A DNA stretch of 63,486 nucleotides, the filler included, from Pelomyxa schiedti (Eukaryota > Protista > Evosea), in NCBI GenBank assembly GCA_020536535.1. It is 4 parts of 4 records of this genome, joined end to end, with 100 filler letters (N's around TTAATTAATTAA, not from the genome) between each part and the next. Parts side by side here need not be neighbours in the genome. Positions count along the whole stretch, not along the records: positions 57,671 to 63,486 come from JAHLWZ010001469.1; 3 more parts are not named here. The stretch is one strand, 5' to 3'. Both the position numbers and the translations under genes were made by a program. The notes beneath the pieces were generated by a model, which did not search any database, had not been told where the DNA came from, and saw only the letters and a program-made list of their open reading frames with translations. This document shows, piece by piece, positions 1-63,486 of the stretch; within the stretch, counting starts at the first letter, position 1; every line of letters begins with the position of its first letter.

Positions 1-97
1 CAAATTTGTGGATGCAGCAGCCTTAGTGATCTTCTTTATTGTACTGCGCTTCTTAACCTACCTCCTACTGAGGTTCATGGTAAAAGAGAAAAGGTAA
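1..97 (+). CDS. 3' end of ABCG transporter (second copy or haplotype of 15395-15491)
   Basis: Matches 15395-15491; reads ..AAALVIFFIVLRFLTYLLLRFMVKEKR*. Confidence 0.8.
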   Translation, partial: KFVDAAALVIFFIVLRFLTYLLLRFMVKEKR

Positions 98-215
98 ACA
101 ACTCAATGCCACCAACAACGCGCCGATAATGCATTGTACCTGTAAAACTTTAGTGGAAAAACAAACCCATCACTCATTGTTTGGTACAGAAAATTTTTAT
201 CTGTAATTTAAAAAA

Positions 216-609
216 ATGAACAGTGAAGCAGCCAACGAATTAGGGAGAGCCATAATGGCCATCCTTAACCAAGCGTCGTCGTCAGGGGGCTCACAACAAC
301 CACAAGTATCGCCACCAGTAATTTCCCCTCCTTCTACTCCCACAGTATCAACACCAACACCAACACCAACAACCTCGTCGTCGTCGTCATCTTCGTTGGC
401 ACAAGTCACTGCTCCCATAATCACCAGTGCGCCACCGCCACAGTTCGCGCCCCCCACTGCGTCCCTCGGCGCACTCTTCTCGGGGCCGCTGATGCCGGCG
501 AGCCTGAGGCTACCCGGCCAGGGACCAACCGGCACCGACGGCACGCCAACAACGCCGATGGGCCTAGGCGGGATTATGGGCGGCATCAATCTGGGGAGCC
601 CCGGAGGCA
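216..609 (+). CDS. 5' part of UBL-UBA protein (second copy or haplotype of the 15610 gene), cut by a gap
   Basis: MNSEAANELGRAIMAILNQ.. is near-identical to the 15610 ORF, with in-frame indels. Confidence 0.75.
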
Positions 610-709
610 NNNNNNNNNNNNNNNNNNNNNNNNNNNNNNNNNNNNNNNNNNNNNNNNNNNNNNNNNNNNNNNNNNNNNNNNNNNNNNNNNNNNNNNNNNN
701 NNNNNNNNN

Positions 710-1188
710 GAGATTATCTCACCTTGGCAATCCTGATTTACTCCATCGAAAACACTCCAAGATTTTCCCAAGTAAAAAAGACTTCCCTTCTTGGGTCTCG
801 CCAATGAAAGAGATCACATAAGGCTTTTTGTCCACCTAGCTTTCAGAGTTACTCCCCCTCCCACACTTATCACAGAAGAGAAATATCCATTCAACCTCAC
901 TCACACATTTCTAAACACTATCACTCCAGTAGGTACCTGTTCTCTTGTCAACATTTCGGGGTCCACCGATGTTACCATCTTACCATCATGCACTTGGAGG
1001 ATATGGCTTCTCGTTCTCCAGACTCCCTGTCTCCCAGGTATTGGAGGACACGCAGTCGGAGGGGGGGCAGGCGCAGCTGTTGCCGGCTTATTTGGTGCAT
1101 AGACACCATCCACGTCATCGTCCCGCGTTTCCACTGCGCCATTGTTCTCCGCCTTGTCGTTCTTCGGAGTCGAGTGCTCAGTGCCCAT
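710..1188 (-). CDS. 5' fragment of a GBP/atlastin-like P-loop GTPase, paralog of 4341-6575, truncated by a gap
   Basis: MGTEHS start; HILQVHDGKMVTSVDP matches HILRVDRGQMVTSVDP of the paralog; after an intron it reads YVISFIGETQEGKSFLLGKIL (Walker A). Confidence 0.7.
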
Positions 1189-1399
1189 GAAACAAGCGTG
1201 TTCTGTAAACCGGTGTGCAAATGAACGGAGAATGGAGCGGAAGAAATCACAGGTTGATGAGGCGATTTTTGGGGGTGCCGAGTTGCTTGGTTGTGAGCTT
1301 GTGGGTTTTCTTTTTGCACAGGGTGAGGGTGGCACAGCACTACTGACAGAGGTACTCTCAGATGGAGTTGGGGTTGTCTTAACAACTACCCTCGGCTAG

Positions 1400-2300
1400 C
1401 CTTCAGCTTCTCAACATTCCCAGTTGTTTCTGCCCACTTTGTGATTTTGCCTTCGTTCATGCTGCTGCTGTTGGGTTCTCATCTATGAGGAGTTTTTCAG
1501 TTGTAGATCAACCAGTGATTCAGAGCACAAATGAGAAATGCCCAACTGGTCATGGGTCCAGTGCTCTGCTTGTTTCTGAAGAGAGCTTCAACCATCAAAC
1601 AGACAGGCTTGTAGTTAGTGGAATTTTGGCTTCTTTGGTGGTTTCTTGGCTGGTTTCTGGGGAGTTCCAGAGCTGAGTTCTTCATTTGTGAGGGAGTAAG
1701 CCCACACAACTGGGCATTTATTAAATTTACTTCTTGGGAACAGAATAAAGGGGGGTTGGGTTTTGAGTGGTGTCTGTTATGGGTGGAGTCTGCTGTGATT
1801 GGCTTTTGCATACATGGGCCATGTGATTGTTAAGGGGTTTCATGTTTACAACCAAGAGGGCTTGGTTCTGGATTGAGGGGGGGATGCCTGGGGTGCAGAG
1901 GCTTAATTGGGTGCTTTTCTAGTATGCTCCTATAAATGTGGGAGATGGCATGGGAGATGAAACGGCCACTGCAATATTCCACCACTTCTTTTCTAGTAAG
2001 GGTGTTGCCAGACCTTTGTTTCTTGAGGGCTGAGGGCAGTTGGATGGAGTTATTAAGTGGAAAATGCCTGACTTGACTTGGAGAGAAAATTTCAAAACGG
2101 CATTGGATTGAGTGGATATAAATGTTGGTGGCCAAGGTACTTTGAGTAGAATGTCTTGAGCCCTTCTCTGGGCCTTGTTGATCATTGGTTCAATCCTTTC
2201 TAGAGTGGAGATGTGGCCAATAAGGATGCCAAGGATTTTAAGTTTATCCTTTCCCATCACTGCTGATTCAGGAGTTGCCTGCAGTGGGAGTCGAACCTTG
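1400..2300 (-). mobile_element. Possible degenerate non-LTR retrotransposon relic
   Basis: Broken ORFs; DKLKILGILIG..IEPMINKAQRR resembles the post-RT (K)YLG thumb region of LINEs; CpG-poor; no YADD motif seen. Confidence 0.3.
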
Positions 2301-4340
2301 GTCTATCAGATTTGCAGTTGGAACTTGGGGGAGAAAAAAGAACAACAAAAAAAAATGGATGTGGATGTTGCAAACAGAGAACAGAGCCAGCAATCAAGCA
2401 AGTTATCCATGCCCTCATCTTCTCTGTAGGCAACCTAATCCAGAGAACATGAGTGGCAGCATTGGGGCCTTTTGATTTCCAGCTGGCCTGGTATATTTCT
2501 TCTTTTTCCCAGTTACTAGGTGATGGACTTGCCCAGCTGAGGTAAATGCTCCCATCCCTTCGCCATCACACCACTGAATAGGTACCCCAGATTGGCAGAC
2601 TGGCTGTGTCACCAGAACATCACAGGGTCTCCACAGCATTGCATACACCCATCCTTTCTGCATTTACAGCACCGGTATGTTTATTTAGGTTGTGGAATTT
2701 CTGGCTGGATGCCACTAAACATACAGTCTCCTTTTTATAATCACCCCAACCCCACTCAGCAATCATAGTTACCTCACTCAGCCAGACTTCCACTGACACT
2801 CACCCCCCTGCACATCTCCCTCCATCTCCACCACTGTGATTCCAAGGAAGAAACTGACAATTTGGAGCACGAGCCAATCCCAGTGCTTTAACAATGGAAA
2901 AAAGAAAATTTTTTCCCTGAGGTTGATTTTTGACTTCAGGCCTGGGCACATTAGGGGGGAGAAGTGGACTCTGGTGTGTTGGAGCACAGATGTGAGATAG
3001 TGTGTAGTATTGGAGTGGCAAGAGAGGGGGAGGTGGAAGGTGGAAGCCCCAGGCACTCAATTCGTCAGTCCTTCTTAAATCCCTGGTACCTGTTGAGTGG
3101 GGGTATGATAAAAGGGAGAGGGGATGTACATTGGTGATAGGTCTCTGCTCCAAAACCAGTAAGTTGCCACCTAAATAATATTATCTGTGAGACTGGAGCA
3201 AATAAAAAAGAAGGAGTCACCTACCCACCGGAAATGCACCGGAAATGCATTTTCAGCACAAGTTGAGTGCGGGAACAAGAAAAAAAAAAAGCCTGGGATT
3301 GGAAGTGAGGAAATACTGGGGAGACAATGCAGGTGCAAACCTGACGAAAAGCGGAGCAGAGCAGTACATCATTCCGTCAGTCTGGGCTACTTATTCTATC
3401 ATGTTTGAGTGGGGTGAGGATGGAAAGGGAGAGGAGATGTACCATGGCAAGTCCAGCACCTACTGTACAAGGTGAAATGAGAAAAATAAGAAATAAGAAA
3501 CATACCAGTGAGCTGCTGGAAGTCAAAAGGGCCCCAATGTCAGCACTCTCACTGCATGTAGGTTGAATACAGGAAAGTACCTAGAGATTGGAGGTGAGTA
3601 TATTGGGGACTAAAAGAAGAGGAATACCGGAGGAATGGAGCCGAGCTGCATGCACATTCTTCTGGGTGTGCACCTGCTTTTGCCTCCAGGTCTCCCTATT
3701 CCTGTCTGCCTCTCAACGAATCTCTAAAATACCACCTGGTTATAAAATGTGAGAACTTGAAAAATAAAAACAGAGAAGATAAATGGAAACCTACAACTGT
3801 ACCCACGTCTCCACATCAGTATCTTCAATGACTGTATTGATGTGAGAACAAGAACAAAAACAAAACGAAATAAAACAAACTTAAACCTTAAATAATTACT
3901 TATCTGAAATATAAAAAAATATGGACTCAGGTGTCTAAATCAAAGAAAATTAATTTAAACAAGAAAGGAAGAAACCATACCGACGACAGAGCCCTCTTGG
4001 AATTGAAAGGCCGAAACTGTGAAGTATGAGATGAAGAGGAAAACTGGCAATAAGTGGAGTGCATACATCAAGCACATGAAACACCGGCATGGTGAACCCA
4101 AACCATCGATTTTTTTGTTTTTTTCCTTTTTCCTCCCCAATACCAACCGCAAACAAACAACCCCTCCCAAGAAAACACTGCCACCTCCAGTTTTTTGTCC
4201 GTGGTTTTTCCCAAATTTGGGGCTTCATGCCTGACTAAATGAAGGCCTCATTCTCATCACATTTGATGGAAAATTGAACAAACATGTGTGTTTGGACAAA
4301 TGTTGCTTAGTTTTGGTCATTGTTGGTTTTTCTCACTTGC

Positions 4341-6575
4341 TCAGTCGATCTTTGGTGGTACCAACACTTGTGGGTTTTGTACAATGGTTTCAGGGATGGG
4401 AGCAATCTCGATTTTCTGCCAATCCACTACAGCCACAACGGTGTCAATGCGTTTAGAAGCATATGCCCGCAGTGCTGCGTCCTCCATCAGTGCCAGAACT
4501 CGCTTTTGTCTGACACATGGGTCTGTACTAGGCATGAGGAAAATCCCCATTGCGCCGCCGACTGCCGCTCCAGCACCTGTGTTTGTTTGTATCGAGATTG
4601 GTTCCTGATTTAATACATACAGAGAATGAGGAGTCCCAAGGGAGCACCGACCACAGATGAAGAGACGATTATTGCCGATGGAGCAGCGAGCAGGGTACCC
4701 AGTGAGGCACCTGTGGCAATTGCAGTGCCAGAGTTCTTGCTGAGCCTGTGAATTTCGTTGATTTCAGATACAAGGTCCTGACAGTAATGCAGGCCATCTC
4801 CTTCAAAGTAGCCTGACTTCAAGTTGAAAGTGGGGGAAACCTGAGGTGTTTGTTAGATGATGATCACTCTGGGCAAGGAAAGTAACTGGATTTTTCAGAG
4901 CATCCAGCAGTCTGTTTGTTTGCTCGGTTGTTTCATGAATATAACCAAAATCGAGACAGGTTGCCACTTTGAATTCTCCAGGGACAGAGGTATGTGTATG
5001 GTCAATTCCAGAATGGCAAAAATCCTGTAATAGACATTTTGTCCCAGTTCCGACTATCACTGCAGCACATGGAGCAAACCTGGCAAGAAAGGAAAGGAGT
5101 AGGTGGACTCTGCCTGAAATGCCAATGTCCTAATGTTTAGTTACACATTGTGACAATGGAGATAGGGAATACATCTTTATCTCGGGGCTTGGTATGCCAG
5201 TATGCAGCCAAAACAAAAGGGAGGGCGTGTTTTGCCTGGTTGCAGTACTTAATGTAGACGTCTTCAGGGCACACACGATTCGGAATGTTCTCTAAGAACA
5301 GTTGTTGAAGCCTGTCCAAAGGTTCGGGAAGGTGATGAAGGAGAGCACCGTATACTTTACACAATGGGACAGGGGGACACTCGGGTACATTGAACTTTGT
5401 GGCATGGTTTCAAAATAGTAAAAATTAGGACAGATTACTCACATGGGCTACCACACAGTCAAATAGCAACATCCACTGGCTTGCTGGTAGTGGAACATAC
5501 TTCTGGGTCAAAATCCCCTTAACACAAAGGTTGGTGGTTGGATTAAATAATAGAATGGTGACCAGAAGTGCACGTATTTTTTCATGAAACCTGTCTGAAG
5601 GAAAATCTGGTACACAAAACGGAATTACTGACGAGAACATCTCGCAGAGTACGGGAACATTAACTGGGTCTTTCTCTTGTACCTGTTCGAGTGTGAAGTT
5701 TTCTCTGGTTACCTTGTTGAAGACAATGATGAGATTGGGCTTTTCATAGCTCTCCTGCGTGGTGGAAATCAAAAATTCAATCCTACCAACTGGGCGATTA
5801 CTTTTGACTCTAAGATTGCAGCATCCTTTATATCTCTAACGAGTGTTTCGTATGTTGTTACATTTGCTGGAGGATCGCGCGTAACATATATGAGAGTAGA
5901 GCTAACAGCATAAGCGATTCTGGGGAACATATTCCAAACAATCTTCCGCTTTACGAATGAGGAATCGGATTTGAGAGCAGGGGTAATACGTCTGTTTTCC
6001 GATCACCTTTTGAGCCCTCAAAATCTAGAAAGATCATGTTGTTACAGCTGAAAAAGTCCACCCCCATGGTTTTTGAAGACCCTTCGTCCCCTACAGCTGG
6101 CCTATATATTCTTAGCTTAGTAGAATAAGTGCACATCTCACTCACAGATAGCGTGAGTTTTCCCACTCCAAGGCATTCAATACTTTTCCAAGAAGAAACG
6201 ATTTCCCCACTTGTGTACTGCCGATAAAAGAGACCACACAAGGTTTTTTGTCGACCTTGTTTCAGTGTTATCCCGAGAGAACGAGAATATCACAACCTGG
6301 TCGCAGGGTAATATATCTGGGTCCACCGAAGTTACCATTTGCCCACGATCCACTCTGAGGATGTGACATTTTCGCCTTTGTGTCTCACTTACCACGCATA
6401 AACTGGAGGCCGTATCATCACGATTCTGAAGGGTAGGTGCATCAGCTTCGATACAGCCAAGACAGTGGGTTTCCACCTGCGCACTGGCCTCGCGGTGTGT
6501 GCAATCTGGGAGACTCGGGAGGGAACAGTCATGTACGACGGGACGTTTGGCCCTCGAAGATGGGTCGTTTCCCAT
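4341..6575 (-). CDS. GBP/atlastin(RHD3)-like large GTPase with C-terminal hydrophobic segments, multi-exon
   Basis: Spliced motifs: G1 CVVSFIGSTQVGKSFLL, G2 SKTMGV, G3 IFLDFEG, and LIIVFNK; hydrophobic ATGASLGTLLAAPSAIIVSSSVVGAPLGLLIL near the C-terminus. Confidence 0.75.
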
Positions 6576-7809
6576 GTGTCAAAATGACCACCAATTAAAA
6601 TTTGAAACTCAGCTACTTGGCCAATGCTTTTCCTGGGTACCAACTTGGTTTTTGGAAATCCGGAATAAGTTGGGGAGCGGCAAACTTGTTTTTTTGGCCG
6701 AATATCATCTGATTTTAATCTGAAAATTGTCAGCATTTAATTACATTTTAATGATTTACTTGGTTGTAGATTAAGTTTACACTGTTTGTATGCATCTCAT
6801 TCACTTGGATTTTATGGGGTGCTGAAGCATCAAACTATTTATTGTTAATAAAACACAATCAAACACAACACAAACTGATCCTTCTTGAAGGCAATATGGA
6901 CATATATATAGATATTTATCAAACCAAGAAAGTAAATAATGATTTGCGTGGCACTATTTATTTGTTGTCAAGTTGAAACAAAAAAAGAAGTGACATCCAC
7001 ACTTTAAAAACTGTGGGTAAGAGAAACATGGGAGGCTATCTTCATTTCCTTTACAATCTATACACCATGCTTTAAGCAGCAGCATAAGTTCCAAACTGGA
7101 GGTGCTTAGTTGTTTTCCCTAAGTAAAAAGTAAGTAAGATCAGACTGTAGAGGAAAAAAAAAAGCCTGCAGGTCTGGCACCTCCAGGGCCAGTCCGGGGC
7201 AGGGCAAGAGGTCCTTAGCTGGCTGGAGCTGGGCTGGAGCCAGGCTGGGCAGGTACATAAAAAGTCTGGAGCATGTAATGAAAAAGTCTGGAGCAGGACT
7301 GGGAGGCCCAAAAAATAAATTGAGGAAAAAAAAATTTCAATGTGAAAGGGGTGGAAACCTGATGGGGTAACACTGTGTGAGTCATTTCCTAGCCATTAAA
7401 TAGACTGTTCTGTTGTTATCTGCTCATTGCTGACACATGTTTGAGTTGTATCCACACTACACTGTGTGAGAACAGAGTACTGTTGGTAGGGGATATTAGG
7501 TCATTGTTCCACTGTCATATGCCCATCACAACATGTTTGAGTTGTGTCCATACAGTCAAATTGTAAGGGGCAGAAAAATGAAATCTGTCCAAATGATAAA
7601 GGGGTATTTACTTCATTAATTAAAGACATACATCATTCTTTGTTGGTGGCACATTTATATGGAGAGTGGGTGCCACTTTAGCACAAAGTTTTTGGTGTTT
7701 AGCTTGACGTGCTAATACCAAACTGCTTACTCTCGCGTGGTACGCAGCTGTTCGATGTTGTGCCTTCTTCATCAACCCACACCGAACGCGTCAATCCCCA
7801 CAAAACGCG

Positions 7810-9213
7810 ATGGCGTACTGTCAATTTCCCCCCGTTGTAACTAGAAAATTGAATTATTTACTCATGGGACTGTACGAATCGGTCAGCACCCCACAGGGCA
7901 CAGAAACCACAAGCCCCAGCTTGGAGGACACCACCCCGAGCGCCTCCACACGCGTCACGTCGCCCAGTAGAGAGCCCCCGGCGCAGCGGCCCCCTCCCTG
8001 CTGCGCGCTGGTGTCTTCGTGCTGGGGGCACGGGATCGCCGGGACATACTGCAACGCCGACTCCTGGGTGTGCGCCGTGTTCAACGTGGTGCCCCGCTGC
8101 CCCGAGGAGGCCTCGCCCTCGCTCCCGTCCCCGCCTCTGAGCGCGCCCAGGGTCACGGGGGTCGTGTCCCACGTGCGCGGCCCCCGCTCCCACTGCTTGT
8201 GTGCCACCTTGCTGTTTTGTGGGCTGCATCCGGCCGCAGAGGCCCCCGGTGGTCCTAAGTGCCAGCAGGGACTCTGCATTGGGGTGATTAGGACTCAGGA
8301 CGGGGGAGCGAGGGAGCTGCTGGAGGTGTGGGCATTCCGGGGCAAAGTGCCAGAGGGGCGTAAAGGGGGGGACGAAGTGGGAACAGTGGTGTTGGATTCC
8401 GAGGGGAATGGGTGGCAGTTGGAATACAGCTTGTTGCTGGGGTCGGAGGGCAGGGCGTTTGGGCTGTACTGGTTCGACAGCGGCGGCGACGGTGGAATTT
8501 TGTCGGCATTCTGGACGAGCAAGACGAGGAAAGTGGTAGCCAAAATCGAGGTGAGAACCCACCCCGGAAGTGCTCCGGAGTATTCGGGTGAAGTCAAGGA
8601 GTGCTGTGTTGAAATAGAACCTTGTGTAACTGTTGCTGTGTCAGTCACTGGGGGGAAAGACCGCAGCACTGGCAAACCCTTGGCAGTGTGTCTCTTGTTT
8701 TTCCAAGGGTACCAGAGCCCCATTTTAGCCAGATATGACCCGGTGGCACTGGAATTCCTTCCAGAACCACTTTTAAAGCTTCCAAAGTACTCACACGGCA
8801 CACTGGATGGGAGCAGCATGATTTTCTACTCACACCAGCCTCTTGGGGACCTCATGACTGTGGACTGCTGTGCACCAACGGGAGGGTTACAGCTCTCCGA
8901 TACCAAACCCAACAAGACAAACACCTGGCATTCTTCCAAAGCACGGGACTTCACCTGCCCCAAATTTTCGTGCTGGAGTGGATACTTTGCACTGGGATCC
9001 TGCCGGCAAGTTTTTGTTTGGCAGGTCACTGACTGGCGGCTGTGTGCACGATGGGAGGCTCCCAGTGATACATGGGGACTGATTACTGCAGTGCACGTAT
9101 TGCCAAATACAACAAGAATTCTGCTGTGCTTTCACCATGCCTTCACAGCCCGGGCTCACACTTTCCACCTGTTGGACTGGTCAAATTTTGGTGTTGTGCA
9201 GCTAGACCTTTGA
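7810..9213 (+). CDS. Intronless hypothetical protein (467 aa), beta-rich, possibly propeller-like
   Basis: Long uninterrupted ORF; C-terminal WD-like strands (QVFVWQVTDW, FHLLDW). Confidence 0.7.
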   Translation: MAYCQFPPVVTRKLNYLLMGLYESVSTPQGTETTSPSLEDTTPSASTRVTSPSREPPAQRPPPCCALVSSCWGHGIAGTYCNADSWVCAVFNVVPRCPEEASPSLPSPPLSAPRVTGVVSHVRGPRSHCLCATLLFCGLHPAAEAPGGPKCQQGLCIGVIRTQDGGARELLEVWAFRGKVPEGRKGGDEVGTVVLDSEGNGWQLEYSLLLGSEGRAFGLYWFDSGGDGGILSAFWTSKTRKVVAKIEVRTHPGSAPEYSGEVKECCVEIEPCVTVAVSVTGGKDRSTGKPLAVCLLFFQGYQSPILARYDPVALEFLPEPLLKLPKYSHGTLDGSSMIFYSHQPLGDLMTVDCCAPTGGLQLSDTKPNKTNTWHSSKARDFTCPKFSCWSGYFALGSCRQVFVWQVTDWRLCARWEAPSDTWGLITAVHVLPNTTRILLCFHHAFTARAHTFHLLDWSNFGVVQLDL

Positions 9214-9285
9214 GCCTTTTTATGGTTTATGGCACAAACTAAAACAGTGAAACAAAATGAAGTTATTTATTTATGTTCTTTTTTT

Positions 9286-12200
9286 TTACGGCCTCATTTT
9301 CTGTGATAACCAGTCAAGGCCCTCATACAATCCATCACCAGTAAGTGCACAACACCCCTGTATTCTCCAGTTCTTGTGTGACATTGATGGGAGAGATTCG
9401 ACCCCCATCAACTGCGCAACTTCACCAACGGCAAGGCCGCCAGGTAAATCCTGTTTGTTGGCTGTGTATTTATGTGTAGTAATAGTGGAAAAGTGTCAGA
9501 TGACTTGAAGTATACAATATTGTTGGTACCAAACACAAGAACAGGGACGCCGGTTAATGCGTCTTCAGACACTATCTGTTTTTGTTGTCATTAACCAAAT
9601 AAAGGAATGGAGGAAAACTCGCCTTCATAAATTCCTCTCTGGCATCGGGCATTCTAAGACTTACTTACAAATAGAACAGGTGGGGAAATTAAGTACCTTT
9701 CAAGGTCTGAGGAGTCGGCAACAAAAATCAGAGCATTTGTCACTTGGTAATCTATTTCGGTGTTTGGATTTAGAGCGGGCAGATAATGGGGACCGTACAA
9801 TGACGCCACAGTGGTCGAATTTTATCCTCTTATGGTAAGCAGTTAGAATGAGGATTTTAGCATTCAGTGAAATTCATACCACCACCAACATCCTATCATT
9901 GACTGAGAGAGGACTAAAAGAAAAAAGATCATACCCAAACAGTGATAGAAATGTTTTTGTAGGTGACAGTTTCGACATCTTTAATCCCAAATAAGAAGTT
10001 TACAATGACATGCGGCTACATACTGAAGCCAATAGTTGGTATGGTTGTTTCAACTTCCCCAAGTTTGAGTTTATAAAGAATCGTGGTTTTCCCTGGGAGA
10101 GAGTGAAAATGTGTGAATAGCACCAATGATTACCAACAGCATCCAGGCCAAGAATAAGAATCCGTTGTTGCGGAGACCGAAAGAAAAGTGATTTGCCGAT
10201 CCAAGAAAAGGTAGATGACACAATTGAGGAAAAGGTAGAAGTCCCATTCCCTTTAGCAGCAGACCTGACTGTGGTGAGTGTAGGAGAAGCTTGATTGTTG
10301 TAACATACTCATTACCGCTTTCAAAAAATTGCTTTGCAAAAAATTTGTTCTTACCCCAGGCAGTACCGAGTAAGGTCTTCCAATTTCCTGTATAACTGTA
10401 ATTCATACTAAGAAAAATTATGATCAACGTGAAAGGCACTTACCTGTCTGGTGAAAGTCCAGCAAGGCGCATTGATCTTTGTATTCTTGTACTCCAGTTT
10501 TGTTTTATGTACAGCTCTTTCCACAATTCATTATCTGTTGACAAAAGGTAGAGAGCACGGCAAGTCGATGATACGCGGCAAAGACTTTGTACATCCAAAT
10601 AGAGAAATATATCTCTGCATGGTTTTGTAAATCAATGAAGACTGGAGCTGGAAAAGATACTTGAACACAGCTGGGGGAAGGCCACTGAAAGTGCCTGTCA
10701 AACATTAACATGCATATGCTTTTGAATTTACAAGTACCACAGGAAAACTTTGAAGAGGAGAGTGGAGGAATGCTGTGGGTCCCTGTGGTCGAAGAAATAT
10801 GCCCAATGCAACTGCTTGATGCCCAGCCACATGCAATGAAGGTGACTACAACTCCTTCCAGACCCTGCACCCTCTCTGGGATATTTCTATCAGATGTATC
10901 ACCAAGACCTAGATGTAGCTCATCAGAAAAACCTCTTCGTGGAGCGGATATGATACCAAGCTGGCCACATCCGTTGGCCCCAAAACTGAACAAGACGTTT
11001 GCCTTGGTTAGGGCAAGTGAGTGAGCAATGCCGCCTGAGCCTCCTGCTGCCACTTTAACAACGTCCGACTTAAAGTGGGATACGAGGGTGGGTGTGGAGC
11101 GTTTAGTATTGTCACCAAGCCCAAGTTCACCATGCCTAATTCATATATAAGTGAAACTGGCAGATTTGATTTGCGGCCAATACACGTTTGCCCCAAAGGA
11201 AAATAATTGCCCTGCTTCATCAATAACAAGAGAATGTGCATCCCCGCAAGAGAGATCTTTCACTTTGGAGTCACAGAAGAAGTTCACAAATTTTGGTAAT
11301 CTTTCAGAAACCTGGAAAAATAAGTACATTTTCAGATGATGGAAGACTACTTCCTCCCTGTGACCTGAGGAGAATCAATGGAACTCATACTTCAACAACT
11401 GCACTTACCAAGTTGCCCTTGAAGGCCACATCCCCAAGAATACAGGTGTCCAAGAGAATCAATTGCAAGAGAGTGATGGCCTCCAGCACTGGCTTGAACA
11501 ATCCTGACGCCGCTTTCAAAGGTGCATCGAGTGATGTATACCGCTCTGAATGAAGAGATTATATCCCTGAGACTTCACCCCATAAGGTTGTACTTTTCGT
11601 CATAGGAACTAATTCCAAGCTGGCCATGATCATTGATCCCCCATGCATATAACTCCCCATTGGCCTGACACACCAGAACATGACTTCTTCCAGCAGATAC
11701 ACATCTCACACCTGATCCTGTTATTCAGGTCAGGACAAACCCCGTAGGCGTGCTATTTGAACCGAAATACTGGTGTTGAGGTCTACATAAGGAGAAGCTA
11801 GAACCATCAAGTGCCGCTTGTCTGAAAATCCTGTCCTCCACAAAGTTCATTGTCTGTGGCAGTAGGCCAGTTGCACACCAAGTCATATCCTCAGTGCACG
11901 CAACCCTGGCATTCCAATTGAGTTCGAAAAGCTAATACAAGTCACGTGGCACACAAGATACTTCCAGTTGCCATAACAAGTCTCGTTGGAGGAGATGACT
12001 CTGGCCCACCCCAAGTGTATAACTCTCCCTCACATACGGCAGCCATATGCCTAAGTGATGGGAACAAAACCTTGTGAGTCACTCAAAAACCTACTGACGC
12101 TTCGTACGTTGAGCCACATGCCACGGCTGTTAGGCCTCTCAGCCCTGGAACTTCAGCAGGTGTTGTTTGAATATCCTAAACCCAACAAGAAATGCCAGAG

Positions 12201-12349
12201 TCAGGAACCACTCAGCACAATAGGAGGAGGAAAAGAAAAATAAAAAAAAACAAGCAAACTGAAAAAGCAGGCCCTTTGGGAGTATGTTGGTTGTGACCCA
12301 ATTGCTTCGAGTGGGCCTCTCCCCACGTGTACAACTTGCTCTCAGTCAT
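9286..12349 (-). CDS. RCC1-repeat / F-box / Arf GTPase fusion protein, multi-exon
   Basis: RCC1 repeats ([56 protein letters not shown]); F-box [45 protein letters not shown]; Arf [71 protein letters not shown]. Start could lie upstream (~12553). Confidence 0.8.
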
Positions 12350-12637
12350 ATCTGCTATCTCCACGCACTGTTGAAATCACCTTGTTGTGCTTTTGGTTGT
12401 GCTCTTTGTTTTTCCGTTTTCGAAAATCCCGTCGTCGTTGGCAACCACGAAGGCAGTCGGCACTTTTGCTTTTTGGGGAAAAATTGCCGAATCACCCAAC
12501 TGTTTCAGCTGCTGAGACACTGCTTCACTGTTCAAGAATGGTACGCGGCTCATACAGAGTGACTTCGGCGCATTGTAGACCACCAATTTTCCCACCATGC
12601 TCCAACTTGAGACAACACAACTTTTATCGTTCAAAGA

Positions 12638-15491
12638 ATGGCTACCGACAACACTCGCCTACTGGATGCCGAGTCGCAGGCAACCAACTGCACATACAAA
12701 AAGATCACTACTCAAGTTATTGCCGTTGACAATAGCCGGGACTCCGAAGGTTTCCACTGCGGCGAAGTTCCTGTCCTTTCTTCATGTGTGACGACTTCGA
12801 CGTGTGGGGGATACCAAATCCTGAGGGAGTGCGAAGAACCACCCGCGAATGCAGCCGTAGGCGTTTCCGTTTCGTTTAGAAACGTGCGGTACACCATTGA
12901 AACCGCGGAACGGAAGGAGAGCAACGGCGGCGTGCTGGATTCGGCCATGTCGCAGCTCTCCATGTGCCGCAGGAAGCGCACCGAGACTATTTTGCACGGA
13001 GTTTCTGGCCACGTTCCTGCCGGGAAATTACTGGCCATAATGGGTCCCTCGGGCTCTGGGAAAACAACGTTGGTGGACATTTTGGCCCTTAGGCCAAAGA
13101 CTGGAAAGGCCACCGGCCACGTCGCGTGGCAAGTACTACAGACGCCACCATCAGTGGACATTTTGCAGTCTATGCAAACTGCAAATTCGACACTGGACAT
13201 GGTGCGATACACCCCAGTGGAGTCCCATAATTTAGCTGCGTATGTAATGCAAGACGACGTATTTCTAGGTACCAAACATCTATTATTACATATTACTTAC
13301 CTGTTCCTAAGGTAACCTTACTGTACGAGAAACCCTACGTTACTCTCTACGCCTTAAACAGAAGTGTGAATCTGACACGGCCAGAGAGAACAAGCTTATA
13401 GATACCTGGATATCTAAAATGAAGTTGGATAAAGTAGCTGATAAACCAGTTGGCACTCCCCTAAAAAGAGGGGTATGTCTTTAAAACACCATTATGGATA
13501 GCGATTACAGAGCCACAAAGATTTCTGGAGGTGAGAGAAGACGTTTAAGCATTGCTGTTGAGATGCTTACATCACCATCTCTCCTTTTTATTGACGAAGT
13601 AACAACTGGGTTGGATGCACAAAATGCCCTGCGTGTGATGGAATCTGTGAAAAGACTCAGTGTCTCAGGCTGCACAGTGGTAAAGTTGCACGATTAACTT
13701 CAAATTTCCATTCTCATTTCCCTTTTTCTGCACCACAAACAGATTTGTACCATTCACCAACCCAGATCAAGTATCTACCACATGTTTGACTATGTTATGC
13801 TGATGAATGAAGGTTTGGTTGTACTTATCATCAATAATTATACGTTATAATTATACGTTGCAGGTTCTTGCGTGTATTTTGGTCCCACTCACCAAGTGGA
13901 GAGCTATTTCTCAGCACTGGAGCTACCTTGCCCATCTTTCACCAATCCCGCAGATTTCCTTCTAGATCTACTTGAAGTAGGTGGTAATGAAGACTATCAA
14001 GAAGTCCAGACAACACATACTGACAAAGAAATAAAAGGAGAGTGCCACGTCGTGACTCAAACGTCTTTGGTGAGAGCGGATACGAGTTCCTCATTTGAGT
14101 CTAATAATATTAAGGCAATAAAGGGTACCCTAATTGGAATACCAAAAATATCTCCTGCTCTTCTTGGCGAAAAATGGAAAGCGAGCCCCCAGAATATGAG
14201 TCTTGAATCAGAAAAACACTGTGGAGAGGATTCAAATATTTCTGAACAGTATAAATCCCGTGCGCCATTTTGCTTGTTAAATCCTTCTTTTTACATTTTT
14301 CACAAAGAAAAAGCAAAGAAGCCCGCTACATCAGTTTTCTCCCAATTTCTCACCCTTTCACATGTATGTAGTCACTATTGTATAATGGGTGCAATTACAC
14401 CAGAGTAGCGGTCCTGGCGACAAACTCTGCGTGATCCTGGAATAATGTATGTTCGCACTGGGGCAACCATTGGCATTGCTCTACTAGTTGGAGCGGTGTG
14501 GTTTCAATCTTTAATCTGAAACACTCACTGATTCAGATCTTCTTTGGGCAACCAGATGATGAGTCCAGCGTCGATGCCCGCATAAATACAATGCTTTTCC
14601 TTATGTGCGTCTTTGCCTTATTCTGCCTGCCAGCCATCTCCAAGTACATCGATGACAGACTTCTTTACTCACGAGAGCACTCTTCGAAGTTGTATTCGAC
14701 TGGAGGTTTCAATTATTTATTTATTGTATCACTGTAGCACTAACTAACTATCAACAGCGTATTTTTTTTCTGAATTTTTTGTCGAACTGCCCATACTAGT
14801 TGTTATTGTTATTATTTATGGTATCATTACGCCATTTGACTTTAACATTTACTGCATTCCTCAAAAAGGTTGTATCAGCTATTGGATGGTTAACTTAAAT
14901 CCTGATCCTGGGCGATTCTTTTTTTTTCTCTGGATTATTTTGTGTGTTTCCTTTGATGGATCCTTCCTACACTCACTTTGGCCAGGTCTGTTATTCTAGT
15001 TGGCTTCAGTGTGTCCCAGGCAATTGCTGCGGCCGTTAGCTCCGTAAATATGGCAATAGCAATATGTGAAGAAATCCTCACTCAAACAAAATGTGTAATA
15101 GATTTCACAGATATGCTCGTACTCGTGTATTCCCTTCTTTTAGGAGGTTTCATTGTATCCGCCAATGACTTACCCAAAGCTACACAGTGGCTTCTCCGAA
15201 CTAGTTACTTCTTTTATGGTACTTCTAAGCAAGGTTTCGTGCGTTGTTCTAACTTCTCACAGGGTTTGAGGCACTCGTAATAAACGAATTTGAGGGCAAG
15301 TCGTACGCGTCCAAAAATCCCATTATATCTCCTCCCTCTCATCACAACCCAGGTATGGTCAAGATGTGATTGACAGTTTGGGGTTCAGTGGAAACAAATT
15401 TGTGGATGCAGCAGCCTTAGTGATCTTCTTTATTGTACTGCGCTTCTTAACCTACCTCCTACTGAGGTTCATGGTAAAAGAGAAAAGGTAA
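12638..15491 (+). CDS. ABCG (White-like) half ABC transporter, multi-exon
   Basis: Walker A GPSGSGKTT, AYVMQDD, signature ISGGERRRLSIA, Walker B FIDEVTTGLDA, CTIHQP, NPADF, then an ABC-2 type TM domain. Confidence 0.95.
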
Positions 15492-15609
15492 ACAACTCAA
15501 TGCCACCAACAACGCCGACAATGTCTCCCTGTAAAACTTTAGTGGAAAAACACACCCATCACAACAACAATGTTGGGTACAGAAAATTTTTTCTGTAATT
15601 AAAAAAAAA

Positions 15610-17714
15610 ATGAACAGTGAAGCAGCCAACGAATTAGGGAGAGCCATAATGGCCATCCTTAACCAAGCGTCGTCAGGGGGCTCACAACAACCACAAGTAT
15701 CGCCAGTAATTTCCCCTCCTACTGCTCCCACAGTATCAACACCAACACCAACATCAGCATCAACAACAACCTCTTCGTCGTCATCTTCGTTGGTGCAGGC
15801 ACAAGTCACTGCTCCCATAACCACCAGTGCGCCACCGCCACAGTTCGCGCCCCCCACTGCGTCCCTCGGCGCACTCTTCTCGGGGCCCCTGATGCCGGCG
15901 AGCCTGAGGCTACCCGGCCAGGGACCAACCGGCACCGACGGCACGCCAACAACGCCGATGGGCCTAGGCGGGATTATGGGCGGCATCAATCTGGGGAGCC
16001 CCGGAGGCATGATGGGAATGGGAATGATGATGGGGGGGCCAGGCACGGGAGTGACCGTCGGTTCGACCCCGGTAGCGCGCAGAGTGAGAATTGCTCCTAG
16101 AATGGCTGTGACATCCACGCCATCATCATCGTCGTCATCAGCTTCTTCGATTGGGGGTGTGTCATTGGTTCCTGGTGGAATATCATGTGCTTCTAGTGGT
16201 GGAATTACCATGACTACTCCGTTGGTGAGTGGTGGGCAGCCTGTTGGCGGTTTGGGGACGTTTGAAGTTCACGTCAAGACTTTGGGAGGATGTTCGCAAT
16301 CTATAAGGGTTCCATTGTTCATTAAGGTGAAGGACTTCAAGGACTCTGTGAGCACTCAAACTTCAGCTCCACGAACGGATATGGCATGTGCCTATAAGGG
16401 GAAAATTTTGTCCGACTCCTTTTTCCTGACTGAGTACGGAGTAAAAGACAATGGTACTCCTTTCACTTTTCATATTTGGTGAAAAAACTAATACCTTGCA
16501 AAAAGATTCCATTATAGTTTTTACTGCCAAGTACACCTACTTTTTTAATTTTTCTTTGCTTAATCATTTTATAGATCTGCAGTTCCAGAACCTCCACCTT
16601 TGCCACAACTGATTACACCAGTGACTCCCAATTCTATAAATCCTCCATCTACCCCTGCCGCTCCCACTCCTATCCCACTATCCTTCCCTGGTTTCACTTT
16701 TCAAATAAGCCCGGGTACTCCAGACCCGACCATCCCTGTGGTATGCAGCTATAATGTTGTCTCCATTTCACTCTTGTTAGATATCACTACCACCTGCAGA
16801 AACCCCATTACGACTTGTTCAGCCCATAGAGCCGCTACCTGTACCGGCTACTCCGATTGTATGTTCTTGAATCTTTTTGTTTCGTTTTTTTTTTCCCCGA
16901 GGGAGATTTGCCAGTTACCAATATAGCAATCAATAGCAACCATTAACAGTTGACCCTTCTCTTGTCAGCCAACTCACCGACGCCGGTTTTAGTGCAAATA
17001 GGGCAACTCGTGCGCTTCTGTTGAACAGGCACCCGGCAGCTCATAAAATCAACACTAAGAAACTCCTGTAGAATGAATCCAGAGTTTGCCATGGATTGGT
17101 TACTGGAACACGTGGATGATCACGACGAGTCTCTTGATTCCCCACTTACACCTGAAAGTCTCACAGCACTGCTGAGCACAACTGCTCACAGAACCACCAC
17201 CGGCCCATTTGTACCAGACCCAGCTGTATGTTCTCTGACTTTCTACAGTCCCCTTACACAATAATAGATACAGCAACGACTTCAGGAAATGGGTTTCTCT
17301 GCTGAAAATGCGGAGGAAGCCCTGCAAGCTACCAATAATAACTACGAAGCTGCCTGTAATTGGCTTTTATCCGATGGGGTAACTAGTCCACAACATTACC
17401 ACCCTTCATAACTCCGTATTTAGCAAGACACAGGAGACGACGGCGCGGATGCAGCCCAGCCCGATTTGATGCAGGCTATCCTTTCATTACCTGCAGTATG
17501 GGGTTCACTGAACAATCCCCGCGTTGTTGATGCCTTCCATGCAATGATGAACGATCCAAATCAAGCAAGCCTTTTTGCGGATGACCCAGAAATCGGCCCA
17601 ATATTAGCTCAAGTAAAAATCCAACATGTTTCCCAGGAATACTACTAACGAACTGAACCACAAAAGGTTCAGACTTTTCTCAATGAGCACACTGGTGGAA
17701 CACAAAGGCTATGA
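15610..17714 (+). CDS. UBL-UBA-UBA-STI1 ubiquitin receptor (UBAC1/KPC2-like) with low-complexity N-terminus
   Basis: UBL (FEVHVKTLGG..YKGKILSD..EYGVKD), UBA1 ([33 protein letters not shown]), UBA2 (LQEMGFSAENAEEALQATNNNYEAACNWLL), STI1-like (LNNPRVVDAFHAMMNDP..DPEIGPIL). Confidence 0.8.
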
Positions 17715-19294
17715 GCAAAGAAGTACCGCGAAGGCTCATTACTGTTTGTACACAAATTTAAAGTGCATGGTTCACACCAAAACGGCTCATAGTCAATGAC
17801 CCACACTTCATTGCCTTGTTTCTAAGTTAGAAACAAAAGCACCCCACATCAAAACTTCCTCCTAAGTCAAATACAATGTTAGTACTCTCAATTTCTTGTT
17901 CACACAAAAGGTGTTCTTTGTCAGAAAACATTTTTGTCAACAAACATTTTTCTCACAAAACTAGTGTGCCGATTATTCTAGGAACTCATTTTTTTTTGTT
18001 CCATCTCGTTGGGTGTGATGTGCTGAATGGTGGACGGTGGTGGTTTCGAAGAAGGATCGAGTGGTCATGGCAGCGGGAGTTGGTTGTTGGTTGGGTTTGC
18101 CAACCAGTATCGTTCCAAAGTTATCCCGATCCACTTGTGGATGTTCCCAAAGTGAGATGGAGTGACCTCCCTTGCTGGAGTTTACTTACTCGAAAATAAC
18201 GCAAAGTCATGCTGAAAGAAGCGCACCAAACAGCCTCTTGCTATCTCGGATTTCCCACTTCGGCCCTTTCAGAAAAGTGCAGATACGCACCGAGAACACG
18301 TTCCATTTCACGTTCACGGATGATGCATACCTGTAAATGTGAAAAACCTTCATTATGAGTTTGTTGAGGTGCCAAAACCAAGAGGAAAAATAATAAGCCT
18401 CGAGTGTTTGTGCGTAAAACTTGGAAGTTTTTACCTCAGAGCTCAGTTTTCTTTGCTACTACTTCAACTTGAATCTCCCTGGCAGTTTTTAAGTAACAAG
18501 GAGAGTAAAAAAAGAGGTAACATACATACGCATGCATGCATGCAAGCAGGCATGCGTGGGGGGTATAAATCACAACTTGTTCCTAACAAAACCCCGCGAC
18601 CCCTTTTCATAGAGATAATAAGAGAGAGTGGAATGTGGAATAGTACGAAGGAGAGGAGGAGAGAAATACTTGACATCGCACTGATGATGAAATGAATGAA
18701 AATCGGAGAAATTAGGTCACACTCTCAGAGTTCTCACAGAAGAAGTACAGGCCATGAACCAGTTCCGCACCCTAATGCCCCTGCAAGACTGGGATTAAGT
18801 GACCATGGTTCTCCAGGAATAAAATAATCACACACCACAACAACCCAGACACCACCAAAATTACAGCAGGAGCTCAGCATAAAAAGAGGGGGGGCTGGTG
18901 GGAGCAGAAACCGCGCAGCCAACCTCACGTCAATTATAGTTTCCTCCAATCAGAGTTGCGTTTCCAGTGCCACATGCACACGTGCATAACATGCCCGCAC
19001 AAATCTGCGCTGGGCCTTTCGCGAGAGATCCTCTCACACTGAGCCCATACTGCGCTCTTTTCACGCCAGAGATCCAGCTCACACCCAACAACAAGCTGCG
19101 ACGCACAAACACGGTCACCGCTCGCCCTACTCGGTTTTCGAAATTGTGGCCAAAACGCACACAAGGGCGCAGGGCATTGCTGACGCACCGCGACAAGTCA
19201 AAAAAGAAAAAAAAATATGTGAAAGAAGAAATTTTCTTATTCGGTTGTCTTGTCCCATGAAAAGGGAAACGAGAAGAAATAGAAACAAACAAAA

Positions 19295-19542
19295 GGGGGG
19301 TAGCATTCCCAGTGCAGGGTAACACTCCCCACGAAACGAGAAGAAAAACAAAACTAAAAAAAGAAAAAAGGGGTAGCATTCCCAGTGCAGGNNNNNNNNN
19401 NNNNNNNNNNNNNNNNNNNNNNNNNNNNNNNNNNNNNNNNNNNNNNNNNNNNNNNNNNNNNNNNNNNNNNNNNNNNNNNNNNNNNNNNNNNAAAAAGGGG
19501 GTAGCATTCCCAGTGCAGGGTAACACTCCCCACGAAACGAGA
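19295..19542. repeat. Tandem ~47-bp hairpin-forming repeat, period ~74 bp, at least 3 copies, spanning a gap
   Basis: GGGGTAGCATTCCCAGTGCAGGGTAACACTCCCCACGAAACGAGAA at 19297, 19370 (cut by Ns) and 19498, with A-rich spacers. Confidence 0.85.
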
Positions 19543-20231
19543 AAACGAGAAGAAAGAAAAAAACACAAAACAAAAAAAAAAGAGAGATGGGAAGAACAAT
19601 GCCTTGCTTGTTGTCGTTGCTTGCTTGCTTGGTTGCCCTCTTGACGCACACGAACCAATCCACACTCACTCTCCTCCTCTTTGTGTGTGTATTTTTTTTC
19701 TCAACTCGTGTCTTGAGCTTTGTTTTTTTTTTTTGAACTTTTTGCGATCAACGGTCCTTATAAATCCATAATCGACGTGTCGACAAGAAATTTCTCAGTT
19801 GCTTCAGTTGCCCTGAAGTAGAAAAGAAAAGAGCAGCGAGTAGCACACAAGAGTTCTATCCCCAATTCTATTCCATAAACGGAGAGGCATGATCAAACCC
19901 TGTTTTGATTGAAAGAAATAAAATGTTACCCAAACGTGGTGTGTTGTCGACCACACAACAACAGAAATGCAAGACGAGAGAGATCTGGGCACGTGCGGTG
20001 TTGGTGCTGGTGTCGGAGATCAGCCACTTGTCTCTTACGTGGAAGTGCCGCTGGCGGGAAACTCTTATTATACTCACACTGTGTGTCGGCCGGGTGACTG
20101 GTCATCATTAAGTCATGTAGATCTTCCCGCAAGAAGTCCACCTTGGGAAAGCCAACCCACATGTGCAAATGCAAACAGCGATTACCCNNNNNNNNNNNNN
20201 NNNNNNNNNNNNNNNNNNNNNNNNNNNNNNN

Positions 20232-20243
20232 TTAATTAATTAA
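20232..20243. other. Artificial six-frame-stop linker TTAATTAATTAA inside an N gap
   Basis: Centred in a 100-nt gap; same pattern at 33313 and 57615. Confidence 0.95.
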
Positions 20244-20287
20244 NNNNNNNNNNNNNNNNNNNNNNNNNNNNNNNNNNNNNNNNNNNN

Positions 20288-21762
<1,475 letters not shown>

Positions 21763-22099
21763 ATGTTATAACCTTTGTTGGAAGATCTGCTTTTTACTAA
21801 TAACATTGAAGTAAAAAGGTGACATTGTAGTCAAAAAGCGAAAATTTTTTAGTTTGACATAGGAGGAATGTTTGATGCAAGGTGTGTGAGGGGATGGGTG
21901 TTGGTTGTTGTTAGTTTTCCAGTCCACCTCCCCGTTATATGTGTAATTCCGCTCATACACCGATGGTAACACTATGCATACACCAGAGTGGAGGTCTAGN
22001 NNNNNNNNNNNNNNNNNNNNNNNNNNNNNNNNNNNNNNNNNNNNNNNNNNNNNNNNNNNNNNNNNNNNNNNNNNNNNNNNNNNNNNNNNNNNNNNNNNN

Positions 22100-23403
22100 C
22101 ATCATTTGGATGGAACCTGTCAATGAACCACTCCATAGCCTTGATACTCCCACTGCGTGAAACAGCTTCATGCAGCACCGCGGCGTGTTCTCTTGTGACA
22201 ACACCTTCCACATCCACAATCCCAGCTAGCCACTCCACAACGTCGAGGTGGCCACCCTTGAGTGCCTCAACAAACGGCCCGCACAGCTCGCTCTCAGTCA
22301 CACCGAACCTACTCACCAGCCACTTCACCACCTCCAGCTTCCCCGCCTTGCACACACAACCCACCACGTTTTCCGCATCATCCCACCTCCCCGCATCCCT
22401 TACATCAAACTCAACATGAGTACCCTCACCCCCAACCACACCAGGCCAACACAGTCCACACCTCCTTGTCCACAGCTCCTTCCCAATCCCAATCCCAATC
22501 CCAATCCCCATTCCCATTCCAACGTGATTCCCTTCTCCCATGGCCATTGGGGGATCATCACCATGATCCACAAATAGCTGCTTCGCGGAATCCAAGTGGC
22601 CGCCCACGCACAGGCCCCTGAGGCCCAGGGGTGGATTTATGAGCGGCTCACGCTCATTACAGATCTAAGTGAGCAAAATCAACGGTTCATGAGGCTCATT
22701 TGTGATCAATCTCAAGGAAAAAACCCTGTGTGAGGGTCCGCTTTAGGAAGGAGAGTAGAGATTCCTCCAGGCCCTCTCTGTAACACTCCTGTAGCCAAGG
22801 TGTCTGAGCCGAGATGCTAGTACCTGCAAGCAGGGAGAATACAATCATCTGCTGACAGTCCTCACTCACAACCCAGCAAAGAGCAAGAATTCGGGTTTGA
22901 TGGTCGAAAAACCATCAGATCAACCTCAGCGGCCATCCAAGGAATTCAAAGAAAACAAAAGTTTTTCAAGCCAGTTGATAAGCTCAGGAGCGCTCATTAG
23001 CTCACAAACTTCTGCTTATTGGCCGAAGTTCATGAGTACTCGACCAAAATCCACCCCCTGCCCTGAGCACGGCCAATCGCTCCTTGCGTGGGTTCCTGGT
23101 GGCCCTGTGCGCCAGTATCCACGCCGCGCACCTGCCCCCCCCGCTCTCGCCGCCTCCCGCCCTCGCTGCGAGCTCCAGAGCGAAGTACGACGAGCGGTAC
23201 TTGTACTTCCAGGTGTCGGGGCCCTCGTCCCAGATCTTCTCGTTCGAGGTGGCCAGCACGGCGCGGGAGGCCCTGGCGACCAGCGGGAAGAGAGCTTCGG
23301 CCGCCGAGAAGAGCCGCATGCATTTCTTGGGCGAAAGGGGCGAGAACGGGCGGACCCACGTCGCCGAAACGACGTGGTCCCATACGATCCGGGAAATTCC
23401 CAT
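22100..23403 (-). pseudogene. Ankyrin-like repeat gene disrupted by a MITE and truncated by a gap
   Basis: MGISRIVWDHVV..ERLAVLR[insertion]GLCVGGHLDSAKQL..CKAGKLEVVKWLV..ALKGGHLDVVEWL..SRSGSIKAMEWF. Confidence 0.75.
22626..23060. mobile_element. Non-autonomous hAT-like DNA transposon (MITE), ~435 bp
   Basis: Termini CAGGGGTGGATTT ... AAATCCACCCCCTG; CCCTGAG duplicated on both flanks; multiple subterminal GCTCA/TGAGC; interrupts a reading frame. Confidence 0.75.
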
Positions 23404-23537
23404 AACTCGCTGTGCCTCCTGCTGCTTCGTGTTGTCCAGGCCTGGCGAGAACCGCCGACATCATCTTCGTGGTTCGCTCTTGGAGGTTTCGATCCTCGGA
23501 AAAAACCGGTTTTTGATTGACACGGTCCGCGAAGTCA

Positions 23538-25035
23538 ATGGCAGGCGAGGTACTTACTTGTGGGTAAATCGTTTTTGTTGCAGACATTAACTTTCTTTGA
23601 GACATGCCGTAAACGGGCAGCAACTTTCGATTACGTTTCGCCCGGGTCTTTTGCGCGGCTGTGTGTTGTGTGCCACAATCCCCCGGTTGATCCCATGGTG
23701 CACACGTGCGGCGAGTGGGTTTGTCAGCTCTGCATCGATAAAGTATGTTACTTTTTAAAAAACGCTCAACTTTACACACTGAAAGGGAACAACAGGAATG
23801 CCCAATGTGCTCTGAACAATTGAGGGACGGTTCTGTGCCAGCAGTGAACAAGACACTGCTGACGAAGTTGGATGCAATGGAAGTGTACTGTCCTTCTTGC
23901 AGAGGCACACAAAAAAGGTCACAGCTACCTTCTCACATCCAGCTGTGCCCAATTGGTAAAATCTAGTCCCCTTACTCTGAAATCAATCTCCTTCAAGACT
24001 GCCCAAATAAATGCTCCACTCGCGTTAAACCCATTGACATGAATGAGCATGACACCGTGTGTCCAATGAAACCTGTTCGTTGCCTGAAGTGTGGAGCCAT
24101 GATTCCTCGCTCAAGAATGACTGTTGATCACATTCCACATTGCCCAATTGGTGAGTCCTCTCTTTCTCTCTTACATGACCTCAATTCCCATCCCCATTTT
24201 CACACCATCTCTTTACTTCCCAGAATGCCCACTTGGATGTGGTGCACTCGTGGCACCAATCAGGCAGAGAGAACACGAGGAGGTATGCAACATGGCACTT
24301 ATACCTTGTCCTGGGGCCTGCCTGTCATGCAAATGGACTGGAAGACGGAGTGAACAGACTGATCACGCCAGGTCATGTGCCTTTGCACAGATGGCGCCAT
24401 TTATCTTCTCTGTGATCAATGACTGCAAGTCACAAGTGGCAGCACTCACACAGCGAGTTCAATCACTCGAGGAACAACTTCACGAAAAAAATGCATCCTC
24501 AAGTGCCCCCACGTCTCATACATCTTGTAGCACATCAATACTACCACAACCTGCCACTACACAAGAAGCAGAGGGACTCAGGTGGAACCTAGGAATAAGT
24601 GGTGAGAATGCTATGATAACAGGAGATAGAGTCAGAAGGGTACAAGGCTTTGGCGCTTGTGTAGTTGCACTTGATGCGCCAATCCCCAGTCCTTGCACCC
24701 ACTGCTTTCAAGTCCTAATAATGGAGACTGATGCAAACTGGAGCGGCAGTATTTCCTTGATGTTCTGCACACAACTCCCACAAAAAATACCTCATGACCT
24801 CAGGCCTGGCACACTGGGAAGACTTGAAATTAAAACAAGGACAGCAGACCGCTTTGGAATTTCACTAGAACCTGAATCAGGGTGCACAATACTGTGGCAC
24901 AATGGCCGCGACTGTGGCACACTGCCTGATGACTACCCTGTGATGCCCACTGACAGGCCCCTCTTTGTAATGGTGGATGTGTATGGAGAGGCCAAGTCCA
25001 TCAAACTGCTTCCTCTTGAACCACTACCTCCTTAA
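23538..25035 (+). CDS. RING / TRAF-type zinc fingers / coiled coil / NHR (neuralized) E3 ligase
   Basis: RING CVVC..TCGEWVCQLC..CPMC; TRAF-ZF (H..VCPMKPVRCLKC, HEEVCNMALIPC); C-terminal WSGSISL..LFVMVDVYGEAKSIKLL typical of NHR. Confidence 0.85.
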
Positions 25036-25337
25036 CTGGGAACAAAAAAGCCAAAAATCAAATGTAAATGAAATGTGGAAGTTGGGGTTGCTTTTGTTTG
25101 TGACTGGGATGCTTATGGAGGACAAAAAGTAAGCGGTTCCACAATCGTGGAAAGAAGTGCAACTTACAGCGCTCCCTCTCCAGCAGATTGCCGGGGAGGG
25201 CTTGGAGTGAGTAAACCCTCTTCCTTGGGTGAAGCAGGTGAGGGTACTCTAGAATTCGCAGAGTAGATCACCCAAAGGGAATTAGGGGTTGTCAGTTTGG
25301 CACCCTTTTTTGACTCGGAGGGTTTGGGGAAAAAAAC

Positions 25338-26332
25338 TTAAGGTTTTCCCTTGTCACAAGAGTCAAAGGAATCAGGAGGGAGGAAGACAGAGTAATCGGC
25401 AATGGAGGGCACAAACGCGGTTGGATCGCCAAGTTCGATTTGGTAAAGAAGGCACCCATTGTTCTCACCCGTGGAGCATGTGATTATCTGGAACGGCCTC
25501 CCTGACGCAGCGTCTTCTAGCACCTTCACGCTGTCCGCATAGTATTCTTCGCCTAGGGTTCTCCAATTAGAGAAGTTTTGTGAACGAATATGTGTGGACC
25601 TGAAGCGTAATACTCGCAAACATTGCTGTACTGAAGGCAAGGCCACGAAACAAGGTTCTCAGGATCAGTTGCCCACACACTCCCCTCATTTACTGCCTGC
25701 TAATGTGTGAGATTTAAAGTTTCATTGGCGGAGAAGTCACTCACGAGGCTAAAAGAAAGGTCATTAAAAATAGGACCATACCACCCCAGGGTGCCAGTGT
25801 AACAGAAGTGCAAATCGATGCCGTAGTAAGGAGTGCCCCATGAATAAGTGACCGCGCTTTCTGTCTAGAGAAAGGAAAAGTGTGAAGCTAGATTTAGTTT
25901 TCAAAATAAACACAAGGGGTGGGGGGATGTTACACACTGCAAAAACAGACACATTGAAACCAGTGTGAGGCACAGAATAGTAGATGTCCTTTCGGTACAA
26001 ATTCTGCACCGGATCCGCGTATTGGACCCCTATGTGAGTGATAATTCAACAAAAAGAATGGAACTAAAGAAAGCAGCATGACCTTCACCCAGGAAAATCC
26101 AAGGAAGAACGGGAGTGCTGTAGCCATCAGCCGCGTACAACCGGAACTTCATCGTGTATGGGAACTGTTCCGCGGTGAGAGGGTGGGTGAAAACGAATTG
26201 TGGGTGTGTGTCAACCGTCCCAATGTGGGCCTTCTCAGGAAGACCCTCACCGTTGGCCACTCCCACAATAGCCGCTGCAACAACAACCCAAAAAGCCGTT
26301 ATCATTTTGTATAAAACTGATTTCACAGCCAT
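25338..26332 (-). CDS. Secreted ependymin-related (EPDR-like) protein, paralog A
   Basis: Signal peptide; QYADPVQNLYRKD; conserved Cys; terminal DYSVFLPPDSFDSC. Confidence 0.7.
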
Positions 26333-26696
26333 CGGAAAGATCGAATTTAAAATATTCTCCCCCAGTAGTGTAACTAATGATGGTTACTGCCCTTCTTGTA
26401 GCGAGTAAAAGAGGGAACAAAAGTGCCAAAGCAAACTGATAAAGCTCACCCAATCACCTGACCCTTTACGAAGTGACCACCAAACGGAGCCCTCTGGATA
26501 AACAACGTTCACATCAGGTCGCTTGGCCGAACTCGGCATAATCAACAGACCGGAACGCTGTTGATTTTCGTTCCCCTCAGGATATGAGGTGTTTTCTGGA
26601 GTAATTGGGAGTCGGCGTGCTGCCAGAGGGCTTAGGAGGCATTCTGGAGTGTTGCCAGTGGCTCGTTGGGACTGGATCTGGAAGGCAATTATAGAC

Positions 26697-26746
26697 CCAA
26701 TTGGTTTGACTTGAACCAATTGGTGCCAATTGATGCCGCCAATTGG
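26697..26746. promoter_or_regulatory. Cluster of four CCAATTG(G) motifs in a divergent promoter
   Basis: CCAATTGG at 26697, 26716, 26739 and CCAATTG at 26726, between EPDR-A (-) and the E2 (+). Confidence 0.45.
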
Positions 26747-26883
26747 GAGCGACACACATAAACAAATCAGAAAAAAAGAAAAAATTAAAAAATATATTTT
26801 TCAAAAACCAAGTACGACAACAAGGTAGATCCGCAACACGCACGACCGACGTTCTTTTTTCCTTACTGTCGTTCCATAGATAA

Positions 26884-27491
<608 letters not shown>

Positions 27492-27746
27492 ACCTCCACT
27501 CTGGTGTATGCATAGTGTTACCATCGGTGTATGAGCGGAATTACACATATAACGGGGAGGTGGACTGGAAAACTAACAACAACCAACACCCATCCCCTCA
27601 CACACCTTTGCATCAAACATTCCTCCTATGTCAAACTAAAAAAATTTTCGCTTTTTGACTACAGTAGTGTTGTGTGAGGTGTGACACCTTTTTACTTTTT
27701 TGCCAATAACATTGATCTTCCAACAAAGTGATAAAGGTTAGAACAT

Positions 27747-28739
27747 TCAGTTGTGACCGTACTTCTCACAAGAGTCAAAGGAATCAGGAGGGAGGAAGAC
27801 AGAGTAATCGGCAATGCAGGGCACAAACGCGGTTGGATCGCCAAGTTCGATTTGGTAAAGAAGGCACCCACTGTTCTCACCCGTGGAGCATGTGATTATT
27901 TGGAACGGCCTCCCTGACGCAGCGTCTTCTAACACAGTCACTACGTCAGCATGGTATTCCTGGCCTGAAATCAGCATTTAGAATTGTTTGAGAATTTATC
28001 TGCTGGGAAAACCTGAAGCGTAATACTCGCGGACATTGCTGTACTGAAGGCAAGGCCATGAAACAAGGTTCGCGGGATCAGCTGCCCACACACTCCCCTC
28101 ATCTTCTGCCTGCATTAATGTGTGAGATTTTAAGGATTGGTTATGGTTGGTAATGGTGGAAGTCACTCACGAGACTAAAAGAAAGCTCAGTGAATATGGG
28201 ACCATACCACACCAGGTCACCAGTATAACAGAAGTGCAAATCCGTGCCGTAGTAAGGAGTGCCCCATGAATAAGTGACCGCGTTTTCTGTCTAGAGAAAG
28301 GAGTGAATCCCGTTTTGAAAAAAAAAAACAAGGCTTTTCATTAAGTTGGGGTGGGGGGATGTTACACACTGCAAAAACGGACACATTGAAACCAGTGTGA
28401 GGCACAGAATAGTAGATGTCCTTTCGGTACAAATTCTGCGCCGGATCCGCGTATTGTACCCCTATCTGTGTTAATGAAGTCGAAAAACGAAAACTACGGA
28501 AGAAACCTTCACCCAGGAAAATCCAAGGAAGAACGGGAGTGAAAGGTCCCTCCTCCGCCGCGTACAATTTGAATTTCATCGTGTATGGGAACTGAACCAC
28601 GGAGAGTGGGTGGGTCAAAACAGATAATGGCTATGCTTACCGTCCCAATGTGGGCCCTCTCCGGCAGAACGTCGCCATTCGTAGCACTCACCAGAGCCGT
28701 AAACACAGCAACCCAAAAAGCCGTTGTTGTAACCGTCAT
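27747..28739 (-). CDS. Secreted EPDR-like protein, paralog B
   Basis: MTVTTTAFWVAVFTALVSATNG signal; same exon structure and motifs as paralog A. Confidence 0.7.
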
Positions 28740-28898
28740 TTTGAGTTCTGTAAGAAGTGATTTCGCGGCAATCAAAAGGAGACGATGGGACAATCACACA
28801 GCACTAAAGGGGACAAACATCCACCCCACGCGCAGCAGGACAAACCGCAAGTGTTGATCCAAACACCCAGTACTGCTACCAAGGATGTCTCCAGTCAG

Positions 28899-31343
28899 AT
28901 GCATCAGATCCAGTGGCCGCAAATGCCAGCGCCCAGCGATGGGCCAGTGTCCCCCTGGCCGAAAAAAGAACAATTACGGCGCGAGCGCAACGTGGTAATC
29001 AGTGCGATAATCAGTAGCGGCTCTCCCACAATGATGCCAAACCCACACAGCATGAGGTCGTATTTGGAGGCCGAGGTTGATAAACGTACCTTCAACGAGC
29101 GCCGTGCCATTATGGGACGGTNNNNNNNNNNNNNNNNNNNNNNNNNNNNNNNNNNNNNNNNNNNNNNNNNNNNNNNNNNNNNNNNNNNNNNNNNNNNNNN
29201 NNNNNNNNNNNNNNNNNNNNNAGTGCGATAATCAGTAGCGGCTCTCCCACAATGATGCCAAACCCACACAGCATGAGGTCGTATTTGGAGGCCGAGGTTG
29301 ATAAACGTACCTTCAACGAGCGCCGTGCCATTATGGGACGGTACTGGCGGAGTTGGTACGCGCCCATGCGACGGGCCAAGACAGCCCCACGGCACGCACC
29401 CATAAGTGCAGGTGACGAACCAACTCGCGGCGCAGATGAGGAAGGAGATCCGAGTGGCAAAAAGGAGGACTACGAAGTGGCACTGCCTGCGATTCCAAAA
29501 GACGTAGTTTCTGCCATCGATGCTAATCTCCGAGGAAAGTTGGAAGAAGTAATGATGGGATTCTCAATGAGTAGGCCGTCTGGGCCAACACCTTATAGCT
29601 GGTATTTTTATACTGAAGAGCCTGAGTGCCAAAGGCCCAAAACTGCTGGATTGCCTCCTTTCAATGTTTGTAAAAATCAAATTGAAAAAAACAAGGAAGC
29701 ATTAGTTAGAAAAGTGAAATAATGTAAGGTAATAAGCACTAGTCCTCTTATCCAATACAATTAAATACCTCTTCACGTAGGAAGACCAAATTCAGTTAGT
29801 GGAAAACCGAATAAACTGGTGCAGACATCGTAAGTGTATCTCTTGGGCAAGGAATCTTCTGGCTACTGGTTGCACACATGCACTGATTACTACAGCCTGC
29901 ACTCAGGCCTGGTCCGAATGGTATCCAGAGGGCATATGTGCTACCTTGAAGGCCACCGCGGCTTGGAAATTGATGCAAAGTGGGCTCCTCTATTCTCGTT
30001 AGCCTGACCACTAAACAATTCTCAGGGTCATGCAAGCTCATGTCTGAGCAGTGCGTATCTTTCATGTGTGGTGCTCACCCCCGTGTGGGGAAGAGTAGCC
30101 CTCTTTCCGCTCTTGGATATGATGTTTTGAGGTGCATTCTAATGATGTTTGGACGGTTAAGATCTTGTGAATTCGACGGAATGCACAGAGAGCCACCGCT
30201 AACAGAGTACGAGAAGTCATTTGAGATGTCTTATAAGTGGCCTCCACCAAGTGAATTTGCAGTATGTGCATTTGGAAACTTTGACACTGAACAGAAGCAA
30301 TCATACATCGCACTGAGCTCTTGTATGTCCAACATCTTCTATCACTATTAATTCAATTCTACCAAGTGGTTTTTGCATATGCTATTGTTTATGAATTTGG
30401 CCCGTGGATTTCGCTTGAGGATTTTGTATCTGGTGTTGGTTTGTCGAGCTTTTTTTCCCAATATTTTTGTTTATTTGAAAGAGGTTGGAAATGTTGGGAA
30501 CCTCCAGTGTTTTGCATTCCTACAACATGGGGCACATGCAAACACTCCACAGGAGAGGTTTATGGCAATAAGGCTGCATGAGACGTTGTTTGGCGTTCTA
30601 TCTGAATCAAAAGAGTCTAAGGTTTGTATACAAAATCCGGTAAAAGCGTTGATTAACGCACGGCAGTTCCGCAAGTGTTTTACAGGTGATGGCTTCGTAT
30701 TGATGGCTAATGGTTCTCGGCGGTAATGTGAATTGTATCTCTTTTTCCAATTTAGTTACATCTCTACAGGCGTGCACGTGATATTCACGTTGGGGACTCT
30801 CTGAAGACAGAATCCGGAACGAAAAAAGTCTGCCGTGTAGAAATGAGAACCGTAAACTGTGCAATTCCAATGTGTGAAGTTTCTGGTGTTTGGCTTACAC
30901 CGGGGCACCCGGTTCTCGTTGTAAGTAATTATGGAATCTTTCCAACTCAAGTTAACTAAACAAAGGGCGGAACGTGGAAACACCCATTCGAAATAGTACC
31001 GGTCACAACGGTGTTTGTTGCTGACCTCTTCAACTTTGAACTCTCTGGAGGACCCCTATCACATGACCACTCTGTGTGGATCAACGGACTCCTAGTACCC
31101 TCCCCTCCAATCCCATTTCCACCCTCAAAACAACAACTAACAAACATAACAAACAAACATAACCTAACATACCCACCCACGTAGGTGTGTACACTTGGGA
31201 AGAACTGCGGCCCTCGCATTGTAACAGGATGGCCACGGGCTGATGATGTGGCTGGAACGGGATACTGGAGAAACGGCTCTTCATATTGGTCTCACTCGTT
31301 ATCATTGCTGCTACCACCTTGTGCTTATTATTCTTCAGCTTAA
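28899..31343 (+). CDS. Hint-domain (Vint-type) protein with an unrecognised N-terminal region, multi-exon
   Basis: CFTGDGFVLMANGSRR|RARDIHVGD..WLTPGHPV..LFNFEL..HSVWINGLL|VCTLG; start and N-terminal exon chain uncertain. Confidence 0.75.
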
Positions 31344-31459
31344 GACAATGCATCAAGGATTTTGTGTCATGTTAATGTTGTAACTGTGTGAGTGAAAGGA
31401 AAATAAATATCTCTTTTCCAAAATGAGTAAAGAGCACACAGTTGTCTCAGTGAGGGGTG

Positions 31460-32673
31460 CTAGGTCCTTGGACCACAGCCAAAGGTATCAGGAGGGAGGA
31501 AGACAGAGTAATCAGCAATGGAGGGCACAAACGCAGTTGGATCACCAAGTGCGATTTGGTAAAGAAGGCATCCGGTGTCCTCTCCTGTAGAGCACGTGAT
31601 TATTTGGAACGGCCTCCCTGATGCGGCGTCTTCAATCACAGTCACAGTATCCTCGCCATAGTCTTGGCCTACGCAGAGTTAATCAAACATATCAGTGTAG
31701 AGGTTGAGGTCAATTTATAGTTATGTAGGGAGATAAACCTAAGGCATAGTATTCGCGAACGTCGTCGTACTCTATGCAAGGCCAAGTAACCAGGTTCTCG
31801 GGGTCTGATACCCACTTGCTCCCAACAGTAACCGCCTTGGAGAGTTTGGCAAAGAGTAAGTAATTTNNNNNNNNNNNNNNNNNNNNNNNNNNNNNNNNNN
31901 NNNNNNNNNNNNNNNNNNNNNNNNNNNNNNNNNNNNNNNNNNNNNNNNNNNNNNNNNNNNNNNNNNATAGTATTCGCGAACGTCGTCGTACTCTATGCAA
32001 GGCCAAGTAACCAGGTTCTCGGGGTCTGATACCCACTTGCTCCCAACAGTAACCGCCTTGGAGAGTTTGGCAAAGAGTAAGTAATTTGATTTCATACCGT
32101 CGTGAAAGAATCAGCGGTGAAAACAGGTCCCCACCAGAATAATGATTCTGTGTAGCAGAAATGCAAGTCGGCACCAGCGGTATAACCATAATAAGGGGTG
32201 CCCCAGATATAAGAGACATTACTTTCTGTCTTGAGAAGTAAAAGAACAATCAGTACAAGAACGAAGAATTAGAGTGATACCGTGAATATGGAGACATTGA
32301 AGCCAGCGTGAGGAACAGAATAGTAAACATCCTTTCGATAATAATTTTGTGCCGGATCAGCATACTGAACGCCTAGGCGAAAGTCAACCGGATTAACTTT
32401 AGCTTACACAAACCTCCACCAATAAGGGTCCACGGAAGAGTGGGCACTCTGTAGCCATCACAAGCATACAATTTGAACTTCATCGTGTATGGCGTCTAAG
32501 AACATGTATGTGTCAAAGGAAAGGGTTAAAAAAAAAAAAAAAAAACCCCAGTCCACAAAGGGACAACAACAAAATGCACATACAGTGCCAAGGTGAGATC
32601 TGGCAGGGAGAGATCCCGCAACCAACACCACTGTCAACAAACACGCCGATACCACAACCAATAATCCCTTCAT
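31460..32673 (-). CDS. Secreted EPDR-like protein, paralog C (spans a gap)
   Basis: MKGLLVVVSACLLTVVLVAG signal; WGTPYYG..DLHFCYT; SDPENLVTWPC; DYSVFLPPDTFGC. Confidence 0.7.
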
Positions 32674-32874
32674 CTACTTGGTAGTCCTGTCCTCTCTCTT
32701 GGTTGTTTTTTTTGGTTTGTTTTGTTGCGGAGCTGATGTCGGCATCTCAACGGACGACCCCAACCGGCAACCCCAAATGTCATGACTAAAAAATATCAAC
32801 AGCGGGATTTGTCAGATCCTAAGATTCAATGGCATCTCTTTGGTGCTACACGACTGCTTGGCTTTTGAGGCTAT

Positions 32875-33268
32875 TCAAGGACTGAGGATTGTGTGGGATG
32901 ACAGTGTGACATGTGTAGGACCCTCCAGTATCAACGCCACTGTGTTGGTGAGTGTGTCCACGATGGTTAGTTTGGGCCCGTCAATGATCAGAAGGAGACA
33001 GGACCCGATCCACATCGACGGCAGTTCCGGGAGACTCACTTGGTGTTCTGGAATTATTATGGGATCAGATGCCGGAATGCCAGTGTCATTTGGGATGGAA
33101 TCAGTGGAATAAATGCCTATAGTGGTTGTTGTTGTGGAATCGGGTTCCGGGTCCACCTGTTGAAGGCTGAAGTGGGTGGAATCCAGCTGAGTGACAGCAG
33201 CAATTCTACAGTAGCTTGGAGTGGTGAGGGGAATTTTCCTCAGCCTGGCTGTATTTACTGGCTGAAAG
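32875..33268 (-). CDS. 3' fragment of a hypothetical protein, cut by a gap
   Basis: C-terminal LTIVDTLTNTVALIL resembles the ends of the intronless family genes (IIDARTGIHVLTF, LIEEASGITILRL). Confidence 0.35.
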
Positions 33269-33312
33269 NNNNNNNNNNNNNNNNNNNNNNNNNNNNNNNN
33301 NNNNNNNNNNNN

Positions 33313-33324
33313 TTAATTAATTAA
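33313..33324. other. Artificial linker TTAATTAATTAA in an N gap
   Basis: Centred in a 100-nt gap. Confidence 0.95.
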
Positions 33325-33991
33325 NNNNNNNNNNNNNNNNNNNNNNNNNNNNNNNNNNNNNNNNNNNNGTGTAATGTGGCAAATGAGTTCTCACTATCAT
33401 TATTCATGTACTAATAATTAGTGTGCTCACATCACAATGGCCGTTGTGCCATCCTCATGTGTTACATTGGCAGTGATGTCAACACGCCACTCTCTCACAC
33501 TGTCCCCGCAAACCACAACCAACAACCCTCATCAAAGCCACAGAATCACCACACAACAACAACAAACAAAAGTACCCCCATCCAGACACAGAGATGCGAC
33601 CTCGCACGTGTTTCCAAAAAATGCCACAACATTCGGATTTTTTTTTTGGAGAAGGAGGTTTTCGATGAAACCAGTGCCACAGAAGTTTTTGGCCAGAACT
33701 TTGAGGCCCACCTGTGCATAAGGAGAACTATGTTGGTCAGCTACAACAGGAAGTTTAAGTTTGAACCAAACACAAGCATCAAACAGAAGAATTGTTGACC
33801 CATTACAGTTGTAAGGTACCCAACAATCCCTGATTACTATAATAACTACGCCTGGTTTGGGTTCAATCCCCCAAGTCTCAGTGCTAATAATAATGTTTCT
33901 CCTGAGCTACAAACTGAGTTTTTGTTTGAAAAACTAAAACTCCGCCAACGAACCATCTCTGTACAATCACCAATACATGCCAAGTTTGTTC

Positions 33992-35041
33992 TCATGAGGA
34001 GCTACTGTAGCTGTTATCTTCGTAATCGTCGTTGTCAGAGAACCGGTGTGTATCATACATAGCATCGACGGCTGACATTTGCAGTTTGGGTTTGTTCTTG
34101 CTGTTGTTGTTTGGTTTGTGAGTGGTTGTTGTTGTTGCTGCTGTTGTATTTATGTGTGTGTTGTTGTGTGGTTTTTGAGGGAAAGCAACAGAATGTTGTG
34201 GTTTGTTTGTTGTTGTTGTGTGGTGATTCTGTGGCTTTGATGAGGGTTGTTGGTTGTGGTTTGCGGGGACAGTGTGAGAGAGTGGCGGGAGTTTGGAATT
34301 ATGGGATGTGTGGGGCTGTTGCTTGTGCTGGTGATGAGGTGTTGTTGTTGTTGCATGATGCAATGGGTTGTTTGTGGGTGCCGGTTTGGTTCCGGTTGTG
34401 GCGGAGAGGTTGTTATGCTTTTTGGGTGCACCTGTGGTGTGCATGCTGTGTGAGAGACTTGTGGGAGAGGAGGACGGGAATTGAGGGGGATGGTGGCTGG
34501 TGGAGTGAGATAAGCCCGCCGGGCCCGGCGCCGTGGTTGCGATTATGGGCTGGTGTGCAACAGGCGGTGGTGGGTAGAGTATCGGCGGCAGGTTCTTTGG
34601 CTGATTCGGAATTTGTTGGGACCTGGATAGGTGGACTTGTGGCTTGTTGTTGTAGCTGGTGGTACTTGCTGCAGGAGAGTGATGCGGGAGTGGCTGCCGT
34701 TGTTCGGGAAGCTTCATTGTTGCGGAGTGTGTAGGTGAGTGCTTGCTGGGTGTTAGTTGTGAGGTTCTTGCGTGGCGGGGTGGTGGCTCGGCGTAGGGTT
34801 CGGGTTCATCACTGAAGCTCTCGGGGTCCTCAGAGGAATATGCCTCATCCTGTTCGCTGCGACTTCGGCTGCGGCCGCTACTGTGGCTGCTGCTACTGCT
34901 CTGTGGCTCACTGTTGTTGTTGTCATCATGGAAATCAAGATTGTTCATTTTGACTGTGGCTGTCATCTGCTTAACGTAAGGGCAAATAAAAAGAAAATTG
35001 CAAAATATCACCCCAACTGGCCGGACAAACTCGGGTTCCAT
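33992..35041 (-). CDS. Low-complexity H/P/S/T/N-rich ORF, probably the last exon(s) (cytoplasmic tail) of the giant receptor gene
   Basis: 349-codon ORF; small exons at ~35100-35195 could link it to the upstream gene, but the phase is not fully resolved. Confidence 0.55.
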   Translation of the reverse strand: MEPEFVRPVGVIFCNFLFICPYVKQMTATVKMNNLDFHDDNNNSEPQSSSSSHSSGRSRSRSEQDEAYSSEDPESFSDEPEPYAEPPPRHARTSQLTPSKHSPTHSATMKLPEQRQPLPHHSPAASTTSYNNKPQVHLSRSQQIPNQPKNLPPILYPPPPVAHQPIIATTAPGPAGLSHSTSHHPPQFPSSSPTSLSHSMHTTGAPKKHNNLSATTGTKPAPTNNPLHHATTTTPHHQHKQQPHTSHNSKLPPLSHTVPANHNQQPSSKPQNHHTTTTNKPQHSVAFPQKPHNNTHINTTAATTTTTHKPNNNSKNKPKLQMSAVDAMYDTHRFSDNDDYEDNSYSSSS

Positions 35042-35099
35042 AAATAGGCCACTACACTGGGATTAAACATTAAAGTTTGAATAAGCATTGGGTTACTTG

Positions 35100-38000
35100 T
35101 AATGCGATGAAGCCAACTCAGAAATGTGTGACCGAACTGATTTCTGTGGGGAGGTTCTTTCTCCTGCGTATGTGCTTACCAAGGGATTTTGTGTCCTGTG
35201 AAAAAATGTCAGTTTGGCAAGTTAAAAATCTATGGAACGCACTTGGACAGTGAAGCTGTGTTCATAAACACAAGTGGCTGTGAGGGCAGTACAGGTGGTG
35301 CAGTAGCTCGTGTCACAGATGGCAGCGCAGATACCGCTGGAGCTCCTTGGTGTTGTTGCTGAGCAAAAGCCGCGGTGTGGTGCAATTGGCTTTGGGCTGG
35401 AGGAAGTCTGATGGTGTTCAATGCTGACATCTCAATACCCACAGCAGAAGCCGGACCAGACGTTAAAGTTGTTGGCCGCTGAGCTTCATCTGCAAAAACC
35501 ACAAGAGATTTACTCCTTGTTGCTTTTTAGTGTGTTGAGGAAGAATCGGTTGGCAAACCTGGCATCAGTAGGCTTGATGAAGAACCGAATCAAAAAGATA
35601 ATGTGTGCTAAAACAACACCTGCGATACATCCCAGATGCACAATACCTACCAGATAGAGTATCACTGAAGGCATCTATGGGAATAATTAGAATAAAATGG
35701 TACAAGAAAGCACTTACAGTGTCAAATGACGAAAGGAAGTTGCACAAGACCCCAAATAGGGCAACGAGAAGTGTGGAACTAGACAGGAAGAACTCCCACC
35801 GAGTAGTATATATTCGACGGAACATAAGGAGAAGAAGCATTAGGCAAATCAACGCCTTAAGGAAAGGAGAAATATGTTGGAAAGAGCAATTTATCCAAAT
35901 AGATACCACTGAGAGCAAAAATTGAGGCAATCGGTATGGTGAAACAAGTACATTCACAGCACAGAGCAAGAATAAGAATCCAAGAAGAAGGGGTCCATAG
36001 TAGTAGCTTGAGGTTTCAAATACTTCATACATAAAACCAAAGAAAGGTTTTACATTGACCTTGCGTTTTTATTATCACAAATCATTGTTTTTGGAAGAAA
36101 TGCACACATCATCTAGTCTAGTCTCGAATTTCCACATCAAGAAGAAGGATGCAATAGGAAATGGAACTGAAAACAGAAGAAGAATTGCGTAGCTCATCAA
36201 CATTACAAAAACATGTGTGCCCTCGTAACAGGTAGTTCCCCGGTCCCAGTTCAACACACTGCGACCGACTTGAGTAAATGGTTGGCAGTCAACCCCCTGA
36301 AGAAAGTGTCATGCATCAGGTTATGAAAGAAGAACTACCTGTAGAGCACGTGTCGTTATAGTCACGTAGGAGATGGCGCAATAGACCATGACGGTCCTCA
36401 CAGTAGAAAAGATGGCTCTTTCAAAAAGATCAGGATCCACAAGGAAGCTGTAAGCAAGAGTGCCACAAACTGGAGGTACGGAATTAAATAAAAGGGAAAT
36501 AAGGAGTGTTTCACACCAAAAAATGTAAGGCACAATGCATTCACCAGAATTGTATCGAAAAATATCTGAGTGAGAGACTGTGGGAGCAGTGTACAAGCAG
36601 GGCGTATAAACACCCCAACATCAAGAATTCCAAAAGTGATGTCTGTGTACGCTTCAGTCATGAACTTGGGTGTGTTCTCAGTGGCCATTTGCTTTCAAGA
36701 AAGATTGTAAGTCAGTGATTTTAAGACAGATAGATTCACATACTCCACAAACAACAATAGTCTGCAGAAGAACCAATGTCCACGCTAATCTTGCCACTTT
36801 TCTCGTATCAAGGTTGAGCAGTGCAAACAATAGCAATAACAAAAAGATGAAGTAAAACCCTGCCAGGATGAATATCCACCAGCTTTCGCAAGTTTCACAT
36901 AACTCACCCTGATCACGACTTTAAGCAAGAGAAACAGGCAAAGAGTTCCTACCTGTTGGTAGTAATCATCTTTGCACAGCCCACAGAATTGACCAGTATA
37001 ACGTTCACTGCACTCAGAGAGCCTACCCCCAAGGCATCTCTCATGAGGTCTGCACTCAACAACCCACCCACAGTCCTCACCTTCATTCCACCATCCTGCA
37101 TCTGGCCATAGCCTGTTACCCCCTGGACATATTGCACCCCTGGGACATGGATGGCAGTCGGTGCCTTTCCCATAGAAACCAGGTTCTGGGCAGTCTTCTG
37201 TGTAGAGAATTCCAGGTGAAAGCACACCGAAACCCCCATCTGGGTTTGTAACCTGTGACATAAGGGTAACAAGGAACAAGAGAACAAAGGACACACTGTG
37301 ATATTTTGGTAGCCCCCAACAGTGCTGGTAGGGGCATCAAAGTAGAGTATGTCAGATGAAGCCTATGTTTGAGTTCCCTTGAGAAAATGGGAAAATGGGC
37401 AACTTGACATACCCAGATAGATGGAATGCCACTGTAAGCACCAACAGTTACAGTGGCACCAGCCACAAAGTTGGAACCATTAAGAGAATATGTGCCAGGT
37501 TCTGAGGCAAGCGGAGCAACATTGGGCCACACAGATTGGACCTTAGGGAATGTAATTCGCCGGAAAGAGACCTATAAACGAAGGTAAAAAAAAAACTTTT
37601 GCAACGGCACAAACTGTTATTTCAACAGGGAGGAGCTGCTGATAGAGGGGATCTTCACTGTCAATAGTAAGTTTAACTGAAACGAAAATAGTGTCTGATG
37701 TCTCGTATCGTAATGCGTTTCTTATCTATGCAAAAGAGTTATTCATTGTTAGGTCATGTGGCTGAGGTGGACTGTACCCCTTTAACTGAGACCGATACTG
37801 GAATGTTCCAGTTCCCCTCTGTAAAGTTGAGAGTAAGGGGAGATATTACAAGAACTCCTGACGGCAGAGCGGAAATATTCAGAACAACCGGTGATAATGG
37901 TTGACTTGTCAAACAGGTTTCAAAGTACCAGATCTCCCTAAGTTTATTAGCCTTGATCTGGGAGAAGTAGAAAAATACCCTAGTTCCGAGGTTGCCCCGG

Positions 38001-41000
38001 TAATATTTGATACATAGATGGAAGCAAAGTCATTGTTGATATTCCAAACCGGCACTATAAGAGGTAATGTCTGAATCATATTTTAGAGGGTGGCACCAGG
38101 CAAGCATAATATCCAGGGAAAAGTAGACAAACCCGCTTTCGCGAATCCGAGTCAAACCTGATGTAGTATAGAGTATCTCCATCATCGGTGAAGTCATCCA
38201 CACCACGTATCCTGTTGGGAGTCAGGGTCTTACACATTAAGTAAGCCTTACAGGACAGGCTGTGGATAATCCCAATTTGACGAAGAGAACACAATTTGAC
38301 TTGGTGACACAACCTGTTCATGAAAGTCAGTAGTTTTAGCGATCAAATTTAGAGGCCTACTCCTTCTGTAGTGTCAGTGGAAGAAACCGAAATAAGCAGT
38401 ATTCCACTAGAAGGTGGCTGATCAAGTGCAACCCATATTGCTGCAGTTCCGCCAATCTCCGTTGTATTGGCAGTGGCAATTGAAACCTGCAACGATGAAA
38501 ATGAAATACGAAAGCTCAAATCGCTTACTTGGAATGGATCAGAAACATCATTGTCAACATTGAGACAATGTATCACAGAGGGTGCCAACAAGGCGTACTG
38601 CTGATCCCCCATTAAAACACTGACAGAAACTGTATAGAGTATTGGTCTTTTTTTGTTATGGCCAGAAAGTGAAAATTGTGAGTAAAATTGAGAGTCCATG
38701 TAAGCATACCCGTCAGAAAGACTATCATCCACACCATGAATAGTAACTGTTTGGGGAATGTTCCAAACAGAAGGGTCAAACCAGAGCGACAGAGGCGCAG
38801 AAGAGGCCTCACTGGCATCACTTACATAGATTTGGAGAACAACAGTAATGTCCGGCTGTGACCTATTTTTGTTTTTTCCCCTCATTAATGCTAAAAGCCC
38901 TAAGTTGTGCTATCATACAGCAAGCAAACAGTGAAGAGAGTATTTCCTCCAGATTCCGTTGTTCTCCATATGGTTAATTGGCCATCGGGTATTGGAGCAG
39001 GTGAGATGAAAATTCCGGGCTTGTCATTGTCTATGTGCATCAGTGAGTGGGTGCATGCATTTATGCCATCGTATTTCACGTCACTGCTTTGCACTGGACC
39101 ACATTGCACGGTATAGGAAGTATTGCCTTCAGCAATGAAATCATTTGTTTCAATGATAGTGAATGTCTGAGACGAAAATTAAAGAGCTGTCAAATGTGGG
39201 ATGGATTTAAACCTGAATAATATTCCAGTTTTGACTTGAAAACGTTGGGGATCCAGAAGGTGATATGTAAGCCTGAGATGAAGGGGAAACAGAAATTGGA
39301 ATTGTCACTGTTGCAAGGGGCTGGGAGGTCAGCTGAAGTTGGAATGATGACTGTGGAGGAATTTTTTACTTCAGGGGTAGGGAAGGACATGTGACATACA
39401 GTTACAGACCCATCTTCCGTAGTGTATGAAGAGGTAAGGTCACTGCAGTATACAGATGCAATGTCATTATCATTATTGAACATTGGGAGGTTTCTGACCA
39501 CCCCATTAAAGGGAGAAGAACTCCTGAAGGTACGTGAACTTAAATGAAAATGGTTAATGAGTTTACCTATTTGAAGAGGCTGAAAGTGTCAAGGTGTAAG
39601 AAACTGTACCATCAGCAATGTAATCATCTACACCTTGAACGGTAAATTGTTTTGAGGTGCTCCAAGTGCCGGATGTAAAATAGACTACTGAAGGGGATAC
39701 AACCGCCTTGTTTATGTGAGAATAGTGTTTTGATGTGGATCATTTGTAACCTCATTGGTATTGGATGATACAGCATAAACAGTGATTATTTCATTGCTGA
39801 TAGGAGCGGCAGATAACGAGACAGTCACTGTGGCACTAAGTCCGCTTTCAGATGTAAATGCTGAAATGAGAAGGAAGGGTGTGGGTATGGTTAAGGTATC
39901 TATTTATTTTGAAATAAGTACCGGAAGAGCTTGAAACAGAAAGATCTGCCCTGTCATTGTCCAGGTTGGTAACAGAAACGTAAGTTTCACTATTATTGTA
40001 TAAAGAATCCTTGGAACTGGTTGGGCCAAATCCCAAGATACAATGCTGATCTCCATCCACAACGGAGTCATCCAACCCTCGACAGCTTACCACCTATCAT
40101 GATAACTAAGATCTACTGACAATGTGAGAAGTTACTTGAAGCTGGCTCCATGTGGAGCTGCTGAATGTCATCTGGGAAGGAGAACAAGTAATTTCATCAA
40201 GGCAATCACTGTTCACGTGGATAGGGACTAAAACATTTGCCAGTGGTGATGATAAGAGTTTAACTGAGAAGGATGCGGATGCCCCCGCTGTAGAGATCAA
40301 CATTTTAGTTTTTCCTCACCACTGCAAATACAATACCTTCTGTTGTATTTCCAGATGTAGGGGAAACCGACATCCCCCATTGGTCATCATTGATATTTCT
40401 CATGAGTAGTGTTGATGTAACTCCCACAAAACTTGGATCACTTCCACTGCTTGGAGCACATACAGCAGGGCCAACAGTTAGAGAATAAACCACATCTCCA
40501 TCAGCCACATAGTCATCAACACCCACGATAACTATTGTCCAGTTGTTACTCCATGCAGAGGGTAGCACTGAGATTGTTGGGGGTGCAGGGAAAGAAACCT
40601 ATGAGCGAAATGAGGAAAGGTTCAAATAAATGAATAACAACTTTAGCTTCTGAAGAATCGTTGACTGTCAGTGGTAGGACCAATGTACACTGAGGCATTG
40701 CTTGCAGATGGGCCCTGTGGGGAAAATTATCTTACAAGAATTCTGAGGTGTTATGTGATGGAGGGCATACATTATTGAGACAGAACCACCACTCTCGGAG
40801 GTTGTTATATTGTGGTAGAAAAGAGATACTGCAGCAATCTCATTGTCCAAGTTGGTCATAAGGGGGAAGGAATTGCTAAAATCTTGGTTGTTATACAGTG
40901 GATCGGAAGATGAAGTTGGAACAGCTTTGATGTTGTAAGAAACATTGCCATCAGCGTAAAAATCGTCCAGACTGTGAAAATATTACAACAGAAAACTTCA

Positions 41001-44000
41001 TGTCATTCAGCACACCCAGTCACTGTTACAGTCTGAAAAATATTCCAGTTGAGGATAGTATAAGTCAGTGAAGTGGGATTAATTGTTGCTTCGGTGGTAT
41101 CACTCACATCAAGGGGAATAACTACAGAAGCTTGTGGAAGACCTGCTTGGGATTTACTCCAAAGTCAAGAACTTCCCGACTTACACTGGAGCTTGCAAAT
41201 GAAAGTAACAGAAGAACCACTTTCAGATGTTTGGGAGACAGAGCTCGTTCTAACAACTTGCATTCCAATTGTGTCGTTGTCCGTATTGATGACAGTGACC
41301 TCTTCCTTTAGATTCTAGAAGTATTTGAAAATGTAATAACTTCCCCCTTAAGAACTAGAATACATTGTAAAGAGAGTCCAGAGACGACGAGGGACCAAAA
41401 ACGAGTTTGCAAGTGACATTTCCATCCACATAAGGATCATCAACTCTGAAGCAAGTTAATACGGTGTGGTGGTGAATGGTTCTATACCCAAAGACTGTAA
41501 GGAACTGAACGGTGGCCCAATTGCCAGGGGTGAAAGAGATAATGGAAGTGGACAATACACATTCTGTAGTATCATTGGAGCTTACTGATACCGTGACTCC
41601 AGCCAACGGTTGAGATGTAAGAGAAACACCGATGGAGGCTTGTTGACCACCCTCAGATACCACCAGAGGGAAGGTGTACTGTAGGGAGATCTATTTTTGT
41701 GTGAGTCACAGGGTGGTAAAATCAAGAGTCTTACTGAGGCATGGTCATTGTCACTATTAGCAAGTGTGAATGGACTTCCAGTAACAGCCAAAGAATTGTA
41801 TAATGTATCCGACGAAGTAGCAGGCCCAATTTTTATTGTGTACAAGACAGTACCATCAACAACAAAGTCATCCAGCCCCGTAATTTGGATCTACTGTGGG
41901 CATCAGACTGGAGATGGACTTTTGGTTGGGAATACATTTTGGCGAGTGAGCCAATTTGCAGTTGTAAATACAAGAGGTGGCAAAGGAGTGATACTCGCTT
42001 CCGTACTGTCAGATAGAGAAAAAGGTACAGTAACACTATCAGCAGGCATTGTATTCAGTTGAACCTTGCTTTAAATTATGTGCGGAAAAAAGAAGGTGTG
42101 TGGGTACTGAGGCAACAATGCTGGTGCCGCTTTCGGTGGTAGTATTTCCAGAGAACACAACGGTGATTCCTGGGGTATCATTGTCTACATTCAGAATCTA
42201 AGAGAAGTGGGTAATTTGCAGTCATGTACTGTCCCTAGCATACAGAAATCGGGGCAATTGGGATAGATTGGTAGTTAGGATCAGAAGAAGTTGTCGAACA
42301 CTGCACTGTGTAGTACACGTTTCCATCTACAATTACATCATCCTGGCCAATTACTTGGGTGTACTGCCAAGAGTTCCATGTTGTGGGGGAGAGGTATGCA
42401 TCACCAGCAATAATCCTGGATGATCGCATTAAATTATGTGAAGGTTGGCGTTAATTTCTCACCCCTCAGAGGTGTCATCTGACACACAGGTAATAGTCAC
42501 AAGATCTGTTGGCTGGCTGTCAAGTTTGAAGCCCAGGTCAAAGACCGCTCCACTCTCTGAAGTCGTGCAGGGGCAGGGTGTCACTTGCACTCCACTGTGG
42601 TCATTGTCAACATTTGTAATGAACGTTGTTGTCACAAGATTGTTGAATAACGGATCAAGGGAAGCAGACTAAAGAAAACAATGAGAGAAAGACTAAATGG
42701 CAAAGGCCAACCTGGAACACCAACGAACATGTGGTGTTGCCGTCAGCAACAAAGTCATCAACACCAGTAACAGTGAACACTCTGTTTTAAAAAGGTATTA
42801 GGAACCAGCAGTAATCTGGTGCCACATACAATGGGCTGAGTGAGGTAGCAACAGTATAAATTGCACGTGAAGGGGAGATGATACACTCTGATATTGGATT
42901 GGACTGTGCTGTTATATTGACAGGAAATTGTGGCTGACAACTGAGAGAGAGCGTGATGGAGGTACTGCTTCCCGATTCAGAAGTGATAGGATTTAGACAG
43001 GAAGAGTGAAGGGCAGGGATGTCATCATCAAGATTTTTCCCAGTGAGGGGAGGTGGAGTGCTAATGAGAGCCTAATTAGTTTGTAGTATTATATAATCAG
43101 TTAAACGCATACACGCCCGAAAACAGGGGGTCGGAGCTAGTCAAGAAAAAGTTCACAGAGAATGGTTGGGAGCCATCAACAATATTATCATTGACACCTG
43201 TAACCCAGACACTTTGTACAACGTTCCAGGATGTAGGGGAAAAAGTGAGAGTGGCTGGTGCTACAGTTGCTTCAGAACTATCATTACAGCTGATACCAAC
43301 GGACACCAGGGATACAGGTTGACTTGTCAATTGAATCTGCAACAAAGGTAAGTAGAAATCGGGAAAAAACCTGAAAAGATGCTACATACATTGATTACTT
43401 GAGAGGTACCATTTTCTGATGTGAGCAAAGGGGTCACCATGGATATCAGCAGTGCTGAAAGAGATTATCATATTTACGAAGTAGCTTTGAGGATAAACCT
43501 GGACAGAGCGACTTGGAATATGACGAACATGGAGTTGTCCAAGCACTTGTTGAGTCACCTCTCTGACAATGAGTATCCAAGCACCAACCACACCCAGTAT
43601 CGGCAATGCATAATGTGCATGTAGAAATAGCGCAGGAGTGACCTGAAGTGGTTCAAATTATCATAAATGAAAATGACATCACAACATACACGTTGCGTAC
43701 TCCCAGTTCGTGCAACTGGCAAACAGTGGGCCAGCAGATGTTCCTTCAAAGCAACGTTGTGATTCAGCACACCAACCACACGTACTATTCGCTGTACATT
43801 GCTGGCAATCAGTATAGGCACAAAGAGGGCCTAGGGAAAGGAAAATGTGAGATGCTATTGACTGTGACGAAATGTAAACCTAGTCCCCAGTTGCCAGTTA
43901 GCACTCCAGAAGTGGTATTTGAGGGAAAGGATGTGTAGGCCTTGTTATAAAGTTCGCCAATGACTGTGCATATAAGGTATCCCACAGCAGGGGGAGTGGC

Positions 44001-47000
44001 TCCCACTGTGCCGTTTATTGTTATGACAACTGTACTGTCGGTACTCTTTTTTCCCTTAGAATTCTGAAGTGATAAGAAGAATTTTACCCAATGGCCAAAG
44101 TATTGGTCACCAAGATTTTGGTTGAACTGAAACAGGGCATCAACAGCAAGCTTGCTAGAGAGCAGTGGCGAATTAGTTGGAGTATCAAAGGAAATTGTAA
44201 TTGTATCTCCCACAGAGAACACGCCATCTCTAGAAAAACAGTTAGCAATTTTACCTGATGTCAGGAAAAACCTGTTATCAGGATCACTTGCAACAAAACT
44301 GGTAATAACTGGACCGGCTAGTGTTCCCCAATTGCCAACCAGTGTCGGCGACAATCCTTGAGATGGCAGCGAGGTCTTTTCTTTCTGTTAAGCAAAAGGT
44401 TTTCAAAGTGACTGACAAACCTCAGCAGCATTTTTTATTCGAGTTTGTGTTGATTTCAGTGTGATAGTGAATGAATTGATCGCAGGATTACCAGAGCCAG
44501 TAGTATTACTAATTGTCAGCACAAGAACATCTGCTGTTGCACCCCAGCTGGCACTGCGCTCTGGCGGTAAATGGAAAACCATTAATGTTAGAGAAGAACC
44601 TGTAAGAAGAACCCAAAGACACAGAAAAAGTAAAAACAGTGTCAATTACCGATTTGGTGGAAAGTGACGGCATATTTGTTGCTGCAGAAAAAATAATTGT
44701 GATTGCATCCCCTTGAATATTCGTAAGACTGGAAATAAAATTAGTTTGCATGCCATTTGAGAAGAAGCAATCTTGGTTGTCAGGATCAGAGGCGGTGATA
44801 GATAATATGGAGGGTCCTGCTCTGTACAACAAAGTTACTTCTCAATTTAATATAACAAATTGCCTACAGTGTTCCCCAGTCTCCTGTAATTGGTGAAGAA
44901 AGGGATCTTGATGGTAGGGATATCGAGCCGTTATTCCTTACATCGCCTTGCACCCTCACAGTAAGAATGCCAATGGCGGGAGGTGTTGCTGAGGCTACGC
45001 TGGCGATGCGAATAATGCAACAGCTGGGTGTAGCCCAAACGGCATTGTAATCAGCCCCAAGGTTTTGACTGAAATAAAAGGTTGCATCAACCCTAAGTAA
45101 GGTGTTATTTGATTGGAAAAACCTCCCTTAGGGAAGAGCTGTACAGTGCTTTGGTAGAAACAGGGTTCTGGTTTGTATTCATGTTAAAGTAAATTTCCAA
45201 GGCATCGCCAACACTGTATAAGGCATCAGCATTGTCTGGATCTGAGGCAATGAAGTTTGTTATGATCGGTCCTGTAAGAGTACCCCAGTTCCCTGAAAGG
45301 ACCGGGGAAGAGGAATTGCTGGGTAGAGAAGTATTTTGGGCATTCCTGAAGGAAACGTAAGTCAATAACGAGGTGAAGGAACGAGAGACACCTGAGATTG
45401 GCAGATGGATGTATCGAAACTACAAGAACGCCAATATCTGGCCCAACAACAGAAGGGGTATTGATTGTGATAACTAATTCTGAGGCACTGTTTAACCACT
45501 CTCCAGAGTAGTCATCCCCAATGGGTTGAGAAAATGACAAAAGTGCGTCGATGTTTGACTTTGTTGCAACGGCTTGCTGAGAACATGAAAACTAAGATAA
45601 AAATTATGAGTATTAAAGAATAAAACCTTGTTCGTTGCTTCGGAAAAAAAAAGAGTGATAATATCCCCCTTCCCGTAAATTGCATCCAGATTATCAGGAT
45701 CACTGGCTACAAGTTGTGTGATGGAGGGTCCCGCTCTGAATGTAATTAGTATGAAGTATACAAGGAAAGGGATGTACTTTGTCCCCCAGTCACCTTTGGC
45801 CGTGGGAGATGATGTATTGCATGGCAAGGATGTGCCAGGTGAGTCTTTGAGGCTACTTGAAGAACATTTCACAGTGAGATTTGCTATAGTGGGGTTCGCT
45901 CCTTGTGGTCGTACAACAGTAATTCGCAGAAGGGTAGTATTCAACCATTTCCCCGTGTAGTTTGCTCCAAGGCTCTAAGTGAGGAAAAAACTTTAAAGTT
46001 GGTCCCTTGAGGAGACATTTTTACCTCTGAAAACGTAAAAAGGGAATCAATATTGGCCCTTGTCAGGTACAAGCCATATGGCGTATTTGTTGGTTCATTG
46101 AACAACAGAGTCAGTGTATCGCCAGTGCTGTATATACCATCTTGGTTGTCGGGATCATCTGCAATAAGAGAGACTATGGATGGTCCACCCCTATCACCCC
46201 TTAAAAAAGAAAGTGGGTTTGGGGCAAAACTTACTTGGTTCCCCAATTGCCAGAGAGTAATGGAGACTGGGGGTATGATACAAGAGATTTGTAGCCAGAA
46301 GACTGTATGCCCCCCGTGAAATTGATGTAGAATTTTCCAGTGATGGGGTTACCACCTGATGGATCCAGAATCTTTATGTATAGCTTTGCTGTGGACCAAT
46401 TCCCTGTATAGTTGGTTCCCAATGATGAACTAGGATGTGTTTTAAAAAAAAAATAACATATATTCAGAATCAAGCACACCTAAATTTAATGAGTGAATCA
46501 ACTTGAGCTTTTGTGGTCACAGGAGGCCTGGTCGTATCTACATTAAAGACTATCACAAGCACATCGCCAGTGCTGAAGATAGCATCACCATTATCAGGGT
46601 CAGTGGCTTTAAGAAGCGTGATGTTTGGTCCAGACCTGACATTGAAAGTGAGATGAAGGAATTAGCTTTTCGACATACAATGTTCCCCAGTTTCCAGTGA
46701 GTGGAGGGCTTGTGCCATTCGAAGGGAAAGACAAGTTATTTTGGTCTTTCAAGTTTCCAGCCTTTTTAACAGTTGCGGTTGTAGTTGAAATGATAGGACT
46801 TCCTCCCAAAGGATTCTGAATTGTGAGGCGTAACAGGCTACTTGTTTCCCATTTCCCTGTATAGTTCAATCCCAACGATTGTGTAAAGCTTATCGAGAGG
46901 AGTTACTGGTGGCAGGAAGAAAATCAAAACTTACGTCAAAAGCGCATCGACGTTGCTTTTAGTGTCCACTGCTGGCTAGTAGAACATGAGTATTCATGTC

Positions 47001-49608
47001 TTTAAAACTCCACTAAATTACAGTGTAGTGACAAAACCTGGTTTGTTGGTTCACTGAAAGTGAGGGTTATAGTATCTCCTGCACTGAATATGGCATCACC
47101 ATTATCGGGATCTGATGCTACCATGCTTGTGATCGTTGGTCCTTGTCTGGTACCCCAATTCCCTGAAAGAAAGTTAGGAAATAACACAACAGCAATATTA
47201 TCGAACCTATGAGTGGGCCGATAGTTCCATTGGCTGGAAGTGAAGTTTGAGCCTTATTCAGAATTACACCTTTTACGGTTATATTATAAATGAGAAATTG
47301 GAGGTGAACCTTTTATAGAAACGTTGCATGATCCAATTTGCACAGTTGAGCCAGTTACATTCAAAAGGGATACGACAAAGATGCTTTCTGAATACCATAA
47401 ACCAGAAAAAGAAGAGCCAAGTACTTTGTCAAAGGAAAACATTCTAAAAGTTTCAGATCATACGAAAACGAAACGGCAGGGAAATGATTACTTCAATACT
47501 TCTTGCTGTGTGAGAGAGCCACTTTGATCTGTCATCTGATCAAAAGTAATCCAGATGCAATCACCATTTGAAAGCACGATATCTTGGTTGTCAGGGTCAT
47601 TGGCAATCATAGACGTCATTACAGGTCCCTTTCTGGTTTGTGGGGTTTTTAAGGAATTAAAAATTATCCAAGTACACATACAATTGTCCCCAATTGCCAG
47701 AGAGAGAAGGTGAAGTTGAAGTGGAGCCTTTTCGGTAGTACTGATAATCATACAGTGCGCCCACAACGGTGACAGTTAGATTTCCTATCGCAGGAGCTGT
47801 TCCACACTGCCAACGAGTAAGGCTTCTTGTAGAGGATTTAATGTCAAAGAATACTTTTCCTGTTATCTCTATCTGTAACGTAGAGGCATTCTTCCACGAT
47901 CCAACCAACTGTGCGCCTAAGCATGCACTGAAAGAAAGTAAAGATGATATCTCAGCGGTTGTTGAAACTGCAGGTGTATTCGTTTCCATGTCAAATACAA
48001 TAGTCACCACATCATTCACCCCATATAATGCATCTGCATTGTCAGGATCCTTTGCAACAAAAGAGATTATTTGTGGGCCAACATCGGTGAACCTTTTTGA
48101 TGGTTATTAAAGTGGGGAACCAATCCTGGGGAGAACAAACTTGAATCTCCACATATTGCTATAGGCTTGAGTTCCAGTGCCTCCATAAATATATCTGTAT
48201 AAAAAAATGAACGCACAACATTGGGGAGGTTAGGCACACATATAGTCAGACCAGATGGAACTCAAATGGCCTTCCCTCTGCTCGGGAATAGGGTTGACAA
48301 CTGGGATTTGGGTCCAGTTGTTGAATCCTTGGTTCAAATTAGAACCATAAAAAATCATATGTTGACAAATACCAAAATTGTACATCCAAATATCATTATA
48401 CAAAATTGCTGGCACAGCCGTGTCATCTTTCCCTCCAAAAATCCACATCTTTTCAATCCCAACGACTGCAGTGTGCCCTCGTCGTGCAGGTGGTGGGTTG
48501 GATGCATTAACTTGGGTAATTTTGTCTGCAGCTTTGAAATATGAGTTACTGCCTATTGGTCATTGATACCTGGATCATAGCACCATAGAGTGTTAACAAC
48601 TTGACCAAAGCCATTTACACCTCCAAACACCCACAAATTGTTGTTGTAAGTCACTACACTGTGACCAGAGAGTCTAGAAGGCCATAGAGCTGTGATTGGA
48701 AATTAGAGTGGGCGCAATAGAAGTAATTGTCATACAGGAAGCCGTTCCCCAAGCAGATGATGGTGCAGGACCACTGAAGTCTTTAGCTGAGGCCAAGTTA
48801 GTCCCAGATTAATACATAGGAATGTACATACAGATATTATAAGTTTGAAACCATGCTTCAGGTTCGTCAGGGTAACTTGACGAAGAGCCCCCAATCACAT
48901 ACATAAAGCTACCAACCACTCCTGTTTTTGCTTTTATGAAGGGCAATGCGGCCGAGCTGGCTGCTTGGTAACTGTTGCTTGCTTTCGCAGGGTTTTAGTA
49001 GGTTGGTGGTCAGAGGATGGAATACCTATCAAATAGTGACTTGTGGCCAGGCTGCTATACCCGGACACAACAATGTGTTGATTGCTGAGGGCAGTGGAGA
49101 AATACATAGAAAGAGAAATAGGACTGCCGGGAGTCGTACTGGTCCACTGATTGCTTGCTACAATAATTTGTGAGGGTACGGAGCAAAGAGTGAACAAAGG
49201 AGTTGGGGTACAAACTGAAGTTAAATATATACAGTGTTGACGTAGCTGTTGGTGAACCACCAAAGATATACCACGAGTTTGTATTTACAACTTCCCCAGA
49301 GCCTTGTGTGCAAAAAAAATGTTAGAAATGAAACAAGAACTTCAAGTGGCTAGTTACCATAATAAAGGGCACTGGGAGCTGACGTCATACTCACCTGAGA
49401 CCATTCCCATAAACATGTACATTCACCCAGTAACACTATAAGAATTCAATGACAAATGAGTGAAAAAAAAAAAAAACGAGAAAACAAAAAGTGACAACGT
49501 ACATCCCATAATCAACAAGGCCCAGCGCCACCCAGGGGCCCACAACAGTAACGACAAAACTGCCCTCGGACGCTTCGGCGTTCCCTCACTTATGGGTTCT
49601 TCTAGCAT
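35100..49608 (-). CDS. Giant cell-surface receptor: signal peptide, Kelch repeats, DPDNxD repeats, Cys-rich region, Calx-beta/cadherin-like repeats, IPT/TIG, Cys-rich region, multi-TM region
   Basis: Signal (WALLIMGLLLG); Kelch (LWVFGG, MWIFGGKDD); repeated GPxIxxxxAxDPDNxDxxYSxGDxITxxF; repeated DND..TTESGG..LxSQP..GVDDxxVDG; LNGSNFVAGATVTVG (IPT); CHPCPRGAICPGGNRLWPDAGWW; several hydrophobic helices at 35570-36870. Confidence 0.85.
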
Positions 49609-49772
49609 TGTAGTACTGCTCCTTCCCACAATTACGCCGCGCCACCAATCTACGGTGTTGGTTTTAGTAGTGCTCCCTTTCGTCCACGACGTGCTTGCTT
49701 GGTGTGTTTTATTACTAAAAGTATTCGTTGAATTTTCATCTTCGCGTAAGCCGGTAGTGATCGAAAAGAAAG

Positions 49773-50903
49773 ATGGACACGTTTGGTGATACCGACTGCG
49801 ATTCGGGCTTGGATATTTCTAATGCAAGTACTTTTACTGTCGACATAGACGCACGGTCGCAGTTCATTGCATTTGCCTGCGGGGCCAATGTTGACAGGTG
49901 CGGCAGATCCAGCCCCGTTAGCCTGCTCATGGCGTCGCCAACTTGGATCCTCAGGCGCATCGGCGTGCTGTGGGTCGTGAGGTGCACAAGGGTCGACGGT
50001 TTAACCGAGCCAAACCAAGCCCGGCTGGTTTTGGGCCTGTCCCCGACCCTCGGAGTCGTTTGGCACCAGATCGCGTGGGAAGATGGCGAAAGCAACTGCA
50101 CCCAATTTGTGTGCCACCTGCGGGATGGGAACCTTTTGGCTCTGAGTGGCAATTATTTGGAGATCTACAACATGAGGGGCAATAGCTTTGTAAGGAGATT
50201 CCTGTGTGAAGTTCCTCGTTTGGTCACATTTAAATCATTTCAATACAATGGGAAGTGGCTGGTTTTGTTTCATTGGGCCGGCTCCAGAAGAGACAAATTC
50301 ATTCTCATGGTATGGAAAGTAATGCCTAATGGGGTGCCAAGGTTGCCTGCTATTTCACTGCACAAGCAATTCATAGCCATGTGTTATTCAGAAGGGTGTT
50401 GTTCCCTTGCTGGGGTTTTCAAACCCCAAGTCCTAGAGTTTCCATATGCTGGTGACGAAATTTTTGTGACCACTGAGCATCCAGCACAGTGCATTATTGG
50501 TGTTGATTTGGAAAAAAGCTGCTCAAGTAGTACTTTGGTGATTTCAAGGAAGCTGCGTTTGAACTGTATTCATGCTGACATTTTGAGGGTTACACCAGAG
50601 GCAATTGTGGTGCAAGGATTCTCAAGGAAACCAGATCCTCAGCTTACTATGCATGATGTAATGTTTGAAAAGAAGTACTTTTCTCACAACACTAACACTG
50701 GTGAGTGCCAACCAATTCCCAATGATTCCATCAAATTGTTACTGGGTGAGTCCCCTGCCAAAGAAGGAATTGTTTTCCACTCTGTTCCCTGCAACAAGTA
50801 CACTGTGAATGACTCAGGAACAGGAGTGACCATTGGCAAGCTTATTCCAAATACACCTAACGTATTGTTCCCTCCTGGGAATTTTTTTTGGAACTTGCTA
50901 TGA
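49773..50903 (+). CDS. Intronless lineage-specific protein (376 aa) with N-terminal ARSQFIAFACG..RCG.SSP motif
   Basis: Long ORF; motif shared with the ORFs at 57757 and 61836. Confidence 0.75.
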   Translation: MDTFGDTDCDSGLDISNASTFTVDIDARSQFIAFACGANVDRCGRSSPVSLLMASPTWILRRIGVLWVVRCTRVDGLTEPNQARLVLGLSPTLGVVWHQIAWEDGESNCTQFVCHLRDGNLLALSGNYLEIYNMRGNSFVRRFLCEVPRLVTFKSFQYNGKWLVLFHWAGSRRDKFILMVWKVMPNGVPRLPAISLHKQFIAMCYSEGCCSLAGVFKPQVLEFPYAGDEIFVTTEHPAQCIIGVDLEKSCSSSTLVISRKLRLNCIHADILRVTPEAIVVQGFSRKPDPQLTMHDVMFEKKYFSHNTNTGECQPIPNDSIKLLLGESPAKEGIVFHSVPCNKYTVNDSGTGVTIGKLIPNTPNVLFPPGNFFWNLL

Positions 50904-51017
50904 GCTGTCCTCTCCTAAAACATTTCCACTCACTTTGCTTTCGTGACTTTGTTGTTGGGGATAAATGAACGCGTTATGTATTTGCCACTTTAGGAACAAC
51001 GAAACTTTGTTGTTTGT

Positions 51018-54000
51018 TTAGGAGAGGTAGCACCCACCACCACTTGTTGATGTTGAGGGAGACTCTGATTTCCTCCACTTTTTAAGTGATGCCTTTAGCT
51101 CAGTCACCAATAGGTTCCAGTCCTCAGTGGATAGAACTGTAAGGTCAATGGTGGTAGTAGCTGGGGGTGATGGTGCCGGTGCCGCGGCGATTGTGGGATA
51201 GCTTGTAGCGGTGATGGAGTGTTTGTGGAGGAATTCCGTGATGGCGTTGATGATGGTGTCCATCACGGTTTTGTTGCTTTTCTCTTCTTTTGTTAGGCCC
51301 AGTGATGTGAGCAGCTTTTTCCATTTCTGGAATAAATGTTAGGTATAGGCCGTTTGTTTGGCTTTTTATTTATTTATTTATTTATTTGCTTTTAGTTTGT
51401 TTATGATTGTTTGTTTTGTTCCGGAAGTGAGTTGCGGTTGCGGTGTTATTGTTACTTTCCTCGCTATCCATTTAATTATTATTGTTGTTTAGTGGTCTTA
51501 CTTTCATTACTGCCGGTGGGACTGTTGTGGCTGCAGCACTAGTTTCCGTACTTGGTGTTGGGCTTTTTCCTTTCCGTTTTGATCCCTTGCTTCCCTCAGA
51601 ACCGCTGGCTACTGAACTGGAGGAGCTGGCAGCTTTTCCTTTCATTTTGGCACTTGTGGGCTTGGCGGCTGGGTGTGAACCGGAAGAGCCGCTTCCTGAT
51701 GTTACTGATGATCCCGCTTTGGGCTTACTTGCTGGAGCTGGGGTGGGTTTGGTGTGCTTTGAGCTTCCACTGCTGCCCTCACTTCCGCTTGCTTTTGGTT
51801 TGAAAGTTATCTTTGTAACTGCTTTACGGCTTCCACTGCTCGTCGTTGAGCTGGAACTAGTGGTACGTTTTCCCTTCTTTGCAGGTAGTTTGATTTTGCT
51901 GACTTTTTTCTTCCTGTCCCTCTCACTGTCATCACCCCCACTTCCGCTTCCGGTGTCACTTCTACTGTAACTCCCACTATCGCTGCGGCTCACTTTCCTC
52001 TTCAATCTTGGAGATACCGAGCGCTTCCGCTTTGAGCCCTCCTCCATAACGACCTTTTTTCTGGGTTCTGGGCTTCCACTGAGGGACCCACAGTAGCCAC
52101 TTCCACTAGAGCTAGAACTGCTGCTGCAACTGCGGCTTGGAGTGCGGGCCCGCTTCTTTTCAGATTTAGCCATGCACTCTTTTTCTTCCCGTACGGCAGT
52201 AGACCGACCGCGGGCCATCTTTGCTGTCTTTGTCTTTGCTGTCTTTGCTGTCTTCGCTACGGAAGAAACTTCGGCTGAAGATGTTGTAGATACTGTAGGT
52301 ACAGACTGTGCTTGCTGTACATAATCGGTGAGGAAACTGTGTATCTTGTGCTACAAACCTCTGGGGTCACTGGGGAACTACCATCAAGGGCTCGATATGT
52401 CGTATAGGAGGAGGCCAAGTTGTACCTAAACAAAGATATTTGAGACAATCTATGTTGGGTACATTCATACGTTGTGGACAAGTTTATAATGGCCTGTTTG
52501 ACAGCAGGGTCATGGTCTTTGCCACTTATACTTGCTTCAAGCTGTTGGATGCTCTCTTTTGCGCAAAGGCGGTGGATAATTCTTCCACTGGAGAGTGTTA
52601 GCAGCAAACCTCAAATTTAGAAGCATACTGGGTGGGTGTATTGATATCCAAGGGAATGCTTGTGGAAAGTGGTGTTCCTCTAAAGTTCCCACTCAAACAC
52701 ACGCTACGACCCTTGTTTAAAGGCTTTAGAGAGTCTAGCCCCAAGTTTTGTTTGATGTACCCATTTGGAAATACAGTTTGGGCAAATGTCATATTTACAT
52801 TGAGAGCACTGCAGTTCAGGTGCATTGTCTGTCCCATGACAGGATTTGCAGTTGAATGTTTCGTTGGCCGGAATAGCTTTAATGGGTTCTAAAGTGTGCC
52901 CATTTGGACATTTGATCTGTAGAAGGGAAACAAGTGAGAAAATAGTAAATTTAAAATGAATACCTACAGACTGGAGTGTATCAGGAAGGATGAAGGCAAA
53001 AGAACTTGTTCTGCACTGCGGTACTGCAGGTGGCAGTGTAACGGGAATGTGGTGAACCACAGAGGCAATCCAGTCTGACTGTGGTGCCGACAGCGAAGAA
53101 AAAACTCGGGCTAGCTGAATGTCCACCTTAATTTGGATAGGTTCTCCAAGTGCACAAAGTTCTAGTGCACCCCCTGTAACCCTTGCAGCACTACGGATGA
53201 AAGCGGTACTTACCTGTGGAAAATTCAAGTCAGTGTTTTTTAGTATCAGTCATATCTAACTCCTTGCCCGATTCCAATTGGGAAGAACGTAGGATATTTT
53301 TCAGGTGAACTTTTCATCTTTCGCAAAAGGATATCTGGTTGGCCGATAGCACCATCCTATTTTTATTAGTTGAGCCAAATGACATTTCAAAGGACAAACT
53401 GTAAGGAGAAATGCGATTTGCGGAGTCTCAGCCAATCTTTGAGTCATGATTTCATTAAGAACACCTGCAAGCTGACTTCCTGTTTGGGTTTGTTTGGGAG
53501 CTATTAACGGGAAGTACACTAACCTCCCATACTGGCAGATAGATTTTTAACATAACCATGAGCAGATTCAATTCCTTCTGGTGTCACTGGGTGAGGAGCG
53601 CCCGGGAATAAGAACTGTTTGTCTGTTCCAAAGGAAACAACGTTGAAACGGGTGGCCGCCGGGCATTTGGTCCCGACGCAGTTCAACCAGTGATGGGCAG
53701 CAGCAATTGCCTTTGTTCCGATATCGTTATAAAAACGAAAAACGGGAAGTATTTTCCGTTACCTGTTTAATCTGCCCGCCACTCTAAAACAAAATGAAAA
53801 GAGAAACGCAATAAAAGTTGGGGGACCATAGATGCACTGCAGTCCAGGATGAGATATATATCGACAGTCTTCTTTTGGTCAAAATCAGATTCAGGTAAAT
53901 TGGGGAAAAATGATGCCACGGCTGCAAGGGGCAACCTAAAAAGCAAGTGACTTTAATTCAGGGAGAATCACAACACACGTTTCAGAGTCTGGCCACGATT

Positions 54001-56323
54001 CCACGCAACTAAAATTGTTCAAGGCGGGATTATTGTTTGGAATCAACAGAATGAAATTGGAGGTCATCTCTTTTCCAACTTCCTGTAATCTAACAGAAGC
54101 TCTGGGTCCATCCTGTGTAGGGAGTGAAAAAATACTTTCTTTCGAGGCAGGACCCACATAGACAACAACTATAGAATGCGTCGGGCTAGTAATGGTATTT
54201 GGAACTATCTCCACAGGGAGTTCAATTTTCGATAGGATCTGAAAGTCATAACAAGCAGATGAAGAAGACTCTGTTGGAGTTAGTAATGAACTTTGTGTAA
54301 AAAGGCCTGGATACCTCCTTCAAAATTGGATTTCTTTTTAATCGCAGGAACAATTGAAACTGGTAATACAAAGCGAGTGACGCTCTGTCTTATTTTAGGT
54401 GCTATTGAGTTTGAGAAGGTGCAAATACCCCACTAGTTTCCAGTGCGGATACATAAGAAAGCCTAACGGTCATGGATCGATCAGGTTGAATGACTCCAAC
54501 TGACATTCTAAAGGCAGAAGACTTTTTCCCTTGCAGCATATCTTTGCCCGCTTGTGCTCCACCTGTTGCTTTCAGTTATTTTCATAGCGAAGAAAAGGAG
54601 GGAACTGCCTGGTGACTTGGATGGCCCATTTGGCCCCGTGGAATCGGCTTTCTCCACACATTGGGCAGAAATACACCTACCCTCAGTCTCTGCTGTGAAA
54701 CTACACAAAGCAACTGTCTCATCTGTCGGAAATTTAAAGGCCGCGTCCACAGCAACTCCGGTGGTGTTATGATAGACCTGAACAATTTCTACCTTTTTGA
54801 ACAGGGATGAGTAGAAAAAGTGAGCATAATGATAGCGACCTCGCACAGGAATCCGACTATGGAAGTGTGAGCTTCAACCGATTTTAATGTCAAGGGCTCT
54901 TTAGATTCCTTTGAATAAAGACCTCCTGTGGTGCTGTGAATATGAAGAGTACTAAGAGGAAGTAGAGAACCTTGTGATATCATGGGAACTGACCCTGCAA
55001 TGGGGAAAAGTTCACAGAACTGCTCGCTTGCTCCTGAACGCCTCACATATGCTACAGCTTGCTCTACTTCAGCTTTAGTTACCTTCCGCTCTGTAACCTA
55101 TGCAGTGGAAATCACTGGGAATTTCATTTTAAAGGATTTTCCTTACAGGTGCATCTGCCTTCCGCAACTTTGTTTTGATTCTCATGTTCTCCTCAAGGAA
55201 CGCATCGAGCAGGAAGCGAATCCTAGCTCCCTCAGTTGTTAATTGCTGCAGTGTGGACATTATATGAGGATCAGAAACTTTTGCCAGAACGGCACGTGAA
55301 ACTTTCTGGCGGTCGAGATCGCACTGAACAACTCCTGTGATGAGATCGGGTAGAGCGGATACACTAGAAAGCTCAAAGTACTGCCCCTATTGTCCATGTG
55401 AGTCCTTGTTACGAACACTAGAGTGTCTAACCCATGTCTTGGAAGCGATTTTTTTGAACAAATCTTTTTCTTTCAGTCCGCCACATGAAACCGAGTGGAC
55501 GATAATTCCTACCTCCCTGCAGGATTCAATTTGCTCGCTCCAACTTTCCTGGAAACAGTGTTGAGTTTATTCTTTACGGTGGAAGTAAAACCCCACAAGG
55601 GCATCCATTAGGGTAGCTATCGCCACCTCCGCCAACTCCATGGGGCGGAGCATCTGCTATAAACACGGCAGTCTTGGTAGAACTGGCACGCCAGTCTAAT
55701 CTTACAAGCTGATAGAACCTGTAGGAAAAGAAATACAATATTGGTTACAACTAAAGAAAGGAATTACTGGGGGGATAGTACGCATCAGCCACAGCCTCTT
55801 AACTACGTTAGTGAAGTGAGACAGAGAAAAGTTCAGAGTACCTGGATAGTCCCCTCCACCCTCAGCTGCCATTTCTTTTACCCCACGTTTGACTTCACTT
55901 ATCCTTTGGCGTAGTGAGAACAGTGAATTGGGTGGGAAAAAAGAACTTACTTTCTTGTCAGTTGAGTGTGAACAGTAACCACCCATTTGTCACTGTGGTC
56001 ACGGTACCCAATCAGCCCAAACTATTTCCATTTAAAAAAAAAAAATGAAGTGGCTCGCATTTAATTGGTCCATAAATAAGAGAAATAGATATAAAGTACA
56101 TGCTATTGATAAGTATTACCACACCATTGAATCAGAAGCCATGGCGCGAATAGAATCCACCATGCTACGTATGTTATTCTGCACCACTGCAATTTGACCC
56201 CCCATAGACCCAGTCTCATCAACAACTAAGGCATTGTAAATTTAAAAAAGTTCTCTCAGTGAGTCACTAGCAAAAAATAGGGAAAAAACCGAAAACGACA
56301 TCGAGGGCTCCTTCCTGTGCCAT
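51018..56323 (-). CDS. VWA - VIT - VWA - Cys-rich zinc finger protein with a basic S/K/R-rich tail (VWA5A-like with an extra N-terminal VWA)
   Basis: VWA1 (LVVDETGSM..GYRDH..AEGGGDYP..FIADAPPHG); VIT (LKSVEAHTSIVGFLCEVEIVQVYHN..AAFKFPTDE); VWA2 (LILDCSASM..FNVVSFGT); CPNGH..CKSC..CSQCKYDICPNC; spliced on to the 51472 and 51018 ORFs. Confidence 0.8.
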
Positions 56324-56555
56324 GGTTATTTACTGTCTTTACCTGTTACCGTTTTCGGAGAAAACCTCATCAAGGCGTTGAGCTGTTTTCTAATGAATAT
56401 ACGGGTCTCTGGACCAAAGCATCAGGCTAATTTGTGAGCACATTCGTTGTTCATTAGGCATAAGATATCAATCTCACCCATCTCGCTTTGTGGTGTGGCC
56501 ACTGTTTTTTGTATTTTACAGAAACGAATCTGTGGGCAGAGAAAACGGCTTCTTT

Positions 56556-57570
56556 TTAATCGTAAAGGAACTGGTCTCGCTTTGTAATGGCAACCCATAA
56601 TGGAGTTGTGCCCGTGTACCTTGTAGTACCGGCAGTCTTGAGGTAACTCACGATCTCGTATATCCTTAGTCCCAACTTGGAGATAGAGAACTCGATGTTG
56701 AGTGGTGATGCCGTGACAATGTGCATGAAGCTTTCGGTGTCTCTCACAACGTCAGCTGTGATTTCTGGGAACTGTCTCAGCAACATCCTCCACGTTCTCA
56801 GGCTGACTGATTGCCATGTGTGATACGTTTTCGCCATCTCCGTCACCTTGTTTGGTTGGTTTTTGTAAGTTTAGAAAGAATCTCAAAAAAAGAACAAGAT
56901 ACAACCTCATGGAACGTGATGTGGAATTTTGTGATGATCCACTCAGCACAGCTTGTCTTGGAGTGTCTGATCAAACTGTACAGAGTCTGGTTGTTGTTCT
57001 GAGTGACTTGGTCTCTTGTCAGGTTGAAACTCTCAATCAACCACTTCACCACTTTGCTGGATGAGCAGACTGAATATGGTTGAAAGGACTCTGCCACTTC
57101 TGACTGTGAGAACTGGCCAAGTGCAGCCATCTTCTGTGCTGAGGCCAAGTCTGATCGTGGAAGACATCCCAGCACTTTTTTCCACATTTTTGCTGTGTTT
57201 GTGTCATGTGGGAGGTGAAATGTCTCCAGCAAGTACAGTGCCCCTCTGATGTTGTCCAGCTTCAAGCAGTCCAGGATTGCTTCTGTCACTTCGTGCTGCT
57301 CAATGAGTTCCACATGTGGAACACGGTCAAAGAACCATTTCAGGGCTTCTGGGCCGTCAGTGTATTGAGTTGCACATGAAAGAGTGATGCCTCCTGTTTG
57401 GGTTAGATGATAAGTGTGATCCAACCAGTCAGCAACTGCAAAATTTCCAACGGATAGTGCCTTCATGATTGAATTTTCAATCTCCTTTGGTGGAAGACTC
57501 TTTGCTCTCTGAATCATGACCTTCACCACTTCGACACTATCTTTTTGGTTTTGGAAAACATCATCAAAGC
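56556..57570 (-). CDS. 3' part of an ankyrin-like repeat protein, truncated by a gap
   Basis: ALSVGNFAVADWL, SKVVKWLIESFNLTRDQV, KTSCAEWIITKF; same family as 22100-23403. Confidence 0.7.
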
Positions 57571-57614
57571 NNNNNNNNNNNNNNNNNNNNNNNNNNNNNN
57601 NNNNNNNNNNNNNN

Positions 57615-57626
57615 TTAATTAATTAA
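57615..57626. other. Artificial linker TTAATTAATTAA in an N gap
   Basis: Centred in a 100-nt gap. Confidence 0.95.
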
Positions 57627-57756
57627 NNNNNNNNNNNNNNNNNNNNNNNNNNNNNNNNNNNNNNNNNNNNGAAGCTTCCCTTTGCCAGCAAACGACCATA
57701 TATATGGAGTTTTGCCTGATTTTTTCCCCAGGGCGATTTAGGTTTTAGTGCTCTAC

Positions 57757-59253
57757 TCAAAGAGTGTAGGAAAAGGAGGAGCCACCTGAGACTGGGGATT
57801 TGCACAAAAGTCTGAGAATTGTGATTCCTGATGCTTCTTCAATCAGGTCAACTGCTGTATGGTCACCAAGCATGGTGAGGTGGATGAGGAGCCCACCGTC
57901 TGCCCACCACACACCAATGCCAGAGTCAGGGTGTTGTATGTTCCTCAGTGGGCCTGCAGTGTTGTTGCAGTCCCATATCTCGGTGATTGAGCCAGGAACT
58001 GTGGATGTAAACCTGCTGACACAAAACAGTGTGCTGTTGAGCTGGGACAAGCCGATAACTGCTTCAGCCAGTTCTTTGACACAGTGGTGGCTGTTGTGGT
58101 CTTCCACGAGTGCCAAAATGGTGATTCCACTGCTCTTTTCTGCTGTGACAAGGAATACAGGCACACCACCGTGATCCTTGAAAGCAAGTAGCAATGCCTT
58201 CCTCTTGAAAGAAAAGGAGTAATCAGAGGGCATGGTCCATTCCCGTGAGCTTGTAGAAGTGACAGACCTCGTTGCATAGAGATTTGGCACATCGACTGTG
58301 ACAACTGATATTTGAGCGCACTGCTCACCTAGTCCCTGAAGCAGAAACAGTGCCTCATCAGGTGACATTGTGTTGCTGAATGCAATTCTACGCACCGCAC
58401 GGGCAGGAAAACTATCGGGACGTGTGAGAACAGGAGGCACTGGGTCCCGAAGGTCCGCCACCTGGAGAGTAGTGCCCCAGCCATTGCACACCCACCACCT
58501 GTGGTTGAACGCACAGCGCGAGTACTGGCCAGGAAGCCAGTGCTGGGAAACCATCACCTCCTGTCCCGTGGCGGTGCTCTTCACGCTGTACCCCTCCGCC
58601 ATGACACTGCTGTTTACCTGCAGCACCCAGCTGCGGTTCTGAGACAGCGCCAGTGCCGCGACAGTGTTCTTCACAGGGCACCAGCACCCCACTCCACCGC
58701 CACAACCACAACCACCACCATCATCATTGCTGACCAGTGCACCAAGGGTAACAGGATGGAGAGCAAATGTAACCAGTGCACCAGCACTAACCAACCCTCC
58801 TTCTTTGTGGTTTGTTGTGTCCAGCACCACGTTGAAGTGCCTCGCTGGGACGCCCCGGCACCAGTCCCACAATGTCTTCACCACCGCGTGGGGGCACTGC
58901 CCCGCGCCGCCGGCGTCGGCGTCGCGGTCGTCGGCCGCGGCGTGGCGCAGCGGGCTGCGGGCGCCGCACCGCGGGATCGTGGAGGCCGCCGACAGCGCGA
59001 GGAACTGGGCGCGGAGGCCGACGGGGGGTTGTACGGCCACCACCAGCGCGGGGGATGCTGCCTGGAATGTAATGCCACTTGAAGCTTCGACGTCGCTCTG
59101 GATCTTGGCCCGGGCCTCGTTCATGCTCTGCAACGTGCTCATTGAGTGGTTTCTTAGAAGACTAAGGTTCGGAGTGGGATTGGGATTGGGATTGTGATAC
59201 AACATGTTGTGCCTACGCGTACAAGGCTGATAACCCGGTGTGCACAGGCCCAA
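57757..59253 (-). CDS. Intronless lineage-specific protein with RAQFLAL..PRCGARSP motif, beta-rich C-terminus
   Basis: 498-codon ORF; the true start may be MSTLQS (~59142). Confidence 0.75.
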   Translation of the reverse strand: MGLCTPGYQPCTRRHNMLYHNPNPNPTPNLSLLRNHSMSTLQSMNEARAKIQSDVEASSGITFQAASPALVVAVQPPVGLRAQFLALSAASTIPRCGARSPLRHAAADDRDADAGGAGQCPHAVVKTLWDWCRGVPARHFNVVLDTTNHKEGGLVSAGALVTFALHPVTLGALVSNDDGGGCGCGGGVGCWCPVKNTVAALALSQNRSWVLQVNSSVMAEGYSVKSTATGQEVMVSQHWLPGQYSRCAFNHRWWVCNGWGTTLQVADLRDPVPPVLTRPDSFPARAVRRIAFSNTMSPDEALFLLQGLGEQCAQISVVTVDVPNLYATRSVTSTSSREWTMPSDYSFSFKRKALLLAFKDHGGVPVFLVTAEKSSGITILALVEDHNSHHCVKELAEAVIGLSQLNSTLFCVSRFTSTVPGSITEIWDCNNTAGPLRNIQHPDSGIGVWWADGGLLIHLTMLGDHTAVDLIEEASGITILRLLCKSPVSGGSSFSYTL

Positions 59254-59302
59254 ATGATTCGGTCAATCAAATTTGTGTTTATCTGATATCTACAAGAAGG
59301 AA

Positions 59303-60301
59303 ATGAGTGTTGTGACGGTGAGGCAGATAACGGTGCTGGACAACCCCGCCAAATTCACGGACCCATTACGGTTTGACATAATATTCGATTGCTTGCGTGA
59401 CATCCCTGGTTGTTCTTCGTTTTTTTTTTTGTTTTTTCGTTTGTTGGTTGTGAATCACGACAATTATTATAATACGTAGGATTGCTTGTATACTGTAATG
59501 TGGATGACATTCACTAATACAAACAAACGCTAATACAACAAACAACTCTAGAACTAGAGTGGAAAATTGTGTATGTTGGTAGTGCCGAAACACAGGAAAA
59601 GGACCAAGTACTCGCTTGTGAACCACTTGAGTCTGTCCCTGCTGGTCCGAGCCATTTCATTTTCGAGGTGATTTGAGTGATTATTTTGGATTCAAACGAA
59701 ACCAATCCAAATACTATGTAGGCTGATCCACCGGATCCAGCTCAAATTCCAACCAACGAGTTGTTAGGACTCACTGTTTTACTGTACTTTTCCTTCACAA
59801 TGGCTTACCTGCTTTTCTGATTTTTCCTCTAGAATAACATGCACTTACCTCCGGCAAGAGCTGATACGAGTTGGATATTTCGTGTACAACGAATATGACA
59901 CCCAAGAAATGAGAATGACCCCGCCACCAACACCCGACGTATCACACATCATGCGGAACGTTTGGGCTGATAAGCCCCGGGTCACGCACTTCCCGATGAT
60001 GTGGGACCTGGACCAACAAGTGATACGCGATCTGGATGGCGTCGCAATCCCACCTCCATCACTTGCTTCCAGCACCACAACACTTACCGGAACAAATCAG
60101 AGCACCACACGGCCATCAGCGGAAACAGCAGCACCAGTTGTAGGAGGGATTGTATCCTGCGGAACTGAGAATGTGTTTTTGCCACTGCACATTCCCGGCG
60201 TGGATGCACTATCAGGAGACTTGTATGTGCCACAAAACCCACAAACAAACCATCCTGCAACTGGAGAAGATGACGACAGTGATGCCGAAATAGACAGCTA
60301 A
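59303..60301 (+). CDS. ASF1: Histone H3/H4 chaperone ASF1 (4 exons)
   Basis: MSVVTVRQITVLDNPAKFTDPLRFDIIFDC..LEWKIVYVGSAE..DQVL..ADPPDP..LLGLTVLLITCTY..IRVGYFVYNEY..KPRVTHF. Confidence 0.95.
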
Positions 60302-60397
60302 GGCATTGATAACAACTCGAGTTATTATCCACCACAGAACACCAGGAATTCAAACAACCAGAATCAAAATCAATAAATACATTCATCATTTCGGCTG

Positions 60398-61729
60398 ATG
60401 GACGAAAGAGTACTGAGGCAGGTGCTGTTGTGGCTGAGGGACTGGGACCTGGTCAATGCATCATGTGTGTCCCATCAAGTGTGTTTGTATTCCATTGAAT
60501 AGAGTGTGTATTTGATAATAACTAAATGGCAACCCTTGCCTGTTTTTTTTAGTCTGTGTGCACACAACGGTTAACGATGACATAATAACAAATAAATAAA
60601 TGAATGAAGTGGAGGAGAATTGCCAAGAGTGTTGGACCATGTTGCCCACCGTGTGTGGCTGTCTATTCTCATGCTGATTATTTTGGTGTTGGTGATGGTG
60701 GTGTTCTGGACCTGAGGGGATACATTGACAGAGGGAAGCCAGGGAGTGTGGTGGTCACTGAGAATGTGAGGTATGGCCATGTGTGTTGCTGTTGCTCTGG
60801 TCCGGCTCCTGGCAAGGAATTCTTCGTTGTTCAGCATGCTCCTTTGAGCAGAGTAACAACAGCAATGGAACAGGCTCAGGGTGGAATCTTGTCACGGATT
60901 ACACGCAGCATCAGCAGCAGAGAGCCACTGAAGTTTAGGTAAGAAGTATTAACTACTTTTCTGTTGTGTTAAGTTTTAATATTCCTGCAGGGTACTCTCC
61001 TATGGATCTGACATTGGGGGAACCCTTATGTATCATCTGAAGGTAACTCATTGACTTTTGTTATGTCTCCAAGAGAATTGTAAAACAGGATTTTCGGATC
61101 ATATCAGAAGAAGATGAGATGTATCACTGTGCAAGAATTCCATGGGACCTCTGTGGCCAAAAAGTAATTTTTTCAATATGGGGTGTGTTGTTGCTGTGAT
61201 TGAACCGCCTTAATTTTGCTTAAATTAGGAGCCGACCAATCTGACGATTGGGTACCTCTTCTTCCCTGTGATGCTGTGATCTACCTTTCCAATAATTATA
61301 CAACGTGAGAGTTATCTTCTCTTATACCATTCTGCTCATACAATTCCTCAGCCCTTCCAGTGTGGACCTCCACCATTTTGTAAACTCTGTCAGTCCCACG
61401 AAGCTTGTCCCTGTTTTGGTTTTGGGTATGAAAAAAACACCTCAATACCAAATACTCACCACCTTCCAATAGCATCAGACCAACAATATGCCAGTCTCAA
61501 CCGGACTACCCACGAGGTTGCAGCAGCACTGGACATGCACGGCATCAAATGCACAGCATGGAGGGTTCAGGGATACACACAACAAAGAGGCCGGGATCAA
61601 ATCACAAGCCCCACTCTGGCCAAGGGCCTCAGCTGGCTGGCGAGGCAACTGTTCTTGGCAGCAATGGACCCACATTGGCCAACTTCAAACATCAACCACA
61701 ACACCTCCACTGTGCCCACAAGGTTGTAG
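60398..61729 (+). CDS. F-box protein with a C-terminal degenerate Arf-like domain, multi-exon
   Basis: F-box MDERVLRQVLLWLRDWDLVNASCVSHQ|WRRIA; Arf-like KFR|VLSYGSDIGGTLMYHLK..CDAVIYL..VPVLVL..AWRVQG..LAKGLSWLARQL. Confidence 0.65.
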
Positions 61730-61835
61730 AAACCAACTTATTGTTTTTTTTTTTGTTCCTCTCAATCAACATCAAACAACCATCACTGCTTTTCATGTAC
61801 GGTAAATGTGCTGAATGATTACACTGAGTAAGAAC

Positions 61836-63128
61836 TCATTCAGTGTAGCAGGTGAAGGGCACTGTGTTGATCGTGATAGTTACAATGGCACGTTTAGTGT
61901 GGCGGAATGTGAGCACGTGTATGCCTGTTCTTGCGTCTATTATTGTGTGAAGTGAACACTCCCTGGGAGTGTGTGTTTGATTGGGGAGGATTTCTTCAAT
62001 GAGGGGTGTTGAATCCTCAACAACAAAGCCACACCCAACAGTCACCAGTGTGGTGCCTATTGGATGCACATGAACCAAACTCGGTTCAGATGGACTGGAG
62101 CAGAAGGGATTGAAGATGGCAGTTTTGTCGTTGCTGGTGATAGCGAGGTGTGAGTCATCTACTCTACGGCAACAGTTGGAAGCTTCTTCCATCCATGTGA
62201 TGAATTTACCTGTGTTAAAGTGGAACAGTTGTACGGTCTGTGAGCATGGGTTGTTAGGTACAGGGATTTGAAAGGGGAAGTAGTACTGCCTTTCTGGGCT
62301 TTGTTGGACAAGGCACAGTGAGAACGTGGTCAAATTTGGGTTGGTGCACTCTATTGCATTTGCATTTGATATGGTTCCTCCTTCTGCCATTGCTTTGATT
62401 AAATCCACCTGCAGTATACACACGTGGTTGCCCTTATGCCCTTTTTGGCTGTACATCACCTCAATGAAGTCGCTCTCCACAGTGTATTCATTTCCCCCAT
62501 AGAACCTTACATCCAAAGGATGCTCGATCCATGGGCAAATGAAAGCCTTCTCGTCTCCCTGAGGAAGACTTCCAACCACCCTCCACACATGAATCATGGT
62601 CTCAGAGTCTCCCCTCCCCCCACTGATGATGACAATCCACCTCTTGTTGCAACAAGGACGATTCCTTATTGACGCCATAACTTGTAGCCACTTTGGCAAT
62701 GACGTGTCGACAACGCTGAATCCGTGGGAATCAAAGGGGGCGCGGTGGCCGATGACTCTGTGGACAACGCAGTTGTTTCCCCCAAGCCAGCCAAAAAGAG
62801 GGCGCGGGGTCCAGACCGGCACAGGCCCTACGAGAATTCCAAGGGTGTGGGATACGGAGAAGAAAATGCGGTCTTCTAACCCGGAAACAGATCGAAGAGA
62901 GAAGGTGATGCAGATGTTTCTCTCAGGCCTCAGTACCCAGGCCTTCCCAACGAGGTCTGTTATCACGGCCGACGGCAGTCGGCCGACAAAACACAGTGAC
63001 GACGGATCTTGGCCCTCCGCGGACTTACTAGGCGACCAAGCACCACACGCGAAGGCGATGAATTGGCTCTTGGCATCAATTCCCTGCGTCACGTCTACGG
63101 CCGCGACTTCACGAGAGCGTCGCATCAC
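61836..63128 (-). CDS. Intronless lineage-specific protein (430 aa) with IDAKSQFIAFACG motif
   Basis: Long ORF; N-terminal motif, SHTLGI, NKRWIV and terminal IIDARTG are shared with the 49773 gene. Confidence 0.75.
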   Translation of the reverse strand: MMRRSREVAAVDVTQGIDAKSQFIAFACGAWSPSKSAEGQDPSSLCFVGRLPSAVITDLVGKAWVLRPERNICITFSLRSVSGLEDRIFFSVSHTLGILVGPVPVWTPRPLFGWLGGNNCVVHRVIGHRAPFDSHGFSVVDTSLPKWLQVMASIRNRPCCNKRWIVIISGGRGDSETMIHVWRVVGSLPQGDEKAFICPWIEHPLDVRFYGGNEYTVESDFIEVMYSQKGHKGNHVCILQVDLIKAMAEGGTISNANAIECTNPNLTTFSLCLVQQSPERQYYFPFQIPVPNNPCSQTVQLFHFNTGKFITWMEEASNCCRRVDDSHLAITSNDKTAIFNPFCSSPSEPSLVHVHPIGTTLVTVGCGFVVEDSTPLIEEILPNQTHTPRECSLHTIIDARTGIHVLTFRHTKRAIVTITINTVPFTCYTE

Positions 63129-63486
63129 GAGAGATTTTTTCTTTTTCTTTTCATAAGTTGGCCGATGGGAGGGTGATGATTCCGAAGTTCGGGTGTTTCA
63201 CCAGGTAGGTTGTCTCTAATAAATGCATCGCGGTCTCTTATAACACCACCGAGAGGATTAGTGTTCATTATCCTCTTATTCCTGTCCCACAATTCAACAG
63301 ACAAGCCAGGGGTTTATTATCGACCAGTTGAAAAAGAAGAAATTCAACTTTTTTACAAGTGGACATCATTTGTGTCGCAAGACAGTTTTATTAAACTGTT
63401 TACACCCGCAAAGCGTGGTGCGGTCTCTGGCAAATATTCCTTTGCTTGGTGGCCGTTTTTGAAAAACAAAAAAAAAACGTATCTAC

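What the first reader, a model, noticed from the sequence alone, without database searches (positions are those of the whole stretch)
9286..12349. RCC1 - F-box - Arf three-domain fusion: a candidate SCF receptor carrying its own small GTPase
Seen: short introns join RCC1 repeats (~10800-12349), a clear F-box (~10510-10694, [42 protein letters not shown]) and a complete Arf domain (9286-10260). The Arf frame has no ATG of its own, and a ~42-nt intron (GA|gtatgt..cag|G) links it in frame to the upstream exons. Known: F-boxes bind Skp1 in SCF ligases, RCC1 propellers can act as GEFs or substrate binders, and animal TRIM23/ARD1 is an unrelated E3-Arf fusion. Inference: this may be a nucleotide- or effector-gated ubiquitin ligase adaptor. 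I do not know of this architecture being described.
Basis: partly seen in the sequence, partly recalled or inferred. Interest (0 to 1): 0.85.

Follow-up and report, generated by a model that had tools for sequence, protein, structure and literature searches.

The report
Amoeba RCC1–F-box–Arf fusion gene
This real amoeba gene joins a ubiquitin-ligase adaptor to an Arf-type GTP switch; the layout was already listed for other protists in 2021, but the family turns out to be wider than reported and has always lost the residue that lets Arf switch off.

Summary
The gene is real. A 21–22-intron model on the minus strand (12349–9286) reads RCC1 propeller, F-box, linker and Arf1-like domain without a stop. 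It matches GenBank KAH3768114.1 of Pelomyxa schiedti (678 aa). No RNA exists here for this locus; the fusion rests on the paralog's shared introns and on transcript-derived and intronless homologs.

The architecture is not new. Vargová et al. 2021 (PMC8358228) name F-box–Arf fusions and list RCC+F-box+Arf proteins in Mastigamoeba, Acanthamoeba and Thecamonas. Pelomyxa has at least 14 copies.

Two points seem unreported. First, all 35 members aligned (Amoebozoa, kinetoplastids, diplonemids) lack Arf Gln71 (Pro 19, Glu 11), against 127 of 140 other Arf domains that keep it. GTP-binding and effector residues stay. Second, members share a four-residue insertion in propeller blade 6, and one origin is not rejected by trees (nor shown).

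Best reading: an SCF substrate adaptor whose GAP-insensitive, probably GTP-loaded Arf domain binds Arf effectors or GAPs as bait or as a membrane-targeting module. No function is tested.

The parts
10803..12349 (-). RCC1-like seven-bladed beta-propeller (aa 1 to ~364), start ATG at 12349; blades 1-3 divergent
   Evidence: Pfam WD40_RLD E 3.6e-65 and RCC1 E 1.9e-55; AlphaFold model, best Foldseek matches UVR8, RCC1, RPGR and HERC RLDs
11018..11056 (-). Blade-6 loop with the family's four-residue insertion before His-Ser (about aa 294-306)
   Evidence: 32 of 33 family rows carry it; 4 of 40 other RCC1 domains have extra residues there, of unrelated sequence
10505..10694 (-). F-box (about aa 386-432), split by intron 10660-10615
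   Evidence: Pfam F-box-like E 5e-11 and F-box E 4e-7; helical, mostly pLDDT 78-92
10309..10504 (-). Helical linker after the F-box (about aa 433-481), intron 10443-10396
   Evidence: homologous linker and same intron position in paralog KAH3766686.1
10265..10308 (-). 44-nt phase-2 GT-AG intron joining linker to the Arf exon
   Evidence: used in the public model; absent from the paralog, where linker and Arf share one exon
10170..10264 (-). Non-myristoylated, basic and hydrophobic stretch in place of the Arf N-terminal helix (about aa 482-512)
   Evidence: no Met-Gly start; pLDDT below 50; net positive in 34 of 35 homologs, amphipathicity test inconclusive
9286..10169 (-). Arf1-like GTPase domain (about aa 513-678), 8 introns, stop TAA at 9288-9286
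   Evidence: Pfam Arf E 1.3e-64; best solved relative human ARF1, E 3.4e-71; G1-G5 motifs present
9827..9880 (-). Split codon for Glu567, the position of Arf1 Gln71 (G at 9880, AG at 9828-9827, across intron 9879-9829)
   Evidence: no splice choice gives Gln; same Glu in the public model, most paralogs and both Mastigamoeba proteins

Best explanation
One gene encodes a Pelomyxa member of a protist family of (Kelch)-RCC1-F-box-Arf proteins. Shown: the domain order, an intact F-box, intact GTP-binding motifs, conserved Arf effector residues (Phe51, Trp66, Tyr81 equivalents), loss of Gln71 and loss of the myristoylation site. From established knowledge: an F-box binds Skp1 and so joins an SCF ligase, and Gln71 is needed for GAP-stimulated hydrolysis. 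Inferred: the Arf domain sits C-terminal to the F-box, where SCF substrate receptors normally sit. It is GAP-insensitive and mostly GTP-loaded, so it binds Arf effectors or ArfGAPs stably and brings them, or the membranes they mark, to the ligase. The propeller is a second binding surface for substrate, partner or localisation. Output would be set by protein level and partner availability rather than by a fast GTP cycle.
For: Fusion. Fused full-length ORFs come from transcriptome assemblies of Luapelamoeba, Arcella, Copromyxa, Cochliopodium, Flectonema and Apiculatamorpha; intronless genomic copies exist on multi-gene contigs. F-box hit in 32 of 35 members; at least four Skp1 loci in the genome. 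Gln71 absent in 35 of 35 versus present in 127 of 140 other Arf domains. It is also absent in Euglena Arf1h (Arg), Thecamonas ArlX1 (Cys) and Bodo Arf1e (Pro). Switch-region identity is 0.66, against 0.43 for the C-terminal half of the Arf and 0.34 for the propeller. F-box-Arf without RCC1 also exists (P0010, L005, Acanthamoeba Arf1i, Physarum ArlX5), so F-box-Arf is the core unit. Role of Gln71 and of the aromatic triad: PMC6724607.
Against: No biochemical or cellular data exist for any member. The switch regions are conserved in all Arfs and the search words favour them, so their conservation is partly ascertainment. TRIM23 also lacks Gln71 (Lys) yet is reported to hydrolyse GTP after self-ubiquitination (PMC12075517). 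HRAS Q61P hydrolyses slowly but does not transform (PMC6813200), so slow hydrolysis does not prove an active conformation. Domain orientation in the model is unresolved (pTM 0.57).
Confidence: 0.5

Rival explanations
1. Self-regulated switch, as in TRIM23 or RhoBTB: the propeller is the substrate receptor, and the Arf domain gates the ligase. It cycles through an intramolecular GEF or GAP (possibly the propeller) or through self-ubiquitination, without Gln71.
For: RCC1 is the receptor domain in yeast Saf1 and mammalian FBXO24. HERC1 RLDs bind ARF1 and release its GDP (PMC6692442). TRIM23 cycles without Gln71. The propeller carries a family-specific loop.
Against: The propeller lies N-terminal to the F-box, unlike Saf1. 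F-box-Arf proteins occur without any propeller. The model gives no confident propeller-Arf contact.
Confidence: 0.3
2. The protein is a non-proteolytic scaffold or dominant regulator of Arf traffic. The F-box binds Skp1 without forming an active ligase, or is degenerate, and the Arf domain is a pseudo-GTPase that sequesters GEFs, GAPs or effectors.
For: F-box identity across the family is low (0.27); 3 of 35 have no Pfam F-box hit; several Pelomyxa paralogs have decayed G motifs.
Against: The F-box core (Leu-Pro start, terminal Trp invariant) is kept from amoebae to euglenozoans; NKxD and the P-loop are nearly invariant.
Confidence: 0.17
3. The fusion is an annotation artefact: adjacent RCC1/F-box and Arf genes joined by a predicted intron.
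For: No RNA reads for this locus.
Against: No in-frame Arf start. All 19 introns of the closest paralog coincide with this gene's, and the paralog lacks the joining intron. Transcript-derived and intronless homologs are fused. The second allele has no frameshift in exons.
Confidence: 0.03

Closest known systems
Mastigamoeba balamuthi Arf1e and Arf1f ('RCC, F-box-like'; Vargova et al. 2021, PMC8358228, Supp. Table 1)
   Same: Same order RCC1-F-box-Arf, same length class, Glu at position 71, blade-6 insertion; Arf1e is P0151, 33% identical over the full length
   Different: Different species; two copies listed there versus at least 14 in Pelomyxa; the paper does not name a family or mention position 71 in the passages read
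Acanthamoeba Arf1g (XP_004334879.1), Thecamonas ArlX1 (XP_013756981.1), Euglena Arf1h, Bodo Arf1e
   Same: RCC1-F-box-Arf core (Bodo: F-box-Arf, partial), no Gln71; the blade-6 insertion is seen in the first three
   Different: Acanthamoeba and Thecamonas add N-terminal Kelch repeats; residue 71 is Pro, Cys, Arg and Pro; Euglena was listed as 'RCC1' only
TRIM23/ARD1
   Same: Ubiquitin-ligase module fused to a C-terminal Arf1-derived domain that lacks Gln71
   Different: RING-BBox-coiled coil, a ligase in itself; animal-specific; independent fusion
F-box-RCC1 proteins Saf1 (yeast) and FBXO24 (mammals)
   Same: F-box plus RCC1 propeller in SCF
   Different: No GTPase; in Saf1 the F-box precedes the propeller
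RhoBTB-Cul3 adaptors; BTB-Arf of Naegleria and Malawimonas
   Same: Atypical small GTPase fused to a cullin-adaptor domain (references)
   Different: BTB/Cul3 rather than F-box/Cul1; Rho rather than Arf in RhoBTB

Membership tests
RCC-F-box-Arf multidomain ARF proteins (Vargova 2021) | RCC1 repeats, F-box and Arf domain in that order in one ORF | tested here: met
RCC-F-box-Arf multidomain ARF proteins (Vargova 2021) | Full-length homology to the listed Mastigamoeba and Acanthamoeba proteins | tested here: met
   P0151 E 3e-85 over 100%; P0162 E 7e-83
RCC-F-box-Arf multidomain ARF proteins (Vargova 2021) | Single origin across Amoebozoa and Euglenozoa (my extension) | tested here: inconclusive
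   Free trees do not give one clade (4 and 10 changes versus 24 and 29 shuffled). Constrained trees score higher, p-AU 0.87 and 0.61. Shared insertion supports it; a leave-lineage-out profile does not separate euglenozoan members from other RCC1 proteins
F-box proteins (SCF receptors) | F-box motif above Pfam cut-off | tested here: met
   42.6 bits versus cut-off 24.3
F-box proteins (SCF receptors) | Binds Skp1 and Cul1 and directs ubiquitination | not testable with these tools
   Skp1 genes are present; binding untested
Canonical Arf1 | G1-G5 motifs and effector aromatic triad | tested here: met
Canonical Arf1 | Catalytic Gln71 | tested here: not met
   Glu567
Canonical Arf1 | N-terminal myristoylated Gly2 helix | tested here: not met
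   Arf domain is internal, protein starts Met-Thr
RCC1-type GEFs (RCC1, HERC1 RLD1) | Seven-bladed RCC1 propeller | tested here: met
RCC1-type GEFs (RCC1, HERC1 RLD1) | Nucleotide exchange activity | not testable with these tools
   the fold is shared by non-GEFs such as UVR8 and RPGR
TRIM23/ARD1 | RING, B-box and coiled coil | tested here: not met
   no such Pfam hit

The most novel reading that the evidence does not exclude
The scattered RCC1-F-box-Arf entries form one unnamed orthologous family shared by Amoebozoa, Apusomonadida and Euglenozoa. It would be very old (near the eukaryote root) or horizontally spread, and lost from animals, fungi and plants. It would use a hydrolysis-dead Arf as the substrate-binding domain of an SCF ligase that removes Arf effectors or GAPs.
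Probability: 0.3. Interest if true: 0.68.

Novelty: new member of a known kind. Interest (0 to 1): 0.36.

Why it matters
As a single gene it adds little: it is annotated in GenBank and its layout is catalogued. The family view matters more. The 2021 survey called such fusions generally lineage-specific, yet the same layout, blade insertion and loss of Gln71 occur on both sides of the Amorphea-Discoba divide. If they are orthologs, ARF inventories have missed an old paralog linking membrane traffic to SCF ubiquitination. Acanthamoeba, Euglena and Bodo offer tractable copies. A GTP-locked Arf used as ligase bait would be a natural counterpart of engineered degraders that target active-GTPase partners.

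Tried and rejected
1. RNA evidence: only four DNA contig sets of one sample hold the locus; no joints seen.
2. A separate Arf gene: five ATGs between F-box and P-loop, none in the Arf frame.
3. An alternative linker splicing (10443-10388 with 10354-10265) is also in frame, but the paralog's homologous linker favours the public model.
4. Profile search with alignment A1 was swamped by multi-propeller RCC1 proteins and added no member, so the taxon list is a lower bound.
5. ESM Atlas by features and by shape gave no cluster with this architecture.
6. Amphipathic-helix test before the G domain was inconclusive (median p 0.30).
7. The leave-lineage-out RCC1 profile did not support orthology: euglenozoan members 96-142 bits, best non-members up to 160.
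8. Loss of Gln71 alone was rejected as a mark of shared ancestry, since TRIM23, Arl17 and Arl20 lost it too.
9. Paper searches found no study of this family beyond Vargova 2021.
My own joined model was never sent to a search tool: exons were searched by reference, and whole-protein searches used the database's protein P0001.

Full report
Observation. The minus strand from 12349 to 9286 holds one intron-rich gene. I listed splice sites by coordinate and chained exons. With 21-22 introns of median 46 nt (GC 0.39 versus 0.47 in exons) the frame is open from the first ATG to TAA at 9288-9286. All eight variants tried give 650-686 aa without a stop. The joining intron is 10308-10265 (44 nt). The Arf frame has no ATG of its own and is closed by stops just upstream. 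My joined model was used only for this frame check and was not searched.

Identity. The F-box exon, searched by reference, retrieved a 678-aa protein at 100% identity (P0001). It is GenBank KAH3768114.1 of Pelomyxa schiedti, named only 'ADP-ribosylation factor subfamily protein'. It has RCC1 (aa 1-364), F-box (386-431) and Arf (505-675) domains. AlphaFold gives mean pLDDT 83 with a seven-bladed propeller, a helical F-box and linker, a disordered stretch at 477-510 and an Arf fold; pTM 0.57 leaves the domain arrangement open. Foldseek matches are UVR8, RCC1, RPGR, HERC RLDs and ARF1.

Is the fusion real? No RNA run holds the locus. DNA contigs of one sample span it, and the second allele differs by intronic changes, one synonymous change and one Gly-to-Ser change. 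Three other lines support one protein. The closest paralog (KAH3766686.1) has 19 introns, all at positions shared with this gene, and lacks the joining intron, so its linker and Arf share an exon. Complete fused ORFs come from transcriptome assemblies of six other protists. Intronless copies sit on multi-gene contigs.

Prior art. Vargova et al. [quoted passage not shown] The architecture is therefore already described, in the sister lineage of this organism.

Family survey. Searches with P0001 found 14 copies in Pelomyxa and 22 proteins elsewhere. Named sources are Mastigamoeba, Acanthamoeba, Luapelamoeba, Cochliopodium, Arcella, Copromyxa, the kinetoplastid Apiculatamorpha and the diplonemid Flectonema; the rest are environmental. 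All 35 aligned have RCC1 and Arf hits and 32 have an F-box hit. This is a lower bound, because only the top candidates were scored. No animal, fungal or plant member appeared among the listed hits.

Switch II. Position 71 is Glu in this gene under any splice choice. Across 35 members it is Pro 19, Glu 11, Ala 2 and never Gln, while 127 of 140 other Arf domains from the same searches have Gln. The printed Euglena, Thecamonas and Bodo sequences also lack it. P-loop Lys-Thr, Thr48, Asp67-Gly70, NKxD and the Phe51/Trp66/Tyr81 triad are kept in 32-35 of 35. Gln71 is critical for GAP-stimulated hydrolysis, and the triad is the common effector site (PMC6724607). Cautions: TRIM23, Arl17 and Arl20 lost Gln71 independently; TRIM23 still shows GTPase activity (PMC12075517); HRAS Q61P and Q61E hydrolyse about eightfold slower, yet Q61P does not transform (PMC6813200).

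One origin? Members share a short propeller-to-F-box junction and a four-residue insertion in blade 6 (32 of 33, versus 4 of 40 other RCC1 domains with unrelated extra residues), also visible in the Euglena and Thecamonas sequences. Quick trees cluster the family far beyond chance but not as one clade. Trees forced to hold it together have higher likelihood than the free searches (p-AU 0.87 for RCC1, 0.61 for Arf), which means only that one origin is not rejected. Outgroups were whatever the searches returned, and two family RCC1 rows were dropped for short coverage. A profile built from amoebozoan propellers did not rank euglenozoan members above other RCC1 proteins. I put common origin at about 60%, and cannot tell ancient inheritance from transfer.

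Mechanism. Most likely (0.5) the F-box binds Skp1 (at least four loci here) and the GAP-insensitive Arf, in the usual receptor position after the F-box, binds Arf effectors or GAPs for ubiquitination or for targeting. F-box-Arf proteins without a propeller fit this. The main rival (0.3) makes the propeller the receptor, as in Saf1 and FBXO24, with the Arf as a self-regulated gate; HERC1 shows that RLDs can bind ARF1 and release its GDP (PMC6692442). A non-proteolytic scaffold (0.17) and an artefact (0.03) remain. All functional steps are inferred.

Verdict. The architecture is known, so this is a new member of a known kind. The unreported parts are the family-wide loss of Gln71, the wide taxonomic spread and the Pelomyxa expansion. 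Interest 0.36.

Noticed in passing
window:12638-15280 (+): ABCG-type half transporter (ABC_tran then ABC2_membrane pieces) head-to-head with the fusion gene; only 288 nt lie between the two start codons, so a shared promoter is possible.
   Followed up: partly
window:7810-9213 (+): Intronless 467-aa ORF, GC-rich at its start, with no Pfam hit; it ends 72 nt from the Arf stop, tail to tail.
   Followed up: partly
window:15610-~17700 (+) and 1-~800 (+): Ubiquilin/RAD23-like gene (ubiquitin-like, UBA and STI1 hits). Its 5' part recurs at 93-100% identity 15.4 kb upstream at the contig start, next to an N gap: recent duplication or an allele assembled twice.
   Followed up: partly
window:901-1335 and 5951-6736 (-): Two related spliced ORFs without Pfam hits (translations share several short motifs); probably local paralogs.
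   Followed up: no
window:9622-9576 (-): A GC-AG intron in the Arf domain, used in the public model too; a GT-AG alternative four bases on gives a protein of the same length.
   Followed up: partly
L005:141-956: An F-box-Arf gene lies directly upstream of a Kelch-RCC1-F-box-Arf gene in an intronless genome, suggesting the short form arose by partial duplication.
   Followed up: partly
P0070, P0010 (Pelomyxa proteins): Other Arf fusions in this genome: a tandem double Arf with a long C-terminal region, and F-box-Arf without RCC1.
   Followed up: no
Vargova 2021 dataset: Loss of Gln71 recurs in Arf1-derived TRIM23 (Lys), Arl17 (Cys) and Arl20 (Arg); a general trend in Arf1 offshoots worth a systematic count.
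   Followed up: partly

Follow-up and report, generated by a model that had tools for sequence, protein, structure and literature searches.

The Pelomyxa schiedti gene at positions 60398-61729 (+) has seven exons and a spliced product of 320 aa, in which an N-terminal F-box is fused to a domain of Arf descent with degenerate G motifs. We read this product as an F-box-Arf pseudoGTPase that would serve as an adaptor or decoy linked to SCF ubiquitin ligases, and we give this overall explanation a probability of about 0.6. The architecture itself (F-box plus Arf) and the relationship to two P. schiedti paralogs are close to certain. Positions count along the window, the whole stretch of 63,486 nucleotides of DNA that was analysed.

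Gene structure and transcript

The exon model is identical to a public entry, KAH3731411.1, deposited as "hypothetical protein Pelo_17759" and retrieved with exon 7 as the only query. The features of the gene are as follows.

60398..60478, + strand: exon 1 (residues 1-27), which opens with the start codon and carries the first half of the F-box; taken singly it scores 19.0 bits with Pfam F-box
60610..60938, + strand: exon 2, one continuous ORF; rest of the F-box (28-36), Cys-rich linker, remnant of the Arf N-terminal helix (~106-132), start of strand beta1
60775..60840, + strand: family-specific block GHVCCCC...E-F-F-V-V-Q-H-A (83-104), where KAH3731411.1 is conserved best
60991..61042, + strand: exon 3, strand beta1 and degenerate P-loop, from the alignment with paralogs and Arfs and from AF2 (strand 134-142, helix 146-155)
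61089..61182, + strand: exon 4, degenerate switch I and beta2-beta3 hairpin (AF2 strands 168-175 and 178-187)
61143..61163, + strand: WDLCGQK, a look-alike of Arf G3, residues 173-179, in the turn of the beta2-beta3 hairpin
61229..61304, + strand: exon 5, degenerate G3/switch II and strand beta4 (CDAVIYL); donor 61304/61305 confirmed by an RNA contig
61352..61425, + strand: exon 6, alpha3 helix followed by strand beta5 (VPVLVL; AF2 helix 212-224, strand 231-237); flanking introns confirmed by RNA
61473..61729, + strand: exon 7, degenerate G4, helix alpha4, strand beta6 (AWRVQGY), helix alpha5 (GLSWLARQL), tail specific to the family (DPHW..SNIN...T.P), stop codon 61727-61729

All six introns are of the GT..AG type and measure 46-131 nt, the first being the longest. 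The last two are seen in RNA: a single-cell RNA-seq contig splices out exactly 61305-61351 and 61426-61472. This contig, at a depth of 2.7 and covering exons 5-7 only, is all the RNA found for the gene, and it comes from one of the two RNA runs. An in-frame TAA stands 7 codons 5' of the ATG. The end of the neighbouring ASF1 gene lies 96 nt upstream of the ATG, and the flanking minus-strand genes, when compared with each other, showed no paralogy (E 7). Every string that the first-pass annotation had quoted as Arf-like is present in a single spliced frame of KAH3731411.1, in Arf order.

The C-terminal part of KAH3731411.1 descends from Arf

The Pfam Arf profile (PF00025) gave no match to KAH3731411.1 at E<=1, nor to any single exon at E<=10. 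Arf homology is nevertheless secure, because BLASTP aligns the protein over its full length with KAH3756218.1 (3e-48) and KAH3756947.1 (1e-42), whose own Pfam Arf domains are clear, at 135.5 bits (1.7e-39) and 115.3 bits (2.7e-33), respectively; the best PDB sequence match of KAH3756218.1 is Arf1 (8e-40). Direct comparisons point the same way. Aligned by hhalign to a set of 39 Arfs, residues 119-296 fall on Arf positions 3-178 (161 columns, probability 90%, E 1.5e-6), and the top seven matches in a PDB sequence search with the whole protein are all Arl3 (best E 1.3e-3). A caution applies: the HMM, hhalign and PDB alignments all latch on to WDLCGQK, and this string, the closest direct likeness to Arf, only resembles the motif and stands at a structurally different site. 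A local Arf HMM matched exon 7 by itself at profile positions 135-177 with 10.4 bits (E 1e-4 in a set of 7 exon pieces), and Arl2 was among the top matches of this exon in a PDB sequence search. The same search with exon 2 returned no match, and the ESM Atlas returned no usable match with exon 7 or with residues 37-135 of the linker. A word search with exon 7 and with exon 2 came back empty, which says little, as its length window (0.55-1.75x) shuts out a protein of 320 aa.

Structure prediction agrees with these alignments. The AF2 model of KAH3731411.1 runs in the order b1-a1-b2-b3-(a2)-b4-a3-b5-a4-b6-a5, with a pLDDT of 65-80 within the G domain, and its top Foldseek matches are all Arf/Arl (E 6e-8, TM by target 0.55-0.71). 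In a control model, built from an alignment without the canonical Arf rows, the order of strands and helices was the same and Foldseek matched G domains only, with Arf/Arl among the top matches. The AF2 models are moderately confident, with mean pLDDT values of 55 and 43 and residues 1-101 below 50. The first-pass annotation had proposed an Arf fold and had named the lack of any small-GTPase fold as the outcome that would count against it; hhalign, the PDB sequence search and AF2 with Foldseek all lead to Arf/Arl. The protein does not have the Arf-type N-terminal Gly2 and terminal amphipathic helix: the remnant of the helix is internal (~106-132), behind the F-box and linker.

Loss of the nucleotide-binding motifs

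Of 37 invariant Arf positions, KAH3731411.1 keeps 10, against 29 and 26 in the two paralogs. The positions lost include all of Arf K30/T31, T48, D67/G70/Q71 and N126/K127/D129. At G1 the protein reads G142-S-D-I-G-G147 (GSDIGG--T), with a 2-residue deletion at the Lys-Thr of GxxxxGK[ST], and the equivalent of the switch I Thr (T48) is E164. At G3, where the register was fixed by the paralog alignment and the position of intron 4, GADQS replaces D-V-G-G-Q, with D67, G70 and Q71 replaced by G186, Q189 and S190, and a 4-residue deletion falls in the G3/switch II region. At G4, SDQQ occupies the NKQD columns (N126, K127 and D129 replaced by S237, D238 and Q240). The loss of GKT and NKQD described at first pass is thus borne out by the alignment, which also shows losses at G3 and at the switch I Thr.

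The WDLCGQK string was considered as a G3 motif and rejected. At this site, 12 residues upstream of G3, the paralogs have IPWRIGKNK and IPWKHLGYE, and the exon 4 length, the intron 4 position and the AF2 beta2-beta3 turn also exclude it. The Arf order of the segments listed at first pass stands, but the most Arf-looking string of the protein sits in a hairpin and not at G3.

PseudoGTPases are G-domain proteins without nucleotide binding or hydrolysis, such as CENP-M and the p190RhoGAP pG domains. From its motifs, KAH3731411.1 very probably lacks canonical nucleotide binding, and we infer that it is a pseudoGTPase, devoid of canonical GTP binding and hydrolysis.

Paralogs and the pattern of conservation

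A phmmer search of 1.84 billion proteins with exon 7 found two paralogs, KAH3756218.1 (7e-13) and KAH3756947.1 (1e-10). The other matches, to three long repetitive proteins, are not relatives, since their scores are sums of many short repeated stretches. The paralogs (332 and 348 aa, respectively) are both annotated 'ADP-ribosylation factor 1', have 30-33% full-length identity to KAH3731411.1, and share its layout of F-box, Cys-rich linker (GHVCCC..VQHA), Arf domain and tail (NIN..T.P). They differ from it in their G motifs. KAH3756947.1 keeps GKT, the switch I Thr and DxxG, with Gln changed to Gly and AKQD in place of NKxD, whereas KAH3731411.1 has lost all of these. KAH3756218.1, with GRT, ExxGQ and SKQD, likewise keeps most of the G motifs, unlike KAH3731411.1.

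The three genes have six introns in common, in position and in phase (0,2,0,1,2,1). Exon 4 measures 94 nt in the KAH3731411.1 gene and 97 nt in each paralog; in all three it closes with ...IW^ at a shared phase-1 intron. In a tree, canonical Arfs split from the three paralogs (100/98), and the terminal branch of KAH3731411.1 is saturated, at 10 as against 0.71 and 3.51. Because a saturated branch cannot be placed, we draw no branching order from this tree. Taken together, these comparisons of gene and protein sequence show that KAH3731411.1 has diverged furthest in a set of three or more dispersed paralogs, all derived from one ancestral F-box-Arf fusion gene. The first-pass annotation had described the fusion as independent; relative to KAH3756218.1 and KAH3756947.1 it is a duplicate of a single ancestral fusion, as the shared introns and the alignment indicate. 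That an F-box-Arf family exists is upheld by the three or more dispersed P. schiedti paralogs and by F-box+ARF proteins in other Amoebozoa (PMC8358228). The argument that two members in 63 kb imply many in the genome carries no weight, as the window is joined from unrelated pieces.

Conservation among the three proteins is uneven. Identity between KAH3731411.1 and its paralogs is 58-62% over residues 81-105 and 42-46% in the tail, and falls to 24-29% in the switch half. Within the family block, G83, H84, V85, C86, C87, C88, E97, F99, Q102, H103 and A104 are invariant in all three, and the block is a possible S-palmitoylation or metal site. The uneven pattern speaks for ongoing selection, on a property that is not nucleotide binding.

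The same pattern bears on the alternative that KAH3731411.1 is a decaying duplicate, which lost its function after duplication and now drifts, still transcribed and with an open frame, in no role of its own. The gene has features that would fit such a history: the saturated terminal branch, the loss of 27 of 37 invariant Arf positions, and RNA at low depth in only one of two runs. In addition, when the window was compared with contigs of other runs, 3/3 coding differences in the gene were non-synonymous (V194G, N208S and R246Q) and none was found in the neighbouring ASF1 gene. The differences, the branch and the thin RNA are compatible with relaxed constraint, although the differences between runs may be errors of single-cell amplification. 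Drift that erases every G motif should also hit the conserved blocks and the frame, yet the seven exons keep an unbroken frame of 320 codons, GT..AG ends and phase are preserved in all six introns (with two seen correctly spliced), and the CCCC block, tail, AWRVQGY and F-box are retained while the switch half is not. We therefore consider decay unlikely.

The F-box and a possible link to SCF ubiquitin ligases

The F-box is the handle of SCF ubiquitin ligases. In KAH3731411.1 the Pfam F-box (PF00646) covers residues 4-36, corresponding to profile positions 7-39 of 43, with 25.8 bits (E 9.2e-6) against a Pfam gathering cut-off of 20.5 bits; the N-terminal F-box reported at first pass is accordingly above chance. 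The scores of KAH3756218.1 and KAH3756947.1 are 26.7 and 18.5 bits, so that two of the three proteins pass the cut-off. Nine F-box residues (L6, R7, V9, L13, D17, L18, A21, V24 and W28) are invariant among the paralogs, which suggests that the motif is under selection. The Leu-Pro at the start of the F-box motif, which contacts Skp1 and falls in profile positions before 7, is absent from KAH3731411.1 (residues 1-3 are M-D-E) and from both paralogs. Because it is absent and the profile match begins only at position 7, Skp1 binding by KAH3731411.1 is not assured.

The protein can be divided into the N-terminal F-box, the Cys-rich linker of ~100 residues, a G domain derived from Arf1 and a short tail that is conserved. 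In the mechanism that we propose, the F-box would dock on Skp1 within an SCF ubiquitin ligase, and the CCCC block, the tail and the Arf-fold domain would jointly form a module for binding a partner or a membrane. Nucleotide may still control such binding in the less degenerate paralogs, as in TRIM23, where the Arf domain is coupled to the E3 part. In KAH3731411.1 the switch would be frozen, leaving a constitutive adaptor, or a decoy that competes with the paralogs for Skp1 or for targets. We offer this SCF adaptor or decoy mechanism tentatively, at somewhat short of even odds; the substrate-recognition or decoy use of the Arf fold that was suggested at first pass may likewise apply. A more specific version is speculative and, in our estimate, improbable as it stands: KAH3731411.1 might be a nucleotide-independent SCF receptor or decoy whose frozen fold mimics one Arf state and captures Arf regulators or effectors (GEF, GAP or coat adaptor), either for ubiquitination or to shield them from the switchable paralogs.

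The missing Leu-Pro also speaks for a reading without SCF, in which a degenerate F-box does not bind Skp1 and the protein is a poly-Cys-anchored, membrane-bound Arf-like pseudoGTPase that sequesters or scaffolds Arf regulators with no ubiquitination. The profile match from position 7 of 43, the modest PF00646 scores of all three proteins (25.8, 26.7 and 18.5 bits) and the invariant CCCC run, which adjoins the remnant of the amphipathic helix, would all agree with it, and S-palmitoylated Cys residues near the G domain are a known membrane attachment of Arf-family proteins (PMC8358228). On the other hand, two of the three paralogs lie above the Pfam cut-off, the nine invariant residues suggest selection on the F-box, and F-box+ARF and BTB+ARF fusions are recurrent in several lineages (PMC8358228), which fits a link to ubiquitin ligases. 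We regard a role apart from SCF as doubtful.

That the F-box exon and the Arf-like exons belong to separate genes, run together in the annotation, is extremely improbable: exons 1-4 are without RNA contig coverage and the longest intron (131 nt) is the first, but exon 2 is a single ORF that by itself leads from the second half of the F-box to the first G-domain strand, joining exon 1 to exon 2 lifts the Pfam F-box score from 19.0 to 25.8 bits, all three genes have the same split of exon 1 from exon 2 at phase 0 (behind codon 27 or 31), and the ASF1 gene ends just 96 nt before the ATG. The fusion within one gene that had been proposed at first pass, with exons from separate genes as the finding that would have spoken against it, is upheld by the exon 2 bridge and by the 7-exon plan of the three paralogs.

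Discussion

Fusions of this type are already on record in amoebae. Vargová et al. 2021 (PMC8358228) list F-box+ARF multidomain proteins in Amoebozoa and Thecamonas, among them PpoArlX5, AcaArf1i, AcaArf1l and AcaArlX2 and also MbaArf1e/f, AcaArf1g and TtrArlX1, which combine RCC1, an F-box-like motif and Arf; the authors read them as ARF members recruited into ubiquitin circuits. In the catalogued proteins, as in KAH3731411.1, a single polypeptide carries the F-box on the N-terminal side of the Arf-family G domain (PMC8358228). Compared by eye, PpoArlX5 is of similar size and has the strings LP.DGVI and PWRVQ in common with KAH3731411.1, but unlike the latter it is without the CCCC block and the NIN tail and keeps a P-loop GKS. 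P. schiedti was outside the survey of Vargová et al. 2021, and no protein catalogued there is described as lacking all G motifs. The metazoan E3 TRIM23/ARD1 (RING-B-box-coiled-coil) also has an E3 module N-terminal to an Arf1-derived G domain (PMC8358228); it differs in that the module is RING/TRIM and not an F-box, and in that its Arf domain is near canonical Arf1 and binds nucleotide. As TRIM23 is confined to Metazoa, the TRIM23 and Pelomyxa fusions arose independently.

With pseudoGTPases as a class, KAH3731411.1 shares a retained fold, lost G motifs and a presumed scaffold or interaction role, here judged from sequence alone. We know of no described pseudoGTPase that is both Arf-derived and attached to an F-box, and, to our knowledge, F-box+ARF fusions have been listed in a survey only, none having been studied. 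The new part is only the dead version of the Arf domain, and the novelty is modest: seen more widely, the gene has an architecture that was already recorded, and is a lineage-specific paralog from an amoeba that has been little studied. Its label of 'hypothetical protein' and its absence from Pfam Arf matches mean that domain counts made with Pfam only will under-count degenerate members of the family.

For the family, the three P. schiedti paralogs stand at three stages of G-motif loss and offer a series in which to follow the role of an Arf fold in a ubiquitin ligase from switch to pseudoenzyme. If the receptor or decoy reading were true, KAH3731411.1 would be the first pseudoGTPase of Arf origin to be coupled to a ubiquitin ligase, and the trio, one member with GKT intact, one partly degenerate and one dead, would form a natural series from a GTPase switch to a fixed recognition module.

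Gene structure and transcript evidence

Pelomyxa schiedti is a free-living anaerobic amoeba (Archamoebae, Amoebozoa). Positions 57671-63486 of the window are an entire 5,816-bp contig of its assembly GCA_020536535.1. The three forward frames were read over 60380-61760, giving a gene of seven exons with GT..AG introns of 46-131 nt and an in-frame TAA 7 codons upstream of the ATG:

60398-60478 (+), exon 1
60610-60938 (+), exon 2
60991-61042 (+), exon 3
61089-61182 (+), exon 4
61229-61304 (+), exon 5
61352-61425 (+), exon 6
61473-61729 (+), exon 7, stop included

A search of 1.84 billion proteins with exon 7 returned a 320-aa public protein, P0121 (KAH3731411.1, labelled "hypothetical protein Pelo_17759"), with 100% identity across exon 7. 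Threaded onto the window DNA, this protein gave exactly the same seven exon coordinates, and it was used in all full-length analyses. For transcript evidence, contigs from four public runs of one study were placed on 59200-61900. Two of the runs, DNA-like but of unrecorded library kind, carry the stretch contiguously and without a joint. In one single-cell RNA-seq contig of 183 nt and depth 2.7, 61305-61351 and 61426-61472, both GT..AG, are missing, so the last two introns are seen spliced in RNA; among the contigs of the four runs, no RNA contig covers exons 1-4.

Upstream lies a spliced ASF1 histone-chaperone gene, 59304-60301 (+), annotated as 250 aa, with Pfam ASF1_hist_chap on its final exon; its stop and the ATG of the gene under study are 96 nt apart, and the 3' exon of ASF1 is covered by RNA contigs from both RNA runs. 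The flanking minus-strand genes, 57757-59205 (-) and 61836-63128 (-) (466 and 381 aa as annotated), have no Pfam match and no mutual similarity (BLASTP E 7), and look like lineage-specific orphans.

Arf homology and predicted fold

The Pfam Arf model matched neither the single exons nor the whole of P0121, and a word search and the ESM Atlas returned nothing. By these standard tools alone the Arf assignment is weak; it was settled by paralogs, direct tests and fold. The 1.84-billion-protein search yielded two paralogs on other contigs, P0123 (KAH3756218.1, 332 aa) and P0125 (KAH3756947.1, 348 aa), which align with P0121 from first to last residue (BLASTP 3e-48, 33% identity, and 1e-42, 30% identity, respectively). 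Both bear F-boxes and Pfam Arf domains (1.7e-39 in P0123, 2.7e-33 in P0125), and among PDB sequences P0123 matches Arf1 best (8e-40). All three genes have seven exons and six introns at homologous positions, with phases 0,2,0,1,2,1.

For direct tests, a set of 39 Arf1/6-type proteins was gathered by word search from a giant-virus Arf found in a DNA pattern scan. This seed, at 2585-3112 (-) of the metagenome contig IMG/VR GVMAG-S-1041352-47, is a complete canonical Arf of 175 aa with GKT, DVGGQ and NKTD intact, and has no other role here. Against the set, hhalign placed residues 119-296 of P0121 on Arf positions 3-178 (probability 90%, E 1.5e-6, 161 columns). In a phmmer search of PDB sequences Arl3 took ranks 1-7 (best E 1.3e-3), and a local Arf HMM matched the exons collinearly: exon 3 at 29-37, exon 4 at 65-78, exon 6 at about 113 and exon 7 at 135-177 (10.4 bits for exon 7).

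An AlphaFold2 model built from six rows (the three paralogs and three Arfs) reached pLDDT 65-80 over residues 131-310, with the order β1-α1-β2-β3-β4-α3-β5-α4-β6-α5; its top Foldseek matches in the PDB were all Arf/Arl (E 6e-8, TM by target 0.55-0.71). Because the Arf rows could bias this model, a control was built from the three paralogs only: mean pLDDT fell to 43, the secondary-structure order was unchanged, and Foldseek returned G domains exclusively, Arf/Arl among the best. Profile, PDB sequence and structure searches thus all lead to Arf/Arl. The first-pass annotation, which had read an F-box followed by Arf-like strings, is supported in its core, and every string it quoted is present in one frame, in the order given.

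WDLCGQK (residues 173-179, window 61143-61163 (+)) resembles the Arf G3 motif WDVGGQDK and steers the alignments made with the local HMM, hhalign and PDB sequences as well as one by MAFFT, but the actual G3 site, itself degenerate, follows 12 residues further on. WDLCGQK was rejected as G3 because P0123 and P0125 read IPWRIGKNK and IPWKHLGYE there, exon 4 has similar lengths (94 nt in the window gene, 97 nt in both paralogs) and runs up to the same ...IW^ phase-1 intron in each of the three, and both AlphaFold2 models place these residues in the β2-β3 hairpin.

One gene from one fusion

Against the Pfam F-box (cut-off 20.5), exon 1 alone scores 19.0 bits and full-length P0121 25.8 bits (E 9.2e-6); the full-length match covers residues 4-36 and spans the exon 1/2 junction. 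The match begins at profile position 7; residues 1-3 are M-D-E, and Leu-Pro is missing in P0123 and P0125 too. The Skp1-contacting Leu-Pro falls in the first, unmatched positions of the consensus. The F-box motif is genuine and Skp1 binding putative.

The fusion is independent of exon chaining, because exon 2 is one uninterrupted ORF that takes in the second F-box half and reaches the first G-domain strand. At the exon 1/2 junction the F-box score climbs across the joint, and the phase-0 split is identical in the P0123 and P0125 genes; the exons do not belong to separate genes. The fusion had been called independent: the fusion stands, but compared with P0123 and P0125 the gene represents a duplicated copy of a single fusion. 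A family does exist, with at least three members in this genome, but the expectation of many from "two in 63 kb" is meaningless because the window is joined from unrelated pieces.

Loss of nucleotide-binding motifs

The 37 columns invariant across the 39 Arfs were mapped onto the family alignment; P0121 keeps 10/37, P0123 29/37 and P0125 26/37.

Nucleotide-binding motifs in the three proteins (motif, canonical: P0121; P0123; P0125)
G1 P-loop, GK-T: Lys-Thr deleted; GRT; GKT
Switch I, Thr: Glu164; Thr; Thr
G3, DxxGQ: GADQS + 4-residue deletion; ExxGQ; DxxG, Gln to Gly
G4, NKxD: SDQQ at NKQD columns; SKQD; AKQD

The loss of GKT and NKQD noted at first pass is borne out, and motif loss predicts that P0121 is a dead GTPase. 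By sequence, P0123 and P0125 are non-canonical yet much less degenerate, and the family therefore forms a series from near-competent to dead.

Constraint or decay

Identity of P0121 to its paralogs is very uneven: 58-62% in the GHVCCCC..VQHA block (residues 81-105), 42-46% in the C-terminal tail D..W...NIN...T.P, 33-40% in the G domain's C-terminal half, where AWRVQGY is invariant, 34-50% in the F-box and 24-29% in the switch half. The block, GHVCCC(C/S)..E(F/W/Y)F.VQHA (window 60775-60840 (+), and both paralog loci), is the best-conserved part of the three proteins, and no family or ESM Atlas match accounts for it; the tail, after helix α5, is also conserved among all three.

That P0121 comes from a decaying duplicate is unlikely, although its branch is saturated in the maximum-likelihood tree and RNA support is thin. 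Window and other-run contigs differ at 61253, 61294-61295 and 61503, and all three coding differences are non-synonymous (V194G in both DNA-like runs, N208S in one run, R246Q in the RNA contig), with none in contigs across the ASF1 part within 59200-61900. These differences may stem from alleles, from different nuclei in a multinucleate cell or from errors of single-cell amplification, and are too few to decide. Against decay, the frame and every splice site are intact; together with the uneven conservation, this suggests selection on surfaces outside the nucleotide pocket.

Known relatives and a possible role

The F-box+ARF architecture is already known: Physarum PpoArlX5 and Acanthamoeba AcaArf1i, AcaArf1l and AcaArlX2 have it, and RCC1 or Kelch + F-box(-like) + Arf proteins occur in Mastigamoeba, Acanthamoeba and Thecamonas (PMC8358228, Supplementary Table 1), a survey whose sampling did not include P. 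schiedti. A literature search turned up no work on such a protein or on an F-box-linked pseudoGTPase derived from Arf, and the exon 7 query found no relative outside P. schiedti at E<=1e-3 among 1.84 billion representative proteins. In GenBank, P0123 and P0125 are labelled plain ARF1, whereas the dead P0121 is hypothetical. A UCH-type deubiquitinase (716 aa; 8432-11087 (+) of the P0125 locus, L003) is the second gene downstream of P0125, ~1 kb past it, which may be chance; the other two F-box-Arf loci have no ubiquitin-related neighbours.

If P0121 acts like F-box proteins in general, its N-terminus would dock on Skp1 while the remainder picks a target or location. By analogy with TRIM23, the Arf domain may couple ubiquitination to membranes or Arf partners, in line with what Vargová et al. 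argue for fusions of ARF with F-box or BTB domains (PMC8358228). The invariant Cys run directly precedes the amphipathic-helix remnant; given known Arf-family lipidation (PMC8358228), our guess is that it might be S-palmitoylated, substituting for the N-myristoyl anchor that is impossible in a fusion protein. In the dead copy such coupling would not be switchable, and P0121 may act as a constitutive adaptor, or as a decoy competing with its paralogs.
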